The notes under the pieces are model-generated. The model ran no database searches, was not told the origin of the DNA, and saw only the letters and a list, made by a program, of their open reading frames with translations. Made by a program: the position numbers and the translations under genes. A stretch of 64,000 nucleotides of DNA from a phage. How positions within the stretch are numbered: the first letter of the stretch is position 1; each line of letters starts with the position of its first letter. This document shows, piece after piece, positions 1 through 64,000 of the stretch. The stretch lies in sequence record NC_101838.1; one strand, 5' to 3'.

Positions 1-2
1 CT

Positions 3-1214
3 AAATCATCAGGTACCTGCCAGTTGACAATCAACACAACTGTGCCGTACAATATGATTTATGATTCCAAAACTTATACGCTAGACAGTGGCAACTTTGT
101 TCTTAGCAACGATGTGCAAGTAGCAGGGAATCTTATTGCTCACAGAATAAATGCTCCAGACCTAAGGATTGGGAAATACAACTTCCAAATTACCAACCAG
201 ACAGATGGAAGTATCAAAACAAAAAGCCTGGTTTTAACAGATAAGTCTCTGGACTCTTCTGATTTGCCAAGCTTTTACGGAGAGATTAAGCAATTCATTG
301 TCGATAATACAACCCTGTTGAACGACGATTTGATTCAGATCGATATGTTGACAGGAACGTTGTGGATAGGGTACAATTCGAATCTTGATCAAGTTGGACT
401 TAACAGCAGGGTAGATTTCAGAGTATCCCCGATTGTAGGGGAAAGAACTATCACACTGGATGTTATCGCTAACGAGGCTGGTGAGCTGTCAAGAGAGGCA
501 GAAACCGTGACAACAATGTCACCTACTCCTAGTGGATTTATCAAGCTTACCAACAGAGAAAGATTCAATGAGGGCAGGGATGTTGAGAAAGACTCAGAGT
601 ATCGCTTAAGAGCTTCCAGCACAAAACAGTTAACATCTAAGGCTACCCGTCCTGCAATCCTTAGCGCTGTAAGCGAGGTGAAAGGTGTTGAGAAAGTGAG
701 AGTGTTCTCCAACAACACCGATAAAACTGATGCTAAAGGTATACCTCCTTACAAGTTCCAAGTGGTTGTGTTTGGTGGTGCAACGGAGGACATTTGCCAG
801 GCACTTTACCAAACTATAGCTTGTACGAACAGGACTTATGGTAATATTTTCTACGATGTCACTACATCTGACGGTCAAACTGAAAGAATTTATTACTCCA
901 AGGCAAATACCTACCGCCTAGATGTAAGAATTACCTACTCCGGTGCTGCGCTTTCTACAACCGAAAAAGATGCCATTGTAGAGGCTCTTTTGCAGGTTGT
1001 TAACGGACTGGATGTTGCAGATACGTTGTATAATATCCAATTGGTAGGTGCTGCATCTGCTGCTGTGTCAATAGGTAGATTTAATAGACTGGTAATTCAA
1101 GTTAAACCAGTAGGGGCTTCTGATGAAGCTTACACTACAAACGATATTGTTGCGAACATGACCGAGGTGTTTGACCTCGACGAAAGTAATATAACTTTCC
1201 AACAAACTATTTAA
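3..1214 (+). CDS. tail/baseplate structural protein, probably 5'-truncated at window edge
   Basis: Frame of ORF 24..1214 stays open to position 3; the first in-frame start is TTG with no SD; co-oriented with downstream tail genes. Confidence 0.45.
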   Translation, partial: KSSGTCQLTINTTVPYNMIYDSKTYTLDSGNFVLSNDVQVAGNLIAHRINAPDLRIGKYNFQITNQTDGSIKTKSLVLTDKSLDSSDLPSFYGEIKQFIVDNTTLLNDDLIQIDMLTGTLWIGYNSNLDQVGLNSRVDFRVSPIVGERTITLDVIANEAGELSREAETVTTMSPTPSGFIKLTNRERFNEGRDVEKDSEYRLRASSTKQLTSKATRPAILSAVSEVKGVEKVRVFSNNTDKTDAKGIPPYKFQVVVFGGATEDICQALYQTIACTNRTYGNIFYDVTTSDGQTERIYYSKANTYRLDVRITYSGAALSTTEKDAIVEALLQVVNGLDVADTLYNIQLVGAASAAVSIGRFNRLVIQVKPVGASDEAYTTNDIVANMTEVFDLDESNITFQQTI

Positions 1215-1225
1215 GGCGGCGAGAT

Positions 1226-1912
1226 ATGGCAGAGATTAAGTCGGATGTTAACCACATCCACACTCTGCCAGATTTTGTTCAGGGAGGTCTTGACTACCTA
1301 CCTGGAGATTTTCTGGCTGAGAAGGTTAATTTAGTCACATTCTTAACCGTATACCTTAAAAGGTTGGAGGATGTTGATAAGATGCTGGTAGGTTTGGCTG
1401 AAGGAAGATTGCTTAACAATGCCAGCGGAAGATACCTTGACGAAGTTGGTAATCAACTTGGTATTCTTAGGAATGGACTTTCAGATGCTGATTTTCGTGC
1501 CACACTAATTATTCAGCAGGCCGCAGCATCAAGGGGCGGGACTCGCGAAGATGTCATCTCCACCTTGCGACAATTGTTCGGAAGAGACAATTTCGATACG
1601 TGGAAAGGAGACAACTTCAGGTTTGACATAAATATTAGAAAAACTTGCTTTGACATATTGCAGTCTATCGATCAGATCTTAGATATGCTACCATTGCCTT
1701 GTCATTTGCGTCTTACAGAATCGCAAGGGCAAGCTTTTGGTTTTGAAGGGGACTCTACAGCTCTGGGCTTCGGATCAGTGTGGGAAGAAAACCAATTCGG
1801 AGTTGGTGGGCTGGCTACTTTGCTATATGTTCCTGACGTAAGACCTGATTGGGACACCACAACCATTTATTGTGAAAGTATTACAGTAAACGCAACTAGA
1901 CAGGAGGGTTAA
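1226..1912 (+). CDS. hypothetical tail/baseplate protein (228 aa)
   Basis: ORF track; tightly packed in structural operon, stop overlaps next start. Confidence 0.5.
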   Translation: MAEIKSDVNHIHTLPDFVQGGLDYLPGDFLAEKVNLVTFLTVYLKRLEDVDKMLVGLAEGRLLNNASGRYLDEVGNQLGILRNGLSDADFRATLIIQQAAASRGGTREDVISTLRQLFGRDNFDTWKGDNFRFDINIRKTCFDILQSIDQILDMLPLPCHLRLTESQGQAFGFEGDSTALGFGSVWEENQFGVGGLATLLYVPDVRPDWDTTTIYCESITVNATRQEG

Positions 1913-3984
1913 TGGCAACAGCTGTTTTTAAACCTTACCGTGATTACTCTACAATGGCTGCACAGTTTCATTACCGCACAGTTCAGGATACTGCCGTTCC
2001 TGGTAGAGATTATGATCATGTTGAGGGCGATGTAACTATCCCAGTTGGGGCAACCAGTATTGAGATCCCAGTGGAAATTGTTGACAAATTACCCAACAGG
2101 TTGCCAAGAAGCTTCTTTATGGAGTTTTCATCAAAATCTCAAGGAGTGATGATTGGAACACAAAGGGCGAAATGTACAATAGTTTCAGATGAGAATCTTG
2201 ACAGGATATCTTGGGATACTGTTGAGGAGAGAATGTTTCACCCAAGATATTGGGTTACAACCACTCAGCAGACTGAAAGTACCTGTATTGTTGCAGATAA
2301 CAACTGTTGTATTAACCGTTTAGTGTCAAGAACATATGGAGGTATGGCTGGGTGCATTTGGGAAACAGTTGACAAGTATGACCATTTCGGTATTGGGTTT
2401 GATGATCACTATGAGATGAGAAACACCAAGCTTTGGTTCAGAATGTCAATAACCAACGCCAGCAACTTCTCCACTCCTGAAAAGATGATTATGACTGTAG
2501 ACCTTGTTGATGGCACAATCATCTATGTTCCTTTAGCTCAATATGCTGTCAGCATCTCAGAGGATAAAAATGTTGCAGAAATTCATATTGATTTTGAGGA
2601 CTGCGTCGGGATGGACCAGAACAACAACATGATGGGTGTTGATCCTCGGCAGGTGAGAAGGATTTTAATACCACTTATGCCTAAAGACTGGGTAAGTAAT
2701 AGCACAGATCCAAGAACGGAAAATGTAGAGTGTGAGTTGCGCCTAGATCTGCTTCAGCCAGACACAGGCTGGAAAATGATGCAACTTAATAATATCCAGG
2801 TGAGAGAGCACGACGTTGGGATCTGCACCGCATATGACGATATGTGGAACGTGTCCCCTTTAAGGGTGTTGAACAATATCAAGCGTCTGGGCTATACCGG
2901 AACCATAAACCATTATGTTGGTATGAGTCATTATTATGACTACACATGGTCAGGAACCCAATGGTCTATAAACAGAACAGGAGCGCTAAACGCTGCAGCT
3001 TATAAATGGCATGATGATTTTATGTACAATGCCAAACGACATAACTTCGACGTTATGCAATCTGTAAGTTTTGAGCTTTTCAGCGATGCCTGCCCGTTGG
3101 AATGGACCCAAAGAGACTGGAACGATAACTACGCTAAAACAGGGTATACACCTTGTAGCTACCTCCTGTCTCCAACCATTGAAGAGGGTATGAATTTCCT
3201 TACTGCAGTATTTAAGAATTTTGCATCAGCCGCTATGAGAAACAACCTGCCAGTGATTATGCAGGTTGGTGAACCGTGGTGGTGGTACAATACCGATACT
3301 CGTAGACCTTGTATTTATGATTACCCTACAAAACAGGCGTTTTATGATGAGACAGGCGAGTATGCATTAGATATTGGGACTATTGACGATCCTAAAACTG
3401 GCGGTGTTTACGATAAGTATGTAGCATTTTGTCGTGGTAAGCTTGGCGCTCGTATTGCTGCTATTTCAAAGGCAATAAAGGCACACGCTGCATCAGCTCA
3501 GATGACAGCTCTGCTGTTTTTCCCAACCATTATGGAAACCGAGCTTACGCAAAAGCTTAACCTTGCTGACCAATATAAAAAGGAAGCAGGTGCTCTTGAT
3601 TTCTTCTGCACCGAGTGCTACGATTGGGTGATGCAGGGAGGTATTGAAAAGGCAAAAGAGTCTGTAAACATACCTATCGTTAAGTTAGGTTGGCAACCGT
3701 CTGAAATACAATACCTTGCAGGGTTCGTTCCTAGTAAAGAGCTTGCTCCGGTATATGGTTACGACCCAACTAGGAATTACCAAGAATTTTTATGGAGATG
3801 TATTTGCGGAAACATGGCAACTATAGAGTATAGATACCCTGAGGTAAAACAGTATGTGTGGGCATACCCGCAAGTAATGTCTGACAGCATCACTGTTACC
3901 GCTAGAGATTCTACCGTGCTTCATATGGGGCAGGTTGCTCTGAAAGGGTATGTAGAAGATGTTGTCCCGCCAGACTTCTCATAA
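1912..3984 (+). CDS. hypothetical tail structural protein (690 aa)
   Basis: ORF track; AGGAGGG SD before ATG; lies between baseplate-like and tail fiber genes. Confidence 0.5.
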   Translation: MATAVFKPYRDYSTMAAQFHYRTVQDTAVPGRDYDHVEGDVTIPVGATSIEIPVEIVDKLPNRLPRSFFMEFSSKSQGVMIGTQRAKCTIVSDENLDRISWDTVEERMFHPRYWVTTTQQTESTCIVADNNCCINRLVSRTYGGMAGCIWETVDKYDHFGIGFDDHYEMRNTKLWFRMSITNASNFSTPEKMIMTVDLVDGTIIYVPLAQYAVSISEDKNVAEIHIDFEDCVGMDQNNNMMGVDPRQVRRILIPLMPKDWVSNSTDPRTENVECELRLDLLQPDTGWKMMQLNNIQVREHDVGICTAYDDMWNVSPLRVLNNIKRLGYTGTINHYVGMSHYYDYTWSGTQWSINRTGALNAAAYKWHDDFMYNAKRHNFDVMQSVSFELFSDACPLEWTQRDWNDNYAKTGYTPCSYLLSPTIEEGMNFLTAVFKNFASAAMRNNLPVIMQVGEPWWWYNTDTRRPCIYDYPTKQAFYDETGEYALDIGTIDDPKTGGVYDKYVAFCRGKLGARIAAISKAIKAHAASAQMTALLFFPTIMETELTQKLNLADQYKKEAGALDFFCTECYDWVMQGGIEKAKESVNIPIVKLGWQPSEIQYLAGFVPSKELAPVYGYDPTRNYQEFLWRCICGNMATIEYRYPEVKQYVWAYPQVMSDSITVTARDSTVLHMGQVALKGYVEDVVPPDFS

Positions 3985-3996
3985 TCAGGAGATAAA

Positions 3997-5037
3997 ATGT
4001 CAAAACCTAGTTTTCCATTAGAGATTTGGGCAGAGGAGGATCAGGTTCTGCCTAACACCCACAGACAGAACAGGCTACGCCCGATTGATGATTTGTGGAG
4101 AAAAGGTTGGGATCTTGGTCAAAAGCCCTCATGTGAAGAACTTAACTATATTTTCAATATGCTCGGAACTTGGGCAAAATACATTGCTGACGAGCAGATC
4201 CCCGCTCAAGAAGGCCGTTATCTGGTACGTGATAATAACTTGAGTGATCTTTTGAACATTCCTGTTGCCCGTAGAAACCTTGGGATTATTACTAAGGAAG
4301 AGGCAGACGCCAGGTATGTAAAAGTTACAGGTGATACAATGACAGGCCCATTGGGTTTGCAACGTATCAACTTTAAAGCTGCAGAGACAGATAAGGCTTG
4401 GATAGAGACAACTATTGGCCCAGATAAGACAACTCTCGACTTTGGGTTAAGTGATAATACTGGTTCGTTTGATGATGGTGGTACATCTACGGTAGATGCG
4501 TTTCGTTGGAGATTCCAGCCAACTCAGCCGGATATTAATCCAGAGTTCACTTTGATGTACCTTAACGCGATCACGGCTAACCGTGCGCTGTTGAAAGTGG
4601 TAGGCAATGTTGAAGTTGTCGATAACATGAGGTGCAATAACCTTACTATCAGCAATACAGCAACATTCACCAACTGTAATGTGGCTAGTCAGTTGACGGC
4701 TGGGTCAGTATATGTTAATGGTGGTGCAAGTTGTGACAGTATGGTTGTAAGAAGCCAGCACTGTGTTGTCGGTAACAGAAATGTGGTGCGCTCCGTGAAT
4801 GGAGTGACGGCTAACGGTAACGGTGATGTAACGATCACTATCCCGCAGACAGGTGTGCAAGACATCAGAATCGGTGCAAGACTTGTGGACGGCGTTTCTG
4901 AGTCTCCAATCCGCAACGGCTACGTTGTCACAGGCTGGCATTTCGGTGACAAAAAAGAGATGCGTGGTTCAACTTACTGGGCAGGACCTTTACAAAAACT
5001 TGTAAACGGTCAATGGATCACTGTTAATTATGCATAG
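3997..5037 (+). CDS. tail fiber protein, P2 gpH-like C-terminal domain
   Basis: C-terminus GWHF...LQKLVNGQWITVNYA resembles the P2 gpH tip (GWHF...IQKYINGTWYNV); conserved N-terminal PLEIWA...GW motif shared with the 6049 paralog; AGGAGA SD. Confidence 0.7.
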   Translation: MSKPSFPLEIWAEEDQVLPNTHRQNRLRPIDDLWRKGWDLGQKPSCEELNYIFNMLGTWAKYIADEQIPAQEGRYLVRDNNLSDLLNIPVARRNLGIITKEEADARYVKVTGDTMTGPLGLQRINFKAAETDKAWIETTIGPDKTTLDFGLSDNTGSFDDGGTSTVDAFRWRFQPTQPDINPEFTLMYLNAITANRALLKVVGNVEVVDNMRCNNLTISNTATFTNCNVASQLTAGSVYVNGGASCDSMVVRSQHCVVGNRNVVRSVNGVTANGNGDVTITIPQTGVQDIRIGARLVDGVSESPIRNGYVVTGWHFGDKKEMRGSTYWAGPLQKLVNGQWITVNYA

Positions 5038-5051
5038 ATCGGAGGACTAGC

Positions 5052-5636
5052 ATGAAAATACTCCAAGAGTTTAAACTTTACCAACCGGGATCTGGCGAAT
5101 ACCACGCCAACAAGGAAACCAAAGAGCTGACCCCTCAAGAGGTTGAGGACTACACCGCATACACTGGGTATTTTTTACGTAATGATGATGGCGATTGGTA
5201 TGTGCAGTCAAGAACATTACGACAAGAAAATCCGGGTTGTATCTTCCTACTTGTTGACGAAAAGGGAATTCTTAAGACATCTACAGAAGAACCTGATGCC
5301 TTATGGCCTGCTCCAGGTCTTCGTGTGGTTATCGCCAAAAAAGAAGAGGTACCAGAAAACATTATGCTTCACCACGACGCTTTGCGTTTAGTTGGTGATG
5401 AATTTGTCACAGACAATGAATTCTTTGTTCAACAGGCAGAGGGTGTCATAGAGACAGAACTTGCTTGGGCTACTGCTAGAATTGGTGCCTATCAAGACAT
5501 GATTGACCTTGAATATGATCTTACTGATGACCAGAAACGTAACATCAGAGATTTGAAAATGTACAGGGTAAAACTTCTTGAAATAGATACATCTAAAGCC
5601 CCTGACATTTTCTTCCCGGAGCGACCTACCCTCTAA
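5052..5636 (+). CDS. hypothetical protein, possible tail fiber assembly chaperone by position
   Basis: Immediately downstream of tail fiber gene; GGAGGA SD; no motif recognised. Confidence 0.4.
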   Translation: MKILQEFKLYQPGSGEYHANKETKELTPQEVEDYTAYTGYFLRNDDGDWYVQSRTLRQENPGCIFLLVDEKGILKTSTEEPDALWPAPGLRVVIAKKEEVPENIMLHHDALRLVGDEFVTDNEFFVQQAEGVIETELAWATARIGAYQDMIDLEYDLTDDQKRNIRDLKMYRVKLLEIDTSKAPDIFFPERPTL

Positions 5637-5647
5637 GAGGAGGTGTT

Positions 5648-5962
5648 GTGGAGTTGGATTTGGCGGCATTGTACGGTATCTGCATGGGTACCGTTGTCCC
5701 GATCTGTGTATGGGCTTTCAACCAGTGGCACACCAAATGGAAAGGCATTTCCAAGAGGTTGGATGAGCTGGAGAAAGACCTCATCTTAGTGAAAAACAGT
5801 ATGGTTACAAAAGATAAACTTGATTCCGTTATAGAGACCCGGTTAAGCAAGCTAGAGGCCGATATTAACGACCTTAAGCAGGATGTCAGGACAGATGTCT
5901 CCGGCATCAGAGCCGATGTACAAAAGATTTTGCACATGCTCGTAGAGCATAGTAAAAGGTAA
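5648..5962 (+). CDS. small membrane-anchored coiled-coil protein
   Basis: N-terminal hydrophobic segment then heptad-like charged region; GTG start after GAGGAGG. Confidence 0.4.
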   Translation: MELDLAALYGICMGTVVPICVWAFNQWHTKWKGISKRLDELEKDLILVKNSMVTKDKLDSVIETRLSKLEADINDLKQDVRTDVSGIRADVQKILHMLVEHSKR

Positions 5963-6048
5963 ACAAAGGTCAGAACGGAAAGGACTCCGTTCTTGCATTT
6001 TGTTCCCTAAAGTGTTAAAATAGTCCTAAGGAATTTTCTCAGGAGAAC

Positions 6049-7095
6049 GTGATGACTAAACCAGTTATCCCTCTTGATATTTGGGCCAATCAGGATGTTG
6101 TGCTTGAAAATACGGGAGAGTTGAATAAGTCTCAACCAAAAAAAGAAGAGAGATTGAAAGGTTGGGATATGACACAAAGAGTGGCATGTGAAGTTGTTAA
6201 CTTTGAACTTCACATGCTTTCTGCGTGGTTAAAGCATTTAACAGAAGATGTTGTCCCGGGATGGGATAATAGATTCTTAAGGGTCACTAATAATCTAGCA
6301 GACGTTCCAGACAAAGCTGCTGCACGTCAAGTTCTCAATGTATACTCGCCTGAAGAAATGGACGATCTATATATTGACAAGTCTGGAGACATAATGACTC
6401 AGACTCAAACTTTAGGTCTTCAAAGAATCGAGTTTGCATCTGCGTCAACAGACAATGCGGCAATATATACCACCATAACTCCAGACAAGACGACGATGGA
6501 TTTCTGGATTATGGACAACATCGGTGGTGCTGACGGCACAGACCTTGATGATCCTTCTCACCAAATAGACGGGTTCCGTTGGAGATTTCAACCTTCTGGT
6601 GGGCAGCCTGTGTTTTCGGCTATGAAGCTCAATGCTATAACTGCCAACCGTGCAAGACTGGCTATCCAAGGGAATCTTGAATGCAACGATGCAAAAAGTT
6701 CCTCTGCAAATGCCAATGCGGTCACGATACCAAGAGCCACTATTAATGGACAACAATCCTGCGGAAGCGCTCAAATAGGTGGAAGAGTTGATTGTAACGA
6801 TGAAACCGTCAGGGGCCAATACGCAACAGTTGGTGGAAGAAACGTGGTCCGCAGGGTAAATGGTAACGGCGCAGACAGTAGTGGTAACCTTACTATTCCT
6901 ATGCCTAGCAGAGGGGTTGATGATGTAAGGATAGCAAACCGTTTCAAAACCACCTACAGAGAGTCAAGAGTCTACCCTGGGCATGTGATGTGCTCTGGTA
7001 ACTACGCTTATAAACACCCTTATCAAGGTGACTACTGGACAGGTGCTATCCAAAAACTTGTAAATGGTCAATGGATCACTATATCTTATGCTTAA
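6049..7095 (+). CDS. tail fiber protein paralog, P2 gpH-like C-terminal domain
   Basis: Shares N-terminal PLDIWA...GW motif and C-terminal IQKLVNGQWITISYA with 3997..5037; central region divergent; ATG at 6052 after AGGAGA. Confidence 0.7.
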   Translation: MMTKPVIPLDIWANQDVVLENTGELNKSQPKKEERLKGWDMTQRVACEVVNFELHMLSAWLKHLTEDVVPGWDNRFLRVTNNLADVPDKAAARQVLNVYSPEEMDDLYIDKSGDIMTQTQTLGLQRIEFASASTDNAAIYTTITPDKTTMDFWIMDNIGGADGTDLDDPSHQIDGFRWRFQPSGGQPVFSAMKLNAITANRARLAIQGNLECNDAKSSSANANAVTIPRATINGQQSCGSAQIGGRVDCNDETVRGQYATVGGRNVVRRVNGNGADSSGNLTIPMPSRGVDDVRIANRFKTTYRESRVYPGHVMCSGNYAYKHPYQGDYWTGAIQKLVNGQWITISYA

Positions 7096-7106
7096 AAAGA
7101 GGGTAA

Positions 7107-7373
7107 ATGAAACTAACTCAGTTTTTATGGGGACTGGTTGCGGCATCTGATGACCCTACGAAAGTGTCCCAAACTAAGCTATGGTCGAACATAGGCATGG
7201 CGGTGATGACTGGGGTGTTTATTCATATGGGGTATAATGATACGCTTCCTGAATGGTATGCGTGGATATACGCGCCTTCAGTAGCTTGCCCCCAGCTTAT
7301 TAGCAAATTCATCTCGCTCCGGTGGGGTTGCCAGCACCCTGACCACGTTAAAAACGAAGAGCAAAAAGCTTAA
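7107..7373 (+). CDS. hypothetical small protein (88 aa)
   Basis: ORF track; SD-like AAGAGGG upstream; hydrophobic stretches. Confidence 0.4.
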   Translation: MKLTQFLWGLVAASDDPTKVSQTKLWSNIGMAVMTGVFIHMGYNDTLPEWYAWIYAPSVACPQLISKFISLRWGCQHPDHVKNEEQKA

Positions 7374-7382
7374 GGAGAAATC

Positions 7383-9128
7383 ATGGCGCAAGACATGACA
7401 AGCTTTGAGCAGGCGGTAGATCAAGTAATTGTTGATTCTGAACGTTTGCACTTGGTTGTCAACGGTAACGCTGTGGATGAAGTTGTCGTAGAGGATGGAA
7501 CCACCATCCCTACGGTACGAAAAGCCATGCTTGACAACCTTTATTTTAAAACGCCACCGATCCCTTGGGCGTATGGTGCATCCACAACAGTTTTTAACCA
7601 GCTGTACGAGTTTAAAGGGGACACAGGCCCTCAGTGGTGGTACGCTCCCGCAGCATCAAAATCTAACCCGGTTAGAATGCCAGCAGATCCTTCACAATCT
7701 CCAAACTGGAGATTATATACCGACTCTGCAGTAATGGCAAAATACTACGCAAAACTTAACAGCCCGAGGTTCGAAGGTGACCCACGAGTACCTACACCTC
7801 CAATGGACGATAAGTCAGAGTCCATAGCAAACACAGAGTTTGTTGTTGACTATGTTGATAGCATATTTAAAGCCATGGAGGGGATGAAAGTTACTGTAGG
7901 GTCTTTGGTGGTAAAAGGTCTTACAGAACTCGCTAACACTATAGTTGGTGGCACCCTTACCTTACATGGACCTGTTAATGGGGCAGATTCTACTGCACGC
8001 TTTAGGAATCTAATCCTCACGGCAAATACTTCTACACTTACTTTTGCGTGGAGCGATCCTAAGCATGCAGACTGGAGAAGTACAGAGCTGCAACCTCATG
8101 AAGTGTCCACCCACAGGGTTATAGCTGACACTATAACTTCTGGGAAACCAGTGGCTAATAATAACGATGTGCATTTTGATGGTCTGGGTAATAACTTTTT
8201 TGACTACGTGTACATTCGTGGTAATGCCATGAAGGCAGCAACCGAACCGACATTGCAGGTCGATGGGACCACCAGGGTTAAGAACCTTGAGGTAACAGGT
8301 ACCGTTACAGGGATAACATACTCTGTCGATGGCACCATGATCTACCCTAGCTATATTGAAAGCACGGGTGATGCATTGATAAATGGCGATTTGGAGGTTG
8401 GCGGGTCTGTAGTTATTCGAGGTACAGCCTCTATCCAAAATATAGCTCTGAATACTCTAAGAGTCAATGAGCGTGCAACTTTTGAAGGAGAAGGGCTTAC
8501 AGCCAATAAAGGTACAATTACCGAGCTAACCACCACCACTTTAACTGCAACAACTGCAAACTCTGAAAACTGCAACATTACCAGAAACTTGCAGGTAAAT
8601 GGAGATGTTAGTTTAAACGCCGCAGGGACTGGCACCACCTACCTTCACAACCTTGAAATATCTGGCACAGTGACCGGGTGGCTGCCAGACTTCTCTAATG
8701 TCAACTTTGTCTGTAATGGCATTAACTCCAGTGGTAAGATAACCACCTCTCAAGAAATTGAGGCGGGTAAAACCATTACTGCCCCTACTTTCCACACAGG
8801 AAAGGTAGATTTTGACTTAGAGGAGGTTGACGCGTCCAGTGGGACATGGACACCTAACGGGCAGGCCAGCATGTATGTTGTCCACGCGAAAGGGGATTTT
8901 ACAATAGGACAGTGGCCTGGGACATCAGCGGAAGATAAACCTTATCCATTCACTGCAGTTATCTATGTCATTCAGGATGCTGTAGGTCACAACGTGACTT
9001 TGCACGATAAGTATGCTATCCTGTCGGCAACACCTGTTATTAACAACAAGGCTAACAGTGTTACCTTGCTGCAATTAACGTATTGTGGTGTTGGTGATAT
9101 TGTAGACGTAGTAATTGCACAACGTTAA
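7383..9128 (+). CDS. tail fiber / tailspike-like protein (581 aa)
   Basis: AAGGAGA SD; Gly/Thr/Asn-rich repeats typical of fibers; followed by intrinsic terminator. Confidence 0.55.
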   Translation: MAQDMTSFEQAVDQVIVDSERLHLVVNGNAVDEVVVEDGTTIPTVRKAMLDNLYFKTPPIPWAYGASTTVFNQLYEFKGDTGPQWWYAPAASKSNPVRMPADPSQSPNWRLYTDSAVMAKYYAKLNSPRFEGDPRVPTPPMDDKSESIANTEFVVDYVDSIFKAMEGMKVTVGSLVVKGLTELANTIVGGTLTLHGPVNGADSTARFRNLILTANTSTLTFAWSDPKHADWRSTELQPHEVSTHRVIADTITSGKPVANNNDVHFDGLGNNFFDYVYIRGNAMKAATEPTLQVDGTTRVKNLEVTGTVTGITYSVDGTMIYPSYIESTGDALINGDLEVGGSVVIRGTASIQNIALNTLRVNERATFEGEGLTANKGTITELTTTTLTATTANSENCNITRNLQVNGDVSLNAAGTGTTYLHNLEISGTVTGWLPDFSNVNFVCNGINSSGKITTSQEIEAGKTITAPTFHTGKVDFDLEEVDASSGTWTPNGQASMYVVHAKGDFTIGQWPGTSAEDKPYPFTAVIYVIQDAVGHNVTLHDKYAILSATPVINNKANSVTLLQLTYCGVGDIVDVVIAQR

Positions 9129-9135
9129 TATATCT

Positions 9136-9161
9136 AACCGCTCCTGACGGGGCGGTTTTCT
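9136..9161 (+). terminator. intrinsic terminator
   Basis: Stem CCGCTCC / GGGGCGG with tetraloop TGAC, followed by TTTTCTT. Confidence 0.55.
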
Positions 9162-9176
9162 TACCTGGAGAACACA

Positions 9177-12100
9177 ATGCTTCCAATCCCTTTGCTAAAA
9201 CTTGGTCGTCATTTCCTCGATAAGAGGGGTGGAATTAAGGAACTTGCTGTTCTGTCATACCCAATAGACAACAGTGATGGTACAAGCAACACAGTATCCT
9301 ATGTAAATAGCTTAGCTATACTTTTTGATGATGGTCAGCTTAATATTACTGGCTATAATAGGTTCGGAGAGTGTCGGACTGGAGATCTTGATACAATAAA
9401 CTATCCTAATGAGGCAGCTTAGAACGTAGACCATGTTTGGAGAGCTGACCGTGCATTTGTAATCCGCACATTCGATAATAAATTTTTCTATATTGGTTGC
9501 ACAGCTGGTCTTATCGGATCGGAGGCAGCAGGTGGAAACGATGTTTGTGTCAGAGAGTGGACACCTTTGCCGGAACAGATCGTAACAGGGTTGCATTTGG
9601 ACACCCATCCTGAGAGACTTGTTGAAGTAATGGGTGGCGTAAACAATACAGTGTGGGTAATTGCTGCACCAGAGGCTGATGGTATGCTTCACCTGTACGG
9701 CTCTGGCAATAATACTTACGGCTCTCTTCATGTTGACAAAAGTCAACACGCTACTCCAGTTAAGATCGGTGAAACATCTGAAAGTCCAGAGACAGGTCCT
9801 TGGAAAAATCCAAGAATTAATTGTGAAGTTCATGACAACTCGGTTATTTTTGGTGGTCCTAACGGATTCTGGATTGCAGGTTACGATTTCTTAAGAAATA
9901 ACAGCAAAAACACACTAGTTTATCCAGCCGAGCATGTGACTCTTGACCAGTTTAAAGGCATCCCGGTGGGCGAGACATGGAAAGGGTTCATGTGTGGACC
10001 TAATGGTGCAATTATAGCCACAGAAAGGATGCACAAACCTGATGACCAACAGCTTGTTAACGTATTCTACGGGCAAGACGTCTGGGGAGATGACACATGG
10101 CGTTCCTTAAATATCACCTACACCCATGAGGTGATAATGGCTCGTGGATACGGCACAAGTGGCATTTTCTTCAATAATGGCACCAAACAGTATCGTGGCT
10201 TCTCTCGCAATCTGTGCAATGATATTGGTGCACAATCTGCAAACAACAGTCCTAGGGCTAATTTTATTCACTATCAGGCTCTGGCTACGGCTAAATACGT
10301 CGAGCAACGGATGCCAGTAAGCTGGACAGAAAGTGTTTATTTCCAGGGTATCCACAGAGAAGGTTTCTTAGGGACCTTTACTGTTGTTAATGGCAAACTT
10401 TGGTGGTCAGGCATCCCAAGGGGAAGTTTTGCAGGCTCTAATAACCTGTTTGGCGGCAGACTTAATAGTCAGGGGTTCACAGAGGTTCCTGAGAATTGGT
10501 ATAAAAATGTCCCAGTAGACAGTTGGGGCGTTGATGATATTTTCGACGTTAATGGTGTTAGTAGTGTTAGCAATATCTACATTGGTGACACGGTCAAGAT
10601 GAAATTGAAGCCTCAGCCAGAGGGGGCTACGTTCATTATTGACAAGATTGAGTTGGTAAATGCTGCAGGTACGGTTGTTACAGATGCAAATTACCAATTC
10701 TCCACCAACTGGAACCACGGTGGGGCCAACGAAGTTGTTGTTACCCAGTATAACAGAAATGTTAACAGACGTGGCCTGTACTCTGTAAAAATAACCTATC
10801 ATGACAAGCATGGCACAGGCAGAACCCATACGACAAGAACTTTGAACTGGAACACCATAGTTCCTGCGTATCCGTCCAACGGCAAGTGGCATACTGTCGG
10901 TAGAAACAAACAGTTCCATGTCAACGATACTGTATACTTCGGGCTTAACGCAGCTCAACCTGTTGTAGAAGGCGATACATCGTATATGGTACGACTCCAT
11001 AGAATGGATGCCGGGTCTGTAACCTACGATGTGACTCAAGAGATCTACGATCAGAGACGTACCACGTATGACAATGTTGTGAAAACACAAGCCTTGTGGG
11101 AGTTCAACCCTAACGGCAGAGGCGGTAAAATGTTGCAGGTCAACGAGCAAAACGGAACATCGTTGACTGTCCATGAACATCCAGATCCTTGGCCTGATCC
11201 TGGAAAACCTAACTCTGGGGCTCGTACACTGAAAATTGTCAGCCATGATGCAGGATATTTCGGAATACGCTGGGAAGCTACAGTAAGATATGTCGACGGG
11301 ACAACAAACAACATAGGGATTACACTTGGCGGCACTAGTGAAGATAACTCGCTGAAAATTGCCTACACGCCCAGAGGTATCTCTATTGATAATATGGATG
11401 TTGTTCGCAATGGTTACGGCGATGTGAATGTCAAAGTTACTCTTGGCGAACATCTTGGTGGGGAAAGGATCATCATGTATGCCTTTGATCATGATCCACG
11501 CACCAATGGAACTTATGCAAATCAGGCATGGAGTTACCTGATAAATGCACCTGAGCCGAATACTAAAGAGTTCTACTATGGTATGAAGCGAGATGTGTGC
11601 AAGAAAACAGGAACACATGACTGGATTGCTATCTGCGTTAAAGATGAGCGCACAGCTTGGGATGAACCTGTTAACAGATGGTTCATAGGTATTCCTACCA
11701 GAAGTGATAAGTATGTCGCAGAATATATTGTATGCATGGGTGGTACCAACCTGAACATGTGTTGGAACGAGGATGCAAACAAATACTCTGATTATGACTA
11801 TATGAGGGATTACTCTTGTAATCAGTGGTTTAACCAATCAACAGGATACCCTCCACGTCAGGCGAGAGTAAACCCTGCAATCTTCACAGATACGCAGGTT
11901 TTCTTGACAAAACAGGCCAACGAGGTTCAGACCTTCAAGAATAAATACGATCCTAACAAGTGGTTCTACAACTGTTACGGCGCATTTTTCTGGGGACCTG
12001 GTGAGTTACCTGGTGGAGGATCTTGCTTGAATGAGGCAACTTACGCCAGTGACTACATCATGGGGCAGGTCAAGAAGTATAAGATAATCCCCGGTCCTGA

Positions 12101-14804
12101 GACTCTGGGCAATGCCGTTGACCCTTATATCATCATGACTGCACTGAGATCAAACATGGACGGGACATCCATGTCTATGCAAATTCCGGTAACAAACGGG
12201 TACAAACGTGTTGTGATGATCATTAAGTGCGACTTAATAGGTAAACAAGTTCTTGCAGAAAACGGGACATCCACACATCCTTTTGAGATTGCTCTGCACT
12301 ATCAGTTTGCTGACTCGCCTTTTGCAGGTGATAAGAGAATATCTGATACAGATACACAGCGTTGTAAGAAAGTATTGTTGGGTGCAGGTTGGTGGTGGTA
12401 TGAGTTTGATTTAACAGACAAATTCACCGACACATCTAAAGTTGTAACAGGACTTCGTCTAGACCTTGGCGAGAACATGCACAAAGCTGTTTGTGATGGC
12501 ACCTATGGTGACCCTACAATATACCTAAAATATATTTCTTTTGAGCATCCGGAAGATGTTGTCTATGGTCCAAAACTGAGATTGTTTGGCAGTTGGATTG
12601 CAAAAGATAGGGTAGGCATGGGTAAGAAGGTAAGAGGGTTCTTGGTTGATGCAGGAACAGAAGACATGCTGGTTAATGCAGTATGGCCTGAATTACCTGG
12701 GACTCAGTGGGACAACTCAGCCAAATCTATAAACTGGTTTAACATTCATAGGGCCATGTGGACCACTAACTGCTACTTGTGGAGAGAGCTTAACGATCAG
12801 GCCTTTGGATTCAGCGATGGTAGAAGGATGGCGATCATTTGCTGGACAACACTGCAAAGATGTTATGACCATGACTATGAGATTGGGGGCAGGGCATGGA
12901 AAAATATCAGAGATAGAATCATAACCAATTTTGCAGACGACAACGGTGGTGGAGCACATAACTTTGGCACAAGCCGACTCATCCATTTGAACGGATCCTC
13001 AGCCTACAAGAAAGAAGGTTACTCTGGGTCTATGATCGAGTGGGGTCTGGTGAAAGATGCTCGTGTATTGATGGGCCAGCAACTTGCTGCTGCAATAGGT
13101 CCTAGTGCAGTGCAGTCTGCTAAACCAGCGTGGTTCGATATCCCATTATGGTCCTCTGGAACACCAGGGGCTGCTGCAATCAACCCTACCACTGGGGATC
13201 TGGAAATCTCCTGGGAAGACCTGAAGCAGGTCGGTGGCTGGGATAAGACCGGGTACCAGGTGCAGTGGTGGAGGGCTGACGGATCTTTAGCCGCTGATGA
13301 GTTTGTTAAGGACAATTTCTACACTATGTCCTCTGCAAAAGCACAGGAATTGTTCGGTCAGGCAACTCCGTCAACGATCACCATGTCTATGTGCTGTAAA
13401 GACAACAGGACTGGAGCTTTGGGGCCAAGGGTTGCTAAAGTTTTCTCAGGTATTAAATGGAATCTACCTGTCCAAAGTATTTCATGGAAGCAAATAGGTG
13501 ATAACAAGCTGCTGGTTACCCCTGCCTGTCAGTTCAACGCAACTCTTAACGTTGATCCTGCTGTTGCGGCAAACTCAGCTAAAGCTTCTGACTTCTCTGT
13601 GTCTAACACTGCTATGGCAGATGTGAGGAAGATTGACACGCTGAACGCCAGAATTACCTGTAAAAACACTTATGGCACATTCCAAATCATCAACAACTTC
13701 ACAGATGCTGATTCTAAGGTAGTGAGGACAGCAAGCCAGACTCTGAGTTTAGGAACTCTGGCCTATGCGGCCCTGATCACCGAGCAGTCGGCAACACTCC
13801 AAGGAGGTGGTGTAGGCAAGTCCATTGCAACACCTGTGTGGAAGCCAAATGAGTGGGTTGTGTTTGATTTGACTGTGGACTTCTCCAGCGATAATAACTG
13901 GACATGGGTAAGGAATTGTTTGTCACAATTGATGGGCGGTCCAAGCTCCGTTAGTGATAGTCACGACTCTACTGACCCGAGTGTGTTCCAGGTAGGTAAA
14001 ACTCACCCAGAGACTGGAGAAACGTTGCCTGACAGGAAGTATGCGTTGGTTTGCATCTCTTACGGGAAGGCAGATGTCACATTCTCAGGGACACACACTT
14101 ATAACGGAACTTACAACTTCTCAAGGAAGTATAGTCTCAAAGCAGGGAACATTATAGACGAGGTCGGTGTGCTGTATAATCCGGGCAACGGCATAGGGAT
14201 TGTGGGCGGTAAACTGCAGATGCAGGAACCTTCTATCACCCCTTCCAACGTATCCGGGATTAGAAAGACTTGGGAAAGTAGTAATACCAACATTGCAACA
14301 GTGGATGCCACCACAGGGCTGGTAACATTTAAAGCTACTGGGAATGTCACCATAAAGTTTGTAGTTAGAGATGATGCAGGCCGCAAAACGTCTTCAACAT
14401 CGTTTACTGTCAGACAGATGGCACCTCAGTGGTTTATTTGGGAAGGAAATCCTCTTGACGGGGCTTACCCTAGACCTGCAGGAACGTCCAATATGAGGGT
14501 CTTTACCGGTCCGGTCATGAACAATCCGACCACAACCACCAACCCTACATTTTTTGGTGCTTACATACCTGAAATTATTGGCCTACCAAGGAACCAGATA
14601 CAACTGCTTTTCGGAGCAGGTGTTGATGGTCTAGCCACTTTTGGGTACAGTGACAACATTGATGCAGCCAGAAGCTCGGGTTGGATTGGATTTAAGTTTC
14701 AGTGGAACCCTGGTGGTAGAACATTAGGTGTTGCAAGCATAGGTGTTATGCTACCTGGTAACCAGCAATACCATCTCGAAGCTTATACAAACTTCCCTAG
14801 TTAA
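9177..14804 (+). CDS. giant RCC1-like-repeat adhesin / host-range protein, interrupted by in-frame TAG at 9420-9422
   Basis: ATG at 9177 with GGAG SD; ORFs 9177..9422 and 9567..14804 are in the same frame with a single TAG and no other stop between; RCC1-like Gly repeats on both sides; ORF-track start at 9567 is TTG without SD. Confidence 0.5.
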
Positions 14805-14816
14805 CAGGAGGCAAAT

Positions 14817-14846
14817 AAAAAGGGGCCAGACGGCCCCTTTCTTTTT
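14817..14846. terminator. bidirectional intrinsic terminator between convergent genes
   Basis: AAAA-GGGGCC-AGAC-GGCCCC-TTTCTTTTT; A-run upstream and T-run downstream. Confidence 0.6.
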
Positions 14847-14850
14847 ATAA

Positions 14851-15051
14851 TTAGTAATATTCCCAACACGACCCATCTTCAGACGGCTGGACACGTTTAC
14901 CTTCATGATCGACATAGGTGTAACCACAGCCTTCACAGATAACAGGGGCCGCATAACCTTCCTTCCACTGGTCCTCTGTGATCAGTCCTTTCAGATCTCC
15001 GCAGTCACGACCAAACAACTCTTCAGAACAATCTTTGCAAAAATCAGCCAT
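14851..15051 (-). CDS. small Cys-rich zinc-ribbon-like protein (66 aa)
   Basis: CxxC ... CxxC pairs in translation. Confidence 0.45.
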   Translation of the reverse strand: MADFCKDCSEELFGRDCGDLKGLITEDQWKEGYAAPVICEGCGYTYVDHEGKRVQPSEDGSCWEYY

Positions 15052-15054
15052 TTC

Positions 15055-15501
15055 TCAGTCCTCGCATTTAACAAATTTTTCTACAGATCCACCAAGCACA
15101 GCTTGTTGTTTAATGGCACTTTCTTCATCATAGTGGATAGATTTATGTTCCGTACCTCCAAACTTACCTGTGTGGAAGGTGTGCACCCAAATCTCTTTAG
15201 GAAGGGATTTATTCTCTTCCTCCACCAACTCCCACATACCCCACAAGTGATCTGCGATATCTCTGATGAAATATCCCTCACCGAGGTTTGTATTCACACT
15301 ATAAGCTGATTCGTGATCTCCGCAAATATAACGGAAGGCAGTGTACTCTTTACCTGGTGTGAAGTGAGTGTCCATTAGTATAGCTGTTAAAGAATAAGGG
15401 TCTCGAAAGCCTAAGAACTTTAGTTTAACAATTTCGACATTTACATCCGCAAGATTATCCATGACGATCTCCTCTGTTCGGTTGGTGAGATAATCATACA
15501 T
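15055..15501 (-). CDS. hypothetical protein (148 aa)
   Basis: ORF track; tight spacing in leftward operon. Confidence 0.45.
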   Translation of the reverse strand: MYDYLTNRTEEIVMDNLADVNVEIVKLKFLGFRDPYSLTAILMDTHFTPGKEYTAFRYICGDHESAYSVNTNLGEGYFIRDIADHLWGMWELVEEENKSLPKEIWVHTFHTGKFGGTEHKSIHYDEESAIKQQAVLGGSVEKFVKCED

Positions 15502-15626
15502 AGATCTGGTGTTGGTGTCAAGTTTAATTTTAAGCGATTCTGGGGAGGTATTTTGTTCAGGAGGGTAATCACACAGGGTAGGGCAATTTATGAAGGCACA
15601 GGCCTCGTTTGAGGCCTTAAAATAGG

Positions 15627-16007
15627 TTATGACGCTTTGACGTAGCGCTCTGACAAAGCTGGGAAGCCAAAAGCAGTACCTATACTACCGTATGCTACCC
15701 ACCATTGAAGTTCATCGTGACACCATTTTCCGATCAGGAAGGTGCTGGGGTAGCGGGTCAGTATTTTGGCATAAGCTTTAGGGTCTGCATCCTCTGGGAT
15801 AATGATACTTGGAACATCTTTGTTATGACCACAGCAGCAGTTTAGAGTTTTCAATCCTGCCGCCCATAGACTCATGATAGGCTTAGCCATGCACTTATCA
15901 AGGCACACACGTTTTTTGCCGTCACGGAGCTTTTTAGGCACATCAACGATAACATTTTGATGCTTGGCACCTTTCACTTTCCAATTATAGGATTTACACT
16001 TGCACAT
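15627..16007 (-). CDS. hypothetical Cys-rich protein (126 aa)
   Basis: GGAGAC SD 9 nt upstream of ATG on minus strand. Confidence 0.45.
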   Translation of the reverse strand: MCKCKSYNWKVKGAKHQNVIVDVPKKLRDGKKRVCLDKCMAKPIMSLWAAGLKTLNCCCGHNKDVPSIIIPEDADPKAYAKILTRYPSTFLIGKWCHDELQWWVAYGSIGTAFGFPALSERYVKAS

Positions 16008-16037
16008 TTAATCAGTCTCCATCTAGAAAGCAATACT

Positions 16038-16208
16038 TTACTTAAAATCTTTGTCACCTATTACGATTGCACGAATCCACTCATTGTGATGTTCAATGGC
16101 GGTAAGGTGTAACATAATGCAGTGATTGTCATTACCAAACACGGTGCGGTAAGCTTTAGCAGCACCATGATATAACTTCCACATCAGGTAATGATATCTT
16201 CGCCTCAT
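16038..16208 (-). CDS. small hypothetical protein (56 aa), not in ORF track
   Basis: ATG overlaps stop of upstream HAD gene (ATGA overlap), consistent with translational coupling; open for 56 codons. Confidence 0.3.
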   Translation of the reverse strand: MRRRYHYLMWKLYHGAAKAYRTVFGNDNHCIMLHLTAIEHHNEWIRAIVIGDKDFK

Positions 16209-16684
16209 GGCTCTTTCTCCGGTTCAGGATCTGGGTAATCTTCAATAATAAAGGGCCATCCGTTCCGCTTAGCCTCAGACTTGTACTCAATCTCCTTCAT
16301 TGCAAACTCTAACTGATTTTTAGCCGGAATACATGCCGGAGAATCATCAACCCAGATATCTGGGTAGATATCAAACTGCGCCAGGTAGGCTGCCTTCTGA
16401 ACACCGCCAGTATAAAACACACCAACATCGAGCTCCTTGCGCCAATACTCAATGTCCACATTGTCTTGAGTAATGAATCGGAAAGTCACAAGGTACACTG
16501 TCCACCCCTCCTTCTTCAGGTCCCTGATCAGGCGGGAGAAGATGAAAGGGCTCGCATTAAACGTTCCATCAAAGTCAATGGCAATGATGTGTGTGCCGTG
16601 GCGAGTCTCGTATGGATTGCTTGTGGTAAGATTACTGTAGTTAAAAGGAACTTCTTCCCCGCAGTAGCTGTAGTCCATATTCAC
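16205..16684 (-). CDS. HAD-superfamily phosphatase / nucleotidase-like
   Basis: HAD motif I IAIDFDGT near N-terminus, later Thr and WVDD motifs. Confidence 0.6.
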   Translation of the reverse strand: MNMDYSYCGEEVPFNYSNLTTSNPYETRHGTHIIAIDFDGTFNASPFIFSRLIRDLKKEGWTVYLVTFRFITQDNVDIEYWRKELDVGVFYTGGVQKAAYLAQFDIYPDIWVDDSPACIPAKNQLEFAMKEIEYKSEAKRNGWPFIIEDYPDPEPEKEP

Positions 16685-16956
16685 ACCTTCTCGTTGATAA
16701 ATTTACGGGCGGTTTGGTGGGTTGTTTCTGCTGTCTTCAGAATGATATTAATTTTATTGTCAAGATCATTCATCTCTGCAGTTAGTTCAGGAATCTCTCC
16801 GGCATGCATAGTGAAATCATACATAGACATGCCCAGAATCTCATTGATGCGACGGTTGCATTCTGCAGCACGCTGGTTCATTTTCCAAGCTAACACCAAA
16901 GCCTCCTGCGTAGCCTCTAGTGCAAAATCTAATACGTCGGCCTCTTCTTTCGTCAT
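16681..16956 (-). CDS. hypothetical protein (91 aa)
   Basis: ORF track; overlapping stop/start with neighbours. Confidence 0.4.
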   Translation of the reverse strand: MTKEEADVLDFALEATQEALVLAWKMNQRAAECNRRINEILGMSMYDFTMHAGEIPELTAEMNDLDNKINIILKTAETTHQTARKFINEKV

Positions 16957-17014
16957 CTCAGTCTCTCCTGTTGTATTGTTGGTAGGTGTATGAATACCTT
17001 ATAACTCACCTTTT

Positions 17015-17581
17015 TTATTCAAACTGCAATAGTAAGTCCACCACCGCGCTAGGTCTGTCAACAAATTCCCCAGGTCCACATGCCCACAGAGGGTATCCGT
17101 CTACATACCGCCAAATCCAACCTGCGGTGTGGAGTTCGAGCAGGGCAGTGCCGTCCTTACTGTCAACCACTCTTTCCCACAGTGTCGGGCAGCGAAGCTT
17201 GAGGACCGGATCACCTCCCTTATACCCGCCCATGTAGATACCCATTGCAAAGTTCAGCATCATCTTTTTGTGCACTGATCTCTTACTGAGGGTGCTCATC
17301 ACTTCCTCTTTGTGAATGTTTGTAAGCTTCTCTTTGGCTACCCGCAGATCGTTGCAACCATTGTTCAGCAGATCTTCCAGACACTTGATCCGAAGGTCGT
17401 GAATGTCTTTGTCGTGTACCGTTGGCACAGGGTCGTAGCGGTATAGCACTGTTGATACAAGGTTGCTCGGGTGTGGGTCTGACAGCAACCCATAACCCCA
17501 ATACTCTTCTGTATCTGAAAGGACAAGACACCCAATGTCTCTGTCAAGCTTTCCTGTGTTGTAAGCCACATTGACCGCCAT
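17015..17581 (-). CDS. hypothetical protein (188 aa)
   Basis: ORF track. Confidence 0.45.
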   Translation of the reverse strand: MAVNVAYNTGKLDRDIGCLVLSDTEEYWGYGLLSDPHPSNLVSTVLYRYDPVPTVHDKDIHDLRIKCLEDLLNNGCNDLRVAKEKLTNIHKEEVMSTLSKRSVHKKMMLNFAMGIYMGGYKGGDPVLKLRCPTLWERVVDSKDGTALLELHTAGWIWRYVDGYPLWACGPGEFVDRPSAVVDLLLQFE

Positions 17582-17583
17582 GA

Positions 17584-17829
17584 CTATAGCTCCACTAGCA
17601 AAGTGCTTTCAAAGTGCCGTTCATGCAGACCGTTGTAAGGGACCACTTCCACAACGCCATCACGGACATACGGGGCCATCATGGTGGCATAATCTCCAAA
17701 CGGGTTGGTATTGTCACTAACCACAACCACCTTCTGCCCTTCCTTGGCAGAGTGCCAAATAGATCTGCACTTCATCAGGTGTTCGAGAGCTCCAGGTAAA
17801 ATTTTGTTACGTTCTTTACGGGTCTTCAT
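17584..17829 (-). CDS. hypothetical protein (81 aa)
   Basis: ORF track. Confidence 0.4.
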   Translation of the reverse strand: MKTRKERNKILPGALEHLMKCRSIWHSAKEGQKVVVVSDNTNPFGDYATMMAPYVRDGVVEVVPYNGLHERHFESTLLVEL

Positions 17830-18275
17830 AACAGATATAGCTCCTTATGAAAGTGGTCTTTTAATTTCTCGCTGAGAAACTTCTTGATACCTTCCTCTAA
17901 AGTGTTTTCGATGTAGTCCAGCTTAACTGCTTCGATGGACATATCATAGATCGCCAGCTCTAAGCTGTCAAGTCCCATCATAGCATGAACCATAAGATTT
18001 TCATCTTCAGATACATTCAGAGGACTTCCTATAACATCTGTAGGTAGGATAGTTTCCCAATTATTCTGGGGGGTGGTTCTCCCGCCATCCACTTTACGGC
18101 GCAGTTCGAAGGTGTTCTTAGTGTAGAACACTTCATAAGAAACGATACGACTATCGCTCTCATAATAAACGAAGTTCAGGTAGGAGCCTAGCCGCAGTCG
18201 GCAAACTTCTACCCCAAACCATTGTTTCTTATAAGAATTCAGGCTAATGCTGTCGCATTCACGCTTGCTCAACAC
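17826..18275 (-). CDS. hypothetical protein (149 aa)
   Basis: ORF track; 4-nt overlap with downstream gene. Confidence 0.45.
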   Translation of the reverse strand: MLSKRECDSISLNSYKKQWFGVEVCRLRLGSYLNFVYYESDSRIVSYEVFYTKNTFELRRKVDGGRTTPQNNWETILPTDVIGSPLNVSEDENLMVHAMMGLDSLELAIYDMSIEAVKLDYIENTLEEGIKKFLSEKLKDHFHKELYLL

Positions 18276-18291
18276 GGCTATCTCCTTTTTG

Positions 18292-18525
18292 TTAATCTTC
18301 GTAAATCAGGATTTCTGCTTTAGGTTTTCGTGCTTTCAAGTCCAGCTCTATCCAGTGCACCATAGCTGTTTCAAGAAAAACAGCTTGGATGCATCCGTCC
18401 TCAGCGTGCCCCACCAACATAACAAGATCTTCACCTTCGTCATCTGCATCACGAACATACAGAATCTCTCCAGATTCAAAGTCTTTCACAACCTGATTGC
18501 TGGATAATTTACGAATTTTTGCCAT
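18292..18525 (-). CDS. hypothetical protein (77 aa)
   Basis: ORF track. Confidence 0.4.
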   Translation of the reverse strand: MAKIRKLSSNQVVKDFESGEILYVRDADDEGEDLVMLVGHAEDGCIQAVFLETAMVHWIELDLKARKPKAEILIYED

Positions 18526-18526
18526 A

Positions 18527-18790
18527 TCAGAAACCCTCTAAAAAGCTTTTGTAGAAAATAATTTCAGTGTCCACACCTGTCACGATCTTATCGTTTCGGA
18601 TCTCATCTGTGAGGTAGGTATCGAAACGTAGTACTTGTGTGGTATTGTCACACATCCACTCAGCTGTGACCATTGCGAAAATCTTAGCATCTTCATTATC
18701 TGGTGTGAATGTTACCACCTCGCCGCACTTAAACTTTTCGATAGGTTGAGTGTTAGCTTTCGGTTCTGCGATAGTGATTTTCGTGGTCAT
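18527..18790 (-). CDS. hypothetical protein (87 aa)
   Basis: ORF track. Confidence 0.4.
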   Translation of the reverse strand: MTTKITIAEPKANTQPIEKFKCGEVVTFTPDNEDAKIFAMVTAEWMCDNTTQVLRFDTYLTDEIRNDKIVTGVDTEIIFYKSFLEGF

Positions 18791-19056
18791 TACTCTTCCT
18801 CCATAGTTTCACCAAATACTTCGATACGAGCATCGAGCTCGGTTGCTTTCAGCTCCCCAACAAAATCTTTTAGTTCTTTCTCGTCCAGATCGTAAGCCCA
18901 CACACAAGAAGAACATGCAGATTTCACAATCAGCAGCGTAGATACACGACCTGACTCTGTGATCATGCTCACAATGGTTCCCACAGGGAACGTGTTGATA
19001 GCTTTTTTAACTGGGCGTTCAGCTTTAATTACTACCTCTGTTGCCATAAATAACAT
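18790..19056 (-). CDS. hypothetical protein (88 aa)
   Basis: ORF track. Confidence 0.4.
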   Translation of the reverse strand: MLFMATEVVIKAERPVKKAINTFPVGTIVSMITESGRVSTLLIVKSACSSCVWAYDLDEKELKDFVGELKATELDARIEVFGETMEEE

Positions 19057-19062
19057 CCTCTC

Positions 19063-20544
19063 TTACTTAGCGTACTCGATTAATTCCACAGTTTTCCCAA
19101 AGCTCGGGATATAATTTTTATTATACCCTTCGGTGAGAACCCATAAAGTATCGTACTTTTTCCACTTGTTGTCAACAGCCTTTTGTTCAAAGTTATGCTC
19201 AAAGTAGAGGTCGGTAAGGACGATGACATCTTTTGCATTCGGTATGTTAGCATCCAGATACTCGAACACGCAGGCGGCTGTTGTGCCCCATGTTGAGTGG
19301 ACCTCATAGTTAATCATCTCATCGATGTTACCGCGAGTGTATACTTTAACCTCTCCAACCTCCGTTGACCAACAGAACATAGTAACCTTAAACTCTTTAT
19401 ACAAATTGCACAACCCGGTGATCTCATTGAACATTTTCTTTAAAGTTCTTTGTGAGATCGACCCAGAAACGTCTAAAGCCACTACAATATCTATAGTGTT
19501 TTCCGGATTACGACCAGGAACAATAACGTGTTGATTCTTGTTTATAGCTCCAACTTTTCGCATTGTGGTGGTCAAAGACCCAGATCGGCGACCAGGTTTT
19601 CTGTAGGTTAACTCAGCCTTTCTTTTAGATAACATACGTTGCTTAATAATATCTATATAATTGATTACAGGCTTGCCTCTGTTTTTGACAAACTCGCGCA
19701 CCGCCTCGGGACAACGACCTCCTGAAGCTTGCATTGCTGCTTCCAACATGTCACCAGAGTCCTGCATGGCCTGATCTTTGTCAGATTGACTGATTACTGG
19801 TTGCGGCTGATCATACCCCATAGCCTTTCCAAGATCATCACTAGTGCCACCGTTCCCGCTCATGTGATCATCGGTTTGTCGTTTATCTCCTTGGGAGTTC
19901 TCACCTTTACCGTTCTTACTTTTACCGCCATTCTGATCTCTTTGTTTATCAAGAACTGCATAGACGTTCTCAGCAATCCATCCATGAAACCTCATGTCGC
20001 AGTAGCAATTAGCTAAGAAGCCAAAAGGCTTACCTTTTACGAACTCAGTGCTTTTCCCCTTCGGGAAGAAAACACAAGGAGGCTTGCTAAAGTCAACCAC
20101 AAGACCTGTGTTGATAACGTGATCACAAGCAATATTGAACAGTTCCGGCTCAAAGCTTTTACCACGGACCAGATGATCACAGATAATATGCCCCACCTCA
20201 TGTGACAGAAGAAAGGCCACCTCTTTCACAGATTTTGGGGAATAGAAAACCTCAGCCATCTCAAACTGCTTGTCAGTCAGAGATGCTTTAAGAATGGTTT
20301 TACGCTCATCCGCCAACCCCATAATGAACTCAGGGCTGTAGTAGATGCGTTTATGGTCGGTTGCCATGGTGGAGCACCATGTGTGGTTTTCTACGAACTG
20401 CAACCCTGACAGTAGTGTGCCATAAAACGGCAGCTTTTCAAGGAGATACATACGTGCAGCCTGCAACATTCTCAGGGCATCATCTTTCTGCGAGGCAATG
20501 ATTTCTGAACTTCTGCTATCCATTAAAACTCCAGAAGGGGCCAT
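19063..20544 (-). CDS. VWA-domain protein with N-terminal metallopeptidase-like HExxH region (CobT/DUF2201-like partner of MoxR ATPases)
   Basis: HEVGHIICDH motif in N-terminal half; MIDAS-like VVALDVSGSIS in C-terminal half. Confidence 0.6.
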   Translation of the reverse strand: MAPSGVLMDSRSSEIIASQKDDALRMLQAARMYLLEKLPFYGTLLSGLQFVENHTWCSTMATDHKRIYYSPEFIMGLADERKTILKASLTDKQFEMAEVFYSPKSVKEVAFLLSHEVGHIICDHLVRGKSFEPELFNIACDHVINTGLVVDFSKPPCVFFPKGKSTEFVKGKPFGFLANCYCDMRFHGWIAENVYAVLDKQRDQNGGKSKNGKGENSQGDKRQTDDHMSGNGGTSDDLGKAMGYDQPQPVISQSDKDQAMQDSGDMLEAAMQASGGRCPEAVREFVKNRGKPVINYIDIIKQRMLSKRKAELTYRKPGRRSGSLTTTMRKVGAINKNQHVIVPGRNPENTIDIVVALDVSGSISQRTLKKMFNEITGLCNLYKEFKVTMFCWSTEVGEVKVYTRGNIDEMINYEVHSTWGTTAACVFEYLDANIPNAKDVIVLTDLYFEHNFEQKAVDNKWKKYDTLWVLTEGYNKNYIPSFGKTVELIEYAK

Positions 20545-20556
20545 TGGCCCCTGTCA

Positions 20557-21534
20557 TTATTTAACGTGTTTGAAAATACCTGCCAACTCGGTCATTGTCA
20601 TGCGGGTGGTCTTCATAAGATCTGTCATAGCTTTCTCCATAATTGGAGATACTACCATAAAGTTTCCTTTAGTGAAACCTTTATTCCAGTCGGTCACCAA
20701 CAGGGGTTTAAGTCCAGCTCCAAGACGTTCACCAGTTAAAGCACAGCATTTGCGAATATACGAACTCTTAAATTGGCTGAATGACAGATCAACTTTCATA
20801 CCTACATCGTAGAACGTTTGACAATAGAAAGTGTAAGCTTTGGCAATCTCAACATCATCAGGTAGTGCAGGAACCTCTTCTGTAAGCTCCTCTTCGACCT
20901 CCTGAGTCTCTTTTTCCTCTTCATGCACCTGTTGCGTCATTTCTTCAATCTCTTCTGTGATAGGCTCGTTTACAATGTCGGAAATGTGCTTCTTGGGTGC
21001 ACGATAAGTAACTTTAGACATCGGTAGCATATCTTCCTCCTCTTCTTCGTCAAAGAGTGCTAGTTTATCCTCTTCCGTTCCATATTGCAAGATGAAATCT
21101 TCAAAAGTATAATCACCTTTCAATTTCTCCATACGCTCTTCGCTCAGGTGGAGCATCATCTGCTGGACAATTTTTCGATCAGTTTCGTCTTTAATCAAGA
21201 CTGCAGTCTTTTTATCTACCAGACAGTCCTTTAGAGAGTTGCATCTCAATCCCACCACACAACAGTTATCAACCGCATAAGGACCTTCATCATCTATCCG
21301 CTCCAGGGATGGGTAGAAAGGATTCCCCAGCCCGTTTTCATCTGTGTGCATGTCAAAAGGTATAAGGGTATAGTCGCATACTCCATCTCCTAAAAGTTTT
21401 TTACCAAATAGGAGGTATTCTTCCCATGACAGGTCGAACTCTATATCTCGTTTCCGTGCGTTATTCTGTTTGCGTCTATATTTTTTGAGCAAGCGCTCTA
21501 ACTCTTCTGGTGTATAATATTTTTCAAGATTCAT
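20557..21534 (-). CDS. hypothetical protein, N-terminal region with possible HNH/His-Me-finger-like nuclease motif
   Basis: ORF track 20557..21600 begins with TTG without SD; ATG at 21534 follows GAGAGA and a TTGACA-17-TACGAT promoter; motif CxY...SLERIDDEGPYAVDNC...N.LK; contains the 27-bp repeat at 20998-21024. Confidence 0.45.
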   Translation of the reverse strand: MNLEKYYTPEELERLLKKYRRKQNNARKRDIEFDLSWEEYLLFGKKLLGDGVCDYTLIPFDMHTDENGLGNPFYPSLERIDDEGPYAVDNCCVVGLRCNSLKDCLVDKKTAVLIKDETDRKIVQQMMLHLSEERMEKLKGDYTFEDFILQYGTEEDKLALFDEEEEEDMLPMSKVTYRAPKKHISDIVNEPITEEIEEMTQQVHEEEKETQEVEEELTEEVPALPDDVEIAKAYTFYCQTFYDVGMKVDLSFSQFKSSYIRKCCALTGERLGAGLKPLLVTDWNKGFTKGNFMVVSPIMEKAMTDLMKTTRMTMTELAGIFKHVK

Positions 21535-21565
21535 GAGTCGTCTCTCGTGCTCTGTAAGTGAAGAA

Positions 21566-21594
21566 ATCGTATCAATTGTCTCAACAGATGTCAA
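21566..21594 (-). promoter_or_regulatory. sigma70-like promoter for leftward block
   Basis: Minus strand TTGACA - 17 nt - TACGAT upstream of ATG at 21534. Confidence 0.35.
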
Positions 21595-21607
21595 CATCAA
21601 AAACGTG

Positions 21608-21636
21608 TTGACTTTACTCTAACTCCACAATATAGT
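21608..21636 (+). promoter_or_regulatory. sigma70-like promoter for rightward block
   Basis: TTGACT - 17 nt - TATAGT, 40 nt upstream of ATG at 21677. Confidence 0.45.
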
Positions 21637-21676
21637 GCACCCATTCGAAAGAAAACTAACATAGGAGCACTTACTT

Positions 21677-22576
21677 ATGGCAAATCTTAACAGTTTTAGT
21701 ACGCGGTGGAAACAGGACATAACAACCAATCTTTCAGCTGGGGACATCCTTTCTGCAATTTACGAGGCTTTAGATGATAAAGCTACTTCAAAAGCGGTTT
21801 GTACCAACCCATTAATTCCTATAGTGATGAAGGTTATTGAGCGTAGATTGGTATCTGGGTCTGATAAGTGGACATATTTAGATAATGAAGGACACACCTA
21901 TTCCAATGGGTATGTCGATATAAAAGTAGAATACGCGGTATCATACCGCCGGAGCGGTTCTGTAACTTTCAACTTCTCTGGAGGTTTTCGATCTCTGGCC
22001 ACCTCACCTTTTGTTTCCTCAGAGGAGAAGTATGAGCTGCCATTTCTTTGGATGATGGCTAACGCGACAGGAAAAACCCCCGTTAGCATCCGAGTAAAAT
22101 ACAACTACAACGGATCTAGTAAGATCTATGCCGAAAGTGTCTCAGCAAGTTTTTATTTTGTGATGGGGGATGGAATCCTCAAACATATAAAGATGTGCGA
22201 TATGCATGATGTTATAAATGAAGTGACTGATAAGAATGTTCTAGTGAAAGACCTCAACAATTTTTATACACCCGGAGACTATTACGTCAGCCGTCCACTG
22301 TGCATCTTTAATGCCGCACACCCTCTAGGTGAGTATTTGATCGCCAATAGCGATATTGCCAATAACCGCTTCGAGGTAGCAAGAGTTCAGAATGAGGTAT
22401 TGACATCTTGCAAGAGCGGTGATAAGTTTACCGAAGAAGAGATGGGTGTTTTAGAAATGATGGGATATAAGTGTAGCCTTTGGGTAGATGAGGTGTTCAA
22501 TGATTGCATCTATGGACAGGATATTTACCCATTAAAGAAGTATACTGATTCCAGTTTAATTTACGCGGAGATTTGA
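21677..22576 (+). CDS. hypothetical protein (299 aa)
   Basis: AGGAG SD; ORF track. Confidence 0.5.
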   Translation: MANLNSFSTRWKQDITTNLSAGDILSAIYEALDDKATSKAVCTNPLIPIVMKVIERRLVSGSDKWTYLDNEGHTYSNGYVDIKVEYAVSYRRSGSVTFNFSGGFRSLATSPFVSSEEKYELPFLWMMANATGKTPVSIRVKYNYNGSSKIYAESVSASFYFVMGDGILKHIKMCDMHDVINEVTDKNVLVKDLNNFYTPGDYYVSRPLCIFNAAHPLGEYLIANSDIANNRFEVARVQNEVLTSCKSGDKFTEEEMGVLEMMGYKCSLWVDEVFNDCIYGQDIYPLKKYTDSSLIYAEI

Positions 22577-22851
22577 CTATGATGAAGTCATGTGGTAGTG
22601 TATATTATGTTGGTGAGAATGTTCAGGCAGATAGTGTGTGGAAATCCATTAAGTCCACCACCGATGATGCCTTTCTGAGCGGGTTATGTTTTCCCAGCCC
22701 AGGGGACACTCTCCCTTACCCTGGAGATTTTGTTGTCAACAAGATGGACGGTTATACCGTGTGCCTGATGGTTGAAAAAATCTTTTTAGACACTAGACAC
22801 AATCACCGTCTTGTGTTAAAATTTCAAGAATGTAAAATGACAATTGCCTAA
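22573..22851 (+). CDS. hypothetical protein (92 aa)
   Basis: ATGA overlap with upstream gene. Confidence 0.45.
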   Translation: MTMMKSCGSVYYVGENVQADSVWKSIKSTTDDAFLSGLCFPSPGDTLPYPGDFVVNKMDGYTVCLMVEKIFLDTRHNHRLVLKFQECKMTIA

Positions 22852-22864
22852 GGAGACCTTGCCG

Positions 22865-23221
22865 ATGTCTAAAGTTACTTATCGTGCAGCTATTTACTGC
22901 AATGAACACCCAATCAATAATGATGGTCACTGCCTTTTTAAAGAAAATCAATTGGGCTGTATTGTCCTCCCTGATGAAGGGGAAGGTTATCTGATTGCGT
23001 TGACAGGGTTTGAACCTGAAGCTCTGGAAGCCAATCTTGACTACCTGGTAGAGGAGGGTGCTGCAGACCTGGTTGCCAATGGCCTCTCCATAAGCCTTGA
23101 CGAAGTGGAGCGCTTCATGGGCAATTACCGTGTAGTGCGTGAGTTTACTATCGAGGTGGAAACTCCAGAGTGGGGTAGCCATGAAACTAATGCCGAAGAA
23201 AAAGAAGAGGAGGTAGAATAA
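22865..23221 (+). CDS. hypothetical acidic protein; start lies inside the 27-bp repeat
   Basis: AAGGAG SD 10 nt upstream of ATG at 22865; ORF-track start 22844 is TTG. Confidence 0.5.
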   Translation: MSKVTYRAAIYCNEHPINNDGHCLFKENQLGCIVLPDEGEGYLIALTGFEPEALEANLDYLVEEGAADLVANGLSISLDEVERFMGNYRVVREFTIEVETPEWGSHETNAEEKEEEVE

Positions 23222-23478
23222 TGAAAGTGCAGATCTTGACTAATGCCGAGAAGATGTTTATTGAAGATACACCTTTTGAAGCTGGTGAGCTACAGTTCAT
23301 TTATTTTGTTGACTTAGATAAGGTGTTCCCTGCACTGAATCTTGGTCTGGATGAAGTTCCTCATAAGGTTTTGTGCCAAGTTGTTCGTGCATTAGCGGCA
23401 GATGGGGAGTTCCACACCCTTGAAGATGTCCAGACCTACGGGTATCTTGAACTACAACGAGAAGAAGAGGTGGACTGA
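23221..23478 (+). CDS. hypothetical protein (85 aa)
   Basis: ORF track; overlapping stop/start. Confidence 0.45.
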   Translation: MKVQILTNAEKMFIEDTPFEAGELQFIYFVDLDKVFPALNLGLDEVPHKVLCQVVRALAADGEFHTLEDVQTYGYLELQREEEVD

Positions 23479-23480
23479 TA

Positions 23481-23861
23481 ATGGCCCAGTGGAAGACAAC
23501 AGTTGACCTTCATGATCAGTGGTTAGGACGCATCACTGAAGACGGGAAGCTAGTGGAGTGGGACAATAAGCATGTTAGCGAGTTGGCAAGTATTGTAGCT
23601 GGCAAGTTACGCTCCAAGTTCCCTGAACAACTGGATCCTGATAGTTCAAAGTTCGATCCTGAGTTAGAGGATGTTGTATACTACTTCGACACCGTTGATG
23701 ACTACGACGCGTGGTTTGCAGCACGGGAGCTTTACCCACAAGGCTCTGCTATGCGCCAGATGGAAGAAGATTATCCTCCGTGCGAGCAATTTAATAGCGC
23801 AATGACTTGCCTCTACGATTGGGCAGATAAGAACCTTGTCTGGATTCGGACTGCATTCTAG
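23481..23861 (+). CDS. hypothetical protein (126 aa)
   Basis: ORF track. Confidence 0.45.
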   Translation: MAQWKTTVDLHDQWLGRITEDGKLVEWDNKHVSELASIVAGKLRSKFPEQLDPDSSKFDPELEDVVYYFDTVDDYDAWFAARELYPQGSAMRQMEEDYPPCEQFNSAMTCLYDWADKNLVWIRTAF

Positions 23862-23875
23862 CAGGTGGGGCAAGG

Positions 23876-24169
23876 ATGCCACTTAAAAGAGTAATAAACA
23901 TGTTATACCAGAAACACGAACTTTGTGCAGAAAAAGAGTTAAATTTTGACAAAGTTATCCACAGATATTGTTATGGAAAAACCGGAAGACAATTAAGAAG
24001 ATGCACTCCAGCATTCTTTCACCCCAGCAGGCGACTAAGCCCTGAAGAAGCAACAGCAGAAAGGGTTGCATACAACTGGGAAGTTGTGTACGATATTGAC
24101 AGATCCGATGTGACATCTGTTTTGGAAAACTTTGAAAACACTTACACACAAGTAGAGGACTTTTACTAA
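23876..24169 (+). CDS. hypothetical protein (97 aa)
   Basis: ORF track. Confidence 0.4.
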   Translation: MPLKRVINMLYQKHELCAEKELNFDKVIHRYCYGKTGRQLRRCTPAFFHPSRRLSPEEATAERVAYNWEVVYDIDRSDVTSVLENFENTYTQVEDFY

Positions 24170-25353
24170 TGTCAAGAAACGTATTTGAAAGTGGTCAAAT
24201 CACTGTCCGTGAGTTGCCAGCCATCATTCAGTTTGCCCAGCGTCATAACCGATCTGTCCTGATTTTAGGACCAATGGGCGTGGGGAAGAGCCAGGTGATG
24301 AAGCAGATCGCTGATAATATGTTCGGTGAGCGAGATGACAACCTGGTTGACGTGCGGCTGTCAGATAAAGATCCTGCCGACTTATCTGGGCTACCTATCC
24401 CTGTAGAAGCGGATGGAACTACACGTACAGTGTTTGCAATTCCAGAATTTTGGCCTGCAGATCCGGACTGGAGCGGAATTATCTTTCTGGATGAGCTCAC
24501 TCATGCAGATAACTATCTGCAAAAGGTTGCAATGCAGATTATGCTCGACCACAAGTGCGGCACCTATGCATTCCCTAAAGGCTCTGTTTTTGTGGCTGCG
24601 GGTAACCGTTCTACAGATGGTGCGGTTCTTTCGGCGCTCGAAGCCCCTCTGGCTAACCGTTTTATCATTGTAGAAGTTACAAGCAATGCAGAGGTGTTTA
24701 TTGAGGACTACGCATTCCTCAATGGGGTGCACTCCTCTGTAATTGGGTATCTGAAAAGAGTTCCATCAGCTATCGATAATTATGAGGCTATGGCTGAGAT
24801 TAATTGTCCATCTTTTGCCACACCGCGATCTTGGGTTGCTGCATCTGACATCTTGCACGATTTTGACAGCGGTATTATTTCTGACGCTATGGCCCGTGTT
24901 CTTCTGCAAGGTGCTATTGGTCACACTGCAGCGGTAGAGATCTGGACCTACCACACCAAGAAACGCAACTTACCGGAAATCGGTCGGATTATGGCAGGGG
25001 GTTGCAAAGAATACATAGGTCCTAAACAGCCAGACATCTTGTGGATTCTTGGGTCTGAAGGTTGTATCGCTATTCGTAATATGATGGAAAATGCAAGTAT
25101 CTCCGACGAAGATCTTGTTAGCTGTGTAGCAAACTTCCTCGATTTCCTTTGGGAAAATTTCAAGGACGAGAACCGAGATTTTGTATTCTCAGTCTTTATG
25201 GCGATGATGAAACCTAATGCCTTAGGAAATGCCTTGCTTATCGGTAAAGGGCGTGACAAGATCGTTGCTCAACTGATCAAAGCGTACCCAAACCTGATGA
25301 AGATTGTAAAAGAGTTTGGTGAAGAGTTTAGCGCCATTTTAGCTAAAGCTTAA
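24169..25353 (+). CDS. MoxR/CobS-like AAA+ ATPase
   Basis: Walker A GPMGVGKS, Walker B IIFLDELT, AAA_5-like spacing. Confidence 0.7.
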   Translation: MSRNVFESGQITVRELPAIIQFAQRHNRSVLILGPMGVGKSQVMKQIADNMFGERDDNLVDVRLSDKDPADLSGLPIPVEADGTTRTVFAIPEFWPADPDWSGIIFLDELTHADNYLQKVAMQIMLDHKCGTYAFPKGSVFVAAGNRSTDGAVLSALEAPLANRFIIVEVTSNAEVFIEDYAFLNGVHSSVIGYLKRVPSAIDNYEAMAEINCPSFATPRSWVAASDILHDFDSGIISDAMARVLLQGAIGHTAAVEIWTYHTKKRNLPEIGRIMAGGCKEYIGPKQPDILWILGSEGCIAIRNMMENASISDEDLVSCVANFLDFLWENFKDENRDFVFSVFMAMMKPNALGNALLIGKGRDKIVAQLIKAYPNLMKIVKEFGEEFSAILAKA

Positions 25354-25362
25354 GGGGGTTGT

Positions 25363-25743
25363 ATGGCTAAAGTAGGTAAGCGGGGAAATTACCGGGTGGT
25401 ATTGACCGAGGAGCCGGAGAAGGAGTACGAATGCAGCTCCACTTGCGTGATCGATATCCGAGAAAAAGATGTAGATGAAATCTGGTTTAAAATATTAGAC
25501 GCTTGCGACAGCAGTGATTATTTCTTCATCTATGTCAACGATAAGGCTGGATTCTTCCATGACGACGGAGAGTTGCCGTATGAAATCTATGAACTTGTAG
25601 AGGCTTGCCATCGTGGAGATGCGGAGTTGTTTGGCCTACGGCTGAAAAGCGGTAAATTCTTCTATCAAGATGAGTGCATGAATCTTCATAACTTTGTAGA
25701 GGGAACTTGCAACGATGGAGAGATTTTGGCACACTACGATTAA
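25363..25743 (+). CDS. hypothetical protein (126 aa)
   Basis: ORF track; followed by strong terminator. Confidence 0.45.
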   Translation: MAKVGKRGNYRVVLTEEPEKEYECSSTCVIDIREKDVDEIWFKILDACDSSDYFFIYVNDKAGFFHDDGELPYEIYELVEACHRGDAELFGLRLKSGKFFYQDECMNLHNFVEGTCNDGEILAHYD

Positions 25744-25755
25744 TTTCTAAGACCT

Positions 25756-25779
25756 CCCCCGCTTCGGCGGGGATTTTCT
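25756..25779 (+). terminator. intrinsic terminator
   Basis: CCCCGC-TTCG-GCGGGG stem with UUCG tetraloop, followed by ATTTTCTATTT. Confidence 0.6.
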
Positions 25780-25792
25780 ATTTGGAGTCATT

Positions 25793-26293
25793 GTGAAAAT
25801 TAAGATCTTTGCTATTATTTTGAGCGCACTTTTATCGCTGCCTGTTGTTGCAGCACCAAAACAAAAAGTATATCATACTTGCAAGCCATCAGATACTAAG
25901 GAAAACATTCTGGCATGCAATATCTACAGGGAAGCTAGAGGAGATGGCACGATGGGTATGCTGGCATCTGGGTTTGCCACACTAAACAGGAAATCCCACC
26001 CTAAATACCCAGACACTATAAGAAAGATTGTCTACCAACCTAACCAGTTTTCGTGGACAAACCACGGCAAAACTTTTAAGGTGACAGAAAAAGATTCATG
26101 GGATCACGCTAAAAGTCTTGCAAAGATGCTTCTAAAGGTCTATAATAACAACCATGTTGCATACATGGCTATGGATATAACAGGTGGAGCAACACACTAC
26201 CATACAACCAAAGTACGACCGAAGTGGGCAAAAAAGATGCAGAGGACAGCTCAATTCGGGAGTCATATCTACTACAAGGAGCGCAATAAATGA
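25793..26293 (+). CDS. secreted SleB-like cell wall hydrolase
   Basis: N-terminal signal peptide MKIKIFAIILSALLSLPVVAA; motif YREARGDG...LNR...YQPNQFS typical of SleB/Hydrolase_2 family; GTG start after GGAG. Confidence 0.65.
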   Translation: MKIKIFAIILSALLSLPVVAAPKQKVYHTCKPSDTKENILACNIYREARGDGTMGMLASGFATLNRKSHPKYPDTIRKIVYQPNQFSWTNHGKTFKVTEKDSWDHAKSLAKMLLKVYNNNHVAYMAMDITGGATHYHTTKVRPKWAKKMQRTAQFGSHIYYKERNK

Positions 26294-28272
26294 TTGTAAA
26301 CAGTAATGAAACTAAAGCGGTACTGACCGGGAATATGGAGGTCACCAGGGGCTCAATTTCTCTGAACAAAGAGACTTTTGGGCTAATCATTAAAGGGATT
26401 TACGAAGACAAGGTGCTGGCAAGCTGCCGTGAACCAATCTTCAATGCCGTGGACTCTCATGTTGAGTCTGGACGGGGTGATGTACCGATCATCATTCACT
26501 CTCCTACAGACCTTGAACCATACTTCTTTGTGCAGGACGTTGGATTGGGCATGTCAGAAGAGATGGTCCGCAACACTTTCATGAACCTCGGGGAGTCAAC
26601 CAAGCGCAACAGCAACGCTCTGGTAGGTAATAAAGGTGTTGGTTCAAAGGCTCCGTTCAGCATGGTGGACACTTTCGATGTTATCAGTGTGCACAATGGT
26701 GTTGAAAGCACATATCTATTGTTCTTGGATCAGGGTATCCCAAACGTTACCAAGATCCGTGAGCGGAAGACTGAAGAGCACAACGGGGTAAAAGTTCAGT
26801 TCCATGTTAAGAAAGAGCATGTCCTGAAATATCGCACTGCTATTGCATCGTGCTTACGCTATGCGAAGTTTCCGTTCATCGTCACCGATCCTATGACCAG
26901 TAAGATGTTAGAAGGTGACAAGGTTGAGGCACAGTATCATTACGAGAAGGATGGCTGGAAAATGACCATCCTGAAAGGTTATACCAGTTCTGATGAGAGC
27001 CGTGTTGTGATGGGTCACCAACCTTACCGCTCCAAGTTCCTGGAGACATTGACCGATTACCCTGCAATCTGCGTGGAAATTCCTATTGGGGATTGCAATA
27101 TTAACCCTGGGCGTGAATGGACCATAGAGGGCCATGACGACGGTGGATTCCAGGATCGCCTGGAGGCCTTTGTCAAAGAAGGTATACGTCTTCGCGGGGC
27201 AGAAGTTGTTGCAGAACTGGAGACGGCAAAAACCTCCGCAGAAGCACGTGAAATGATGAAGAATAGTGGAGTGTTCGGACACATCTTCGGCAAAAACTTT
27301 ATGTGGAACCGTTGGGAAGAAACAGGGCTTGGCGACTTAGGCGATTGTGAAATTTTCGCTGGCGGCTTAAATAAAGGCCGCATAGGCTATGCTCGTTACG
27401 GAAAGTCGGAGTTCTTACGAGGTGTATACCTTGTATTTAACGACGGAGACGGCAAATATAACCGGAATAAGTGTAACTACTTAAGCGAGATCACCGGACG
27501 CAACGTTTTCTATTGCCGGAACACGGATCTGGTGAAAGAGTTTAAAGAGGCGGCACACCATCCGTTCTTTGCAGATACGGTCAAATTGTTATCGGAGCTT
27601 CCACGCCGACCTGCGAAGAAAGGTGAAACCAAAACTCGTTACGAGCCAGGCTACTGGGTTAAGAAGCTTAGAGAGGATGGCTACTTCCATCGTGAGCGCC
27701 TCACGAAGGCAGAGTTCAAGAAGATTAAGCATTGCATCCCTTATGAGGGGGATATCCAACGGGGAAGCTGCTGGCTGGGCCAGATGAGTAACATCTACCA
27801 GCAAAATTATGACCGTGTGCGTGCTGCACTCCAGATTCCTGAAGGTGAAGATCTGTACCTGGTATCAGAATCTCGTCTGCTTTGGACTGATCCTGATTGC
27901 CAGTATGTTACAGAGAAGAATGTGGAACATTTGTTGAAAGAGGATGCTTGGAAATTCTTACTGACTCGCGCAGCAAATGAAACTTCATATGACAGCCTGT
28001 ATAGACAATTAGGGAAAATTATCCCCATGCAGGATTTTGGAAATTATCGGCCACATTTCCACAAGTGGGAAGGTAACACCGCGTGGAAGCACAGTGAGCT
28101 AAATCATCGTGCCAAAATCTTAATCGCCAACCGGGTTAAGTGCGGGAAGGCCTATATTGCAAGATTGGAAAAGAAATATCCACTTTTGAAGCATGTGGGC
28201 TTGAAATATTGGGACACTCCTGCTATGATTGAATACCGTGAACTGATTGATACAAAGAATAACATCAAATAA
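26290..28272 (+). CDS. rIIA: rIIA-like protein with GHKL ATPase domain
   Basis: GHKL N-box IFNAVDSH, G1 DVGLGM, G2 GVGSKAPFSMVDTFDVIS closely matching the T4 rIIA motif GLGSKSPFSYTDTFSITS; followed by rIIB-like gene. Confidence 0.65.
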   Translation: MIVNSNETKAVLTGNMEVTRGSISLNKETFGLIIKGIYEDKVLASCREPIFNAVDSHVESGRGDVPIIIHSPTDLEPYFFVQDVGLGMSEEMVRNTFMNLGESTKRNSNALVGNKGVGSKAPFSMVDTFDVISVHNGVESTYLLFLDQGIPNVTKIRERKTEEHNGVKVQFHVKKEHVLKYRTAIASCLRYAKFPFIVTDPMTSKMLEGDKVEAQYHYEKDGWKMTILKGYTSSDESRVVMGHQPYRSKFLETLTDYPAICVEIPIGDCNINPGREWTIEGHDDGGFQDRLEAFVKEGIRLRGAEVVAELETAKTSAEAREMMKNSGVFGHIFGKNFMWNRWEETGLGDLGDCEIFAGGLNKGRIGYARYGKSEFLRGVYLVFNDGDGKYNRNKCNYLSEITGRNVFYCRNTDLVKEFKEAAHHPFFADTVKLLSELPRRPAKKGETKTRYEPGYWVKKLREDGYFHRERLTKAEFKKIKHCIPYEGDIQRGSCWLGQMSNIYQQNYDRVRAALQIPEGEDLYLVSESRLLWTDPDCQYVTEKNVEHLLKEDAWKFLLTRAANETSYDSLYRQLGKIIPMQDFGNYRPHFHKWEGNTAWKHSELNHRAKILIANRVKCGKAYIARLEKKYPLLKHVGLKYWDTPAMIEYRELIDTKNNIK

Positions 28273-28282
28273 GGAGACCAAG

Positions 28283-29488
28283 ATGATTTTCATTTACGAA
28301 CACTTCAAAACTCGTAAAGAAGCACGTGACCGCCGTGCAGAACTTGAGAAGAAGGGTTTCACATGTGCCATTGAGAAAGGTGACACAACCTGGACACTGG
28401 CAGTGGGTGCCCCAGAGTTGTTCGATCCTGACCGTGACAGCGTCTGCTACACCCGTGAGGATTTTGAAACCCGTGAAGAGGCCCGTTTATTTCGATATGG
28501 GCTGGAAGATAACGGTAAGTACGCCATGATCTTAGACTTGGGCGAAGGTTCCGTTAAACGTTGGGGCGTGGTATACCCACTGTGTGTTGTTCACGGTGTG
28601 GGGTTCACTGGGGTGGCAATCAAGTCAGAAGAACCTTTAGTAGAAGTCAAAGATCCGGTGCTGGAGGTGGTGAGCAGTGTGTCTCAGCAACAGACTCGAA
28701 GCATCGAGCCTTTAGTAGTTATTTGTGGAGAACTCCTCCAGATCACCTGCAACGAAGGTATTTTTGAAATTCGCCGCAGTGAAAGTGAGGAAGTTTACCA
28801 GAAAGTCTTCGACCATATCTCTGTTCAGGAATATGACGAGGCAATTGGTGAAATCCTTGTCTGGGTGGAACGCAAGAATGAGTTCACCACACTTGCAGAC
28901 AACCTGATCATGAAGGATGGTAAGCTCTACTACTACGGTGTAGAGATGCGATCCACCATTGCAAAGAAAATTGAGAAAGATTATGCAGACGGAACACTGG
29001 ATGACCGCTATGTGAAATTCCTAGTTCGCCTGCTACGCAATCCTTCTGCAAAATCTGTAAACATGCTCTACGATTTTATGCAGGCCAACGATATCCAGAT
29101 TGCAGAAGATGGTCGAATCATTTGCTACAAAGGGGTTCAGTTTAACGGCAGCAAGTGGGTGGATTGGCACAGTGGTAAAGTTCCACAATACCAGGGTGCT
29201 TTTGTATCCATGCCTCGTAACTTTGTAGAGGATGATCCGGAAGCTGCGTGCTCCTATGGCTTACACTGCGCCAGCAAAGAGTATGCAAAGAGCTACGGCA
29301 CTGTAATGACTGTTATGGTTGATCCTGCAGATGTGGTTAGTGTGCCATACCAACACAATAGCGCTAAGTGCCGTGCATGCCGCTATGAGATTGTGGTAGC
29401 TCCGGAAGCACGCAAAGATGGAGACCCTATTGAATATGTAGTTGATCGTGACGGCAACACTATCGACATTCTTTACGAGGAGGCGTAA
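28283..29488 (+). CDS. rIIB: rIIB-like protein
   Basis: C-terminal region matches T4 rIIB pattern DI.I.EDG...MPR..V.DD...CS.GLH..SK.Y...V.V.V.P.DVVS.P...N.AK.R.C.YE.V; AAGGAG SD before ATG 28283. Confidence 0.65.
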   Translation: MIFIYEHFKTRKEARDRRAELEKKGFTCAIEKGDTTWTLAVGAPELFDPDRDSVCYTREDFETREEARLFRYGLEDNGKYAMILDLGEGSVKRWGVVYPLCVVHGVGFTGVAIKSEEPLVEVKDPVLEVVSSVSQQQTRSIEPLVVICGELLQITCNEGIFEIRRSESEEVYQKVFDHISVQEYDEAIGEILVWVERKNEFTTLADNLIMKDGKLYYYGVEMRSTIAKKIEKDYADGTLDDRYVKFLVRLLRNPSAKSVNMLYDFMQANDIQIAEDGRIICYKGVQFNGSKWVDWHSGKVPQYQGAFVSMPRNFVEDDPEAACSYGLHCASKEYAKSYGTVMTVMVDPADVVSVPYQHNSAKCRACRYEIVVAPEARKDGDPIEYVVDRDGNTIDILYEEA

Positions 29489-30858
29489 TGGAAAAAGGGC
29501 AGTATGATGTAGGCACAGATGCTGCCCTCGTTGCAATCATGAGCGGTGAGAATGTCTTCGTTTCAGGACCCGCAGGTTGTGGGAAGACGTACCTCATCAA
29601 CATGATCCAGTCAATGTATGGAGACTCTTGCATAACGGTTGCCCCGACAGGGGTTGCCGCTTTAAACGTTAATGGAGCAACAGCACACCGAACCTTCGAT
29701 CTTGCAGCAGGTGTGAGCATGGAGTCAGACTGGACTGCAATAAGGGCAAAAACAGCAAAGCCTTTGAAAAGCAAGGCATTTACCATCCTAATTATCGATG
29801 AAATCTCTATGATCCGTGCTGATAAGTTTATAGAGATGGATAGGAAACTCCGCTTCCTTCGAAAAAATGACAAACCTTTCGGAGGCATACAGGTCATATT
29901 GTTTGGCGATTTTTACCAGGCACCTCCTGTTGTCTCTTCTATGGAGAAGGAGGCCTACTTCAACTTCTACCACACAGACCTATGTTGCTATACCGAATCT
30001 TGGAAAGAGCTGGACCTTCACAACATAGCCCTAATAGACCAGTTCCGACAGGAGTCTATTCGATTTGCCACAATGCTCAACTGTGTTCGTGAGGGTCGTC
30101 GCATAAAAGAGGTTGTAGCAGAACTTAATGCTCGCTGTTACAAAGGCGGTGTACCAACAGACGCTCTCACAATTTGCGCCACCAACAAACAAGCAGAGGA
30201 AGTGAACAGAAGGTTCTATGATGCCATCAACGCCCCAGAGAAGGTATACACTGGTGAAATGAAGGGTAAGTTTCCCTCCACCCTGCCAGTTGAGCAGGAG
30301 ATGAAGTTGAAAATTGGCATGAAAGTTATGATAACCGCCAACGATGTTGACCCGACGCACAAAGTACCTTATTATGTTAACGGAACACGTGCCACAATTG
30401 TTAAATTTAAGAACAAGGCGGTGGTGGTAGAGCTTGAAGATGGAACACAGGTTGACATAGAGCAGAGGTTGTGGGAAAATAACGAGTATAAGCCATCTCA
30501 GAGATACAACATTGCAGAAAGGAAGATGGAGAAGTTTATAGAGAGGGTAGTGATTGGGTCATACAGGCAACTTCCTCTGAAATCTGGGTATGCCGTAACA
30601 TCTCATAAAAGTCAAGGACTTACGCTAGATTGTTACAACCTGGACCTTGGAAAGAACGGAGCTTTCTCTCCTGGGATGACGTATGTTGCTTTGAGTCGGG
30701 TTAAGACAATACAAGGAATAAACTTGTTGCGTCCACTAAGAGAAGTTGACATTATTGTTGACCCGCGAGTCGTAGAGTTTTACAATACAACATTCCCTGA
30801 CTTAGACAAAATTGTCAGGAAAGATTTTGAAACCAGAGCTGAAGAGGGGGACGTATGA
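29488..30858 (+). CDS. Dda/Pif1-like SF1B DNA helicase
   Basis: Walker A GPAGCGKT, Walker B IIDEISM, motif GGIQVILFGDFYQ.PPV. Confidence 0.7.
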   Translation: MEKGQYDVGTDAALVAIMSGENVFVSGPAGCGKTYLINMIQSMYGDSCITVAPTGVAALNVNGATAHRTFDLAAGVSMESDWTAIRAKTAKPLKSKAFTILIIDEISMIRADKFIEMDRKLRFLRKNDKPFGGIQVILFGDFYQAPPVVSSMEKEAYFNFYHTDLCCYTESWKELDLHNIALIDQFRQESIRFATMLNCVREGRRIKEVVAELNARCYKGGVPTDALTICATNKQAEEVNRRFYDAINAPEKVYTGEMKGKFPSTLPVEQEMKLKIGMKVMITANDVDPTHKVPYYVNGTRATIVKFKNKAVVVELEDGTQVDIEQRLWENNEYKPSQRYNIAERKMEKFIERVVIGSYRQLPLKSGYAVTSHKSQGLTLDCYNLDLGKNGAFSPGMTYVALSRVKTIQGINLLRPLREVDIIVDPRVVEFYNTTFPDLDKIVRKDFETRAEEGDV

Positions 30859-31196
30859 GTTTGTGGAGAAATATAGTTAACTACGTGTGTGGCAATCCAA
30901 CTCCTGAAGAGAAGGATGTTGTGATTCACGATTTTACTAAAAGATCTCGTGAAAAAGATCTACTGCTAACAAAGGTGACTGATAAAGATCCTGCAGTAGG
31001 GGACTGGGCAGGTTTTGCGTTCACATCGGACAAATACACCTTTAACAAAGGTGACTATCTTGTTGTGGATTTTAACGAGGACATCGAGGGTGCTGAACCT
31101 TACTATCAGACCCTTATTGTTGCAGGGTGTGTTGATCTCTCTGCAGGCATGCACAGTTTGATTCTTTTTGAGCTTGACTCTGAAGACCTTCAGTAG
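30855..31196 (+). CDS. hypothetical protein (113 aa)
   Basis: ORF track; ATGA overlap with helicase gene. Confidence 0.45.
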   Translation: MSLWRNIVNYVCGNPTPEEKDVVIHDFTKRSREKDLLLTKVTDKDPAVGDWAGFAFTSDKYTFNKGDYLVVDFNEDIEGAEPYYQTLIVAGCVDLSAGMHSLILFELDSEDLQ

Positions 31197-31258
31197 TAAG
31201 ATGTGAGTATAAAGGGGAGGCACTCCTCCCCACAAAAAACTAGGGAGAGCACCAAACG

Positions 31259-32584
31259 ATGAGCAAAACCAAATTAGAACTAACCTGGATAGGTAAAAAC
31301 GAGCGCAAAAAGTTAGAGCCGCACATTTTGTTAGAAGATTCTAGCAAGTCTTACCACAGCCAGAAAGTGACCGAAAACGATATTTTTGATAATAAACTGA
31401 TTTTTGGAGATAACTTATTAGCATTGAAGGCGCTAGAGCAAGAGTATGCAGGCAAAGTGAAGTGTGTTTACATAGACCCACCATTCAATACTGGAAGGGC
31501 TTTTGAGCACTACGATGATAGCCTAGAGCATTCCATTTGGCTGGGCTTAATGAGGGATAGGTTAGAAATAATTCGTAATCTTCTAAGTGATGATGGGGTA
31601 ATATTCGTTCACTTAGATGATTGCGAAATGGCGTATTTAAAAGTTTTGATGGACGAGATTTTTGGTCGTGCAAATCAGTTAAATACCATATCGATGACCA
31701 CAAATTCCCCTTCGGGATTTAAGGCAACAGGAGCCACAGTTTTCTCCACAGCAAACTTTTTGCTCGTATATGCAAAAGATCGCACCCAGAAACCGCTTAA
31801 CAAAATCTATATACCTAAAGGGTATGATACAGGATATAACAAATACCTATTAAACCCGGATGACCATTATAAAAATTGGACGTGGTGCGGTATTGCCGAT
31901 GCGTTTGCAAAGGCCAATGGCTATAAAGATGCAAAAGAAGCCAAGAAAAAACTGCCTGACACATTCGATGATGAATTAGCACAATTCGCAATTGATAATG
32001 CAGAACGTGTATTTCAATCTGTTGCAATTGGTGGTGGTGCTAAAATAAAGAGAAAAGAAACTATCGAGAAGTCAAAGAAAGATAGGGATAAGGTCTATGT
32101 ACATCCAAATGAGGATATTGAAGGATTTTATATCGCAAATGGTAGGCAAATGGTCTTTTACTCCAATAGGCTTTTGGAAATTGACGGGAAAATGCAACCT
32201 GCGGAACTAATAACTGATGTTTGGACAGACATTAGTTGGAATGGAATAGCAAATGAAGGCGGCGTTAGTTTCAAAAATGGGAAAAAACCAGAAGCGCTTT
32301 TGAAGCGGATTTTCGAAATGTGTACGCGAGAAGGTGATTTGGTATTGGATTCATTTGGTGGTTCGGGAACTACTGCTGCTGTAGCTCACAAGATGAAAAG
32401 ACGTTGGATCTCAATCGAGCTAGGTGATCATTGTCATACCCATATTATTCCGCGCTTGGAAAAAGTGATCGATGGTGAAGATCAAGGTGGTATTTCTAAG
32501 TCTGTAAACTGGCAAGGTGGTGGTGGTTTCCGTTATTACAAACTTACCCCGACCTTAATTGCGAAAGATAAGTCTGATCAATAA
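31259..32584 (+). CDS. DNA methyltransferase, N6-adenine/N4-cytosine class (Mod-like, orphan)
   Basis: Catalytic motif IDPPFN and SAM motif DSFGGSGTT; no adjacent restriction subunit. Confidence 0.7.
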   Translation: MSKTKLELTWIGKNERKKLEPHILLEDSSKSYHSQKVTENDIFDNKLIFGDNLLALKALEQEYAGKVKCVYIDPPFNTGRAFEHYDDSLEHSIWLGLMRDRLEIIRNLLSDDGVIFVHLDDCEMAYLKVLMDEIFGRANQLNTISMTTNSPSGFKATGATVFSTANFLLVYAKDRTQKPLNKIYIPKGYDTGYNKYLLNPDDHYKNWTWCGIADAFAKANGYKDAKEAKKKLPDTFDDELAQFAIDNAERVFQSVAIGGGAKIKRKETIEKSKKDRDKVYVHPNEDIEGFYIANGRQMVFYSNRLLEIDGKMQPAELITDVWTDISWNGIANEGGVSFKNGKKPEALLKRIFEMCTREGDLVLDSFGGSGTTAAVAHKMKRRWISIELGDHCHTHIIPRLEKVIDGEDQGGISKSVNWQGGGGFRYYKLTPTLIAKDKSDQ

Positions 32585-32597
32585 AGAGTACAATCAA

Positions 32598-32903
32598 ATG
32601 ATGAAACGTTATAAACCATACACTTTTGAAATCGATTTCGAACTTGACGATATGTTCACTGTGGAAGCTCAGGCAGTTGTCCAGTTGCCAGACCCAGAGT
32701 GCCGTGATTCTGATGTTGACTATTATGGATTTAGACAGATCACTGATGTACATGTTTACCACAACGGCGAAGAGATTGACTTCCACCAACTGCCAAACGC
32801 TGTGCGCCACTCAATTTACAAACGTGCAGCCCGTGAACTAGAGTCCTATCTGGATGCAGCTACAACAGCGGCTGCATTTGCTGAAGAAGTAGGAGGTTTC
32901 TGA
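32598..32903 (+). CDS. hypothetical protein (101 aa)
   Basis: First ATG in ORF 32559..32903. Confidence 0.4.
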   Translation: MMKRYKPYTFEIDFELDDMFTVEAQAVVQLPDPECRDSDVDYYGFRQITDVHVYHNGEEIDFHQLPNAVRHSIYKRAARELESYLDAATTAAAFAEEVGGF

Positions 32904-33298
32904 TGATTACAGGTGTGAAGGTTATCCAATACCACTTAACCAAATTGGAAGATGCTGAAAAAGAGCTTGCAGAAGTTCTGAACAGCGGGTATACTTTTCT
33001 ATCATGCGCCTGCTCAGACACCTACGTTGTGTGGACACTTATCCGGAAGGAAGAGCCTGCAGGGATCTTGGTGCCAAATCCTAAGATTATTAGTGAGGTG
33101 GATGACTACTCTCAGGACGGCCTGCCAGAAGGTTGGGAAGTATGGGAAGGTGGTGAAAACCCTGCACCAGGTAAGTGGGTAAAATACAAACTACGTAGCG
33201 GTGCACAGTACGCTGACTACTCTGATGACCTAGACTGGAGTCATTCTTCACCAGGATCATCTGCAAGTTCATATGATATCGTAGCTTTTCAGGAATAA
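32903..33298 (+). CDS. hypothetical protein (131 aa)
   Basis: ORF track; GGAGG SD. Confidence 0.45.
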   Translation: MITGVKVIQYHLTKLEDAEKELAEVLNSGYTFLSCACSDTYVVWTLIRKEEPAGILVPNPKIISEVDDYSQDGLPEGWEVWEGGENPAPGKWVKYKLRSGAQYADYSDDLDWSHSSPGSSASSYDIVAFQE

Positions 33299-33310
33299 GG
33301 AGAAGAAGGT

Positions 33311-33793
33311 ATGTCAGATTTTATGTGGAAAGTAGGTTACGCAACCCCTGAAATGTGTGAGGCTTGCTTTGTTAAAATAGGCCGCGAGGATATCGACAAA
33401 GTGATCCTTAAGTTTCGTGATGTGGCTGTGATCGGCAACCGAGTGCTTAAGCACTTAAAGAATCTGAAGCTCACCAAAAAGAAGTTCTTCGGACTTTTCG
33501 AAGAGAAGGTTGATGCTTGGACTCATTGCATTCAGGAAGCCAAATCCCACTACAGTGCCATCGTTACTCCAGAACGGGTAGCAAAGATGGAAGGATTCAT
33601 CAACAGCACAGAATTTGAGTGCCTAAAGGCTGCCCTTGATAGCTATCCAAAGTGCCTCAAACACCTTGACAAGTATGCAGAAAAGGATGGTGAAATGTAT
33701 CTCACCCTGGACGCATATTATGAGATGCAAGAAATTTTAAATTTAGATTTGACATTGGTATCCACCGAGTATACAATAGGTATCCGGGTTTAA
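33311..33793 (+). CDS. hypothetical protein (160 aa)
   Basis: ORF track; AGGAGAAG SD. Confidence 0.45.
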   Translation: MSDFMWKVGYATPEMCEACFVKIGREDIDKVILKFRDVAVIGNRVLKHLKNLKLTKKKFFGLFEEKVDAWTHCIQEAKSHYSAIVTPERVAKMEGFINSTEFECLKAALDSYPKCLKHLDKYAEKDGEMYLTLDAYYEMQEILNLDLTLVSTEYTIGIRV

Positions 33794-33798
33794 CACTA

Positions 33799-33827
33799 GG
33801 CCCTGCCCGAAAGGGTGGGGCTTTTTG
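33799..33827 (+). terminator. intrinsic terminator (copy 1 of a repeated hairpin)
   Basis: GCCCTGCCC-GAAA-GGGTGGGGC with GNRA loop then TTTTT; identical hairpin at 43934. Confidence 0.55.
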
Positions 33828-33844
33828 CATTAGGAGACAGCAAA

Positions 33845-34609
33845 TTGAAATTTATCTACAAAGAACACTACCACAAAGGTGTTGTGTGGAGTCTATTTGA
33901 CGGGTCTGGTGGTGCAGTCATTGACTGGGCAAAAGCTGGGTACCTGTGCCTGTGCTTTAATGCAGAAGGTGCTGATCACGGCAGTTATGCAGAGGTTATA
34001 ACCGATCATCCCAACATTCACTATGTGGATTATTGGATTGACCCATGGTTCCCTCAGGAAACTTTTTGCATGTACCCAGCTCCAGACTTTATTCTTGCAT
34101 TTCCTCCGTGCACGCATTTAGCGGTATCAGGTGCTGCACATTTTAAGAAAAAGCTGGCTAAGGACCCCATGATCCAAATTAATGCTGTAAAGGATGCTCG
34201 GGTTGCGGAAGAGCTGGGAGAGATTTACGATTGCCCGTGGCATGTAGAGAATCCTGTGGGTGTTATGTCCACACTGTGGCGTAAACCTGATTACCGTTTT
34301 CATCCTTCTGACTATGGTGGGTATTTACCGGAGGATGATGTAAACCCTTGGTTTCCTGAATTTATAGCTCCACGTGATGCCTATCCAAAAATAACTTGCG
34401 GCTGGATAGGTAATGGATTTATAATCCCGCCCACAAAACCTGTCCCGCAAATAGTTGACGCGGTTAGCGGGTATTCCATGCAACACGCCAAGCTGGGTGG
34501 GAAGAGTGCAAGAACGAAGATGATCCGAAGCCTCACACCACGTGGCTGGGCAAAAGCTGTATTCTTAGCAAACGAGCCTGTAGTAAGGAGCAGAATTAAT
34601 GGGAAGTAA
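33845..34609 (+). CDS. DNA (cytosine-5)-methyltransferase-like protein
   Basis: Motif I LFDGSGG, motif IV FPPCTHLAVSGA (PCQ-like with catalytic Cys), motif VI VENPVG; probable TTG start 7 nt after AGGAG (ORF-track start 33815 lies in the terminator stem). Confidence 0.5.
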   Translation: MKFIYKEHYHKGVVWSLFDGSGGAVIDWAKAGYLCLCFNAEGADHGSYAEVITDHPNIHYVDYWIDPWFPQETFCMYPAPDFILAFPPCTHLAVSGAAHFKKKLAKDPMIQINAVKDARVAEELGEIYDCPWHVENPVGVMSTLWRKPDYRFHPSDYGGYLPEDDVNPWFPEFIAPRDAYPKITCGWIGNGFIIPPTKPVPQIVDAVSGYSMQHAKLGGKSARTKMIRSLTPRGWAKAVFLANEPVVRSRINGK

Positions 34610-36677
34610 ATTTATGGCATCTGCATACAACCGTTTCGGTGAGCCAAACCCGAAAGCAACTAAGTATAAAAGCGGGGGAAGTGTGAAACGAGACTATCGT
34701 GATGAAAAAGAAGTTGAAACTGTAGAGACTGTTTTAGAAAATACTAAAATTGTCCCTGTCCCACAACAAAATATCGGTCTGATGGCTGCACAATATTTTG
34801 GTGTGCGATCAGCATTGTCCCAAGAAGACGGTGTGACAGTCACTGCAACATATTTCCCATATTACGACCGCTACGGAAATCTGTCCGGTTTCAAAAAGCG
34901 CGACTGGACGATTCCTAAAGAGCAAAGGGGCCATTTCTCCGTTGTTGGCATAGTAAAGGCTAACTCTCAGATGTTTGGTCAAAAGCTGTGTGCATCTTCC
35001 AACAACCGTAAGCAGATTAACGTTTGTGAGGGAGAAGGTGATGTTATTGCAGCATGGCAGGCTGCATATCAGATACAAGTAAAAGGGATTCTCACCAACG
35101 CTAAAGCCCCGGCAAAGGTGAAGCAGTGGGCTAAAGAGGTCCAGGACGGGATCGACGCAGTTATCAACGGTGGTGATCTGGCAGGAAAACCCTGCCTGCC
35201 TTTTGTTGGAATTAACTGTGGATGTGCAAACGCAGTAGATACTTTTGCAAACAATGAGAAGTTTATCCGCAGCTATGGAACAGTTGTGCTGGCAATGGAT
35301 AACGATGCAGCTAACGAGGTAGAGAAGCAAAAACACGTCATTAAAGGTGTTGAGGCCACGCACAATATCGCAGCATTTTTGATGGCTGATAACGTTTACC
35401 ACGTAGAATACCCTGGTGAAGTAAATGACCCTGACGGGGTAAAAGATATCCGTGACATGCTGAAGGCTAAAAAGCTGGAAGATATTGTCAACATGTTCCG
35501 GCACCCTGTTAAATATGTGCCTGATGCTGTGTCGGATTTAGAAGACTTCTCTATCGAGTCTTTGCGGAAAAAGACTTCCAACGGGGTAGATATCAGCGCA
35601 GAGTTCCCAAAACTGCAAAAAATGCTAAAAGGCTTGCACAAAGGGACACTCGTAATGCTTACAGGGCCATCAGGGGGCGGTAAAACAACTGTAGCTAAAA
35701 AACTGGAACATTGTATTGCAAGATACCTAATGGACCCGACATGCCCGAAGGCTGATGACTATGAAGAGGATGATCGTCTATGTATGATCCATCTTGAGGA
35801 GGACCCAGAGGAAGCAATTAACTCCTTGTATGCAAACCAGTTAGGGTTTGATGTTAAAGAGTTTGTTGAAGATCCTAGCCAGTTTTTAACTGATCAAGAA
35901 CACGCAGAGATTCACCAATCATGGGCAAAAGCTGGAAAAATCAAAGTGTTCAAACATTTCGGATCTATTCCGGTGGACGAGTTGATTACCAAGCTTAAGC
36001 AAATGGTTTGCCTGTACCATTGCCGTTATATTGTGCTGGATCACCTGTCCATGGTAATTTCAGGGCTTAATGTTAAGGATGAGCGAAAAGAACTGGACAT
36101 GGCTATGACTCAGCTGGCTGCGTTTTGTAAGCAGTTTAACGTGTTTATCTTGGTGATCGCTCACCTCAAACGTACAGAGATTGTGCCTCCTAAGGACAAG
36201 GATGGTAACCCGTTACCTTTCTGGTATCCTGTGCGAAAAGAGAATTTGCGAGGATCGGCGGGGCTTGAACAGTTGAGTTGGGTAGTCATAGGTGTCGAGG
36301 CCGAAGAAATGGTGGATCGTTCTCGTGGACGTGTCCGTCTGGTAGGTCTTAAAAACCGTCCAGCAAAAACTCTAGGTATTGCTGACACTTTGGTTATGGA
36401 CCCGCACACAGGTAAGTTCCATGATGCCAGTAATTGGTACTGGGACAAAGAAATGCAAATGTTTACAGACGGAGAAGGTGGGGAGGTTGTTTGGAGACCT
36501 CAGGCTATGTTTGAGGATCAGGAGCATGCAGTTGTAGAAACACCTATGGGCAAGGTTGTGGCTGATAAGGTTGTAACTCCTACTGTTAAGCCTGTTGACA
36601 CGCAGGAAGACCTCCAGTACGATGATCCATCCTCTGACCCGGTCCCTGGTTTTGAGGATGATGAAACGCCTTTTTAA
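34599..36677 (+). CDS. DNA primase-helicase (TOPRIM + DnaB/gp4-like helicase)
   Basis: TOPRIM VCEGEGD; Walker A GPSGGGKTT, Walker B YIVLDHL; AAGGAG SD. Confidence 0.75.
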   Translation: MGSKFMASAYNRFGEPNPKATKYKSGGSVKRDYRDEKEVETVETVLENTKIVPVPQQNIGLMAAQYFGVRSALSQEDGVTVTATYFPYYDRYGNLSGFKKRDWTIPKEQRGHFSVVGIVKANSQMFGQKLCASSNNRKQINVCEGEGDVIAAWQAAYQIQVKGILTNAKAPAKVKQWAKEVQDGIDAVINGGDLAGKPCLPFVGINCGCANAVDTFANNEKFIRSYGTVVLAMDNDAANEVEKQKHVIKGVEATHNIAAFLMADNVYHVEYPGEVNDPDGVKDIRDMLKAKKLEDIVNMFRHPVKYVPDAVSDLEDFSIESLRKKTSNGVDISAEFPKLQKMLKGLHKGTLVMLTGPSGGGKTTVAKKLEHCIARYLMDPTCPKADDYEEDDRLCMIHLEEDPEEAINSLYANQLGFDVKEFVEDPSQFLTDQEHAEIHQSWAKAGKIKVFKHFGSIPVDELITKLKQMVCLYHCRYIVLDHLSMVISGLNVKDERKELDMAMTQLAAFCKQFNVFILVIAHLKRTEIVPPKDKDGNPLPFWYPVRKENLRGSAGLEQLSWVVIGVEAEEMVDRSRGRVRLVGLKNRPAKTLGIADTLVMDPHTGKFHDASNWYWDKEMQMFTDGEGGEVVWRPQAMFEDQEHAVVETPMGKVVADKVVTPTVKPVDTQEDLQYDDPSSDPVPGFEDDETPF

Positions 36678-36735
36678 TGTTTAACAAAGAGTGGGAGGGG
36701 TAGTACAACCGCCTCCCCTTTAAGGAGAACTGTAT

Positions 36736-39513
36736 ATGAGTATGTGGTCTTTCGATTTTGAGTCATCCGGTTTGCTGGAAGACCCAGATCTTTATTATCA
36801 CTGCGGTCTGTTTAAAGAGCTGAATAAGAACCGTTTTATGCTGTTCCTTCCTCTAAATGACCGCACACACTACTCCGAGGAGGATATAGAAAAGGCTAAG
36901 AACTTCATTCTGGCAAAGAAAACTCTTTATAAAGATTTTGAAGTTCGCATAGCAGATTTTTCGGAGTTGGAAGGTTGGCTTACAGGCAATTCTGACTGGT
37001 CACCAACAGCTTTGAACTGCCATAACTGCTACAGTTATGACTTTATGCTAATGGAAAGATTATCCGGTATTCATTTTGATATGTTCCGTGATCCTAAATG
37101 CATGGGGACTATCAACGACCACCAGGTTAACCTGTTTGATACGTTGGCGATGAGCAGAATCTTGTGGCCTGATCGCCCTTTACCAAAAGGTTGTCCGGAC
37201 TCTGTATTCAACCCGGTTACTAAGAAAATGCAGCCTGTTGGTCCTCACGGCCTTATGGCATGGGGCTACGCCCTTGGTAACCAGAAAGTTCAAATTGATG
37301 ACTGGCGAGATCTTCCGTTGTGGAAGTATGTGGATCGTGTATTCGAGGACGTTATCATCCAGGAGCTGCTCTGGAAAGAGCTGGTAGCGGAATCAAAAGG
37401 TGTATTCTACGGCAAATCTGACATGCAGAACTTTATGTACGATCCAGCCAAAGAGAAGCCGAAAGGGTTCAAGAAAATCACCTGGAAGAACGCATTACGC
37501 CGAGGCATGCTGCAGCACTTCCTGATGGAGCTGCAGGCCCGTCAGGGTGTGTATTTCGACATAGATGGGGCTATTGCTTTACGTGACCGTTGCGATGCGT
37601 GGATGAAAGAGATCGCTGATCGTGTTGAACCTCAACTTCCTTTAAAAGAGTTGTCAATGTCTCAGCGGCCCAAGTTCCCTGAAAAGCCGTTTAACCAAGA
37701 TGGGACAATCTCCAATAATGGTTGGAAATGGTTAAAAGATAAGCTTGGCTATCCTGTAGACATGAGCGCTTTAGAATTCAAAGCCCCGCCTAAGCGAGCA
37801 TTTACCTCCACAGGAGATGTCAGCAAGATGGGGATAAAATGGTGCGAAGAGATGGGCTGCAAAGACCCCGACAAGATGGCTGATTTCTTGAGAGGTTATA
37901 TTAAGGGCACCTCCACACCACAACCTTTACCTAAAGAGCTGATGGATCAGGCAATAAGTGATCTGCAGCAGAAGCGAATGCCTGACTGCAAGATACCTAT
38001 GAAAATCAGCAATCAGGACGACATTAAGCGATACCTGATCAGTGCTGGTTGGCTTCCGACAATGTGGAGAACTAAGGATGTAACTAAGGACAGCAAGAAG
38101 AAAGCTCTACCTGATGCAGATGTTGATGCACGAGTATATGCATACATGGACGAGCTTTTAGAGTCAGAGTATTGTGACCTAATTATCAACTTCTGGAACA
38201 AAACTGATGCTAAGTTTCAGACAACAGTGCACAAGTTCCGAAGCTTTCCTAACTCCGAAAGGATTAAAAAGGAAGTGTTCGGGAAAATACGCAGAAAAGC
38301 CAGGGCACTTATTACTTCTCCGCAACTGAAAGATACGTTTGGACACCTATGTCCGAATCTTGAAAAATTGAACGGAGAGATGGCTAAAGATATCGTCTTG
38401 TGGTTATCATTGCGAAACCGCAGATCGGTCCTTGATCCAATCAAGGAGGATAAGGTTGATACTGGTCTTCTTAATCACCCACGTTTGAAGATTGACCATA
38501 AGCTTCCTGCTAAAAGCTCTGGATTAACAAACACTTCCCGACAGAAACACAGTATTTGTGCAAACATGCCTAAACCATCTCCTAAAGTGGTTATGGGTAA
38601 AGAGATGCGTAGCTTGTGGGGTGTTCCTCCTGGATATTTTGAGATCGGTATTGACGGGTCCAACTTAGAGCAGCTTATCGGGGCTTGGGGTGCCTTTGAG
38701 TTCGACAACGGCTTGTACTATGATGTTGTAAGTAACGGAGACGCACACCAAAACAATGCTGAGGCATATACAAAAGTAGCAGGCAGAGAGGTGTCTCGTA
38801 ACGACGGTAAACCTATCACGTATGGGGTTATGTACGGGGCACAAAAAGATAAAGTTGCAGATATGCTGGATATCTCCCCAGAGTTGGGGCAAAGGGTGAT
38901 CGATGCACTTTGGGATGCCAACCCCGGTCTTAAGGGGCGCAAAGAGGATCTGGAGAAATTCTGGGAAGCAACAGGTAAGAAGTTTATCTACTCTTTTGAT
39001 GGTCATGCTATCTGGACCCGATCTAAACACTCTTTACTTAATGCATACCAACAAAATGGTGGTGCATCGCTGTGTGACTTAGTTGGGATACTCATGCACC
39101 ACCAAATGGTGAAGCGTGGGTGGTACGATGAAGGTGTCCGTCGTATTATCTATTACCATGACGAATATCAGCTTCAAGTGCCTGACACACCGAAGTATAA
39201 GACTGTGTACACCTTCGACACAATTGAAGAACTGGAAGCATTTAAGGCAGAGCAGGAAGCCAAACTTCATGTGTTCGACGGTCATAAGTACAAAAAGGCA
39301 CGCAAGGATGAGGACGGAAACGAAGTGGTTGACAGAGACGGAAACACGGTGTACGATCCTATCCTGAACGATGACGGAAAGCTTGAACTTATCTGGAGCC
39401 CTGTGGGTGAAATGGTGGTGCATTGCTTCTGGCAAGCTTCTAAAATGATGGGAGTCCCGTTCCAGATCACAGGTGAATACTTGTGTGGTCGTAACTGGGG
39501 TGATTGTCACTAA
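36736..39513 (+). CDS. family A DNA polymerase with 3'-5' exonuclease
   Basis: Exo I FDFESSGL; Pol A motif A GIDGSNLEQL, motif B RNDGKPITYGVMYG, motif C YYHDE. Confidence 0.8.
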   Translation: MSMWSFDFESSGLLEDPDLYYHCGLFKELNKNRFMLFLPLNDRTHYSEEDIEKAKNFILAKKTLYKDFEVRIADFSELEGWLTGNSDWSPTALNCHNCYSYDFMLMERLSGIHFDMFRDPKCMGTINDHQVNLFDTLAMSRILWPDRPLPKGCPDSVFNPVTKKMQPVGPHGLMAWGYALGNQKVQIDDWRDLPLWKYVDRVFEDVIIQELLWKELVAESKGVFYGKSDMQNFMYDPAKEKPKGFKKITWKNALRRGMLQHFLMELQARQGVYFDIDGAIALRDRCDAWMKEIADRVEPQLPLKELSMSQRPKFPEKPFNQDGTISNNGWKWLKDKLGYPVDMSALEFKAPPKRAFTSTGDVSKMGIKWCEEMGCKDPDKMADFLRGYIKGTSTPQPLPKELMDQAISDLQQKRMPDCKIPMKISNQDDIKRYLISAGWLPTMWRTKDVTKDSKKKALPDADVDARVYAYMDELLESEYCDLIINFWNKTDAKFQTTVHKFRSFPNSERIKKEVFGKIRRKARALITSPQLKDTFGHLCPNLEKLNGEMAKDIVLWLSLRNRRSVLDPIKEDKVDTGLLNHPRLKIDHKLPAKSSGLTNTSRQKHSICANMPKPSPKVVMGKEMRSLWGVPPGYFEIGIDGSNLEQLIGAWGAFEFDNGLYYDVVSNGDAHQNNAEAYTKVAGREVSRNDGKPITYGVMYGAQKDKVADMLDISPELGQRVIDALWDANPGLKGRKEDLEKFWEATGKKFIYSFDGHAIWTRSKHSLLNAYQQNGGASLCDLVGILMHHQMVKRGWYDEGVRRIIYYHDEYQLQVPDTPKYKTVYTFDTIEELEAFKAEQEAKLHVFDGHKYKKARKDEDGNEVVDRDGNTVYDPILNDDGKLELIWSPVGEMVVHCFWQASKMMGVPFQITGEYLCGRNWGDCH

Positions 39514-39562
39514 TGTAAACTATCAGCACAGGGAGGTGCTGTTGAGCAAAGAGGAGACTTTT

Positions 39563-39847
39563 ATGGTAGTAGAGCCAACAAAAACATTTACATCCATGAC
39601 CATTCCTGTTATTATGCAGGTGGAGTGTGTTCAGGTATCTCAAGTGTGGCCTGGCACCAAAATCCCAACAGGGCCTGATTTCTTTCAGGTTGGGAAAGTG
39701 TACAATGTCTGGAAGGCACCAGATTGTTACCCTTTCATTAAAGATGACCGTGGGATGCTGTGGTATCTTGGAAATGACTTGACACTGCACCTTGGGAATG
39801 CTATTATTGCAGTATTCAGACTTAACAAGAAGGAGACCGATCAATGA
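39563..39847 (+). CDS. small paralog-family protein A
   Basis: ATG after AAGAGGAGAC; motif FFQVGKVYNVW...IKDDRGMLWYL shared with next two genes. Confidence 0.45.
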   Translation: MVVEPTKTFTSMTIPVIMQVECVQVSQVWPGTKIPTGPDFFQVGKVYNVWKAPDCYPFIKDDRGMLWYLGNDLTLHLGNAIIAVFRLNKKETDQ

Positions 39848-40071
39848 CGACTTTGGTTAAAGCTACCTTTGTAGAAGAAAAGATGACAGACCTGTCATTC
39901 TTTAAAGAAGGAAAGACCTACGAGGTTTATTACGATAAAGCTCGTGCAAACAAAATGATTAAAGACGAGGAAGGGGTTGCCTGGTATATCTCTCACCTGG
40001 CAAACGGTGAGTATCATATCTACGGAACCACTTTGCTTGCCAAGTTTGTAGTTGTTGAAGAGGACCTATGA
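39844..40071 (+). CDS. small paralog-family protein B
   Basis: Motif FFKEGKTYEVYY...IKDEEGVAWYI. Confidence 0.5.
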   Translation: MTTLVKATFVEEKMTDLSFFKEGKTYEVYYDKARANKMIKDEEGVAWYISHLANGEYHIYGTTLLAKFVVVEEDL

Positions 40072-40262
40072 AAGTAAAGTATCTTGCTGAAGGTATGAAT
40101 AGGTATTTTACCCTTGGGGAAGAATATTGGCCCTTTACAAACAACGGTGATGTCTACGTGAAAGATAATTTCGGCACGCCGTGGTTTCTGCACTCTAATG
40201 GGCTGGGATACTCCATTTACTGCGGTGCAGTGAACAACACAACTCTTGCAGAGTTCGTTTAG
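40068..40262 (+). CDS. small paralog-family protein C
   Basis: Motif YFTLGEEYWPF...VKDNFGTPWFL. Confidence 0.45.
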   Translation: MKVKYLAEGMNRYFTLGEEYWPFTNNGDVYVKDNFGTPWFLHSNGLGYSIYCGAVNNTTLAEFV

Positions 40263-40272
40263 AGGAGGTAGG

Positions 40273-40644
40273 ATGTTAGTAAAAGGTACCCACACAGTCA
40301 AACAACGTATTGAAGTTGAGATTGATGATTGTGAGCTGAAGCATATTTTACGGTCATGCTCCAACGTTTTGCTCCTTAGTATTCTTCAGGAGCGAGCGGA
40401 GAACGAGTTCTTAAATGCATTGGCAGGCCGTCCCGGTGACTTCTGTGTGCGTAAGCGTGGTGACAACAAGTCATGGTTGTGGGAAATCGATGCCGACTGG
40501 GATTACCACAAAAATGAAGGTATAGATGAGCCTATTCGTGAACTGACTGACAAAGAGATTCAGATGTACAATGAAGTTTGTCATTGGGCAACACGCCAAC
40601 AAATTTACCTAGACCCTGTGTGGCTGATTGAAAATAGCCATTGA
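40273..40644 (+). CDS. hypothetical protein (123 aa)
   Basis: ATG 7 nt after GAGGAGG. Confidence 0.5.
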   Translation: MLVKGTHTVKQRIEVEIDDCELKHILRSCSNVLLLSILQERAENEFLNALAGRPGDFCVRKRGDNKSWLWEIDADWDYHKNEGIDEPIRELTDKEIQMYNEVCHWATRQQIYLDPVWLIENSH

Positions 40645-40720
40645 CAAGAAGTAAGATTAGATATAAGATGCTTCGCACAAACAGAGTGTTGATTTTTAAA
40701 TAACTAAGGAGACTGCTAAG

Positions 40721-40975
40721 ATGAAAATTACTTTGAAGTCAGAATGCGTTGCAAATGACCGAGCTTTTAAAGATTGCACAGTCGGTGCAATTTATGAAGC
40801 AGAGTTTTGTGAGAACCCTCTGGTAAAAGCCCTCCTGGAAGAAGGGGCCCCTTTATCACAAGAAGAGATCGATGAGCTGGAAAACTCAGCACAGTGCCTT
40901 ACCTTTAAAGATGATGAAGGAGACTCTGTATGGTGCACTGTTAATGAAGTAGTTTTTGTAAAACCTGAACATTAA
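40721..40975 (+). CDS. small paralog-family protein D
   Basis: AAGGAGA SD; motif DRAFKDCT...DDEGDSVWCT shared with next gene. Confidence 0.5.
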   Translation: MKITLKSECVANDRAFKDCTVGAIYEAEFCENPLVKALLEEGAPLSQEEIDELENSAQCLTFKDDEGDSVWCTVNEVVFVKPEH

Positions 40976-40977
40976 TA

Positions 40978-41006
40978 CTTGACAACAGTGATGGGGCCTA
41001 ATATAA
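40978..41006 (+). promoter_or_regulatory. sigma70 consensus promoter inside the gene array
   Basis: TTGACA - 17 nt - TATAAT directly after the stop of the upstream gene. Confidence 0.5.
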
Positions 41007-41038
41007 TGGCCCTATCAAAACGAAAGGGGACCACAGCA

Positions 41039-41299
41039 ATGACCAAACAATACCAACGAATTAAAGCCAAGGTTAAGCCAGACTATCTGGAGAAAGACTC
41101 TGCTTTTCGGGACTGCACAGCCGACAAAGTTTACACAGGGACTGTCCTGTTGAACGATAAACTTGAAGTAGATGTGCTGGGTAAAGAGGCCGTTATCGAG
41201 GATGACAACGGTGACTGTGTTTTCTGCACCACACGGGAGCTAGAAGTCTTAGAATACTTCGGTGAAATCTTCAACTCTTTAGACGACGAGGAAGCGTGA
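41039..41299 (+). CDS. small paralog-family protein E
   Basis: ATG after AAAGGGGA; motif DSAFRDCT...DDNGDCVFCT. Confidence 0.45.
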   Translation: MTKQYQRIKAKVKPDYLEKDSAFRDCTADKVYTGTVLLNDKLEVDVLGKEAVIEDDNGDCVFCTTRELEVLEYFGEIFNSLDDEEA

Positions 41300-41688
41300 T
41301 GAAAAATATTTGGGATATTGATATCTTTGAAGCCTCTAAGCTTGACGGTGCTGATGGAGTTATTATGGTGTCTGATGGCAAGGCAACACTAACTTCCGGA
41401 GATATCATCTATGCCTTGGACGAGCTGGCGCTTCTGAAATCTACCGGTAACACTTTAGAGGAGCGTCTTCAAGGCTTCGCCTTCAAAGAAGGTACAAATA
41501 CCGCCATGATGTGCACCACACGGACAGTTCAGGTTGGTAACGGTGTCTATATGATCATTGCGGTGTGTTATAAATTCAGCAACGTCAATAAAGATGATGC
41601 TGACGCTGTCAACGATGTGGTTGTTCTCTTCGTAGGTGACGCTATGGCAGACCTGATGAATGCAGGAGAAGCGGCAAATGAAGACTGA
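41296..41688 (+). CDS. hypothetical protein (130 aa)
   Basis: ORF track; ATGA overlap. Confidence 0.5.
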   Translation: MMKNIWDIDIFEASKLDGADGVIMVSDGKATLTSGDIIYALDELALLKSTGNTLEERLQGFAFKEGTNTAMMCTTRTVQVGNGVYMIIAVCYKFSNVNKDDADAVNDVVVLFVGDAMADLMNAGEAANED

Positions 41689-41980
41689 AAACATTACCCC
41701 AGCAGGGTTCTTAAAAGTATACCGTGAACTGCTATATACTACAGAGGACAGTGTTCTAGAGTATCCAGAATATCTTTTGCTGTATAAGTATCTGCAGGAG
41801 GCTGGTGAAAATCTGCCAGTTAGTGCAGAAGGTGGTCCGAACTGGATATACAGCGCATGGAGAAAGGTTGACATTCTCCCAGATCCAGGTAAAGATATGG
41901 TAGTTTGGCAGCTTATCAACAACATTGGGATTCCAATCTTTGATGAAGCTGTTAAAATCTATTTTGAACTTGACGATTAA
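41678..41980 (+). CDS. hypothetical protein (100 aa)
   Basis: ATG after AGGAGAAG within ORF 41660..41980. Confidence 0.45.
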   Translation: MKTENITPAGFLKVYRELLYTTEDSVLEYPEYLLLYKYLQEAGENLPVSAEGGPNWIYSAWRKVDILPDPGKDMVVWQLINNIGIPIFDEAVKIYFELDD

Positions 41981-41997
41981 TATCAGGAGACCTTAAG

Positions 41998-42243
41998 ATG
42001 ACTGAAGTAGTTGCTCGCGCAGGACAGAAAGTACGTTGTGTTGAAGTAGGTTTTGGTGGCAAAGGGTGTCAAAACTTGACTCAAGGTAAGGAATACGCTG
42101 TTATTTCTGGTGGTGGCGACGAAAGTATTGTGTTCGAGGGCCACATCCTGGATGCTGAAAACTTTGAAATCTTTGACGACGATGGGGATCCAATCACCTG
42201 CCTGCTGGACGGGAATTGGGGAACTTTCGAAGTGATTGGCTAA
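41998..42243 (+). CDS. small paralog-family protein F
   Basis: AGGAGAC SD; Gly-rich beta-like motifs similar to A-E. Confidence 0.5.
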   Translation: MTEVVARAGQKVRCVEVGFGGKGCQNLTQGKEYAVISGGGDESIVFEGHILDAENFEIFDDDGDPITCLLDGNWGTFEVIG

Positions 42244-42326
42244 CAAATACCTATTGTAATTTGCAGAAGGGGATGCTAAAATAGTGTCTCCTTCTATGTT
42301 GTTCAAATAAAATCGGAGATTCCATA

Positions 42327-42692
42327 ATGGAACAAATGAACGATCAAGCGTCGGTTGCGATGAACGAGCAAGAACAACCTCAAGAATTTTTCTTAGGGTT
42401 AAGTAAAGATCAAGTGTCTCTTCTACTAGTGCTTTCTTCTTTCATGGGAAGACTTCAGGAGCTCACACAACAACCAGAGGCTGAACAATTATTTCAAGCT
42501 CTGCGTGAAGAAGAAAAATATCGTCGTTTGGACTATGCCTTAGGTTGGGTAGCTCAACAACGAGATATGCTGATGGCCCTCTCTGGGACCACAAGTTTTG
42601 CAATGGGGCTGTTGGCTCAAGTTCAGGACAAATTAATTCAAGCAGGGTTTGCACACACGGCAAACACTAACGAAGAACAAGGAGACAAATAA
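42327..42692 (+). CDS. hypothetical protein (121 aa)
   Basis: ORF track. Confidence 0.5.
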   Translation: MEQMNDQASVAMNEQEQPQEFFLGLSKDQVSLLLVLSSFMGRLQELTQQPEAEQLFQALREEEKYRRLDYALGWVAQQRDMLMALSGTTSFAMGLLAQVQDKLIQAGFAHTANTNEEQGDK

Positions 42693-43918
42693 TGAGCGTT
42701 ATTCAACAATTCGCTAACCCGATGAATCCGCGTGAAACTGTTTTACTGGCTCACGGCATGATTAAACGTGTCAGCATCAAGCCTATCAAAGGTGCTGATC
42801 CTACAACAGGTATTAAAACCACTGTGTGGCAAGGTAAGAAAATTGAATCCAGCCACACCATCTCTTTACTGATTTCTGAACTGGATTCCTCTGATAACCT
42901 GCTTCAAGGTGGTGAAGAAGTTTGGATCAGCATGGGTGATAAGCTGCTTAAACCTGGTCATCAAGACTCTGTCTCTGTTAAAATTGATGACAAGTGGGAA
43001 ACCGTAACGCCGGGATGGATCGTAAATATCCCTTTGAAGGCAAACGAGCATAACGGTAAGACCTATTACAAAGGCTCACTGGCTAAGATGGTCAAGCTGG
43101 GTGCAGGAGAGGCTCCAGCAGCGACTCAGCAGCAAAAACAGCAACAAGGTGCACAATCACAAGGCCAGAAGCAGAAACCTCAGCAGAATGCCAATCAGGA
43201 CGTTTTACGCATCTATGGCGATGTGACTCAGATTGTTGGCAACGTGGTTACTGTTAATGACCACAAGATTGGCGAAGGTGCTATGGTTGTAACTGATGAG
43301 CAGCTTAAAGACCTGGTGGTAGGTGGTCGTGTTGCAGCCATTGTTGACAAAGACACCGGAAACATTATCAGTGGTTTCAAAGCCTATCCCCCTAAGGCAG
43401 AGAACGGCACTCAAGGCTCCGGTGGCAAGCGTAAATCCTCTTACGACCCTATCGGTGTGGAAACGGGGCATAGCATCAATGCGTTGCAGATCATCCTGGA
43501 TCGCGGGTTTAAGGTAGACGACCCACTGGGCGTGGCTAAAACACTGCACGTAGTCACCATTGAGCTTAAGAAAGAGTATGCTCAAGCCACCAACCGAACT
43601 GAAGATGAAGTAGGTGCCAGTGTCGGTAATGCGGTGTTGAACGCTTGTCGCCGTATTGACAAGAAAACGAAAGTTGATGATTTTGCAGCGGCAATTACTG
43701 CAGAAGCAAAAGATGTCTTGACTAATCTGGCTGAACCGTTGTACGATTGGATCAAGAACGGTGCTGGGTCAACTGACTATCAAGAACCCCAGGCTGCCAA
43801 ACAGGAAGCAGCTCCACAGCAAAACACTGTAGACGCTCCTCCTGTAAATGATGAGGAAGATGACCCAATGGATCAGAATCCAGCACAGTACACCTTTGAT
43901 GATGACATCCCTTTTTAA
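42692..43918 (+). CDS. single-stranded DNA-binding protein-like, with SSB-type acidic C-terminal tip
   Basis: C-terminus ...YTFDDDIPF matches the bacterial SSB tail DDDIPF; Gln/Pro-rich linker precedes it. Confidence 0.55.
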   Translation: MSVIQQFANPMNPRETVLLAHGMIKRVSIKPIKGADPTTGIKTTVWQGKKIESSHTISLLISELDSSDNLLQGGEEVWISMGDKLLKPGHQDSVSVKIDDKWETVTPGWIVNIPLKANEHNGKTYYKGSLAKMVKLGAGEAPAATQQQKQQQGAQSQGQKQKPQQNANQDVLRIYGDVTQIVGNVVTVNDHKIGEGAMVVTDEQLKDLVVGGRVAAIVDKDTGNIISGFKAYPPKAENGTQGSGGKRKSSYDPIGVETGHSINALQIILDRGFKVDDPLGVAKTLHVVTIELKKEYAQATNRTEDEVGASVGNAVLNACRRIDKKTKVDDFAAAITAEAKDVLTNLAEPLYDWIKNGAGSTDYQEPQAAKQEAAPQQNTVDAPPVNDEEDDPMDQNPAQYTFDDDIPF

Positions 43919-43933
43919 CATCTAGTTAACATA

Positions 43934-43961
43934 GCCCTGCCCGAAAGGGTGGGGCATTTTT
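43934..43961 (+). terminator. intrinsic terminator (copy 2 of repeated hairpin)
   Basis: GCCCTGCCC-GAAA-GGGTGGGGC followed by ATTTTTG; same hairpin as 33799. Confidence 0.55.
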
Positions 43962-43980
43962 GTATAAGGAGATCTGAAAA

Positions 43981-44397
43981 ATGACATTAGAAGATATCAT
44001 TGTTAAGCCTGAGAACTATGACCAATACAACCTGTCAACTCAATCTGTAGACCTTGGATGCGCCACGGTCAGTGCGTGGCTGGTTAACGGAAAAGAGCTG
44101 GATAAATGCTTAGAAGCTCACATGTCTATTAACAAGTTTCTGGATGAAAATACTCACTGGCTTGAGGGTGCAGGCGTATATGCTTCATGGTTGGATAGTA
44201 TGGGATTCGACTACCAATCTGAAGAGGGGTGGTGGAGCTATTTAGCTATCTGTCCAGAGACGCTACAATGCTTCATGAAATATTCTGAAGATTTGGAGTA
44301 CCGGGCGGTGGTTGATAGTGCTATTGCCCGTTATAGCCGTAAACCTTTTTCCCACGACATTAAAACTGTGGAAGAATTTGTTGAAGTTTTCTGTTGA
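43981..44397 (+). CDS. hypothetical protein (138 aa)
   Basis: AAGGAGA SD. Confidence 0.5.
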   Translation: MTLEDIIVKPENYDQYNLSTQSVDLGCATVSAWLVNGKELDKCLEAHMSINKFLDENTHWLEGAGVYASWLDSMGFDYQSEEGWWSYLAICPETLQCFMKYSEDLEYRAVVDSAIARYSRKPFSHDIKTVEEFVEVFC

Positions 44398-44493
44398 CAC
44401 AGATTGAAAGGTGTGCAATTATAACTTCATAGAACGGGAGGACGTGATGAACGAAGAAAACTGGGATGTATAACTAACAGGAGGCCACTGCCC

Positions 44494-44691
44494 ATGATTT
44501 ATCGAATCCGTGTAAGAGAAGATGCACCAGGCTGTTACTTTGACTGGCGTGGGTGGTGGTTTATCCACCCAATGGATGGACTCACAGATAGAATGCTGGA
44601 TGCTGCCCTTTACACAGATACCGACATAGAATATAATCTCTATCTGAAGGACGGTATAGATAACGGCCTGTTTGAAGCAATTCCTGTGTAA
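44494..44691 (+). CDS. hypothetical protein (65 aa)
   Basis: AGGAGG SD. Confidence 0.4.
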   Translation: MIYRIRVREDAPGCYFDWRGWWFIHPMDGLTDRMLDAALYTDTDIEYNLYLKDGIDNGLFEAIPV

Positions 44692-44759
44692 GAGACTGTG
44701 ATAGCTATGTTTTATGATCTTCCTGTAGCGCCACCACCTGTTGAACCAGGAGAACTAAG

Positions 44760-45185
44760 ATGATCTATGAAATGCCAAAACTGATTCGTGACGATGCCCA
44801 AAACGCTCACACCATTATTATGGGCAAACGCATGGATATTATTTGTCATAAAGATTTCTGGGAAGGAAGTTACTTCACAGAGTATTTTGGTAAACTGGAC
44901 AATGGTCTGCTGATCCAGTTCTACACCGATGCGGAAAACAACATTCCCTGGGAGTTCGAAACTGAAGATGTCCATAAACTTTTCACCTTCCTCGGTATTA
45001 AGGTTAAGGCCAAGTTTGAAGAAGGTGAGTGCGACGATTGTGGATTTTATGAGGTAACAGATTTCTACCTTCCTAGCGGTAAGAACCTTTACTATGAAAG
45101 CCACTTCGGTAACTCCAATATGCCACAGTGCTGGACTGAGTTTTTTGAAATTGCGGAAGAGGAGCTGGCTTACCGTGATTATTGA
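44760..45185 (+). CDS. hypothetical protein (141 aa)
   Basis: ORF track. Confidence 0.5.
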   Translation: MIYEMPKLIRDDAQNAHTIIMGKRMDIICHKDFWEGSYFTEYFGKLDNGLLIQFYTDAENNIPWEFETEDVHKLFTFLGIKVKAKFEEGECDDCGFYEVTDFYLPSGKNLYYESHFGNSNMPQCWTEFFEIAEEELAYRDY

Positions 45186-45633
45186 TACTGTAGAGGGAGA
45201 TTTAATCTCCCTTTTTAAGAGCGGTGCTGGTCACCTGATCCACGGTTGTAACTGCTTCCACACAATGGGCAAGGGTATAGCAAAACAGATTGCCCGTGAG
45301 TTTCCTCAAGCACTGTCAGCCGACAAAGAGACTAGATACGGTTGCCTAAGTAAACTGGGTGCGTTCTCCCGATGGGAGCACTTATCTCCGGTAGGTATTG
45401 TCTACGGAATCAATCTATATACCCAGTTCTACCCAGGACCTAATGCTGAGTATTTCTCAATCCTGAAAGGCTTTGAGCTAGTCAATGAAGTATTCAGCGG
45501 ATCGACTTTACCATTCTACATCCCTAAGATCGGGTGCGGCATAGGCGGTTTGAAGTGGGAACACGTAGAGGACGTTATTAACCTTGCCACTTTCGACATA
45601 GATATTGTCGTGGTGGAGTACAAAAAGTGTTGA
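45175..45633 (+). CDS. macro-domain protein (ADP-ribose binding/processing)
   Basis: Motifs GDLIS...HLIHGCNC...MGKGIA and IGCGIGGL typical of macro domains; GTG start 10 nt after GGAAGAGGAG, overlapping upstream stop. Confidence 0.6.
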   Translation: MIIDTVEGDLISLFKSGAGHLIHGCNCFHTMGKGIAKQIAREFPQALSADKETRYGCLSKLGAFSRWEHLSPVGIVYGINLYTQFYPGPNAEYFSILKGFELVNEVFSGSTLPFYIPKIGCGIGGLKWEHVEDVINLATFDIDIVVVEYKKC

Positions 45634-45884
45634 CGACCATCTTCTGAGGTGATATAGTTTCCACGACAACTAAGAGAGGAGAGCACTGTGGAGACTAAAA
45701 TCTTAATTCTTGCTGTGGTAGATACAACCGAAGGAGCTATATTCGAATCTGCAGGAGGGTATTTCTACCTACCATACGGAAAAAGAACTTCCGAGCCAGG
45801 TAAAGATTCAATCCTCAAAGTGTTCCCGTGTGCTTTCTGGCTGGAGATTTTGGTATAAGATTGCAGAGGATTTGGGAGAGAATT

Positions 45885-46079
45885 ATGAGAAACAAGAAAG
45901 AACTTTACTCCGGTGAGTGGATCAACGATCAACAGGTGGGAGAGGTAACCTGCTTCCGATGTTTTACCAGGTACAATCTTAAAACTGCACCAAAAAGTGT
46001 TCCAAAGACTGACGGTTACTACATAAAAGAACCTCATTGCCCAAAATGTAAATGCCGATTGTACTGGAGCAATCTGTAA
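45885..46079 (+). CDS. small zinc-ribbon-like protein (64 aa)
   Basis: ATG after GGGAGAG; CxxC ... CxxC pairs. Confidence 0.4.
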   Translation: MRNKKELYSGEWINDQQVGEVTCFRCFTRYNLKTAPKSVPKTDGYYIKEPHCPKCKCRLYWSNL

Positions 46080-46142
46080 GAGGTTGACATCTGAAAACTG
46101 CAGTGTATAATATACGCATAAACTAACAGAGGGTGATGTATT

Positions 46143-46334
46143 ATGGTAATTTTTAACCGGGATGGTATCATAGTTAGACAGCACCCGTTCCTTGAATACT
46201 ATCAAATTGAGCAATGGTGCTACGGGGATTGCAGTCACTCCTATGGGCAAAGTTGGGGATATCGTACAGTTTTTGAATCCACAGACCTTGACAAAGTAAA
46301 ACAGAAAGTTTTAGAACTTCTTAACAACAAGTGA
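46143..46334 (+). CDS. hypothetical protein (63 aa)
   Basis: ORF track. Confidence 0.4.
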   Translation: MVIFNRDGIIVRQHPFLEYYQIEQWCYGDCSHSYGQSWGYRTVFESTDLDKVKQKVLELLNNK

Positions 46335-46344
46335 GTATCGTGCC

Positions 46345-46677
46345 ATGGTAACATTGGAAAGACGTAAAGCTATTGCCGCCACACTGGCAGACATCTTTTG
46401 GGATTGTAATTTAAAATCTACCCGAAATTGTGGTGCATCTGTAGATGTATTATTCCCACGGCCTACTATTGTTGCAATGGGCAACCTGCTCGATGTGGTA
46501 TATGGAGCATGGGACAAGGAAGGTGGATTCTATATCTGGCAACCTGACTACGGGACTTGGAAAGAGGTTAGTGGTTCTTCGGACTTCACTCCTGCAGTGG
46601 CTAAAATGGATGGCTGGAAAATCTATGTCGGTAACGACATGGAACTGAAAGGCGAAATTGTTTACTGGTTACCTTAA
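46345..46677 (+). CDS. hypothetical protein (110 aa)
   Basis: ORF track. Confidence 0.45.
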   Translation: MVTLERRKAIAATLADIFWDCNLKSTRNCGASVDVLFPRPTIVAMGNLLDVVYGAWDKEGGFYIWQPDYGTWKEVSGSSDFTPAVAKMDGWKIYVGNDMELKGEIVYWLP

Positions 46678-46698
46678 GAAAGTCCAGGAGATAAAGTT

Positions 46699-46944
46699 AT
46701 GAACAAAGGGTGGACATTTGTAGACGGCGTTAAAAACATGCCTCTAGGAAAGTATATTGTAGCCATGGCAGATGAGAATGGCAAGGTTGATTTCGGAGTT
46801 TGCGAGGTTGTTCTTGCAGGATCTGGTGACTATGCTCACAAAACTGGGATAATTAACGGTCATTTCTACTTTGATTACAACCCTGTTGTGGCGTATATGG
46901 CTATGCCAGAGTTCGAGCTCCCAAAGGAAGGTGCAGATGTTTAA
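46699..46944 (+). CDS. small paralog-family protein G
   Basis: CAGGAGA SD; Gly-rich motif similar to 39.5-42.3 kb family. Confidence 0.45.
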   Translation: MNKGWTFVDGVKNMPLGKYIVAMADENGKVDFGVCEVVLAGSGDYAHKTGIINGHFYFDYNPVVAYMAMPEFELPKEGADV

Positions 46945-47134
46945 GCTTAAATCTGCATGGAACATCGCTGTGGGGGACGAGATCCGTATCCCAGGTGGAA
47001 AGACCATTATGAAAATATCTCGTATCGAGTACGAAGGTGATCGTGTATTTCATATCTTTGCAGAAGATGGTCGAGAAATTTATATACAGGCAGGCTCTCA
47101 CATCTATATTCGTAAGAAAGGGGAGGACAAATGA
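46937..47134 (+). CDS. hypothetical protein (65 aa)
   Basis: ATG after AAGGAAGG, overlapping upstream stop. Confidence 0.4.
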   Translation: MFKLKSAWNIAVGDEIRIPGGKTIMKISRIEYEGDRVFHIFAEDGREIYIQAGSHIYIRKKGEDK

Positions 47135-47460
47135 CAGAGATCATCATTTCAACTGCAGGGTATGTATTCCTGACAATCATTGCGCTGGCTATTCTGGTGG
47201 CGGTGTATGGATTTGTTATCCTTCCTATCCTTGAGACATTTAGTTTGTGTCGGTGTTGGAGAAAAGCTTACGGTCCACAACCATGGAAGGACTGGCCCCA
47301 CCTGGTGCGCTTAGCGTTCTCTTATGCTTACGATCACTCCAGTAGTGCATGCATAACCGGATACCACGCCCACAACTGGAGCTGGGAAGGGTTGAGGAAA
47401 TGGAATGTTACAAAGACCATACCTCTGCGCATGTACAAACCTAAAAACAAAGACAACTGA
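47131..47460 (+). CDS. small membrane protein (109 aa)
   Basis: ATGA overlap; N-terminal transmembrane segment. Confidence 0.45.
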   Translation: MTEIIISTAGYVFLTIIALAILVAVYGFVILPILETFSLCRCWRKAYGPQPWKDWPHLVRLAFSYAYDHSSSACITGYHAHNWSWEGLRKWNVTKTIPLRMYKPKNKDN

Positions 47461-47499
47461 TACTTGAAAATTCCTGGCATATCAAGTATAAGGGGGATT

Positions 47500-47960
47500 T
47501 CTAAAATGGATTTCCTCCTTTTGATATTTCACCGGGCTGGATATTTTAAAATTCTTAGAAAATCAGAAAATGGATCGAAAACTAAAATGGATTTTTCAGA
47601 GTAGGCGCGACAAGCTGAATAACTCATCCTATCGTTTGCACCATATTCCAGGCCACCATTATAGATTTCCCACACATGCTAACCTCCCTCTACTAGAACT
47701 TCCTCCACTTACCCTTGACCTTCTATGGTAACAATCTAACCGCTATCTTGAAGTTGCGGTGCAGCTTTCCAGGTACTCGATCTACTTTTCATTTCAGGGC
47801 TTGGATTTTCTGAAAATTTTTCTCGATAAATTTCTCAGTACTCGATCTGTTTTTCGTTTTCTGAATCGGATTTTCTGGAAATCGTTCCGGCTCTCAACCT
47901 GAAATTTTTGGGGACGAAATCGATTTTTCGTTTTCAGAAATGGATTTTTAAAATTTCTAT
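47500..47960. repeat. non-coding iteron-like region: at least 5 copies of TGGATTTT(T)C plus a 30-bp direct repeat
   Basis: AAATGGATTT(T)C-type motifs at about 47505, 47570, 47585, 47795, 47870, 47940; CAGGTACTCGATCT...TTTC repeated at 47770 and 47836; no ORF. Confidence 0.5.
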
Positions 47961-48063
47961 ATGGGAATATTTTAGTGGATACTATTTTATAGTAAATTGT
48001 TACGGAGGGTAATTAGCGTGCTAATTAAATTTATTAAATGCGAGGAGTTCTCATTTAGAATCT

Positions 48064-48290
48064 TGAATGATAATCATTCTCGTTTGCAGAATAACGGGCA
48101 GGCCCGGTGATTGTCTCCCGGCCCCTGTTGCCCCGGCTTGTTATTATAGTATCACACAGGACAAAGAAAGCAAGGATTTTTTGCATAAATTTTTAAATGA
48201 TAATGATAACCGTTCTCATTTTATGCAGCGCTCATCCCTGGTGGTTGTCTCCCCCGTCACCGGTGCCTGCCGTCCTTTCGATAGGTATAT
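48064..48290 (+). repeat. two tandem degenerate units, each ending in a GC-rich element containing TTGTCTCCC
   Basis: AATGATAAT...GCAG then CCCGGTGATTGTCTCCC (48103-48119) and GGTGGTTGTCTCCCCCGTCACCGGTGCCTGC (48241-48270). Confidence 0.45.
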
Positions 48291-48473
48291 TGTGCCACCT
48301 GTCGGGGCCGCTGTCAACACTTTTCAAAAAATTTTTCTAACCTGATGCGCTAACCGCTGCAACCTGGCGGGGCCAGCCTGGCAGGACCTAACTGACCAGG
48401 TGGGAGAGGGTGAAATCTTGCAAACCTGGTAGGCCCATGCTGTAGGGTAAACAATTGAAGAGGAGGTACAAAA

Positions 48474-48611
48474 ATGAAAGGTAATGCTACTCACCTGGGA
48501 AATGTAGTGATTAATGATACAGAAGCGCGGGAACATAAAGAAGAGTACGAAAAAATGGTGGTTAACCTGGCGGGGGGGCGGCAGGTGGATTCTATCATAA
48601 AAATAATTTAA
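48474..48611 (+). CDS. small hypothetical protein (45 aa), not in ORF track
   Basis: ATG 7 nt after GAGGAGG; open for 45 codons. Confidence 0.4.
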   Translation: MKGNATHLGNVVINDTEAREHKEEYEKMVVNLAGGRQVDSIIKII

Positions 48612-48619
48612 AATAATCG

Positions 48620-48647
48620 TTGACAACAAGGTTAATCATGGTATTAT
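48620..48647 (+). promoter_or_regulatory. sigma70-like promoter
   Basis: TTGACA - 16 nt - TATTAT. Confidence 0.4.
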
Positions 48648-48697
48648 TACCCTACAAGGTGAACAACACCGCACTAACCAGTAAAGAGGATAAATTT

Positions 48698-48895
48698 ATG
48701 AACGCATACGGGATCAAAGTACGTCGCAACACTCGCCAGGTGGTCACCGATCAAATGGTTTGCCAGGTGGACGTAACCATCAACAACGGGCAAGGCCTTT
48801 ATAAATTCCGTCGCGGTCAGAGCTATACCCGGCAACAGCTTAATCGTTGCGCCCTGACAAAAGGACAGATCAACCACTGGTTTAATAAAAAATAA
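48698..48895 (+). CDS. hypothetical basic protein (65 aa)
   Basis: ATG after AAAGAGGA; within ORF 48620..48895. Confidence 0.5.
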   Translation: MNAYGIKVRRNTRQVVTDQMVCQVDVTINNGQGLYKFRRGQSYTRQQLNRCALTKGQINHWFNKK

Positions 48896-48898
48896 GTA

Positions 48899-48927
48899 TT
48901 GACATATAGTCCGACACCAAATACACT
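48899..48927 (+). promoter_or_regulatory. sigma70-like promoter
   Basis: TTGACA - 17 nt - TACACT. Confidence 0.45.
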
Positions 48928-48959
48928 AAAAGCACAAAAGACACTAAGAGGATAAAATC

Positions 48960-49358
48960 ATGAAAACCACTACCTTTAATTTTGATAATGCGGACTTTTC
49001 TTTTTCTGATGTCAAGAACTGCCGCCGTGATCGTGGATTTTACAAGGCTTATAATCTGGTGGGCCTGGACGATGACAATAATTTGCACGAAGTAGCTGAG
49101 ATCCGGTATTATGCCGCCGTCAGCGGGAACACTCACTACTGCGTGTTTTGGATTCACGACAACAAGAACAATAAGTACGGTTATACTGGCGGCAAGGCGA
49201 GCGGTCACGGTTACGATAAAGCTAACGCAGCACTTGAGAGCGCATTAAATGCTATGGGGATCACTGCCGACGGCTGGATCTACGAAGAAGAGTTTTTGTC
49301 GGCACTTGCTGACCACCTGGGCTATAAAAAACACATTGTAACATGCGCCCACGAATAA
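48960..49358 (+). CDS. hypothetical protein (132 aa)
   Basis: AAGAGGA SD; own promoter. Confidence 0.55.
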   Translation: MKTTTFNFDNADFSFSDVKNCRRDRGFYKAYNLVGLDDDNNLHEVAEIRYYAAVSGNTHYCVFWIHDNKNNKYGYTGGKASGHGYDKANAALESALNAMGITADGWIYEEEFLSALADHLGYKKHIVTCAHE

Positions 49359-49364
49359 AAATCA

Positions 49365-49392
49365 TTGACACGCTGCAAAATTTAAGTAAACT
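49365..49392 (+). promoter_or_regulatory. sigma70-like promoter followed by 5' leader hairpin
   Basis: TTGACA - 16 nt - TAAACT; GGCGGGAA-TGT-TTCCCGCC hairpin at 49403-49421. Confidence 0.45.
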
Positions 49393-49440
49393 AGACACAA
49401 AAGGCGGGAATGTTTCCCGCCAGCACAAAGGAAAAAGATC

Positions 49441-49836
49441 ATGAATAAGAACGTACGCCGCATCATGAACGAACTGGCAAACGATGAAAAAATTATTGAT
49501 ATGCATTTGGTCAACATTTGCCGCCGTTGTGTAACATATAACAACCGCGCCGCAAAAGCGCGTGAGATGAACGCAAAAGGCACCTTAAAGCCCTTTCAGG
49601 TGGTTGTAAAATCTATAACTAGCGCAGCAGGCCAGGCGCAGGACCACAACAACGAGAGCGCTAATATTGATCCGTCTTACGTAATGAAACGGATCCGGAC
49701 TTGCAAGAATAAAGAGCAGGTATATAACGTCATAGATTGGCTGGACTCCCTGGGCGATGTGGTTTACAATAGGTTTTCTGCAGCTATCGAGATCCAGCTT
49801 GACAGATTGGACGGGAAAGTACTAAAAACTTATTGA
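49441..49836 (+). CDS. hypothetical protein (131 aa)
   Basis: AAAGGAAAAAG SD-like; ORF track. Confidence 0.55.
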   Translation: MNKNVRRIMNELANDEKIIDMHLVNICRRCVTYNNRAAKAREMNAKGTLKPFQVVVKSITSAAGQAQDHNNESANIDPSYVMKRIRTCKNKEQVYNVIDWLDSLGDVVYNRFSAAIEIQLDRLDGKVLKTY

Positions 49837-49838
49837 GT

Positions 49839-49883
49839 TTATTTTTAGATGGCCTTGACACCAGGGCCATCAATAAAGTAAAC
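49839..49883 (+). promoter_or_regulatory. 45-bp conserved element copy 1 (palindrome GATGGCC-N10-GGCCATC with TTGACA in loop)
   Basis: TTATTTTTAGATGGCCTTGACACCAGGGCCATCAATAAAGTAAAC; near-identical at 50460 and 54194. Confidence 0.5.
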
Positions 49884-49916
49884 TAACCACAGTTGAGCGG
49901 AAAAGGAGGCTTAAAG

Positions 49917-50036
49917 ATGAGCACTACACGCCAGCACACAAAGGTAACCATCATCGTTTGCATCATTGGGTACATCCTGGCGCAAATGTTGATGGGTAGC
50001 GCCAACGGTGTCGCAAAATTTTTCTTAAACTTTTAA
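49917..50036 (+). CDS. small hydrophobic protein (39 aa), not in ORF track
   Basis: ATG 6 nt after AAGGAGG; predicted single transmembrane helix. Confidence 0.4.
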   Translation: MSTTRQHTKVTIIVCIIGYILAQMLMGSANGVAKFFLNF

Positions 50037-50064
50037 TTGACAAGCTAACTTAAATCGATATAAT
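50037..50064 (+). promoter_or_regulatory. sigma70 consensus promoter followed by 5' leader hairpin
   Basis: TTGACA - 16 nt - TATAAT; GGGAA-AAC-TTCCC hairpin at 50077-50089. Confidence 0.6.
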
Positions 50065-50115
50065 AAGCACATAAACGGGAAAACTTCCCAGAACACACAA
50101 AAGGAGAAAAACACC

Positions 50116-50457
50116 ATGACTACTATGACCGCCTCAGAAAAAGCTATGCAGATCGCTGAACTGAAAAAACAGATCGCAGACCTTGAGAATAAGATCGATA
50201 ACTTTGAAATCGACGAGGACAAGTACGACGAAAACTATGATGAATGGTTAGACGAGATCTACGGCGAAATTATGATCGGAAACATTTCTTTTCTTCCGTC
50301 GCGTATCCTCAAGGAGCTAGATCCTATCGCTTACCGCTGCGGATTTAGCGACTACATCGACAGCCTGGATATTGAGGACGATGAAGAATACCAGGAATTA
50401 CAGACAGAGTTAGAAGAAGCAAAAGAAGAGCTTGCGGAGCTGGAAGAAAACGAGTAA
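50116..50457 (+). CDS. highly acidic small protein (113 aa)
   Basis: AAAAGGAGA SD; roughly 30 percent Asp+Glu, predicted coiled coil. Confidence 0.55.
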   Translation: MTTMTASEKAMQIAELKKQIADLENKIDNFEIDEDKYDENYDEWLDEIYGEIMIGNISFLPSRILKELDPIAYRCGFSDYIDSLDIEDDEEYQELQTELEEAKEELAELEENE

Positions 50458-50459
50458 GC

Positions 50460-50504
50460 TTATTTTTAGATGGCCTTGACACCAGGGCCATCAATAAAGT
50501 AAAC
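50460..50504 (+). promoter_or_regulatory. 45-bp conserved element copy 2
   Basis: Identical to copy 1 across about 44 nt. Confidence 0.5.
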
Positions 50505-50546
50505 TTTATACTGTTAACACTGAACTAATGCATAGGAGTTAAAACC

Positions 50547-50792
50547 ATGGCAGCACTAATCACCAAATATTATGCCCCTACCAACACCAAAAGCGCCCGT
50601 ATCATGGTAAAAGGCTTCGGACGTAAAAAGGTGTACACCTGGGATTATGCCTTAGACATGGAAGACAACTACACCAACGCAATGACCGATTTTATTAATG
50701 AACTAAATAAGCAGATCTTGACAAGTTATAAAGTGACCGATATTGCTTATATAGGTGAAGGCGGGATCTGTTTTGTAGGCATTGTGAAATAG
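50547..50792 (+). CDS. hypothetical protein (81 aa)
   Basis: TAGGAG SD. Confidence 0.5.
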   Translation: MAALITKYYAPTNTKSARIMVKGFGRKKVYTWDYALDMEDNYTNAMTDFINELNKQILTSYKVTDIAYIGEGGICFVGIVK

Positions 50793-50866
50793 TTATTTTT
50801 TCGGTGGTCCTGGCTGCAGGGCCATCTATAAAGATAATTTATCAACACCATGAAAGGAGAAAGTAC

Positions 50867-51220
50867 ATGATCAGCGGGGCTAGTTTTATTATTGGCGCTA
50901 TTGCTACGGCTTTAATTGTAAACAAGATCCAATCTAAAAACGAAAAAGATAGCAACGCGCTCACAGAATACCCATTTTGGGTATTCAACGACAACGAAGA
51001 CTACATAATCAAGTACAAAGATGAGAGAGGCGACCAGGTAACACCGCGACCGATCCCAGCTTACAAGATGCAGGAAACACTATACCGCCTAAAGGCCGGA
51101 GGCGCAAAGATCGTAGACTTTTGGGGATATGATTGCAAGGATCAGGAGGTCATAAAACGTCGTATCCGGGCGATTCAGGCAAATATTGAAATTAGTAAAG
51201 GGGAAATTTATGAAAATTAA
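50867..51220 (+). CDS. membrane protein (117 aa)
   Basis: ATG after GAAAGGAGAAAG; N-terminal transmembrane helix. Confidence 0.5.
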   Translation: MISGASFIIGAIATALIVNKIQSKNEKDSNALTEYPFWVFNDNEDYIIKYKDERGDQVTPRPIPAYKMQETLYRLKAGGAKIVDFWGYDCKDQEVIKRRIRAIQANIEISKGEIYEN

Positions 51221-51407
51221 TTTCGAAAAAATTGTAAAGCGCCCCCACGATTCCGAAGAGCTGCCGGAACGCCGCCAGCGTAACAATAAACTGAATAAAC
51301 CGAAAAGGTTCGGGAAGATCTGGAGGAATCACTATGATCGCAAATTACCGGGCCTGCTTTTGGAACGTGAACGACAGGCGGAACGATACCGCCACAAAGG
51401 CAAATAA
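51210..51407 (+). CDS. small basic protein (65 aa)
   Basis: ATG after AAAGGGGA, overlaps upstream gene end. Confidence 0.35.
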   Translation: MKINFEKIVKRPHDSEELPERRQRNNKLNKPKRFGKIWRNHYDRKLPGLLLERERQAERYRHKGK

Positions 51408-51415
51408 CAACCAAC

Positions 51416-51442
51416 GCCCCGCCATTGTGCGGGGCTTTTTAT
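51416..51442 (+). terminator. intrinsic terminator
   Basis: GCCCCGC-CATTGT-GCGGGGC followed by TTTTTATTT. Confidence 0.55.
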
Positions 51443-51577
51443 TTCTATCCTACGAATAGCGCCCCTGGTTGGCCCCACAAACGCCACAAAAGCCCCTACC
51501 TATGCAATCCCCTTTCTTAGCCTGAAAACATCACCCAGGACCGTTTTATGGTGTTAAAAATATCTTTTATTTAAAGC

Positions 51578-51606
51578 TTGACACCTTGGAATCGCCTGGA
51601 TATACT
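51578..51606 (+). promoter_or_regulatory. sigma70-like promoter
   Basis: TTGACA - 17 nt - TATACT. Confidence 0.5.
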
Positions 51607-51641
51607 AACCACATCAAAGCAAGAAGAAAGGAGTAAACGCC

Positions 51642-51902
51642 ATGCGTAAATTAAAAAATTTTGATAAAGTCGATGTTGTCCTGAATAATTTTTACTACTG
51701 CAATAATAAGGCCGTTTGGTGGCGTGATAGTTCCACCGATAAAGTTAAAGCGCGCTTTCTCCAGGGGCACTGGCAAGGCCGCCCAGTGATTAAGATCCGG
51801 GGGCAATTGGTAGCGTTTAAAAATTGCCGCCGTGTTGATGACGTTGAAGAGATTCTAAACATTTTACGCCACAATAATTTAAAAAATAGTGTTGACAAGT
51901 AA
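51642..51902 (+). CDS. hypothetical protein (86 aa)
   Basis: AAAGGAG SD. Confidence 0.5.
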   Translation: MRKLKNFDKVDVVLNNFYYCNNKAVWWRDSSTDKVKARFLQGHWQGRPVIKIRGQLVAFKNCRRVDDVEEILNILRHNNLKNSVDK

Positions 51903-51919
51903 GCCTCAATAAGTATACT
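51892..51919 (+). promoter_or_regulatory. sigma70-like promoter followed by 5' leader hairpin
   Basis: TTGACA - 16 nt - TATACT overlapping upstream stop; GGCGGGAA-AAC-TTCCCGCC at 51930-51948. Confidence 0.5.
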
Positions 51920-51976
51920 TAAACACACAGGCGGGAAAACTTCCCGCCACTAACAAAGAAAATAGGAGAAAATATC

Positions 51977-52600
51977 ATGACCACCGTTAACATTACCGCA
52001 GGTTACAATTTATCTTTCGACGTGCTGACCGACGAACAAAAAGAAAAAGCCGTTGAAATGGTCCGCGAAAGAGAAGAACACAGCGGGGATAACTTTTTTG
52101 CAGAAAGTGTAATTGAATACTATAAAGAATATGTTTTTCCAGAGTATGGCCTTGAAGATACCGAAGTACATTGGTCAGGCTTTTGGTGCCAGGGTGACGG
52201 CGCGTCAATCAGTGCTGAAAACGTGGATTTAGAAAAATTTTTGCGTAAAGTAAAGGCCCTGACCAAGTTCCGATCAATTCGTCACTTGTTCGGCACAATG
52301 CACGATGGCGAGTTATCAGCCAGTGTTGAGCGTGATCCATATAGCCGCTATAGTCACGAAAACACTGTAAGCGGATACATTGATACCACCTGGCTAGATC
52401 TGACCGCCAAACAAGAAAACAAAGTGGAAGACCTGGAAGAGCTGATCACCGAGACGGTACGGGAGCTATCCCGCAAGGTTTACGTAGACCTGGAGGAGGC
52501 CTATCTTGAACAGTTTACTACCGAAAACCTGATCGGCCTTATTGAGGCCAATGATTGGCGGTTTGATGTGGATGAATATGGCGAGATGACTTTTTCATAA
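51977..52600 (+). CDS. acidic hypothetical protein (207 aa)
   Basis: ATAGGAGA SD; ORF track. Confidence 0.55.
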   Translation: MTTVNITAGYNLSFDVLTDEQKEKAVEMVREREEHSGDNFFAESVIEYYKEYVFPEYGLEDTEVHWSGFWCQGDGASISAENVDLEKFLRKVKALTKFRSIRHLFGTMHDGELSASVERDPYSRYSHENTVSGYIDTTWLDLTAKQENKVEDLEELITETVRELSRKVYVDLEEAYLEQFTTENLIGLIEANDWRFDVDEYGEMTFS

Positions 52601-52608
52601 ATAAAGTG

Positions 52609-52636
52609 TTGCAATAACCTAAAAACCTGCTATATT
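52609..52636 (+). promoter_or_regulatory. sigma70-like promoter followed by 5' leader hairpin
   Basis: TTGCAA - 16 nt - TATATT; GGGGCAA-GACGT-TTGCCCC at 52647-52665. Confidence 0.45.
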
Positions 52637-52689
52637 AAAACTCAAGGGGGCAAGACGTTTGCCCCACACAAAACAAAGAGGAAAACATT

Positions 52690-53070
52690 ATGAAAAACAC
52701 TACCAAGGCTATTGACACCGTTATGTTTAACCTGGTTACATTCCGTGAAGATATGAAAGATCTTCCACGTGAAACAGTGTGCGATCACATTGAAAACTAT
52801 CGCAAACTAATCAAAGAGTTGCCCCTAAAACGTGACCAGTATGCGGCTAACGCTATGCTCAACGCCATGATCAAAAAGATGATCCAGTGTGATTTAACCC
52901 TGGCCTATGACTATGCGGGTGGTCGTTTTGCAGTATACAATCAGCCCGTGCCTGGTATGGGCACCACCGAAGAATTGCACGCGCTCAATCTAAAACAAGA
53001 CGTATGGGATAACATGCCCCGCGTGGTGGTGTGGGCAGAAAGCGGAAAGATTTACGGCGATAATTTTTAA
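52690..53070 (+). CDS. hypothetical protein (126 aa)
   Basis: AAAGAGGA SD. Confidence 0.55.
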   Translation: MKNTTKAIDTVMFNLVTFREDMKDLPRETVCDHIENYRKLIKELPLKRDQYAANAMLNAMIKKMIQCDLTLAYDYAGGRFAVYNQPVPGMGTTEELHALNLKQDVWDNMPRVVVWAESGKIYGDNF

Positions 53071-53079
53071 TCAGGTAAC

Positions 53080-53106
53080 AGGCGGCAAATATGCCGCCTT
53101 ATTGTT
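53080..53106 (+). terminator. putative intrinsic terminator
   Basis: AGGCGGCA-AATA-TGCCGCCT followed by TATTGTT. Confidence 0.45.
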
Positions 53107-53134
53107 AAACAGAACTGCAAAAGAGGTACATAGA

Positions 53135-53506
53135 ATGGAATTTATTATTTTGGCTGTAGTAGTTGCCTTGTTCAACGCCTGGATCGCTGGCAAGATGGGT
53201 AGATCCGCCTTTTTATGGTTTATTATATCTATTTTCCTGGGGGTGGTTGCAACTATTGTACTTGTTATCCTTGCAATTGTTGACAAGGGGAATAATAGAA
53301 AGGGTAAAGTATTTTCAGACCTGTACGACGCTCAAACGTTTGTCAACGCCTATTATAGTGATCTTCCAGTCTCCCTACGCTGCAGCCTGGCACAACAAGT
53401 TTTCGATGAGGCTAAAACCAGAGATCAAGCCCATGAGATATGTTTAACTGAGGCGGATCGCCTATTTGAGAGGAATAGAAAATATGTGGGCCAACCGTTT
53501 AAATAA
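53135..53506 (+). CDS. membrane protein (123 aa)
   Basis: ATG after AAAGAGG; two hydrophobic helices. Confidence 0.5.
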   Translation: MEFIILAVVVALFNAWIAGKMGRSAFLWFIISIFLGVVATIVLVILAIVDKGNNRKGKVFSDLYDAQTFVNAYYSDLPVSLRCSLAQQVFDEAKTRDQAHEICLTEADRLFERNRKYVGQPFK

Positions 53507-53725
53507 TGCCACGTTAATTAATCCCTTTAGTGAAGATTTGAAGCCAGCCGCCTGGCGTGATGGATTCAATAACGAACGCTTTATTTTCAAGCCTGATCTT
53601 GAGGAATTTTATAACAATGGATCGAACAACGACAGAGATAATTTTTCTTGTGGTGTGCGTAGTGATGGTACTCCTGGGGGCCATTGTAAACCACGTCACT
53701 ACTAACAGGGGGAAAGGGGGAGACG

Positions 53726-53845
53726 ATGACACCCAAGGATAAGCCCCGCACCGATAAGGCGCGCCGTGTTATGGTATGGCTTGAGATCATCGCCCTTGAA
53801 ATATTGTTAGGGGTAGGGATGTACTTTATCGCTGTAAGTAACTAA
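53726..53845 (+). CDS. small membrane protein (39 aa), not in ORF track
   Basis: ATG after GGGGGAGACG; hydrophobic C-terminal half. Confidence 0.35.
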   Translation: MTPKDKPRTDKARRVMVWLEIIALEILLGVGMYFIAVSN

Positions 53846-53849
53846 GAAC

Positions 53850-53878
53850 GGCCCCCCGATCATGGGGGCCTATCTTTT
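53850..53878 (+). terminator. intrinsic terminator
   Basis: GGCCCCC-CGATCAT-GGGGGCC followed by TATCTTTT and an A14 tract. Confidence 0.55.
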
Positions 53879-53905
53879 AAAAAAAAAAAAAATTCTTCCG
53901 GGGTG

Positions 53906-53934
53906 TTGCAATCCGGTCCGGAATGTGGATAATA
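53906..53934 (+). promoter_or_regulatory. sigma70-like promoter followed by leader hairpin
   Basis: TTGCAA - 16/17 nt - GATAAT; GGGGA-GCTAA-TCCCC downstream. Confidence 0.4.
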
Positions 53935-53989
53935 ACAATCAACGGGGAGCTAATCCCCACCACCACAAAAACCAGAAAGGAGAAACAAA

Positions 53990-54190
53990 ATGAGCAACAA
54001 TATCCGCGTTATTAACTTCAAAAAAGAAGAAAAAATTGCCGTGCTGATTGACGGTCAAGAAATCTTCAAGGGCGACTATGAAGATCATCAAACGGCGATT
54101 AGTATCACTCGCGTGATTGGTTACCATAATTTTTACCCCCAAGGCGCTGAGGCAGCGGTTAAACGAATCAAAGAGATTGTAGGCCTGTAA
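53990..54190 (+). CDS. hypothetical protein (66 aa)
   Basis: AAAGGAGAAA SD. Confidence 0.5.
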   Translation: MSNNIRVINFKKEEKIAVLIDGQEIFKGDYEDHQTAISITRVIGYHNFYPQGAEAAVKRIKEIVGL

Positions 54191-54193
54191 AAT

Positions 54194-54236
54194 TTATTTT
54201 TAGATGGCCTTGACTCCAGGGCCATCAATAAAGTAA
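54194..54236 (+). promoter_or_regulatory. 45-bp conserved element copy 3
   Basis: TTATTTTTAGATGGCCTTGACTCCAGGGCCATCAATAAAGTAAA, one mismatch to copies 1 and 2. Confidence 0.5.
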
Positions 54237-54284
54237 ATTTAAACCCTGTTAAAAATACCACGCAGTTAACAAGGAGTGATAGAC

Positions 54285-54584
54285 ATGTTTATCCAGGCTA
54301 ATAATCTTTATTTCTTTGATGGTCAGATCGTAGACGGTGTGGAAGTGGAGATCACCGGGTGCCCTGGCGGTCAGGCTATGACTTTTCGGAATAATGCCTT
54401 TGATGATTCTCATATCGTTATGAGAATGGAAGTTACGAAGCTGGACGACAAGAAAACACTTATTGACTATTCTGTGAAAGATCATCCAGACTACCGCATG
54501 ATCCATGGCGATTTGTGCATTGTTGACCGTGACAAGGTGGGCGGCATTGTGATCGCTATTGTGAACGATGTTTTCTCAAACTAA
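54285..54584 (+). CDS. hypothetical protein (99 aa)
   Basis: ATG after AAGGAG. Confidence 0.5.
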   Translation: MFIQANNLYFFDGQIVDGVEVEITGCPGGQAMTFRNNAFDDSHIVMRMEVTKLDDKKTLIDYSVKDHPDYRMIHGDLCIVDRDKVGGIVIAIVNDVFSN

Positions 54585-54601
54585 TTTCAGCAGGTGATTT
54601 T

Positions 54602-54952
54602 ATGAAAGTCAAACTATATTACCTTAATGAGCTTAACCCCCTTGCCCAGGTCCGCGCCCTAGCTAATACCTTGATTTGTGAGAAATCTGCATATTGTGTT
54701 GAGCTTAACGCCATGCGTGAACGTCTCAAAGGGGGTTACTTTGACATCCATGCTGCAATCAACGGCCTGAATATGGAATTTATACGCTTACGTAACAGCC
54801 GCCGGAATCTGGCAAGAATGGAACAAGATCCGGCCCACCTTCGTAAGCTGGTTATTGAAAATCATCTGATGTTTAATGCCGAGGGTGATTATTACCATTT
54901 TCACCGCAAACGCTGGTACCGTGGCGGCAATACAGGCAAGAATGCAAAATAA
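54602..54952 (+). CDS. hypothetical basic protein (116 aa)
   Basis: ORF track. Confidence 0.5.
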   Translation: MKVKLYYLNELNPLAQVRALANTLICEKSAYCVELNAMRERLKGGYFDIHAAINGLNMEFIRLRNSRRNLARMEQDPAHLRKLVIENHLMFNAEGDYYHFHRKRWYRGGNTGKNAK

Positions 54953-54987
54953 GGCCCCAGGCAGGGCCTGCAGCGATATAATCACAT

Positions 54988-55021
54988 AAAGGCTATGCGG
55001 TTGCATGGCCTTTATTATTTT
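54988..55021 (+). terminator. putative intrinsic terminator
   Basis: AAAGGCTATGC-GGTT-GCATGGCCTTT followed by ATTATTTT. Confidence 0.45.
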
Positions 55022-55072
55022 AGCGTTACAGCGGCCCCAAGGCGCTTAAAAAAAAAATTTTTAAAGAAGTAC

Positions 55073-55101
55073 TTGCATCAAGTCCTACAATATGGATAAT
55101 A
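55073..55101 (+). promoter_or_regulatory. sigma70-like promoter followed by G-rich leader hairpin
   Basis: TTGCAT - 16/17 nt - GATAAT; GGGGGGCGGCCCCC downstream. Confidence 0.4.
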
Positions 55102-55157
55102 GGACGTGTCAGGGGGGCGGCCCCCAATCATTAACCGGATAGATAGGAGTTAAAATC

Positions 55158-55442
55158 ATGACTATTGTCACCGTTGGCGATGTAGTGGAAATGGAAGCAA
55201 AATACTTAAAAGCGGGTATGCATATCCTACGGAATGATCAAGAATTGTTATTAACGATGGTAGACTATAATCCCGGCCAGGATTATCCAAGCATCGACTA
55301 CTTTTTTGAGTATGTTGATGAAGAATTGAAAGAGGATGAGGCTTATCAGGGTGAATTCTGCAATTTCTTTTGCCCTGATGAGGTTGTAAAAGTTATCTAT
55401 CAACCTGGAGTACCTTTCCCGCTGCACGCTATCAATAAATAA
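55158..55442 (+). CDS. hypothetical acidic protein (94 aa)
   Basis: TAGGAG SD. Confidence 0.5.
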   Translation: MTIVTVGDVVEMEAKYLKAGMHILRNDQELLLTMVDYNPGQDYPSIDYFFEYVDEELKEDEAYQGEFCNFFCPDEVVKVIYQPGVPFPLHAINK

Positions 55443-55496
55443 ACCTGGTGGGGCCGAAAAGGCCCCAATTATGAAAATAAAGAGAGGTAAATCATC

Positions 55497-55730
55497 ATGA
55501 TGGAACAAATTAAACGCGCTGAGTCTATTAATGGCAATGTGATCTATTTTGTCAGCAAAAACGAAAAAGGCGTACCATATGCGGCGGTAATAGTACAACC
55601 TGACGGCGATTATTGGTTTACTGTATACGGATCTTATTCTTTCGGGCGTCCGGTTCATGATAGAATTTTGAAAGTAGCAAATCCGACCGGGAAAAATATC
55701 ACAGCAGAAAAATTTTTTGAAAATAGTTGA
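55497..55730 (+). CDS. hypothetical protein (77 aa)
   Basis: AGAGAGG SD. Confidence 0.5.
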   Translation: MMEQIKRAESINGNVIYFVSKNEKGVPYAAVIVQPDGDYWFTVYGSYSFGRPVHDRILKVANPTGKNITAEKFFENS

Positions 55731-55754
55731 CATGACCATATAAGACTGTAATAT
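55727..55754 (+). promoter_or_regulatory. sigma70-like promoter followed by G-rich leader hairpin
   Basis: TTGACA - 16 nt - TAATAT overlapping upstream stop; GGGGC-AACAA-GCCCC downstream. Confidence 0.5.
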
Positions 55755-55807
55755 ATAAATCAAAGGGGGGGCAACAAGCCCCACCAACCACAAAGAGGAT
55801 AAAAATC

Positions 55808-55987
55808 ATGGCTATTATTGCAAAGACTGAGATCGTAGGCTTAGATTCTATTCTCCTCGCATATGAGGAAGCTATAGAAATGTATGTGGTTTCCTATGGT
55901 GAGTATATTCGTGAATATAAATCTATTGATCTGGCTTTTGAATGTTATATTCGCCAGGTTAATAAAGCGTACGATGATTATCGTTAA
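55808..55987 (+). CDS. small hypothetical protein (59 aa), not in ORF track
   Basis: ATG after AAAGAGGA; open for 59 codons. Confidence 0.4.
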   Translation: MAIIAKTEIVGLDSILLAYEEAIEMYVVSYGEYIREYKSIDLAFECYIRQVNKAYDDYR

Positions 55988-56077
55988 AATAGTTTGACAA
56001 CAAACAACCATCTAACAAAGCATAATACATAAGGCGGTGGAATGGTCCGCCACCTGGAACAAGAAGAGGAAAACAAG

Positions 56078-56182
56078 ATGAAACAGAAATTAATTGATGC
56101 GGTGATCCTGGTTATTGCCCTGGGTATTGGCCTGATTGCAACCATGGCTAATATGATCTTGTCTTCCAACGGTATCGGGTGA
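56078..56182 (+). CDS. small membrane peptide (34 aa), not in ORF track
   Basis: ATG after AAGAAGAGGA; single hydrophobic helix. Confidence 0.3.
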   Translation: MKQKLIDAVILVIALGIGLIATMANMILSSNGIG

Positions 56183-56191
56183 GGTTGGCAA

Positions 56192-56407
56192 ATGATCACT
56201 AACAAAACAGGCAAAACAGAATTTTTACGCAACTTACAGATCGGTAAGTCTGAGATCTGGTATTGCACTAAAACACCCCGTGACGAAATGAAAGACTTCA
56301 CCGCCACGCTGCAACGGGTAAAGATATCCATCACGCAGAAAAAGGCCTTACTAGTGGTGGAAGGTGAGATCCCCCAAACCGTTGTTATAGTTGAGCGTAC
56401 AGCATAG
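56192..56407 (+). CDS. hypothetical protein (71 aa)
   Basis: ORF track. Confidence 0.45.
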   Translation: MITNKTGKTEFLRNLQIGKSEIWYCTKTPRDEMKDFTATLQRVKISITQKKALLVVEGEIPQTVVIVERTA

Positions 56408-56498
56408 TTTAATTTATACAGATACCTTAAAATTAACCAACAAAGCATAAACAGGCGGTTACCGCCGCCTTAAACGTAGCAGAAAGAGGATAGACACA

Positions 56499-56783
56499 AT
56501 GAAAAAGATGATCGCAGTTGTTGCCCTGGTTGTTGGACTTAATGCGCCTGTAATGGCTAAAGAGCTGGCAAAAGAGGTTAATCTAACGGATATTCATGCC
56601 GTCAATCAAATAGGGGTTACTTATCGCTTATGCCTTGCCGCTAAAACTTTTAAGGACGGCACAACAGAGTACTACGGCTTCGAGGGTGTCCGGTGCGGTG
56701 AACTTGCTCGCGACCTTAAAGAAGATCCAGACCTGGAAGATCTGCCCATCACCGTAAATGGTAAAGCTTACGTAAACCGTTAA
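56499..56783 (+). CDS. secreted/periplasmic small protein (94 aa)
   Basis: Signal peptide MKKMIAVVALVVGLNAPVMA; AAAGAGGA SD. Confidence 0.5.
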   Translation: MKKMIAVVALVVGLNAPVMAKELAKEVNLTDIHAVNQIGVTYRLCLAAKTFKDGTTEYYGFEGVRCGELARDLKEDPDLEDLPITVNGKAYVNR

Positions 56784-56785
56784 CC

Positions 56786-56920
56786 ATGAGAAAGATAATC
56801 ATCACCTTGGGGATTGTGGCGGGATCGCTGGCGCTCTTTCTCCTTATGGTTAGGTATGTGCTGATCGGTATTGTCCTGGTAGTCAGCGATCTGTTGGAAA
56901 CGGTTGGCACCTTGTTTTAA
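56786..56920 (+). CDS. small membrane protein (44 aa), not in ORF track
   Basis: ATG 2 nt after upstream stop; hydrophobic. Confidence 0.3.
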   Translation: MRKIIITLGIVAGSLALFLLMVRYVLIGIVLVVSDLLETVGTLF

Positions 56921-56932
56921 AGAGCGGTAAAA

Positions 56933-57124
56933 ATGAATATCGAACAAGTTAGAAAGGTATTGGCGGTACTGCGTTATCATAATCATAGAAAGGTCATAGA
57001 CGATCCTGATTATGTCGATTCAAGCCTGGAAGGGGATACACTACAAGCCATAAGTAACATGCAAGAATTGCTAAAGCGCATGACAGAGAAAAACCGACCG
57101 GACTACATAGGCGAAAAAATATAA
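56933..57124 (+). CDS. hypothetical protein (63 aa)
   Basis: ORF track. Confidence 0.45.
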   Translation: MNIEQVRKVLAVLRYHNHRKVIDDPDYVDSSLEGDTLQAISNMQELLKRMTEKNRPDYIGEKI

Positions 57125-57138
57125 TCCTTATAAACTAC

Positions 57139-57168
57139 AAAACAGGGCTTGCAATGGTCCTGTTTTTT
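57139..57168 (+). terminator. intrinsic terminator
   Basis: AAAACAGG - 12 nt loop - CCTGTTTT followed by TTTGTTA. Confidence 0.5.
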
Positions 57169-57185
57169 GTTATACTTGTTTCACG

Positions 57186-57233
57186 GCAGGCACCTGGCGA
57201 CGGGGGGGGGAGACAATCACCGGGTGTGCCTGC
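57186..57233. repeat. GC-rich inverted-repeat element with G9 tract (inverted copy of the 48.1/48.25 kb elements)
   Basis: GCAGGCAC...GGGGGGGGGAGACAATCACCGGG...GTGCCTGC; its reverse complement matches 48103-48119 exactly over 17 nt and 48243-48270 closely. Confidence 0.5.
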
Positions 57234-57255
57234 TATATAAAAACTATAAAAACCG

Positions 57256-57284
57256 TTGACATCTGCCAGGTGGTGGGGTAGCAT
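57256..57284 (+). promoter_or_regulatory. sigma70-like promoter
   Basis: TTGACA - 17 nt - TAGCAT; G-rich leader hairpin follows. Confidence 0.35.
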
Positions 57285-57339
57285 TTATCTCGAAGGGGGC
57301 AAAAGCGCCCACACAACAACTGGAAGAGAGGAAAACGCC

Positions 57340-57612
57340 ATGTTAAGCTGGATTAACCAAGAAGTTGAATCACGTTTTAATGCTATTTGGGATCTCATCG
57401 AAAAAGAGGACGGAACATCAAGCCCTTATCTCAATAATCTTGAATTCCATTTCGTGGAAGCGATGAACGCAGAACATGATCACGAAGGTGGTGCGGATGA
57501 ATTCGCTAAAGGATATGGCTTCAACAATGCCAACGAAATGATCGAGGCGGTTGTACTCCAGGCTGAGGAAGATTATCAATTAAAAACGCTTGAATTCTGC
57601 CGCCGTAAGTAA
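57340..57612 (+). CDS. hypothetical acidic protein (90 aa)
   Basis: ATG after GAAGAGAGGAAAA within ORF 57256..57612. Confidence 0.5.
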   Translation: MLSWINQEVESRFNAIWDLIEKEDGTSSPYLNNLEFHFVEAMNAEHDHEGGADEFAKGYGFNNANEMIEAVVLQAEEDYQLKTLEFCRRK

Positions 57613-57674
57613 TAAGATAATGACACGGGCCAAAAGGCCCACTAAACAAAAACCACATAAAGAGGAAAAACATC

Positions 57675-57938
57675 ATGAAACGCCTTGATCAGCTCAAATT
57701 AGTTCAATATATGGCTTATCGTGTTCTTGAAGTCCAGAAAGGTAGCAAAAAAGAGGTTTGCGAGAAAGCTTATAAGATCTTCACTCGCAAAAAAGATGAC
57801 TGGATGCTGCGCCAGACTAAAAAGGCTGACATCTTGGGGTACCTGGAAGAAGAGATCCGCCTTGAAGAGCAAGAAGAGATCCGCCGTAGTGAGGCAGATT
57901 ATCAGGCAGCTTGGGAAAACTGGATGAGCAACAAATAA
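57675..57938 (+). CDS. hypothetical protein (87 aa)
   Basis: AAAGAGGAAAA SD. Confidence 0.5.
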   Translation: MKRLDQLKLVQYMAYRVLEVQKGSKKEVCEKAYKIFTRKKDDWMLRQTKKADILGYLEEEIRLEEQEEIRRSEADYQAAWENWMSNK

Positions 57939-58003
57939 TACAACAAGTTACGGTCAGGGGGTAATAAAGCCCCTTGATCACATAAAAATTATGCTATCCC
58001 TGG

Positions 58004-58032
58004 TTGACAGGGATCGGCAGTTTTGCTATATT
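58004..58032 (+). promoter_or_regulatory. sigma70-like promoter
   Basis: TTGACA - 17 nt - TATATT. Confidence 0.5.
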
Positions 58033-58081
58033 CTTTTTTGAAGGGAAGTTGTAAGAAAATTAACTAAGAGGTAAAAACACC

Positions 58082-58501
58082 ATGAACATTAAATCTAATA
58101 ATCCGGCATATAGCTTTGATAACGCTTTTTGTCACGGTCCGGCGGCGAAAGGATTCGAAATCGATGGTAAACTAATTATTGTCAATGTTGACGGGGAAGA
58201 GGTTGCAGTATATCCGGTGGCAGACGTAAAAAGCCGTTTACAATGCCGCATGGATGTTACCGCCTATCAGCTTGATCCGGTTCGCATAGTTGCCCTGGTC
58301 CTGGAAGAAGAAATTAAAGCCATGCACCATAGCAACAGGTTTATTGGTGACGCTCAGGATAATATGAAGGTGTGCCGCCATAAAGTTAATGAAGTGCTTA
58401 AAGAGTACGGCTATAAAGATCTTATGATCAAACGTGATGAAAAATTCCGCTACCGTAACGACCTGGCAAATCGGATTTTTGAAATATACGAATCATTATA
58501 A
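58082..58501 (+). CDS. hypothetical protein (139 aa)
   Basis: TAAGAGG SD. Confidence 0.55.
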   Translation: MNIKSNNPAYSFDNAFCHGPAAKGFEIDGKLIIVNVDGEEVAVYPVADVKSRLQCRMDVTAYQLDPVRIVALVLEEEIKAMHHSNRFIGDAQDNMKVCRHKVNEVLKEYGYKDLMIKRDEKFRYRNDLANRIFEIYESL

Positions 58502-58519
58502 TTTTTTAACTGAATTATC

Positions 58520-58545
58520 AAGGGGCTTAGCCCCTTTCTTTTTGT
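58520..58545 (+). terminator. intrinsic terminator ending the rightward small-gene module
   Basis: AAGGGGC-TTA-GCCCCTT followed by TCTTTTTGT. Confidence 0.6.
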
Positions 58546-59149
58546 CTGCTCTTCCCCCTACCATAAACGGCCCTACCTGGAAAGTGGAATAATTGACGAG
58601 CCATCAATCCCACACACTGTACAAACATACATGTAAAATAGCTATTGCATAACCTTTCATTGTGTGGTAGCGGTGCTATTTTTTACCAGTTTTCCTTCCA
58701 AAATTGCACGTAATGCAGCTATTGCATAAATTTTAACCTGATGCATATCTTCAATATCTTGTCAACAAATAAAAATTCTTATAAGTCATACACTTATACC
58801 CCCACAAAAGCGTTCTCTACGTGAAAAATCGGGCATAACTATAGCCGCCAGATCTCAGAATTTACGTACGCTCGCCATTCTATAGCCTGCTAAGTATTTA
58901 TTCCAACCATAGAATAATGGAATAGTCAATACCTGAATAAAATAATTATTCGTTTAAACTGCATAACATAAATCAGCTCAGGTGTCAACATTTTTCGTAA
59001 ACAGTCTTAAATTGTCACTGTGAGTTATCATAAACAGAGAAATCTTTAGTCGTCTAATGTTTACTGTACGTTACTATACTGACTGGAATCATTAGATGAC
59101 TAATAGAAAGATAAGAAATAATTAACGATACAATTATTTTACCTGTAAC

Positions 59150-59400
59150 AATAAGGCAACTATGCAAACGAATGGCATGGCGCGACGGAGTCGCGACATA
59201 ATATAAAAGCAGTAACCATCACCCCCGTGATAGTTTGTCTGCAAACTATTAATCAGATCATAGTTGCCTTGTATTTAGTTAATCATGACATAACAAGCAA
59301 GGCAACTATAGATCTTCTAATAGTTGCCCTGCTTTTATATTATGTCATGCTAATTATAATCAGTGCGATTATTGTCATGCAAACGAATGGCATGGCTTAT
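59150..59400. repeat. non-coding region of nested direct and inverted repeats
   Basis: 20-bp direct repeat ATGCAAACGAATGGCATGGC at 59162 and 59377; 18-bp inverted repeat GACATAATATAAAAGCAG at 59195 / 59329; GGCAACTAT in alternating orientation 4 times; palindrome CGCGAC-GGA-GTCGCG. Confidence 0.5.
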
Positions 59401-59458
59401 CATCTCTGTGTAAACAATCTATGCGTGAACAGTGAAACATGAAATAATAACAGTCGTT

Positions 59459-59515
59459 ATTGTGTCAAGTATTCCGATTGTGTCACCATTGTGTCTAAAG
59501 TGTCATATTGTGTCA
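59459..59515. repeat. iteron array: 5 copies of (T/A)TTGTGTCA at about 10-bp spacing
   Basis: TATTGTGTCA 59459, GATTGTGTCA 59477, CATTGTGTCT 59487, AAAGTGTCA 59497, TATTGTGTCA 59506. Confidence 0.5.
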
Positions 59516-60089
59516 GACAAGTTTTTCTCCTCTTTGTCAAGTGCTGCATGAAAAATTTACAAACTGGTATGGTAGCATTTTTGCGGACCTGTTTACATTC
59601 AGGAGTGTATGTATAATCCTTGTTGTGTGGGCGTTTATACGTCTGGACGGTCAGAAGTCTGCAGGTTAATATCTAATCTATTGGCTGCTAACTATATCCC
59701 ACACAAATGATAAGAAATATAATTGTTATATGCGTAAACTGTAACTCATGTTATCAATCCCTGTATGGATCGCCAGTGGTGCGCATAATGGGTATTATGT
59801 TAAATTGCCCGTAATGATAAAGGTTCTCACAATGATAGGTATTCTCATTCACCCTCACAAAATAGATTGCAAATGTTGTGCCACTGTGTGAACGGCCTCA
59901 CCTATTAATTTGCCTCACTGCCTCGATATTTGAGAATTATTATAAGAATGAGAAGTATTCCCATTCCGTCCGCCTGGCAGCACTCCTGTAGGTCCTGCAA
60001 GGACTCTAGCTTTCAGCTAGACCCTTCGGGCCTCCCTGTAGGTCAGGTCAAAATCGGGGTAGAATTGGGCCTATTCAGATATTTCTGGC

Positions 60090-60330
60090 TGACTCTTCAG
60101 GTCTGTGTGGGAAAAGCCAACCTCTCCGGCGGGGCAGGGGGATATCTGCGGGAAAATTGCAGGTCAATTAAAAAATTTACGTGGTATATGAAGCGCTCTT
60201 CAGGTAAGGCATGTATTATGGGATGAAACCCTCTTCAGGCAATGATATTTGTGGGTGTGATATTTGCTGGAAAGCCAGATATGACGGGACTCCCGGCGGG
60301 GCAGGGGTGGTACAGACAGGGAAAATATGA
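60090..60330. repeat. two degenerate tandem units carrying CTCTTCAGG and CCGGCGGGGCAGGGG motifs
   Basis: CTCTTCAGG at about 60095, 60197, 60232 (and 60645); CTCCGGCGGGGCAGGGGG at 60124 and CTCCCGGCGGGGCAGGGG at 60291. Confidence 0.4.
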
Positions 60331-61005
60331 AGGATGTGGTTGGGTAGATTGATCAGACAGGTAGAGTATGGAATATGTTACAAGTATGTTAAATATGGAG
60401 GTTGAATATCTGTAGGATTTGTGTGTAAAATCAAAGACTTAAGTGGTGTTGTGGTATTTTCTATAAATAATTCAAGTTTAATAGGCAATATTTGTCTCTA
60501 TCCGCTTTGTGTGGTAAACAGATTCAGATTAGATTGGTTTACAAGTGTATACATAATATACAAATTAAAGATACAAGAAACCCCCCCTCCCCCCTTCGGC
60601 TACCATTCACCTTTTCCTCTGACTGGTACTTAAACACTTATTCAGACTCTTCAGGTTATCACCCATATATCATATGGCAGTGACTGGTGTCCTCCGGCCC
60701 CTCTTTCGTCACCCGTCCGCTTCGCCATGCTAATGCCATAGCTAATGGTTCGGTTGTTCACCCTGTTCACTCAGGTGTATCTCTATACCCCTTCAAACCG
60801 AAGAGAACAGAAAACCCGAATTACTCGGTAAAAGAAAAGAGAAGAACTTAATTTTATCAGGATAGGCAAGAATGTCAAGGTATGACTGCTCACTAAACAA
60901 GCAAACAGTCATGTGTGGGAGGTAAGTGATTGTGGTGGTAGGAAATTTAGTTGAAAGATGTGTTATAGGTGCTTCCAGCACTTTAGCCGGGCAGCTAATT
61001 GTGTG

Positions 61006-61221
61006 TCAGTCCAGCGGTTCATCCTCTACTTCACTGAAATCAATGTTCATGGTCTCTTCCCAACCATCGATCTCAGCACAAGAGTGGAGTTCTTTAGGGT
61101 TTACTCCCAAAGCCTCAGCAACAGAGTCTATATTTAACACCTCTGGCAGGTATGATTCATCGAATTCAAGGTAAATCAGGCCACGAGTGTTGTCAGCTCC
61201 ACCAAATATCTCTATCTTCAT
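61006..61221 (-). CDS. hypothetical acidic protein (71 aa)
   Basis: GAGGAG SD upstream on minus strand. Confidence 0.45.
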   Translation of the reverse strand: MKIEIFGGADNTRGLIYLEFDESYLPEVLNIDSVAEALGVNPKELHSCAEIDGWEETMNIDFSEVEDEPLD

Positions 61222-61342
61222 AAAATCTCCTCTGGGAATGAAAGTGTGAACAGGGTTTTATACGTTCTAATGCACAGGAATTATACACGTTTGCCTCTTC
61301 AGGCCATGCTTTAGCATGAGGAACCTGTGTGGGCTCGGTGCT

Positions 61343-61555
61343 TCATAGTCTACCACCTCTGAACTCTTCGTGCTCAGGCATAATAGAGAACCAGATATCT
61401 ACGATGTCTTCCCACGTTAGGTCATCAGCCTCAGGATCTACCTGGAGCGAAGATGGAGAATCTTCAGAATCTAAGTTTTCCTCTTTCACTGGCTCAGCCA
61501 AGGGACATATAGTCACTCCTTTGGATGTCTCTTCAGATGCATGTGTGTTTATCAT
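61343..61555 (-). CDS. hypothetical acidic protein (70 aa)
   Basis: ORF track; start uncertain. Confidence 0.35.
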   Translation of the reverse strand: MINTHASEETSKGVTICPLAEPVKEENLDSEDSPSSLQVDPEADDLTWEDIVDIWFSIMPEHEEFRGGRL

Positions 61556-61687
61556 GTTCCACCCGTGAGTATTCCGGCAACAGCCGCTATGGACGTAATG
61601 ATCATCAGGATCACCACTAAAACTTCGGACAATGTTCTCATTGTGTACTCCATATTCTACAAACTATGTGTGGATACTATCACTGGA

Positions 61688-61723
61688 TCGGTAATGTGTC
61701 AACAGTCGGTAATGTGTCAACAG
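61688..61723. repeat. perfect tandem duplication of 18-bp unit TCGGTAATGTGTCAACAG
   Basis: Two adjacent identical units; core TGTGTCA shared with the 59.46 kb iterons; intergenic between leftward genes. Confidence 0.5.
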
Positions 61724-61933
61724 AAACGCCGCGAGGGTTTGGTTAAAATCCGAGCGTATGGTGATTTGGGTCAAAACGGACGTGCGTTCTCGCTACGCTC
61801 GAAATATGGAGTTGTTTGTAGGGAGCTCTTAAACGCTCTGTAATGAGATTAACTGCCCAAGGTATGCAATCGTGCACCAGATAAAGAAAAGGACGCCACA
61901 GAGCGTCCTAGGTGTCTTAAATTTGATATTTTG

Positions 61934-62245
61934 CTATACCCACGAGGGCTTATCAAGGTTGGAGTAGCTGAAAGGTGTCAAAAGGTGACTGTCAAAATCT
62001 CTCAAACTATCCAAATCTTTTTCCTCGTCCTGACACCATCTGTGCCTACATTTGTTGTTGTAGTGCATGGAATGCATAGCGTTCTGCAACTTAACAGGCA
62101 CAAGTGATTCAGGAGTAGATAGTATTGTTGGGTATGCCAGAACCACCTCAAACAGTGGAAACACATCGAAACTAAAGTCTACCTCTGCAGAGGTTGATGG
62201 CATGTAGGAGTATTTAGCCGCCTTTGTAGACATAATCCACCTCAC
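61934..62245 (-). CDS. hypothetical protein (103 aa)
   Basis: ORF track. Confidence 0.4.
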   Translation of the reverse strand: MRWIMSTKAAKYSYMPSTSAEVDFSFDVFPLFEVVLAYPTILSTPESLVPVKLQNAMHSMHYNNKCRHRWCQDEEKDLDSLRDFDSHLLTPFSYSNLDKPSWV

Positions 62246-62574
62246 ACAGGTTTGATAATACCTTCACCGAATAGCTCTTCGTATCTAATCTTGTCCGGAT
62301 CCCACTCCTGGATAATTTCGAAGACAATATCCAACCCAGGGACAATCACTTCTCCAGTGTCAAGCTTAGCAAGAACAAAACCGGAAGGTTGAATGGTTTC
62401 CCAGTTACGGCGATCAGAATAAAATACTTCGAAAATATCACCAACCTCAATCCGTTTCTGTTGCTCAAGATGCTCAAGGTTCTCTTTCATACGGATGCAG
62501 CGTATTTTTCGTGCAGGCCATAGACCACCTGCATCACGTTCATTCAATTCTTTTACAGTGATCGGTATACCCAT
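62242..62574 (-). CDS. hypothetical protein (110 aa)
   Basis: ORF track; 4-nt overlap with downstream gene. Confidence 0.45.
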   Translation of the reverse strand: MGIPITVKELNERDAGGLWPARKIRCIRMKENLEHLEQQKRIEVGDIFEVFYSDRRNWETIQPSGFVLAKLDTGEVIVPGLDIVFEIIQEWDPDKIRYEELFGEGIIKPV

Positions 62575-62629
62575 CTCAAATCTCCTTCATAGATAGTAAA
62601 AAGAGGGGCCCAAGCCCCTCTATTTGTCA

Positions 62630-62935
62630 TTATTCTACAGAGCGTTTGAACAGAATGTCTGCCTCGGACATGTGCTCAACCTCTTCTTCGATTTTAGCTC
62701 GACGTTTTTCAGCCTCATAGCGAATATCGAACTCGGTAGCCACCAGAGATTTGATGAATTTAGGAGAATACAGGTGATCCTGCTTCTCAACGAGAATGAT
62801 ATCCTTAATGGCATCTTTCAGATCTTTAATCTGAAGTTGGAGTTCCACCAGTTCTTCGATTGTCTTGCGAAGGCGATCACGCTCTGCAGTGTCAGAAGGA
62901 AGAGAGGTGAACAGTTCAACTTTAGATTTAGCCAT
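62630..62935 (-). CDS. hypothetical coiled-coil protein (101 aa)
   Basis: ORF track. Confidence 0.45.
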   Translation of the reverse strand: MAKSKVELFTSLPSDTAERDRLRKTIEELVELQLQIKDLKDAIKDIILVEKQDHLYSPKFIKSLVATEFDIRYEAEKRRAKIEEEVEHMSEADILFKRSVE

Positions 62936-62963
62936 AGTAAGAGTCTCCTTATGTTGTTTTAAA

Positions 62964-63281
62964 TTAACGTTCTACAAAAATACCGTTCAGTTCAATAACC
63001 AGGAATTTCTGGTCTTCACTGTCGTCTCGTGCCAGCACCTCACAGACGTATCGGTCATCTCCATCATCATCGCAGTCAAATACAAGACTGAGGACTTTAT
63101 CATGATAAACCTTCGCCACTACCGCCTCGTAAGTATTGCCGATTGTGAATCCAAGATAATCTCCGATGCATTTGACAACAACATGGTCGCCAGCATTCAA
63201 GTCAATCTTCGTCATTACTGCGCTCCTTGGGTAATAATACTGTATGTAAAACTTTAACCAGAGATGTGAATAACGCCCCAA
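62964..63281 (-). CDS. hypothetical protein (105 aa)
   Basis: ORF track. Confidence 0.45.
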   Translation of the reverse strand: MGRYSHLWLKFYIQYYYPRSAVMTKIDLNAGDHVVVKCIGDYLGFTIGNTYEAVVAKVYHDKVLSLVFDCDDDGDDRYVCEVLARDDSEDQKFLVIELNGIFVER

Positions 63282-63370
63282 AACACACCGATAGCGCTAA
63301 AACAGACAAGGCCATCATTAAAGCTTCAGTAAAATCAGTCACTCCTCACCTCTTGTTAGTCACTATACTG

Positions 63371-63634
63371 TCATTTATCCTTGCCGTCAAGAACTTTTTT
63401 AAATCTTTCAGGGATATCGCCTGTTCTTAGATAGCTCATGACCTCACAAGGTTCCCACTTGAATTTCTTACAAAGCAGGGCGGCTGAGATTGTTTCATTG
63501 CGAAAAGAAAGGATATTAATATCCCATTCTGAGAACCCCAACTTCCGAAGGGTAGCTACAGAAATCCTCACCGCAACCCAGCAGCAAAAACATGCAACAA
63601 ACGCCACTGCTATAACCCACATCAGGATGTTCAT
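63371..63634 (-). CDS. membrane protein (87 aa)
   Basis: Hydrophobic N-terminal helix; ORF track. Confidence 0.4.
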   Translation of the reverse strand: MNILMWVIAVAFVACFCCWVAVRISVATLRKLGFSEWDINILSFRNETISAALLCKKFKWEPCEVMSYLRTGDIPERFKKVLDGKDK

Positions 63635-63723
63635 ACAAGCACCTCACTGAAATACAAGACACAGTGTTAAGGTTACAGACCAGCAAATAATTAACAGTGC
63701 CGTTGCAACCTTGGCAAGATTTA

Positions 63724-64000
63724 TCATAGTGCCTCTAAGATTTCATATCCTTCGGGTCGGAATACAAGCCACTCCGTGGCTCCGTTTGGTCGATACGCTT
63801 TATACAGAACAACCTGATCTCGGCACATGCACATAGCTACATAGTTTTCATCCACACCTGCAGCCTGCATTGCAGCTTCTTCTCCGGCAACTGCTTTGCT
63901 TACAACCTCCTTAGTAGGCAGGTGTGCGATCAGCTCGTCACCATCATTAATTCCAAAATGGCTGAGTTCTCCATTGGTATCTTTAATCTTAATCTTAACC
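63724..64000 (-). CDS. hypothetical protein, 5'-truncated at window end
   Basis: Minus-strand frame open from window end to TGA at 63726-63724 (92 codons). Confidence 0.4.
   Translation of the reverse strand, partial: VKIKIKDTNGELSHFGINDGDELIAHLPTKEVVSKAVAGEEAAMQAAGVDENYVAMCMCRDQVVLYKAYRPNGATEWLVFRPEGYEILEAL

Follow-up and report, generated by a model that had tools for sequence, protein, structure and literature searches.

The gene-free zone at 58546-61005 of the window (the whole 64,000-nt stretch of phage DNA analysed) is most probably, at roughly four chances in five, the genome-terminus (concatemer-junction) and packaging region of a Vequintavirus, whose genome would be of the T7 type with direct terminal repeats (DTRs). 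The window is a genome of this genus of rV5-like E. coli phages, and the zone is the same region that was drawn as a "non-coding" box, and left unexplained, on the 2013 rV5 map. An initial annotation, made from the sequence, had offered a genome terminus as one of several cis-acting functions for this DNA; that option proved correct, the published DTRs of relatives mapping to 59516-59974 to the base. That a terminal repeat is the main feature of the zone has already been published for close relatives. New here are the placement of both repeat edges on motifs shared by three genera and the hypervariable repeat and indel arrays adjoining both edges. The repeat accounts for only 459 of the 2460 bp, and the roles proposed below for the two arms are inferred. 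Coordinates are collected in Table 1.

Table 1. Features in and beside the gene-free zone (window coordinates)
Feature	Coordinates	Strand	Basis
Intrinsic terminator	58520..58545	+	7-bp GC-rich hairpin, then T-run (AAGGGGCTTAGCCCCTT TCTTTTTGTC)
AT-rich left arm, non-coding, conserved	58546..59161		34.8% GC; + strand C > G, skew -0.20
20-nt perfect direct repeat, copy 1 (ATGCAAACGAATGGCATGGC)	59162..59181		Repeat search; brackets palindrome
Nested palindrome	59195..59346		Fold z-scores and cross-genus compensatory changes
20-nt perfect direct repeat, copy 2	59377..59396		Repeat search
Hypervariable short-repeat array adjoining DTR edge	59397..59515		Tandem-repeat finding and column variation
459-bp direct terminal repeat	59516..59974		Homology to read-based DTRs; single copy here, as in a concatemer or circular assembly
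CTTGACA box	59541..59547	-	8-way alignment and motif rule; invariant in three genera
Variable indel segment adjoining other DTR edge	59975..60045		Column variation
G-rich module, copy 1	60070..60163		Local alignment of both copies
G-rich module, copy 2 (paralogous)	60230..60333		Local alignment of both copies
Near-invariant non-coding block, 255 nt	60590..60844	-	18-phage alignment and record matches
Near-consensus sigma-70-type promoter (predicted)	60851..60878	-	TTGACA, 16-nt spacer, TAAAAT, TG upstream

The limits of the zone were as first annotated. On the left, the rightward gene block ends with the gene at 58082-58501 and is closed by the terminator, whose hairpin (58520-58536) and T-run lie directly 3' of that gene and whose counterpart is annotated in the Alma, Murica and EdH4 records; on the right, the leftward genes said to begin near 61 kb start with the one at 61006-61221. 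Both border genes matched PHROG families (E 1e-52 to 1e-96), while none of seven zone ORFs matched any family; the flanking genes encode small proteins without assigned function. The claim that the zone holds no convincing gene was borne out by an 18-phage alignment in which coding was judged by third-codon-position excess and by synonymous versus non-synonymous codon changes. All four flanking genes, used as positive controls, qualified, with variable sites per codon position such as 25, 4 and 147; 21, 19 and 131; and 17, 9 and 73, and with synonymous changes exceeding non-synonymous ones. Among the zone ORFs of at least 30 aa, 0 of 26 had a third-position excess or a synonymous surplus and most were broken in relatives; 3-periodicity of variable columns was absent across the whole zone, and no zone ORF displayed the kept frame, third-position excess and synonymous surplus of a protein-coding gene. 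Conserved coding frames in relatives without a terminus signal, the pattern named beforehand as speaking against a cis-acting zone, were looked for and not seen. ARAGORN found no tRNA or tmRNA in the window, and searches of the window, KPP-1 and PVP-SE1 loci against Rfam 15 returned no family, whether at the gathering score or with E values as high as 1. The zone is nevertheless kept, at ~87-96% identity in ~120 Vequintavirus records. Scans of IMG/VR and JGI metagenomes for relatives returned just 2-3 contigs, none ending at a repeat edge.

The repeat is identified by three independent read-based determinations published in 2019-2020, those of LL12, Gotham and EdH4/HdK5. A 459-bp DTR was found in LL12 by PhageTerm, and its authors situated it in a noncoding region between convergent transcripts; Gotham has a 459-bp DTR, seen as 2x coverage and one fixed packaging start; and the length published for EdH4/HdK5 is 458 bp. 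All three determinations, the LL12 PhageTerm interval among them, map onto 59516-59974 to the nucleotide, the EdH4 and HdK5 records carry an exact 459-bp homologue at both genome ends, and in the Gotham record a repeat_region is annotated at 1-459. In at least 10 GenBank records, the first or last base coincides exactly with one of these two edges. The repeat is ~94-96% identical to those of the published relatives and has the same length, the same two edges and the same place between convergent blocks; its interior identity is 0.91-0.97, and variation within the locus is highest in the DNA adjoining the two edges. In the relatives it stands at both virion ends (the EdH4, HdK5 and Gotham records), and an assembled unit holds it once (one copy in the window); the ends are fixed and non-permuted in the relatives and, by homology, in this phage. 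By the same homology, the virion DNA of this phage should itself end at 59516 and 59974, so that its left end would be 59974, read on the minus strand (GGCGGACGG...), and its right end 59516 (...CTTGACAAAGAGGAGAAAAACTTGTC). At the sequence level nothing distinguishes the repeat from those of LL12, Gotham, EdH4 and HdK5; the virion ends were measured there and are assigned by homology here. The papers on these phages do not go into the 2 kb around the repeat, its edge motifs or the palindrome described below.

These data bear directly on the alternative of a circularly permuted genome with headful packaging, in which the zone would be a pac site at most and the 459-bp repeat an artefact of analysis. 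The rV5 paper calls the genome circularly permuted, bovine Vequintaviruses have been reported as 'circular permutated' by PhageTerm, and BpE1AUH has been called headful. The rV5 statement was, however, based on 3.6x Sanger coverage, and the current versions of the bovine Vequintavirus records open exactly at the repeat. With the same two edges obtained to the base by three laboratories, a doubled coverage and single fixed packaging start in Gotham, and an independent determination in another genus (KPP-1) that falls on homologous motifs, we regard headful packaging as very improbable. Automated packaging calls often miss short DTRs in transposase-made libraries, which also counts against it.

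The KPP-1 determination extends the terminal-repeat reading beyond the genus. This Klebsiella phage (Mydovirus) has a 514-bp DTR, established by coverage and PhageTerm, in a similar convergent gene-free zone. Piled-up read starts at both edges and a coverage of about 2x over the repeat have been reported for KPP-1 as well as for Gotham and LL12. The KPP-1 repeat aligned to 59516-59974 with a z-score of ~6 against shuffles, in the orientation demanded by the homology of the flanking genes. An 8-way alignment showed that the motifs at both edges, TGC(T/C)A^G(A/G)CGGAC(A/G) and CTTGACA-N17/18-TG(T/C)(T/C)^T(A/G)(A/G)C (^ marks the edge), are conserved in Vequintavirus, Mydovirus and Seunavirus. 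From the CTTGACA box downstream to the TG(T/C)(T/C) that closes the right-end DTR the distance is 18 nt here and 17 nt in the other two genera. A rule built on the two motifs gives the published lengths of 459 and 514 bp exactly and predicts a DTR of 514-516 bp in Mydo, KNP2, PVP-SE1, GAP31 and 4MG. A sequence common to both cut sites was looked for and none was found.

The DNA around the repeat is heterogeneous. Its description as AT-rich holds for the left arm (34.8% GC) and fails for 60046-60500, which has 42% GC and is strongly G-rich on the + strand (skew +0.38); the zone as a whole has 39.6% GC versus 43.9% for the window. The zone was also said to be full of repeats, and its repeats do exceed chance: one perfect inverted repeat, with 18-nt arms, has no second example in the 64 kb, and the longest arm in 20 shuffles was 14 nt. 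Perfect direct repeats of 20 and 15 nt occur as well, and the left arm, 0.83-0.96 identical to relatives per 50-nt bin, contains a 36-nt imperfect direct repeat (58622-58657 and 58699-58734). The element CTCTTCAGG has five copies in 60093-61295 and one further copy in the window on either strand. Its reading as a promoter element was rejected because its spacing to -10-like hexamers, judged by eye, varies among the copies. In the other genera, a terminator-like hairpin that follows the last gene has a related CCTGAAG in its loop.

Both repeat edges abut DNA that changes rapidly. On one side, the array at the edge consists of TGTAAAC/TGTGAAC-type units with a period of ~15-18 and of five TTGTGTC(A)-type copies, four exact and one degenerate (AGTGTCA), the last of which stops exactly at the physical end (TTGTGTCA^GACAAG). 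At 59325-59508, 92% of columns are variable and the repeat copy number differs among close relatives; the array carries a repeat_region annotation in navn, naswa and Alma. On the other side, the indel segment is delimited by a duplication of CCTGTAGGTC and has small hairpins in some relatives that are missing in others, with 98% of columns variable at 59990-60045. Beyond it lie the two G-rich modules, the first of which comprises a TTCAG-type core (the full CTCTTCAGG at 60093), TGTGG(G), AAAGCCA, CCGGCGGGGCAGGGG and GGGAAAAT. TGTGTGG / CCACACA were considered as DnaA boxes and dismissed, every copy being mismatched at a key position and the motif being common inside genes across the window.

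Strand composition is also skewed in both arms. The + strand of 58546-59000 has 23% C and 14% G, and the + strand skew over the G-rich modules makes leftward transcripts C-rich and G-poor as well (29% C and 13% G in the minus-strand RNA of 60046-60500). Such composition is typical of Rho-utilisation sites. Incoming transcription from either side would thus yield RNA that favours Rho-dependent termination before the junction. Taken further, the zone might be mainly a transcription buffer, a long terminator or insulator for colliding gene blocks without a role in DNA ends, and the strong intrinsic terminator on its left border and a conserved hairpin after the last gene on one side in other genera agree with this. 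Convergent terminators, however, require tens of bases rather than 2.5 kb, and insulation leaves unexplained the read-based termini of the relatives, the edge motifs, the palindrome and the inward-firing promoter. As the main function of the zone, it therefore appears rather unlikely.

The most strongly structured element of the zone is the nested palindrome. Between its perfect 18-nt outer arms (GACATAATATAAAAGCAG / CTGCTTTTATATTATGTC) lie a ~30-bp imperfect hairpin, made of four GGCAACTAT / ATAGTTGCC half-sites, and a further short hairpin at 59214-59235, and its fold z-scores are -7.7 and -8.0 on the two strands. It is unique in the window and was found in 117 records, with stems invariant in 17 of 18 Vequintavirus sequences. 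In Mydovirus and Seunavirus the architecture is maintained through compensatory changes. Across 7 sequences only, 98.6% of the cells of 53 pairs were paired and 9 of the 53 pairs had two-sided changes, compared with 3.7 +/- 1.3 in shuffles (0 of 500) and 0 in slid controls; the changes therefore exceed both controls, as expected of a base-paired structure, with statistics that are modest because so few sequences entered the test. Between the outer arms of Vequintavirus and those of Mydovirus there are six further differences, all of them compensated. The proposed homology of the palindrome across genera rests on similarity of arms and flanks (GTTAC-arm-GTCGC) and on shared position. No promoter/terminator pair clearly framing the palindrome was found. 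In the FV3 record the whole palindrome is missing through a clean deletion between the flanking 20-nt repeats, which, if real, would make it dispensable. The palindrome in three genera has not been described previously and is a modestly novel lead.

A second such lead is the block in the right arm. Among 18 phages it has only 10 variable columns, with invariant runs of 66, 45, 25 and 60 nt, and no 3-periodicity. Its identity was at least 95% in all 117 records and at least 99% in 55 of these; for the adjoining coding DNA, 26 of 116 records fell below 95%. A host origin was rejected, as no homologue was found in 5,426 E. coli genomes. The block extends from the start site predicted for the promoter to a poly-C tract of variable length. 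The promoter, with 11 of 12 consensus matches the best site in the zone, is directed leftward, facing the DTR, and its hexamers are conserved in the 18-phage alignment. The block is a candidate non-coding transcript or protein-binding region.

The zone may accordingly encode non-coding RNA, in the form of a ~255-nt minus-strand transcript from the promoter at 60878-60851, with the palindrome perhaps a structured RNA; we hold this as a tentative minority reading. It is favored by the near-consensus promoter with its upstream TG, by a block that starts where transcription should and whose first 60 nt are invariant in 18 phages, and by its uniform retention in the records. The palindrome adds its covariation and, in the homologues of the other genera, 18 G-T wobble cells and no A-C on the strand equivalent to the window minus strand, a hint that one specific strand folds. 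On the other hand, the Rfam search gave no match, no clear terminator was found after the block, and the fold z-scores of the right arm are unpersuasive: -2.2 for the exact 255-nt block, slightly better than shuffles; -1.4 (minus strand) and 0.0 (plus strand) for 60560-60845; and -0.2 and +0.4 for the two strands of 60060-60360. Structured RNA in this arm was therefore rejected. In every genus the outer arms of the palindrome form fully Watson-Crick-paired duplexes, and the two strands fold equally well, as is typical of a DNA-level palindrome, so that the element speaks for DNA no less than for RNA. A search of a limited literature collection found no transcriptome for this phage group and no paper on transcription, palindromes or origins in the subfamily.

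Several of the same features could also belong to a replication origin of the lambda or T7 type in the zone or in one arm, which might coexist with a terminus function. T7 origins consist of a promoter and AT-rich DNA. The AT-rich left arm, the five-copy TTGTGTC-type array, the multiple GGCAACTAT half-sites, the large palindrome and an excess of promoter-like sites (26 at 57500-62500 versus 12.9 +/- 3.9 in shuffles) would fit, and the rV5 paper describes a T7-like replisome (DNA polymerase A, gp4-type primase-helicase). Its authors sought the origin by GC skew, and their turning interval (104425-105475) falls here, enclosing the rV5 copy of the repeat (104973-105431); they remarked, however, that the skew turn coincides with the switch of transcription direction. 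Against an origin, transcription here is convergent, not divergent, no initiator gene is adjacent, and no sequence feature tells an origin apart from a packaging region. With lengths of 8-9 nt, or units of ~15-18 nt, the repeats differ from the conserved ~17-22-bp repeats of an iteron-type origin, and the 8-9-nt motifs are hypervariable, both in number and in sequence, between phages sharing more than 90% identity, unlike initiator-bound iterons. An origin here thus seems unlikely, somewhat more so than a transcription buffer.

Under the terminus reading, virion DNA would be linear and non-permuted, with the 459 bp of 59516-59974 at both ends. Replicated DNA and assemblies contain one copy of the repeat, so that the zone resembles an internal gap between two converging transcription blocks. 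As in T7-type systems, terminase would recognise sequences within and beside the repeat and cut at 59974/59975 (TGGCA^...) and at 59515/59516 (TGTGTCA^GACAAG), and the repeat would be duplicated after cutting to give one copy at each end of the packaged genome. We propose that ~1 kb per side is kept gene-free because it carries cis-acting DNA, which would include the short-repeat and indel arrays touching both cut sites. The palindrome, 170 bp past one cut site, may fold into a hairpin or cruciform that serves repeat duplication, priming or the assembly of terminase; the other flank would contribute the two G-rich modules and the 255-nt block, driven by the sigma-70 promoter aimed at the repeat.

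The T7/T3 concatemer junction has a terminal repeat of 160/230 bp, the short-repeat arrays SRL and SRR, and the phiOR promoter reading into the junction; repeat duplication there involves a hairpin intermediate, and Chung and Hinkle reportedly worked on this junction in 1990. Judged by its sequence, the zone shares with T7/T3 an exact, short DTR of which each concatemer unit holds one copy, fixed cut sites, short-repeat arrays directly beside the repeat, an inverted repeat nearby and, on the right-end side, a predicted promoter pointing at the repeat. It differs in lacking sequence similarity, in a repeat three times longer, in a much larger, multi-branched palindrome and in a promoter of the host sigma-70 type, which reflects the lack of an own RNA polymerase in these phages. 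Flanking genes here converge on the ends, unlike in T7, where transcription runs from left to right.

The palindrome also resembles the single-strand origins of rolling-circle plasmids and the complementary-strand origins of ssDNA phages, which are imperfect multi-hairpin palindromes of 150-300 nt, conserved in shape rather than sequence, that act on one strand and, in small replicons, prime the lagging strand on displaced single-stranded DNA. Here, too, a multi-hairpin shape is kept rather than a sequence; unlike in those origins, strand asymmetry is based on few G-T pairs, and we know of no rolling-circle-like replication mode for this phage group. In N4, as summarised in PMC3896407, the termini comprise a DTR of ~400-500 bp, similar in size to the present one, together with inverted repeats, and priming occurs from hairpins at the 3' ends. 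The association of inverted repeats with end replication in that summary is a likeness to the palindrome here. The N4 inverted repeats are placed there at the extreme ends; the palindrome, by contrast, is set back ~630-780 bp from the physical end and is separated by 170 bp from the inner edge of the left repeat copy.

The terminal repeat resolves the open point of the rV5 type-phage paper, the unexplained "non-coding" box of a "circularly permuted" genome, and reconciles the conflicting packaging calls of later genome announcements. Genomes of Vequintavirus, Mydovirus and Seunavirus are best opened at the conserved GRCGGAC motif, after which the repeat of 459 or 514-516 bp is predictable from sequence alone. 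Exact ends are relevant to genome engineering, to rebooting and to transduction risk in phages for therapy and food safety, fixed-end packaging meaning a low risk of generalised transduction. The flanks supply two testable cis-elements in this phage group. Tentatively, and as a possibility well short of the terminus assignment itself, the palindrome may be a folded-DNA or single-strand cis-element, shared by the three genera, for repeat duplication or for priming or organising end processing, and the block a non-coding RNA or terminase-assembly site. If this is true, packaging and maturation in a large group of myoviruses that are candidates for therapy would have their signal in these two elements together.

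Some 120-146 phage records have matches to the zone between the converging gene blocks (58546-61005) and the DNA flanking it, with identities of roughly 87-96%; almost all come from Escherichia phages of Vequintavirus, the rV5-like myoviruses of ~137 kb. The rV5 paper (2013) drew a grey "non-coding" box between genes 163 and 164, assigned it no function, expected bidirectional terminators there but found none, and classed the genome as circularly permuted. The interval singled out in the initial annotation is this box. The assertion that it holds no convincing gene was borne out in an alignment of the locus from 18 phages: the flanking genes had third-position substitutions and synonymous changes in excess, as expected of coding DNA; none of 26 zone ORFs of ≥30 aa had a coding signal, most being interrupted among relatives; and three-base periodicity of variable columns was absent throughout the zone. 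None of seven zone ORFs tested matched a PHROG family (both flanking genes fall in families of unknown function, E 1e-52 or better), and tRNA and Rfam searches of the zone found none. The zone is therefore non-coding. Repeats are, as claimed, more numerous than chance. The claimed AT-richness applies to the left arm, before the terminal repeat (34.8% GC), is mild for the zone overall (39.6% vs 43.9% in the window), and fails at 60046-60500, where GC is average and the + strand strongly G-rich.

Landmarks of the zone and its flanks (window coordinates)
Feature	Position	Strand	Remarks
Last gene of rightward block	58082-58501	+	PHROG match
Intrinsic terminator	58520-58545	+	clean; closes rightward block
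Perfect inverted repeat, 18 nt	59195-59212 and 59329-59346		left arm
Short-repeat array	59397-59515		adjoins one repeat edge; copy number and sequence vary even among close relatives
Terminal repeat, 459 bp	59516-59974		
Indel segment	59975-60045		adjoins other repeat edge; bounded by CCTGTAGGTC duplication
Paralogous G-rich modules (two)	60070-60163 and 60230-60333		
Near-invariant block, 255 nt	60590-60844		beyond G-rich modules; ten variable columns among 18 phages
Predicted sigma-70-type promoter	60878-60851	-	best in zone; TTGACA-16-TAAAAT, upstream TG
Last gene of leftward block	61006-61221	-	PHROG match

The gene that closes the rightward block encodes 139 aa (PHROG 12277; a 'Rel homology domain' according to the Murica record) and is missing in EdH4, HdK5, Alma, FV3 and APCEc02, where the zone begins directly after the preceding gene; it is thus a variable accessory gene adjoining the genome end. 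The matches also include ~18-20 'Campylobacter phage' records (MG0656xx; the two inspected are UNVERIFIED). Since these are classified as Vequintavirus and are 85-95% identical to the E. coli group over the zone, the host label is probably wrong or due to contamination.

In a number of GenBank records from close relatives, the first or last base falls within the zone, and only two positions serve as such ends. Korf et al. 2019 reported "short terminal redundancies of 458 bp" in EdH4 and HdK5, and in their records each end bears an exact 459-bp repeat, which maps to the tabulated interval; the published LL12 repeat occupies the same window bases exactly, and the Gotham announcement described 459-bp terminal repeats (annotated at 1-459 in its record), doubled coverage and a single fixed packaging start. 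The determinations from three laboratories thus coincide to the nucleotide. The rV5 copy, 104973-105431, lies within the interval where its authors placed the turn in GC skew (104425-105475). Circular permutation or headful packaging has been assigned to Vequintavirus members in other papers, among them one on bovine phages, whose records now start exactly at the repeat. Circular permutation is at odds with the nucleotide-exact agreement across laboratories and genera, and we regard it as highly improbable. The terminus guessed in the initial annotation is real, and, having been published for the genus in 2019-2020, was already known. The record of Escherichia phage I29 (ON286975.1) shows, in the DNA equivalent to window ~59770-60370, a segment duplicated in inverted orientation whose junction, ...CAGACAGGTAGAGTATG|CATACTCTACCTGTCTG..., is a perfect palindrome; part of the terminal repeat then appears a second time. 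Either the genome end was misassembled or a hairpin mediated a rearrangement.

Matching zones occur in two other genera. In the Klebsiella phage KPP-1 (Mydovirus), coverage and PhageTerm established a repeat of 514 bp, located, as in the window, in a gene-poor zone between convergent genes; in PVP-SE1 (Seunavirus), the same place is occupied by a gene-free zone of 2.2 kb. The KPP-1 zone is 70-77% conserved across Mydovirus and Seunavirus. Reversed in orientation, its repeat aligns with that of the window and scores ~six standard deviations higher than shuffles; a homology between flanking genes, mentioned in the PVP-SE1 record, demands the reversed orientation too. KPP-1 also holds two copies (4188-4220 and 5079-5111) of a 33-nt element, ACGATTT..TTGACAAG..TTAT.TTT.TATG, one within the terminal repeat and the other just past the palindrome described below; both are conserved across the two genera, and the element could be a promoter or binding site.

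An eight-way alignment showed that the published edges fall on conserved motifs, TGC(T/C)A|G(A/G)CGGAC(A/G) at one end and CTTGACA-N17/18-TG(T/C)(T/C)|T(A/G)(A/G)C at the other. The motif rule reproduces the repeat lengths exactly (window, 459 bp; KPP-1, 514 bp), and predicts repeats of 514-516 bp in Mydo, KNP2, PVP-SE1, GAP31 and 4MG; the record of Klebsiella phage KP12 starts exactly where the rule predicts. The repeat interior is 0.91-0.97 identical among the 18 phages, and the most variable DNA of the entire locus abuts both edges. The final TTGTGTCA copy of the short-repeat array stops exactly at the physical end. A replication origin, also proposed for the zone, is unlikely: it has no specific support, and initiator iterons would be longer and less variable than the motifs iterated here.

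In T7, short-repeat arrays lie against the terminal repeat, a promoter reads into the junction, and an inverted repeat is nearby. The zone most likely works by a T7-type scheme. Virion DNA would be linear, with fixed ends and the 459-bp repeat; replication would yield concatemers with one repeat per junction; and terminase would recognize the junction and cut at the two conserved positions, the repeat being duplicated to give two copies per genome. The T7 arrays, promoter and inverted repeat have apparent counterparts here, the promoter being a predicted one; the sequences are unrelated to those of T7, the promoter is of host type, and the genes converge on the ends.

The inverted repeat of the left arm, unique in the 64 kb, encloses two hairpins, one long and imperfect with four half-sites of GGCAACTAT, the other short; folding z-scores against shuffles were -7.7 and -8.0 on the two strands. 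In every Mydovirus and Seunavirus zone examined, a single perfect inverted repeat of 18-21 nt stands out at the equivalent place, with arms 164-217 nt apart and three enclosed hairpins abutting without spacers. Arm differences between phages are compensated (CGGGAG/CTCCCG, CTAGGG/CCCTAG, CGAGAG/CTCTCG; ACAATAA/TTATTGT vs ACTATAA/TTATAGT), and the inner hairpins also covary. Between Vequintavirus and KPP-1, 6 of 18 outer-arm positions differ, every one compensated, within a common GTTAC...GTCGC context. Across seven sequences, 98.6% of cells were paired, and nine pairs had changes in both partners, where shuffles gave 3.7 ± 1.3 (0/500) and slid controls 0. The palindrome was found in 117 records (116 at ≥95% identity), and its stems are invariant in 17 of the 18 aligned phages. 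The sole exception, FV3 (NC_019517.1; equivalent to window 59182-59396), is without the entire palindrome through a clean deletion between bracketing 20-nt direct repeats, ATGCAAACGAATGGCATGGC. The loss may be genuine and tolerated, or the palindrome may have dropped out in cloning or assembly. The strand equivalent to window minus has some G-T but no A-C pairs, a bias hinting that one strand folds. Because the outer arms are perfect and both strands fold equally, a DNA-level hairpin or cruciform would fit at least as well as RNA.

In the right arm, beyond the repeat, the near-invariant block is present at ≥95% identity in 117 of 117 records (≥99% in 55), while 26 of 116 matching records fall below 95% over the adjacent 255 coding bases. 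It begins at the predicted start site of the tabulated promoter, which is directed toward the terminal repeat, folds modestly (z -2.2), and is without coding periodicity, Rfam match or E. coli counterpart. The block may be transcribed into non-coding RNA or may bind a protein, and a non-coding RNA locus in this arm is plausible. A poly-C tract of variable length among relatives (60581-60589; C7 T C6 in the window) forms its sharp distal limit. Five copies of CTCTTCAGG lie between 60093 and 61295, and the rest of the window has one; the other genera have related CCTGAAG-containing hairpins after the last gene on that side. The strand of incoming transcripts is C-rich and G-poor in both arms, a composition that would suit Rho-dependent termination. 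A zone serving purely as a transcription buffer is doubtful, as this leaves its size, termini and palindrome unexplained. The window has 20 copies of TGTGTGG on its + strand and 12 on the - strand (~4 expected per strand), nine of them within 58.6-61.7 kb; both in the zone and in other genera, the motif is often found upstream of CCTGAAG(A/T)G on the leftward-transcript strand. TCGGTAATGTGTCAACAG is perfectly duplicated in tandem at 61688-61723, overlapping a strong sigma-70-like promoter predicted upstream of small leftward genes (61702-61674, minus strand; TTGACA-17-TAGTAT with TG).

No description of the nested palindrome was found in the papers searched. This covarying element, the edge motifs common to three genera and predictive of repeat length, the hypervariable arrays at both repeat edges and the near-invariant block behind a predicted promoter all appear to be undescribed. 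As leads for packaging biology they are moderately interesting, and they are of use in annotating and engineering these phages.

Follow-up and report, generated by a model that had tools for sequence, protein, structure and literature searches.

The right-end concatemer junctions of phages T7 and T3 contain pac signals (pacB) and a class II pause site. At the right end of T7 an inverted repeat (nt 39,568-39,608) is followed by CCTAAAG-type arrays and then by the terminal repeat, which starts at 39,778; in T7/T3 the inverted repeat lies ~190 bp to the left of the terminal repeat, and the short-repeat arrays are termed SRR. In T7 this repeat folds as a simple, imperfect hairpin whose 19-nt arms are 79% complementary and enclose a loop of 3 nt. 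T7-infected cells reportedly contain a hairpin intermediate that includes the terminal repeat (PMC4281155), and the role of the T7 hairpin itself is a model that is still unsettled; a 2026 review calls the generation of direct terminal repeats (DTRs) 'less understood'. Phage N4, with DTRs of ~500 bp, has inverted repeats near its ends that have been proposed to work via hairpin priming (PMC3896407).

Among the phages considered here, HdK5, EdH4 and Gotham have mapped ends and a 459-bp DTR (PMC6563267; PMC7471380). These genomes have also been described as circularly permuted, both in the rV5 paper and in one PhageTerm report. In the sister-genus phage KPP-1, PhageTerm found T7-type packaging with a DTR of 514 bp. 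We analysed a 64,000-nt stretch of an rV5-like Vequintavirus whose host species is E. coli (NC_101838.1; the window), in which a cluster of direct and inverted repeats had been flagged at 59150-59400.

Repeat architecture of the gene-free gap

The genes of the window include replication genes, rII genes and tail fibre genes; the phage has a primase-helicase and a Pol A of its own. The element lies within a conserved 2.5-kb gap that holds no genes and on which gene blocks converge from both sides; no other part of the window is as rich in A+T (GC content 0.379 versus ~0.44). Strong terminators stand after the last gene on each side (58520-58536 and 60828-60816). The first of these marks where the gene-free terminus region begins on the left, and Murica and Alma are annotated with a terminator at the equivalent place. 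Pfam and PHROGs searches with six small neighbouring genes returned no domains and only families of unknown function, and neither an initiator nor a recognisable DNA-binding domain was found among the neighbours. The GenBank label 'DNA translocase FtsK' on an 87-aa gene is without Pfam support; KPP-1 also has an 87-aa gene, which is not homologous to the one in the window.

The original prediction described a symmetric element in which a 20-bp direct repeat brackets an 18-bp inverted repeat, four GGCAACTAT motifs and a palindrome. All of these repeats are exact and placed as described (Table 1), and the outline was incomplete in that it lacked three nested hairpins (59218-59231, 59230-59249 and 59260-59309) and the arrays at 59402-59515. 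The 18-nt arms are 100% complementary and 116 nt apart, and the core of the element would be the perfect 18-bp outer stem that they form (59195-59212 with 59329-59346), enclosing the internal hairpins, with the G+C-rich mini-hairpin before it and the 20-mers around it. A further inverted repeat, I3 (59146-59164 with 59259-59277; 84% complementary), joins the GGCAACTAT copies at 59155 and 59260. Copies 3 and 4 yield an alternative 15-bp hairpin (59295-59334) that is followed on the + strand by a T-rich tail and is terminator-like. The right arm and the second 20-mer are separated by a cassette of A+T-rich ~15-nt units, which in some cases includes a module of three small G+C hairpins.

Table 1. 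Repeats, predicted stems and landmarks of the terminus region, in window coordinates
Feature	Position	Strand	Remarks
Intrinsic terminator, canonical: AAGGGGCTTAGCCCCTT then T-run	58520-58536	+	ends the left + strand gene block
GGCAACTAT, copy 1	59155-59163	+	pairs with copy 2 through I3
20-nt direct repeat ATGCAAACGAATGGCATGGC, copy 1	59162-59181	+	exact; can fold as a small hairpin with a 9-nt loop
G+C-rich mini-hairpin (palindrome) CGCGAC-GGA-GTCGCG	59181-59195		immediately 5' of the left arm
Outer stem, left arm GACATAATATAAAAGCAG	59195-59212		18-nt inverted repeat
Small internal hairpin ATCAC-CCCC-GTGAT	59218-59231
Small internal hairpin ATAGTTTG-TCTG-CAAACTAT	59230-59249
Internal stem 2, ATAGTTGCCTTG / CAAGGCAACTAT	59260-59309		GGCAACTAT copies 2 and 3; perfect 12-bp stem
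GGCAACTAT, copy 2	from 59260	-
GGCAACTAT, copy 3	from 59301	+
GGCAACTAT, copy 4	59320-59328	-
Outer stem, right arm CTGCTTTTATATTATGTC	59329-59346		18-nt inverted repeat
Hypervariable cassette, right arm to second 20-mer	59347-59376		13-89 nt in relatives
20-nt direct repeat ATGCAAACGAATGGCATGGC, copy 2	59377-59396	+	exact
Array of ~15-nt GT(A/G)AACA units	59402-59431	+	2 copies in the window, 1-7 in relatives
Array of five (T)TGTGTC(A) boxes	59456-59515	+	adjoins the DTR; copy number differs among relatives
DTR-equivalent sequence	59516-59974		single copy in this circularly assembled window
Right flank of the DTR	59975-60310	+	indel hot-spot; own short repeats: CCTGTAGGTC x2, CCGGCGGGGCAGGGG x2, CTCTTCAGG boxes

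We found that this arrangement is far from what chance would produce. The 18-nt repeat is the only perfect inverted repeat of at least 14 nt with a gap of 20-300 nt in the whole 64-kb window (shuffled windows, mean 0.03), and all three perfect inverted repeats of at least 12 nt in the window lie within the element. GGCAACTAT occurs six times in the window versus 0.44 expected, a count that 0 of 100 shuffles reached, while the 20-mer has no further copies there with up to three mismatches (0.02 expected). RNA folding of the segment gave z-scores of -9.2 and -9.4 on the two strands relative to shuffles, and folding as DNA gave -53.8 and -55.2 kcal/mol (z = -9.6 and -9.1), the two strands folding equally well.

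Position beside the mapped genome ends and conservation within Vequintavirus

The HdK5 record carries an exact 459-bp repeat at both ends, which maps to 59516-59974 of the window. At least seven independent records are cut precisely at the DTR boundaries, with EdH4, YN3, Aya, ECP2303, bov22_2 and bov11CS3 beginning or ending there. Transferred from these relatives, the ends fall at 59515|59516 and 59974|59975, and the nearer one is 119 bp to the right of the second 20-mer. The order of parts in the window is thus inverted repeat (59195-59346), arrays (59402-59515) and DTR (from 59516), and the last TGTGTC box together with the first DTR bases makes a small palindrome, TGTC-A-GACA, that spans the cut site.

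These positions bear on the proposal that the element is a recombination site, a cos or pac region or an origin. Since the ends of relatives carry exact 459-bp direct repeats and are not cohesive, a cos site is ruled out. A recombination site found no support either, as the window contains no recombinase gene and the element occurs there once only and is missing from bacterial genomes; a terminase gene, the other cognate enzyme that had been suggested, was likewise absent from the 64-kb window. The terminus proposal fared better in part: the physical ends adjoin the element and make it part of the terminus region, but they lie outside 59150-59400, at least 119 bp to the right, so that no termini map within the flagged interval itself.

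Both arms, the first 20-mer and the G+C mini-hairpin are invariant in 20 phages, an outcome of the alignment of relatives that the original prediction had named as a check. The core of the element as a whole is almost invariant, and its flanks differ by ~10%. Substitutions fall mostly in predicted loops, with 11 of 30 unpaired positions varying versus 8 of 122 paired ones (p = 8e-5). The tip of stem 2 is variable and carries a 33-nt insertion in rV5, TP5 and LL12, and an A-to-T change at 59245 disrupts the hairpin at 59230-59249 in six relatives. The second 20-mer has one mismatch in four relatives, is absent from V18 and is the sole remaining copy in FV3 (NC_019517), which has nothing of the sequence between the two copies and keeps the arrays and the DTR. 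FV3 is the one record among ~120 with such a deletion of the module. The loss has the form that is classic for palindromes deleted between direct repeats, so it could just as well have arisen as an artefact of cloning or assembly; if the record is correct, the module alone may not be essential.

A saturated transposon screen of Bas54 (HIDEN-SEQ) recovered no insertions between bas54_0134 and bas54_0135 (bioRxiv 10.1101/2025.11.20.689424), the gap that corresponds to the locus of the element in the window. The insertion-free region extends over 2.5 kb and includes the DTR and both of its flanks besides the module. In the Bas54 record (MZ501093.1) it corresponds to 92,786-95,297, with the module at ~93,385-93,723.

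Conservation of the element in Mydovirus and Seunavirus

We then compared the locus with 12 sequences from the sister genera Mydovirus and Seunavirus (KPP-1, Mydo, K18, PVP-SE1, KE23, 4MG, GAP31, EC152, KNP2, BIS47, Ro1 and one IMG/VR contig). All 12 have an inverted repeat of 18-21 nt with arms 163-217 nt apart and nested hairpins, and in each it lies on the side of the DTR where the window has it. The sister elements occupy the same convergent gene junction in the same orientation and share with the window an architecture in which a G+C hairpin precedes a long, perfect outer stem that encloses hairpin 1 and a long stem 2, variable at its tip; their G+C-rich hairpin (GGCGCGAGCG...) takes the place of the window's mini-hairpin. 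Both have GTGTAAACNGTCAAG boxes as well as TTATTGTGTC boxes, and their DTRs open alike (TTCTC..CTTGTCAAG). Counting the two nucleotides before it, the left arm in the window agrees with the KPP-1 arm in 14 of 20 positions, and each arm is followed by TAAC. This DTR-adjacent element of Mydovirus and Seunavirus has apparently not been described before.

The likeness is one of arrangement, whereas nucleotide similarity is nearly nil: blastn of KPP-1 against the window gave one 37-nt match, within the DTR, and tblastx gave none. Several details also differ. KPP-1 has one GTGTAAACTGTCAAG box versus the GT(A/G)AACA array of the window, nothing in the window clearly corresponds to hairpin 3 of the sister genera, and the direct repeat that flanks the element in the window has its second copy inside the element in the sister genera. 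The arms are A+T-rich in the window but G+C-rich (AGCGACACAATAACACGGGAG) and without a U-tract in the sister genera. A covariance model built from the sister-genus elements alone, with no Vequintavirus sequences, had its top match in a 5-kb scan with filters off at 59196-59345 (+), a weak match of 13.1 bits (E ~0.03); with default filters it found nothing in the window.

The inverted repeat is perfect in 11 of the 12 sister sequences, and EC152 has a single mismatch, an A.C that would be a G.U pair if read on the opposite strand. In the sister stems 99.6% of cells are paired and eight pairs (24 cells) have changed on both sides, a level of covariation that none of 500 shuffles equalled and for which slid controls gave 0-1. 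One-sided pair variation was not seen, and every stem change among these 12 sequences is from one Watson-Crick pair to another, as would be expected if pairing is needed in both DNA strands. Arm identity could also be kept by arm-to-arm copying rather than by selection on structure.

The covariation bears directly on a function in RNA, either as facing intrinsic terminators that halt the two converging transcription units and insulate the genome end, or as a structured non-coding RNA or RNase III site. As terminators, each 18-nt arm would be the U-rich tail of a hairpin, one per strand. Stable hairpins with a U-tract do occur on each strand, in the window only: on the + strand TTTTATATTATG comes after the hairpin at 59295-59334 (-20.4 kcal/mol, z = -4.7), and the - strand hairpin at 59250-59209 (-20 kcal/mol, z = -3.8) has the same tail (TTTTATATTATG). 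The Murica annotators placed a terminator at GGCAACTAT copy 4, in the 59295-59334 hairpin, and the authors of the rV5 paper expected bidirectional terminators between genes 163 and 164 and found none. However, the sister arms lack a U-tract and are still perfectly complementary, so terminator tails cannot be the conserved function, and dedicated strong terminators already close the gene blocks at both edges of the gap. In contrast to convergent rho-independent terminators, moreover, the hairpins face each other, and the transcripts would overlap by ~140 nt.

A structured RNA meets similar difficulty. The four GGCAACTAT copies permit 1:2, 2:3 and 3:4 pairings in the manner of an attenuator, but a convincing upstream promoter is absent, a perfect helix of 18-21 bp is unusual in stable RNA, and G.U variants number 0 among the 24 double changes. 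Rfam 15 had no match in window positions 58000-61500 (E <=1) or in four sister-genus loci (E <=0.1). An attenuator-like switch among the GGCAACTAT copies was rejected, as it has no downstream target and the motif is absent from the sister genera. A role at the RNA level, in either form, thus appears decidedly unlikely, and we infer that the structure forms in DNA.

The element might also be the remnant of a small non-autonomous mobile element, with the inverted repeats as its ends, the 20-mers as a target duplication and FV3 as the empty site. The flanking of inverted by direct repeats fits this, as do the single 20-mer of FV3 with nothing in between and the contrast of a nearly invariant core with more divergent flanks. 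Yet the element is single-copy in the window, the 20-mer gave 0 matches in a search of 185,579 species of bacteria and archaea, each represented by a single genome, and an arm search in IMG/VR returned only two contigs, both Vequintavirus-like and with the arms in the same paired arrangement. The direct repeats do not abut the arms, lying 13 nt off on the left and 13-89 nt off on the right. Since a homologous element stands at the same position in two other genera, the element is ancestral and FV3 is a deletion, and we regard a mobile origin as highly improbable.

A candidate role at the concatemer junction

The layout of the region resembles that of the T7 right end. In T7 and Vequintavirus alike the genome ends are fixed and carry an exact direct terminal repeat, the order of inverted repeat, short-repeat arrays and terminal repeat is the same and on the same side, and the terminal repeat is bordered on both sides by short-repeat arrays in each. 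The differences are nonetheless substantial. In place of the imperfect T7 hairpin, the window and the sister genera have perfect arms of 18-21 nt that are separated by 116-217 nt and enclose conserved internal hairpins, and the terminal repeat is 459 bp in Vequintavirus versus 160 bp in T7. The phage is a 136-kb myovirus that uses the host RNA polymerase, unlike the T7-like podoviruses, and has no sequence similarity to the T7 region. With respect to N4, whose repeats lie at the extreme 3' termini and function in the initiation of replication, the element differs in that its inverted repeat lies 170-320 bp outside the DTR and occurs once per genome.

These likenesses, along with the adjoining ends and the conserved stems, suggest that the element most likely has a part in genome cutting and packaging and is neither a cos site nor a mobile element or RNA gene. 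More specifically, the repeats may be a DNA hairpin or cruciform module of a T7-type concatemer-junction processing region, a reading to which we give about an even chance. The module may be required in cis for concatemer processing or packaging; what bears on this is indirect, namely the lack of Bas54 insertions across the whole 2.5-kb gap and the absence of the module from FV3.

In a head-to-tail concatemer the terminal repeat would be present once per junction, and precise cutting and duplication would be needed for both ends to receive a copy. The module would stand on the right-end side of this junction. The arrays beside the cut site would be the likely recognition sites of the terminase, and nicking with strand-displacement synthesis would then expose local single-stranded DNA, in which the inverted-repeat module could snap into a hairpin, or into a cruciform when both strands fold. 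The folded module might serve as a structural signal or as a fold-back primer for duplicating and releasing the terminal repeat. We tentatively extend this to a cruciform or fold-back module, maintained by compensatory changes that are strictly Watson-Crick over at least three genera of large myoviruses, that acts as a signal or self-primer for terminase and polymerase to duplicate and release the DTR; this more specific proposal is possible rather than probable. In a stronger version still, the perfect identity of the arms may reflect the mechanism, each fold-back copying one arm from the other.

An alternative role, as an origin of replication or a site of single-strand priming close to the genome end, overlaps with the packaging role, because both would work through DNA hairpins beside the terminal repeat. 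As an origin, the hairpins on unwound DNA would recruit the phage's own primase-helicase, which is of the T7 gp4 type, or host primosome proteins, or would prime by folding back as proposed for N4. The A+T-richest gap of the window with its several iteron-like arrays is the kind of place where this might occur, and it is essential as a region by the Bas54 transposon mapping; covariation that is Watson-Crick only, and strands that both fold, are as compatible with an origin as the phage's own primase-helicase and Pol A. There is precedent in the hairpin priming at the N4 ends, beside DTRs of ~500 bp (PMC3896407), and in phiOR, a secondary origin of T7 in the same right-end region. Set against this, the neighbouring genes include no initiator or recognisable DNA-binding protein, the array copy number varies freely from 1 to 7, and the module is missing from FV3. 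The skew analysis of the rV5 authors was unable to tell an origin from a switch in transcription direction, and sequence alone does not separate an origin from packaging. By eye, the TTATTGTGTC boxes are off the DnaA-box consensus. We therefore consider an origin unlikely, and retain a role in end processing and packaging as the reading that we infer for the module.

If the packaging role is correct, the element would offer a defined, mutable cis element for the long-unresolved problem of T7-type end formation, and would do so in a phage that depends on the host RNA polymerase. How concatemers are cut and the second DTR copy is regenerated is poorly understood even in T7, and here the candidate is compact and clearly bounded, ~120-170 bp from mapped ends and inside an insertion-free region, in a phage group that is widely isolated and relevant to therapy. 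In practice, the region would be one to spare when these phages are engineered. The DTR boundaries also give the correct start for linearising and annotating the ~120 Vequintavirus genomes, many of which were deposited as 'circularly permuted'. The 59456-59515 array next to this boundary is already annotated as a repeat_region in navn, nomo and Alma.

Repeats at a gene-free convergent junction

The window belongs to an rV5-like coliphage (genus Vequintavirus), and approximately 120 phage records match it at 90-95% identity. About 19 MG0656xx records (e.g. MG065646, MG065658) bear the label "Campylobacter phage" and give Campylobacter jejuni as their host. They are approximately 88-95% identical here to E. 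coli Vequintaviruses and probably reflect mislabelling or contamination of isolates.

The original prediction described nested direct and inverted repeats forming one element, and every repeat was found at its predicted position (see table). Their arrangement is far from chance. The 20-mer ATGCAAACGAATGGCATGGC is present in two exact copies, with no third copy in the window at up to three mismatches, the 18-nt arms GACATAATATAAAAGCAG and CTGCTTTTATATTATGTC are perfectly complementary, and the motif GGCAACTAT occurs six times in the whole window against 0.44 expected. A search of the 64 kb for perfect inverted repeats of at least 14 nt with gaps of 20-300 nt returned the 18-nt repeat only (mean of 0.03 in shuffles), and all three perfect inverted repeats of at least 12 nt lie within the element. 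Folding of the element against shuffled sequences gave z scores of -9.1 to -9.6 on both strands, as RNA or DNA. Triloops of the GNA or AAA type with C-G closure, typical of very stable DNA mini-hairpins, cap many of its small hairpins. In many relatives, the hypervariable cassette between the right arm and the second 20-mer holds three tiny G+C hairpins (CACCC-GAA-GGGTG, GGTGACC-AAA-GGTCACC and CTGGC-ATA-GCCAG), and insertions in Mydo and rV5 are built of triloop mini-hairpins resembling them; these mini-hairpins look like a recurrent insertable unit.

The element sits in a gene-free gap of approximately 2.5 kb. Since the gap is flanked by + strand genes on its left and a - strand gene block on its right, it constitutes a convergent junction. 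It is drawn as a "non-coding" box in the rV5 genome paper, whose authors expected bidirectional terminators there but found none (PMC3606486). Apart from two indel hot-spots, conservation of the gap equals that of the genes next to it (approximately 85-90% identity). The 139-aa ORF just left of it is present in rV5, Murica and MaxBurger and absent from Alma, nomo, ECML-10, FV3 and HdK5; the label "contains Rel homology domain" that some records give it has no Pfam support. At the right, a predicted near-consensus promoter is directed leftwards into the gap, with a terminator-like hairpin almost directly after it, and might give rise to a short transcript or to read-through RNA over the direct terminal repeat (DTR). 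Elsewhere in the window, a 493-aa HNH endonuclease ORF, opposite in strand to its neighbours, is possibly a homing endonuclease.

Positions of the element and associated features in the window
Feature	Position	Strand	Remark
HNH endonuclease ORF	19063-20544	-	PHROG 1314
139-aa ORF	58082-58501		PHROG 12277, unknown function
Canonical terminator	58520-58536	+	closes left block of small + strand genes
Gene-free gap	roughly 58540-60800
Imperfect inverted repeat	59046-59103		22-nt arms, 82% complementary, 14-nt loop; ~50 bp upstream of element, well-conserved stretch
GGCAACTAT	59155, 59301	+	in element
GGCAACTAT	59260, 59320	-	in element
20-mer, two copies	59162, 59377
GC hairpin	59181-59195		CGCGAC-GGA-GTCGCG
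Left and right arms	59195-59212, 59329-59346
Covariance-model match	59196-59345	+
Stem 2 (long internal stem)	59260-59309
Cassette	59347-59376
Indel hot-spots	59350-59520, 59975-60170
Counterpart of GTGTAAACTGTCAAG region	59402-59431
Palindrome TGTC-A-GACA	59511-59519		spans left DTR boundary
DTR	59516-59974		459 bp
CTCTTCAGG, five copies	60093, 60196, 60231, 60647, 61295	+	span 60093-61303
Terminator-like hairpin	60816-60828	-
Predicted sigma-70 promoter	60851-60878	-	TTGACA, 16-nt spacer, TAAAAT, extended -10 TG; 11/12 matches

The adjacent terminal repeat and its flanks

Virions of phage Gotham carry 459-bp terminal repeats with one start sequence common to all (Dias et al., PMC7471380). 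An exact repeat of this length, common to both ends of the HdK5 record, was mapped to the window, where its boundaries read ...TATTGTGTCA/GACAAGTTTTTC and ...CCGTCCGCC/TGGCAGC. The records of EdH4, YN3, Aya, ECP2303, bov22_2, bov11CS3 and Pr121LW start or stop exactly at these boundaries, and many deposited records are linearised within a few hundred bases of the element, whose second 20-mer and right arm lie 119 bp and 169 bp, respectively, to the left of the DTR. These mapped, fixed ends clash with the circularly permuted genomes stated by the rV5 genome paper (PMC3606486) and by one PhageTerm-based announcement, and indicate that many GenBank records were linearised arbitrarily. In the record of phage I29 (ON286975.1, 104224-105275), the DTR query aligned as two adjacent pieces spanning approximately 1,050 bp, which suggests that this record keeps two tandem terminal-repeat copies. 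Since the DTR maps next to the element, the original reading as a recombination site, cos/pac region or origin holds as far as a terminus region is concerned, but not as a cos or recombination site. That the element is a replication or priming site we consider doubtful.

The spacer between element and DTR holds two arrays, of approximately 15-nt GT(A/G)AACA units and of (T)TGTGTC(A) boxes. Among 20 relatives the copy numbers vary freely, giving spacers of 112-219 nt, and the array end is invariably ...TGTCA/GACAAG (20/20). The right DTR flank carries a distinct motif set, comprising five copies of the 9-mer CTCTTCAGG (0.5 expected in the whole window) and two each of CCTGTAGGTC and CCGGCGGGGCAGGGG. 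The two indel hot-spots are thus the two DTR flanks. Between module and DTR, the box GTGTAAACTGTCAAG is common to the Klebsiella phage KPP-1 (L022, approximately 3200-3215, - strand) and several Vequintaviruses (FV3, EPFV3) despite no general similarity. TTATTGTGTC is also common to both groups: the sister genera have it as part of an inverted-repeat arm, the window as part of an array. Both boxes are candidate terminase recognition sites.

This order, from inverted repeat through short-repeat arrays to terminal repeat, is also that of T7, whose right end, as read from its sequence, has an imperfect inverted repeat at nt 39,568-39,608, CCTAAAG-type arrays and a 160-bp terminal repeat from 39,778. 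T7-type concatemers require a multi-step duplication of the repeat, and a hairpin structure that includes the terminal repeat was observed during T7 infection (PMC4281155). The T7-type mechanism is not as well understood as cos or headful packaging (2026 review, PMC13595956). In N4, also a DTR phage, inverted repeats close to the ends are thought to act via hairpins (PMC3896407). The DTR of the group and the layout of T7 were already known. Our literature search found no published description of a DTR-adjacent inverted-repeat module that is conserved and covaries.

Conserved structure in the sister genera

In the Mydovirus KPP-1, PhageTerm mapping gave a DTR of 514 bp (PMC9862379), likewise at a convergent junction. 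KPP-1 has essentially no sequence in common with the window save the DTR start and a few short boxes. Nevertheless, an inverted repeat whose 21-nt arms match perfectly and are separated by 164 nt, with nested hairpins inside and a G+C hairpin before it, lies 308 bp outside its DTR on the same side as the window element. Eleven further Mydovirus and Seunavirus sequences have the same layout with arms 163-217 nt apart; the 18-21-nt repeat is perfect in 10 of them and has one mismatch in EC152. Arm changes between phages are compensated in the opposite arm: inner arm ends read GGGAG, GAGAG, GAGGG, GGGG or TAGGG, each with its matching complement, and ACAATAAC versus ACTATAAC is a further compensated difference. 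From a 12-sequence alignment, RNAalifold recovered the outer stem together with hairpins 1 and 3 and stem 2. Pairing holds in 99.6% of the cells; both sides changed in eight pairs (24 cells), and no pair varied on one side only. This level of both-sided change was reached in 0 of 500 shuffles, and slid controls gave 0-1 such pairs. Insertions are located in loops, as with 53 nt in the hairpin 1 loop of Mydo. The element is probably ancient, and its conserved feature is its structure.

The window element is likely, but not proven, to be homologous to that of the sister genera. Its left arm plus the preceding 2 nt match the KPP-1 arm at 14 of 20 positions, and TAAC directly follows the arm in both. 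A covariance model made from the sister genera only gave no match in the window with default filters; with filters off, a 5-kb scan placed its best match, a weak one (13.1 bits, E about 0.03), from arm to arm with stem 2 on stem 2. Across 20 Vequintavirus phages, no variation occurs in either arm, in the GC hairpin or in the first 20-mer. Of the positions between the arms, 8 of the 122 predicted to be paired vary, versus 11 of the 30 predicted to be unpaired (p = 8e-5). In rV5, TP5 and LL12, a 33-nt insertion sits at the stem 2 tip.

Proposed function of the module

We favour action at the DNA level over RNA, since each covarying change replaces one Watson-Crick pair by another, the two strands fold equally well, the element has neither an upstream promoter nor an Rfam family match, and strong terminators already close both gene blocks. 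The last two points also weigh against a terminator pair or structured RNA. Each arm in the window is the T-rich tail of one hairpin, one per strand, and a terminator is annotated here in Murica; in the sister genera, however, the likely homologous arms are rich in G+C, and the conserved role therefore cannot be termination. Termination may be a secondary role in Vequintavirus; a terminator pair or structured RNA as an account of the element we judge improbable. With about even confidence, we read the element as a DNA hairpin or cruciform module that would serve the region of T7-type concatemer-junction processing and packaging.

A saturated transposon library of Bas54 yielded no insertions in this gap, a result that applies to the whole 2.5 kb and not to the module specifically (bioRxiv 10.1101/2025.11.20.689424); MaxBurger bears bas54 locus tags, and the insertion-free gap is this locus. 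What speaks most against the module being essential is FV3, which has one 20-mer, lacks the 215 bp between copies and keeps the arrays and DTR. Given the likely homologous module in other genera, FV3 represents a deletion rather than an empty site, making a mobile-element remnant highly improbable. Palindromes flanked by direct repeats are classically lost during replication and cloning, and the FV3 record may therefore show either a genuine deletion that is viable or an artefact. The bracketing of the element by the direct repeat is specific to Vequintavirus, the second copy lying inside the element in sister genera.

What the first reader, a model, noticed from the sequence alone, without database searches (positions are those of the whole stretch)
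59459..59515. Helically phased iteron array (T/A)TTGTGTCA x5
Five copies of a 9-10 bp motif at about 10-bp spacing within 57 bp is the classic arrangement for cooperative binding of an initiator or repressor on one DNA face. The same TGTGTCA core recurs in the tandem duplication at 61688-61723.
Basis: seen in the sequence. Interest (0 to 1): 0.5.

Follow-up and report, generated by a model that had tools for sequence, protein, structure and literature searches.

The report
Repeat array flush with phage genome end
The five TGTGTCA repeats are real and sit exactly against the edge of the 459-bp terminal repeat that marks the physical ends of this rV5-like phage's DNA, so they are more likely a docking site for the DNA-cutting and packaging machinery than a replication origin or repressor site.

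Summary
There are five same-strand copies of (A)TTGTGTCA at 59459-59515, with start-to-start spacing of 18, 11, 9 and 10 bp. No cluster this dense appeared in 200 simulated sequences.

The window comes from a Vequintavirus (an rV5-like coliphage). The array lies in the 2.5-kb conserved "non-coding" box of these phages, between convergent gene blocks.

The main result is positional. Phages EdH4 and Gotham carry identical 459-bp direct terminal repeats, which map to window 59516-59974. The Pr121LW record is opened at exactly 59515|59516. The last repeat therefore ends at a reported genome terminus, inside a small palindrome, TGTC-A|GACA.

In all 19 relatives examined, 2-7 TGTCA-core copies abut this boundary, mostly 9-11 bp apart. 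Copy number and spacers turn over, and a second array (GTRAACA, period 15-16 bp) lies further out.

My best reading (about 0.55, inferred and not shown) is a terminase recognition and positioning array next to the cut site. The analogues are the T7 SRL/SRR heptamer arrays, lambda cosB and SPP1 pacL/pacR.

An origin or repressor role is poorly supported. The TGTGTCA in the 61688-61723 duplication is a strain-specific duplication of a sigma-70 -35 box and is probably unrelated.

Novelty: a new member of a known kind. Interest is moderate.

The parts
59459..59515 (+). Proximal repeat array. Five direct copies with consensus Y-A-T-T-R-TGTCA, at 59459-59467, 59477-59485, 59488-59496, 59497-59505 and 59507-59515. 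The last copy ends at the terminal-repeat boundary.
   Evidence: Searches give the sequence and searches show clustering beyond chance. Searches show 2-7 copies in every relative examined, with the last copy always flush with the boundary and 50 of 62 spacings at 9-11 bp.
59410..59438 (+). Distal repeat array of the GTRAACA type. The window has GTAAAC at 59410 and GTGAAC at 59425, plus a degenerate GTGAAAC at 59432. Relatives carry 1-9 copies at a 15-16 bp period, 57-250 bp from the boundary.
   Evidence: 36 of 44 spacings are 15 or 16 bp, with consensus RYGTRAACARTNA. One search shows the sequences.
59511..59519 (.). Small palindrome TGTC-A-GACA containing the reported genome terminus and terminal-repeat boundary, between 59515 and 59516.
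   Evidence: the EdH4 and Gotham ends are identical over exactly 459 bp; the Pr121LW linear record starts with GACAAGTTTTTC and ends with GTATGTCA. TGTCAGACAAG is conserved in all relatives. The exact phosphodiester bond is uncertain by 1-2 nt.
59516..59974 (.). The 459-bp sequence that forms the direct terminal repeat of virion DNA. It is present once in the window, as in a concatemer junction or a collapsed assembly.
   Evidence: Searches give a length of 459-460 bp in all relatives, and one search shows a single copy in the window. PMC6563267 reports 458-bp terminal redundancies in EdH4 and HdK5. PMC7471380 reports 459-bp terminal repeats in Gotham and the same start sequence in all virions. 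One search shows that the KPP-1 repeat boundaries, determined with PhageTerm, align to the same positions.
59972..59978 (.). Second terminal-repeat boundary (59974|59975), inside the small palindrome GCC-T-GGC. The flank beyond it (59975-60050) is hypervariable but carries no TGTCA array.
61688..61723 (-). It is probably not part of the terminus element. On the minus strand it supplies the TTGACA -35 box of a sigma-70-like promoter.
   Evidence: family D13. TTGACA-N17-TAGTAT, matching 10 of 12 positions; single copy in navn, APCEc02, EdH4 and Gotham.

Best explanation
The array is a terminus-adjacent maturation and packaging signal of a phage with direct terminal repeats.

**Shown**
- The window is a Vequintavirus (rV5-like).
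- The 459 bp at 59516-59974 is the sequence reported as the direct terminal repeat of virion DNA in close relatives.
- The last TGTCA repeat ends exactly at one repeat boundary, and it does so in every relative examined.

**Inferred**
- In replicating concatemers, which carry one repeat copy per junction, a sequence-specific DNA-binding component of the packaging machinery binds the TGTCA cores side by side. This component is most likely the unidentified small terminase subunit, acting as an oligomer.
- Most copies are about one helical turn apart, so they would lie on one face of the DNA.
- This binding positions the terminase nuclease to nick or cut at the edge of the array, within TGTC-A|GACA.
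- A second cut at 59974|59975, together with DNA synthesis across the 459 bp, would give each packaged genome a full terminal repeat, as in T7-type packaging.

I cannot tell whether the array acts at initiation (like cosB or pacB) or as the stop-and-cut signal at the end of a packaging run.
For: **Identity of the phage**
- The region matches 121 Vequintavirus records at 90-99% identity.

**Position of the genome ends**
- The EdH4 and Gotham records have identical 459-bp sequences at both ends. These map to window 59516-59974.
- Pr121LW, from a third laboratory, is opened exactly at 59515|59516.
- Published statements agree. PMC6563267 reports 458-bp terminal redundancies for EdH4 and HdK5. [quoted passage not shown]
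- In Klebsiella phage KPP-1, from another genus, a 514-bp repeat was defined by two-fold coverage and PhageTerm (PMC9862379). Its boundaries align to the same positions, exactly at one end and within 2 nt at the other.

**Comparative behaviour of the array**
- The 17 distinct relatives from GenBank all carry 2-7 copies with a TGTCA core on the same strand, and the last copy is always flush with the boundary. Two uncultivated contigs show the same arrangement.
- Spacing is 9-11 bp in 50 of 62 intervals, with a mean of 9.98 bp.
- Copy number and the positions between cores vary, while the T, G, T, C, A core positions stay nearly invariant.
- The array is one of only two hypervariable spots, one on each flank of the terminal repeat, in an otherwise 90-100% conserved non-coding region.

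**Precedents**
- T7 has arrays of the heptamer CCTAAAG at about 12-13 bp spacing. They start 15 bp after the left terminal repeat and also lie before the right one.
- In T7 the small terminase subunit recognises PacB and the large subunit cuts at PacC (PMC9860248).
- SPP1 TerS binds pacL and pacR, which flank the cut site pacC (PMC6316719).
Against: - There are no binding, cleavage or packaging data for any Vequintavirus.
- I could not identify a small terminase subunit. None is annotated next to rV5 TerL, and the genes flanking the array have no known function.
- Two PhageTerm-based reports call Vequintavirus genomes circularly permuted or headful-packaged (PMC8407724; PMC13211470). This contradicts fixed ends.
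- KPP-1 keeps the homologous repeat boundaries but has no TGTCA array beside them. The array is therefore not a universal requirement for cutting there.
- Copy number falls to two canonical cores in FV3, and the period is 7 bp in B9-1. Phasing is therefore not strictly required.
- Hypervariability could also mean weak constraint.
- The other boundary has no comparable array.
- The termini are taken from relatives, not measured for this phage.
Confidence: 0.55

Rival explanations
1. Replication-origin iterons. A phage initiator binds the repeats cooperatively and melts adjacent DNA to start replication near the genome end.
For: - The element consists of direct repeats in a large non-coding region with the lowest G+C content of the window (0.379 at 58-60 kb).
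- rV5 encodes a 116-aa winged-helix protein (ORF79) that PHROGs labels "replication initiation protein". It could bind repeats.
- T7 secondary origins (phiOL, phiOR) lie next to its terminus-flanking arrays. The phiOL position is given. Its role as an origin is from my own knowledge.
Against: - The unit and period are 9-10 bp, not the roughly 17-22 bp iterons spaced about two turns apart that typify plasmid and lambda origins.
- No initiator gene lies at or near the array. ORF79 is about 40 kb away in rV5, next to a divergent-transcription switch that would suit an origin better.
- Both flanking gene blocks converge on the site and the cumulative GC skew peaks there, which is the terminus-like pattern. 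The rV5 authors could not assign an origin from skew (PMC3606486).
- Copy number and spacing turn over freely.
- The flush position against the terminal-repeat boundary is unexplained by an origin role.
Confidence: 0.12
2. The array is a by-product with no function. Both flanks of the terminal repeat would be hot spots of slippage and illegitimate recombination, because ends are cut, resected and copied there. The TGTCA units would simply be repeated duplications of the boundary sequence TGTCA|GACA.
For: - The two immediate flanks of the terminal repeat are the only hypervariable parts of the non-coding region.
- The other flank varies by insertions bounded by about 10-bp direct repeats.
- There are obvious recent unit duplications in the array: GTGTATAAG twice in FV3 and GGTGTCY three times at 7 bp in B9-1.
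- The unit nearest the cut site is the template-like copy.
Against: - An array is retained in all 19 sequences, always on the same strand.
- The period is preferentially 9-11 bp (81% of spacings), rather than one fixed slipped unit.
- Conservation within the unit is graded. The core is nearly invariant while the flanking positions are free. Selection on the core predicts this, and pure duplication does not.
- A second, different array with its own period lies further out.
Confidence: 0.15
3. Transcriptional element. The repeats would be operators for a repressor or activator, or a cluster of sigma-70 -35-like boxes on the minus strand (TTGACA, GTGACA, TAGACA, ATGACA, CTGACA) driving or regulating a transcript.
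For: - The minus-strand reading is xTGACACAAT. The consensus scan lists four overlapping promoter-like sites in the array.
- The same TTGACACA reading is the -35 box of a better promoter at 61702-61674.
- A protein in a PHROG labelled "transcriptional regulator" is encoded 3 kb away at 62630-62935.
Against: - All four sites match only 9 of 12 positions and arise from the repeat period itself.
- Nothing coding lies downstream on the minus strand for about 1 kb, and there are no conserved ORFs.
- Rfam finds no RNA family.
- Both neighbouring gene blocks end, rather than start, at this region.
Confidence: 0.08
4. Host response-regulator sites. The TGTCA direct repeats at 10-11 bp resemble the tandem half-sites of OmpR/PhoB-family winged-helix regulators. 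An example is the Pho box, CTGTCAT plus a 4-bp AT-rich spacer at an 11-bp period (recalled from memory, not tested).
For: Stretches such as GTGTCATATTGTGTCA (window) and ATGTCATATTATGTCAC (navn) share the TGTCAT core and its tandem head-to-tail layout.
Against: - The period is mostly 10 bp rather than 11 bp, and the C before TGTCAT is absent.
- No gene is there to regulate.
- The terminus position is unexplained.
- The resemblance is to a 5-bp core only.
Confidence: 0.03

Closest known systems
T7/T3 terminus-flanking repeat arrays (SRL and SRR of Dunn and Studier; the names are from memory)
   Same: Both have many direct copies of a short motif (the 7-bp CCTAAAG in T7) at roughly one-turn spacing (about 12-13 bp). 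In both, the array lies just outside a short direct terminal repeat, in a non-coding stretch. Both belong to phages whose concatemers are cut at fixed sites to give short direct terminal repeats.
   Different: The motif sequences are unrelated. T7 has arrays on both sides of its repeat, whereas here only one side carries a TGTCA array. The T7 array begins 15 bp from the repeat, whereas here the last copy is flush with, and forms part of, the boundary. The host phage is a 137-kb myovirus with no phage RNA polymerase. As far as I know, the function of the T7 arrays is itself not settled.
Lambda cosB (R1-R3 sites for gpNu1) and T7 PacB, the small-terminase recognition sites beside the cut site
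   Same: These are repeated short protein-binding sites placed next to the terminase cleavage site, and they anchor the small subunit so that the large subunit cuts at a defined position. T7 PacB and PacC are described in PMC9860248. The lambda details are from established knowledge.
   Different: Lambda has three 16-bp sites of mixed orientation plus an IHF site, and it produces 12-nt cohesive ends rather than a 459-bp repeat. No binding has been shown here and the binding protein is unknown.
SPP1 pacL/pacR and the P1 pac hexamer repeats
   Same: In these systems, clusters of short repeats recognised by TerS flank the cleavage site. For SPP1, gp1 binds pacL and pacR and gp2 cuts in pacC (PMC6316719). 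P1 pac has 4 + 3 TGATCA/G hexamers (from memory).
   Different: These are headful (pac) phages with imprecise series-initiating cuts and permuted genomes, and their sites lie in or near the terS gene. Here the ends are reported as fixed, and the array lies in a gene desert far from the terminase gene.
Origin iterons of plasmids and lambdoid phages
   Same: Both are direct repeats in non-coding, relatively AT-rich DNA.
   Different: The unit length and period differ (9-10 bp here against about 17-22 bp). No adjacent initiator gene is present. The location is at a convergence of transcription and at a genome terminus.

Membership tests
Terminase recognition site next to the cut site (cosB / pacB / pacL-pacR kind) | Lies immediately beside the site where terminase cuts, that is, beside a physical genome end | tested here: met
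   The last repeat ends at 59515. The EdH4 and Gotham terminal repeat starts at the equivalent of 59516, and the Pr121LW record is opened at that bond. The termini come from relatives' records and papers, not from this phage.
Terminase recognition site next to the cut site (cosB / pacB / pacL-pacR kind) | Contains repeated short sequence elements of the kind that could be bound by an oligomeric small subunit | tested here: met
   The window has five copies and relatives have 2-7. The TGTCA core is nearly invariant and 81% of spacings are 9-11 bp.
Terminase recognition site next to the cut site (cosB / pacB / pacL-pacR kind) | Position and motif are conserved among phages that share the terminase | tested here: met
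   All 17 distinct GenBank relatives and 2 uncultivated contigs keep the array flush with the boundary. It is absent in the more distant Mydovirus KPP-1.
Terminase recognition site next to the cut site (cosB / pacB / pacL-pacR kind) | Specific binding by the small terminase subunit, and a requirement for packaging | not testable with these tools
   This needs EMSA or footprinting and packaging or transduction assays. No small subunit is annotated in rV5.
T7-type terminus-flanking repeat arrays | Arrays of a short direct repeat lie just outside a short direct terminal repeat | tested here: met
   The T7 arrays were read directly. The window array is described.
T7-type terminus-flanking repeat arrays | Arrays of the same motif are present on both flanks of the terminal repeat | tested here: not met
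   The flank beyond 59974 has duplicated GCAGCACTCC and CCTGTAGGTC segments in some relatives but no TGTCA array.
Replication-origin iterons | Repeat units of about 17-22 bp spaced about two helical turns apart | tested here: not met
   The units are 9-10 bp and the spacing is 9-11 bp.
Replication-origin iterons | An initiator gene lies adjacent to or overlaps the repeats | tested here: not met
   There is no conserved ORF within about 1 kb on either side. The flanking proteins have no known function. The only initiator-like protein of rV5 (ORF79) is encoded about 40 kb away.
Replication-origin iterons | The site supports initiation of replication | not testable with these tools
   This needs marker-frequency analysis or 2D gels. 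GC skew here is terminus-like, but it is confounded by transcription (PMC3606486).
Sigma-70 promoter or operator cluster | Good -35 and -10 hexamers at 16-18 bp spacing, with a downstream transcript or gene | tested here: not met
   Only matches of 9 out of 12 positions were found, and they are generated by the repeat period. No gene lies downstream and there was no Rfam match.

The most novel reading that the evidence does not exclude
The TGTCA array, together with the TGTC-A|GACA boundary palindrome, is the packaging signal of the rV5-like myoviruses. An oligomeric DNA-binding subunit would read a variable number of one-turn-spaced repeats and cut precisely at the edge of the last one. This would be a ruler-free, "cut at the end of the array" mechanism for making exact 459-bp terminal repeats. 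In addition, the rapid turnover of both flanks of the terminal repeat would be a footprint of how the ends are duplicated.
Probability: 0.4. Interest if true: 0.55.

Novelty: new member of a known kind. Interest (0 to 1): 0.42.

Why it matters
Vequintaviruses are among the most commonly isolated coliphages and are candidates for therapy and biocontrol. Their 2.5-kb "non-coding" box has had no assigned function since the rV5 genome paper, and database records still disagree on whether their genomes have fixed ends.

Placing the physical ends inside this box, with a conserved repeat array exactly at one cut site, has three uses:
- It gives a concrete and cheaply testable candidate packaging signal.
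- It helps annotators open these genomes at the right place.
- It would allow the design of transducing particles or packaging-deficient contained phages for this group.

It also offers a myovirus counterpart to the long-known but poorly understood T7 terminus-flanking arrays.

Tried and rejected
- **Rfam scan of 58000-62500 at E<=1.** It returned nothing, so no known RNA family explains the region.
- **tRNA scan of the window.** It found none.
- **Sigma-70 and terminator scan.** It gave only weak, period-generated promoter matches in the array.
- **Pfam and PHROGs on the ten genes flanking the non-coding region.** All are of unknown function except one PHROG labelled "transcriptional regulator" at 62630-62935. 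No binder could be nominated from the neighbourhood.
- **Search for a small terminase subunit in rV5.** TerL is at 58.0-60.9 kb of rV5. The genes upstream of it are spanins, a small unknown ORF and tRNAs, with no annotated TerS.
- **Cross-genus test in Klebsiella phage KPP-1.** The terminal-repeat boundaries are positionally homologous, but there is no TGTCA array.
- **Scan of IMG/VR for the boundary sequence.** I hoped to find contigs that end at the terminus. There were only two hits, both internal.
- **Second TGTCA-type site beyond the other boundary (GGTCAGGTCA).** I rejected this because it is GGACAAGCACA in many relatives.
- **Literature search for the T7 SRL/SRR names.** It found nothing in the held library, so I read the T7 arrays directly from the genome instead.
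- **phAPEC8-like phage Schickermooser (328-bp repeat).** I could not obtain its accession to test a third genus.

Full report
**1. The observation**

The 57 bases at 59459-59515 read ATTGTGTCAAGTATTCCGATTGTGTCACCATTGTGTCTAAAGTGTCATATTGTGTCA. There are five same-strand copies:
- ATTGTGTCA at 59459, 59477 and 59507
- ATTGTGTCT at 59488
- AAAGTGTCA at 59497

Start-to-start spacing is 18, 11, 9 and 10 bp.

The data do not fit that:
- TGTGTCA occurs 14 times in the window against 12.3 expected, so it is not a genome-wide word.
- ATTGTGTCA with up to one mismatch occurs 29 times on the two strands, and four of these lie inside the 57 bp.
- In 200 first-order Markov simulations of the window, no cluster exceeded two.

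**2. Where the array sits**

The 2.1 kb around the site matches 121 phage records at 90-99% identity. Nearly all are Vequintavirus, the rV5-like coliphages. The records labelled "Campylobacter phage" are GenBank "UNVERIFIED" entries of the same genus.

The gene layout of the window is as follows:

| Window region | Strand | Content |
|---|---|---|
| 21.7-58.5 kb | + | rIIA, helicases, primase/helicase and DNA polymerase, among others |
| 58.5-61.0 kb | none | No conserved ORF |
| 61.0-64.0 kb | - | Small genes |

Both gene blocks therefore converge on the gap. This gap is the grey "non-coding" box of the rV5 genome paper. That paper assigned it no function. It noted only a skew change there, which it linked to the change in transcription direction (PMC3606486). 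None of the related records I inspected annotates anything meaningful in it.

**3. The array abuts a genome terminus**

Korf et al. reported "short terminal redundancies of 458 bp" for the vequintaviruses EdH4 and HdK5 (PMC6563267). [quoted passage not shown]

I fetched both ends of the EdH4 and Gotham records. In each, the first 459 bases are identical to the last 459, and the match fails at 458 or 460.

I aligned the reconstructed junctions to the window:
- The repeat corresponds to window 59516-59974.
- One boundary lies between 59515 and 59516, immediately after the A of the fifth TGTGTCA.
- The other boundary lies between 59974 and 59975.

A third record from another laboratory, vB_EcoM-Pr121LW, is a linear entry. 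It begins GACAAGTTTTTCTCC (equivalent to 59516 onward) and ends GTATGTCA (equivalent to 59515).

Klebsiella phage KPP-1 belongs to another genus, Mydovirus. It has a 514-bp repeat defined by two-fold coverage and PhageTerm (PMC9862379). Aligned to the window, its boundaries fall at the homologous positions, exactly at one end and within 2 nt at the other.

The repeat sequence occurs once in the window. This is what a concatemer junction or a collapsed assembly looks like.

Both boundaries lie at the centre (within 1 nt) of small palindromes: TGTC-A-GACA at 59511-59519 and GCC-T-GGC at 59972-59978. Arms of 3-4 bp are weak evidence on their own. I record this as an observation only.

**4. Comparative anatomy**

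I analysed 17 distinct versions of the 300 bp outside the 59515|59516 boundary:
- Every version has 2-7 same-strand copies with a TGTC core.
- The last copy is always flush with the boundary.
- Of 62 spacings, 50 are 9, 10 or 11 bp, with a mean of 9.98 bp.
- The unit consensus is Y-A-T-T-R-T-G-T-C-A. The A at position -4 (64 of 79 units), the T before GTC (74 of 79) and the final A (67 of 79) are strongly kept. The next two positions are free. The G, T and C positions were fixed by my search pattern, so their invariance is partly by construction.

Two uncultivated IMG/VR contigs show the same layout.

Further out, 57-250 bp from the boundary, lies a second array. Its consensus is RYGTRAACARTNA, with 1-9 copies at a 15-16 bp period (36 of 44 spacings). 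The window has copies at 59410 and 59425 and a degenerate one at 59432.

A column-by-column conservation profile shows the non-coding region is mostly 90-100% conserved, including the terminal repeat. The exceptions are the two immediate flanks of the repeat: 59400-59500 (the arrays) and 59976-60050. A third, smaller dip lies further out at 60126-60175. The far flank varies by insertions bounded by about 10-bp direct repeats.

Phasing is not absolute. B9-1 has three units at a 7-bp period, and FV3 has GTGTA variants that are clearly recent unit duplications.

**5. Interpretation**

The position is the strongest fact. A repeat array that stays flush with a terminal-repeat boundary, while its copy number and spacers turn over, is most simply a recognition or positioning element for the machinery that cuts there.

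The precedent is direct. I read the T7 genome ends. The 160-bp terminal repeat is followed after 15 bp by about a dozen CCTAAAG heptamers at 12-13 bp spacing. A similar array precedes the right repeat.

More generally, small terminase subunits bind repeated sites beside the cut:
- T7 gp18 recognises PacB, and gp19 cuts at PacC (PMC9860248).
- SPP1 gp1 binds pacL and pacR, which flank pacC (PMC6316719).
- Lambda gpNu1 binds the R sites of cosB (established knowledge).

An oligomeric binder contacting one TGTCA per helical turn fits the dominant 9-11 bp period.

The steps from binding onward are inferred, not shown. I cannot say whether the array serves initiation or the terminal cut. I also cannot say how the 459 bp is duplicated.

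Evidence against this reading:
- The binding protein is unidentified.
- Two PhageTerm reports call vequintaviruses permuted or headful-packaged.
- KPP-1 lacks the array despite having homologous boundaries.
- The second boundary has no array.
- High variability is also what weak constraint would give.

**6. Rival explanations**

- **Replication origin.** This is disfavoured by the unit size and period and by the absence of an adjacent initiator gene. The site also has a terminus-like convergence of transcription and GC skew. What keeps it alive is the local AT-richness and a small winged-helix protein in rV5, labelled "replication initiation protein" in PHROGs and encoded about 40 kb away.
- **Neutral slippage by-product.** Obvious recent unit duplications and the hypervariability of both flanks support this. 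Universal retention, strand constancy, the preferred period and the graded within-unit conservation argue against it.
- **Promoter or operator role.** This rests only on matches of 9 out of 12 positions produced by the repeat itself, with nothing downstream to transcribe.
- **Resemblance to OmpR/PhoB-type tandem half-sites.** This is limited to a 5-bp core.

**7. The 61688-61723 duplication**

The 18-bp unit TCGGTAATGTGTCAACAG is tandemly duplicated only in this phage. Navn, APCEc02, EdH4 and Gotham each have one copy.

On the minus strand it reads CTGTTGACACATTACCGA. With TAGTAT 17 bp downstream, it forms the second-best sigma-70-like match of the region, at 10 of 12 positions. The match lies just after a minus-strand intrinsic terminator at 61909-61890.

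The shared TGTGTCA is therefore most simply the complement of a -35 box, TTGACA followed by CA. I treat the link to the terminus array as coincidental. The 20-nt similarity between 59449-59468 and 61701-61720 (18 of 20 positions, family D11) is noted.

**8. Verdict**

The general idea of cooperative binding to repeats about one turn apart remains plausible.

The best-supported account is a terminus-adjacent packaging and maturation signal, with confidence of about 0.55. This would be a new member of a known kind of element.

Noticed in passing
window 59146-59400: There is a dense, highly conserved set of repeats 120-370 bp outside the terminal repeat. AAGGCAACTAT occurs four times in alternating orientation at 59153(+), 59260(-), 59299(+) and 59320(-, 1 mismatch), giving 7 hits in the window against 1.4 expected. 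There is also an 18-nt perfect inverted repeat (59195-59212 / 59329-59346) and a 20-nt perfect direct repeat, ATGCAAACGAATGGCATGGC (59162 and 59377). The region is 92-100% conserved in relatives. It could be a second protein-binding module (packaging, origin or other).
   Followed up: partly
window 60093-61303: CTCTTCAGG occurs five times on the + strand within 1.2 kb (6 hits in the window against 0.5 expected). Several copies are followed within 5-35 bp by TGTGTGGG. The function is unknown.
   Followed up: partly
window-wide, e.g. 40289, 47669, 52663, 57308, 58609 (-) and 59624, 60104, 60912, 61326 (+): TGTGTGGG is about five-fold over-represented (12 against 2.3 expected). Its orientation tracks the direction of transcription, so the sense strand reads CCCACACA. 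This suggests a transcription- or RNA-related signal specific to the phage.
   Followed up: partly
window 59976-60050: The far flank of the terminal repeat is hypervariable among relatives. It varies by insertions bounded by about 10-bp direct repeats (CCTGTAGGTC here, GCAGCACTCC in others). The window's version contains a perfect hairpin, CTAGCTTTCAGCTAG.
   Followed up: partly
window 60126-60140 and 60293-60307: There is a perfect 15-nt direct repeat, CCGGCGGGGCAGGGG, with copies 167 bp apart. The region around the first copy is variable among relatives.
   Followed up: no
window 62630-62935 (-): A 101-aa protein matches PHROG 639, labelled "transcriptional regulator" (E 1e-21). From memory it resembles the T4 DsbA double-stranded-DNA-binding protein. 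It is the only nearby gene with a DNA-binding hint.
   Followed up: partly
L029 (rV5 NC_011041) 65308-65658, outside the window: rV5 ORF79 is a 116-aa winged-helix protein. It has sub-threshold Pfam matches to HTH_36 and DUF6945, and it matches PHROG 12838, labelled "replication initiation protein". It sits next to the divergent-transcription switch at about 66.7 kb of rV5, which would be a more plausible place for an origin.
   Followed up: partly
window 19063-21600 (-): There are two adjacent genes similar to HNH endonucleases. The second also has a weak match to a "decoy of host sigma70" family. It is possibly the Srd-like protein discussed for rV5 gp11.
   Followed up: no
GenBank records of relatives: Database records of this genus are opened at many arbitrary positions and variously described as circular, permuted or terminally repeated. 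Only a few start at a true terminus (EdH4, Gotham, ECP2309, bov10K2 version 2, Pr121LW). About 19 records are labelled "Campylobacter phage" (UNVERIFIED) although they are Vequintavirus sequences.
   Followed up: no
window 60580-60600: There is a C-rich tract, ACCCCCCCTCCCCCCTTCGG, in the non-coding region. It was not examined.
   Followed up: no
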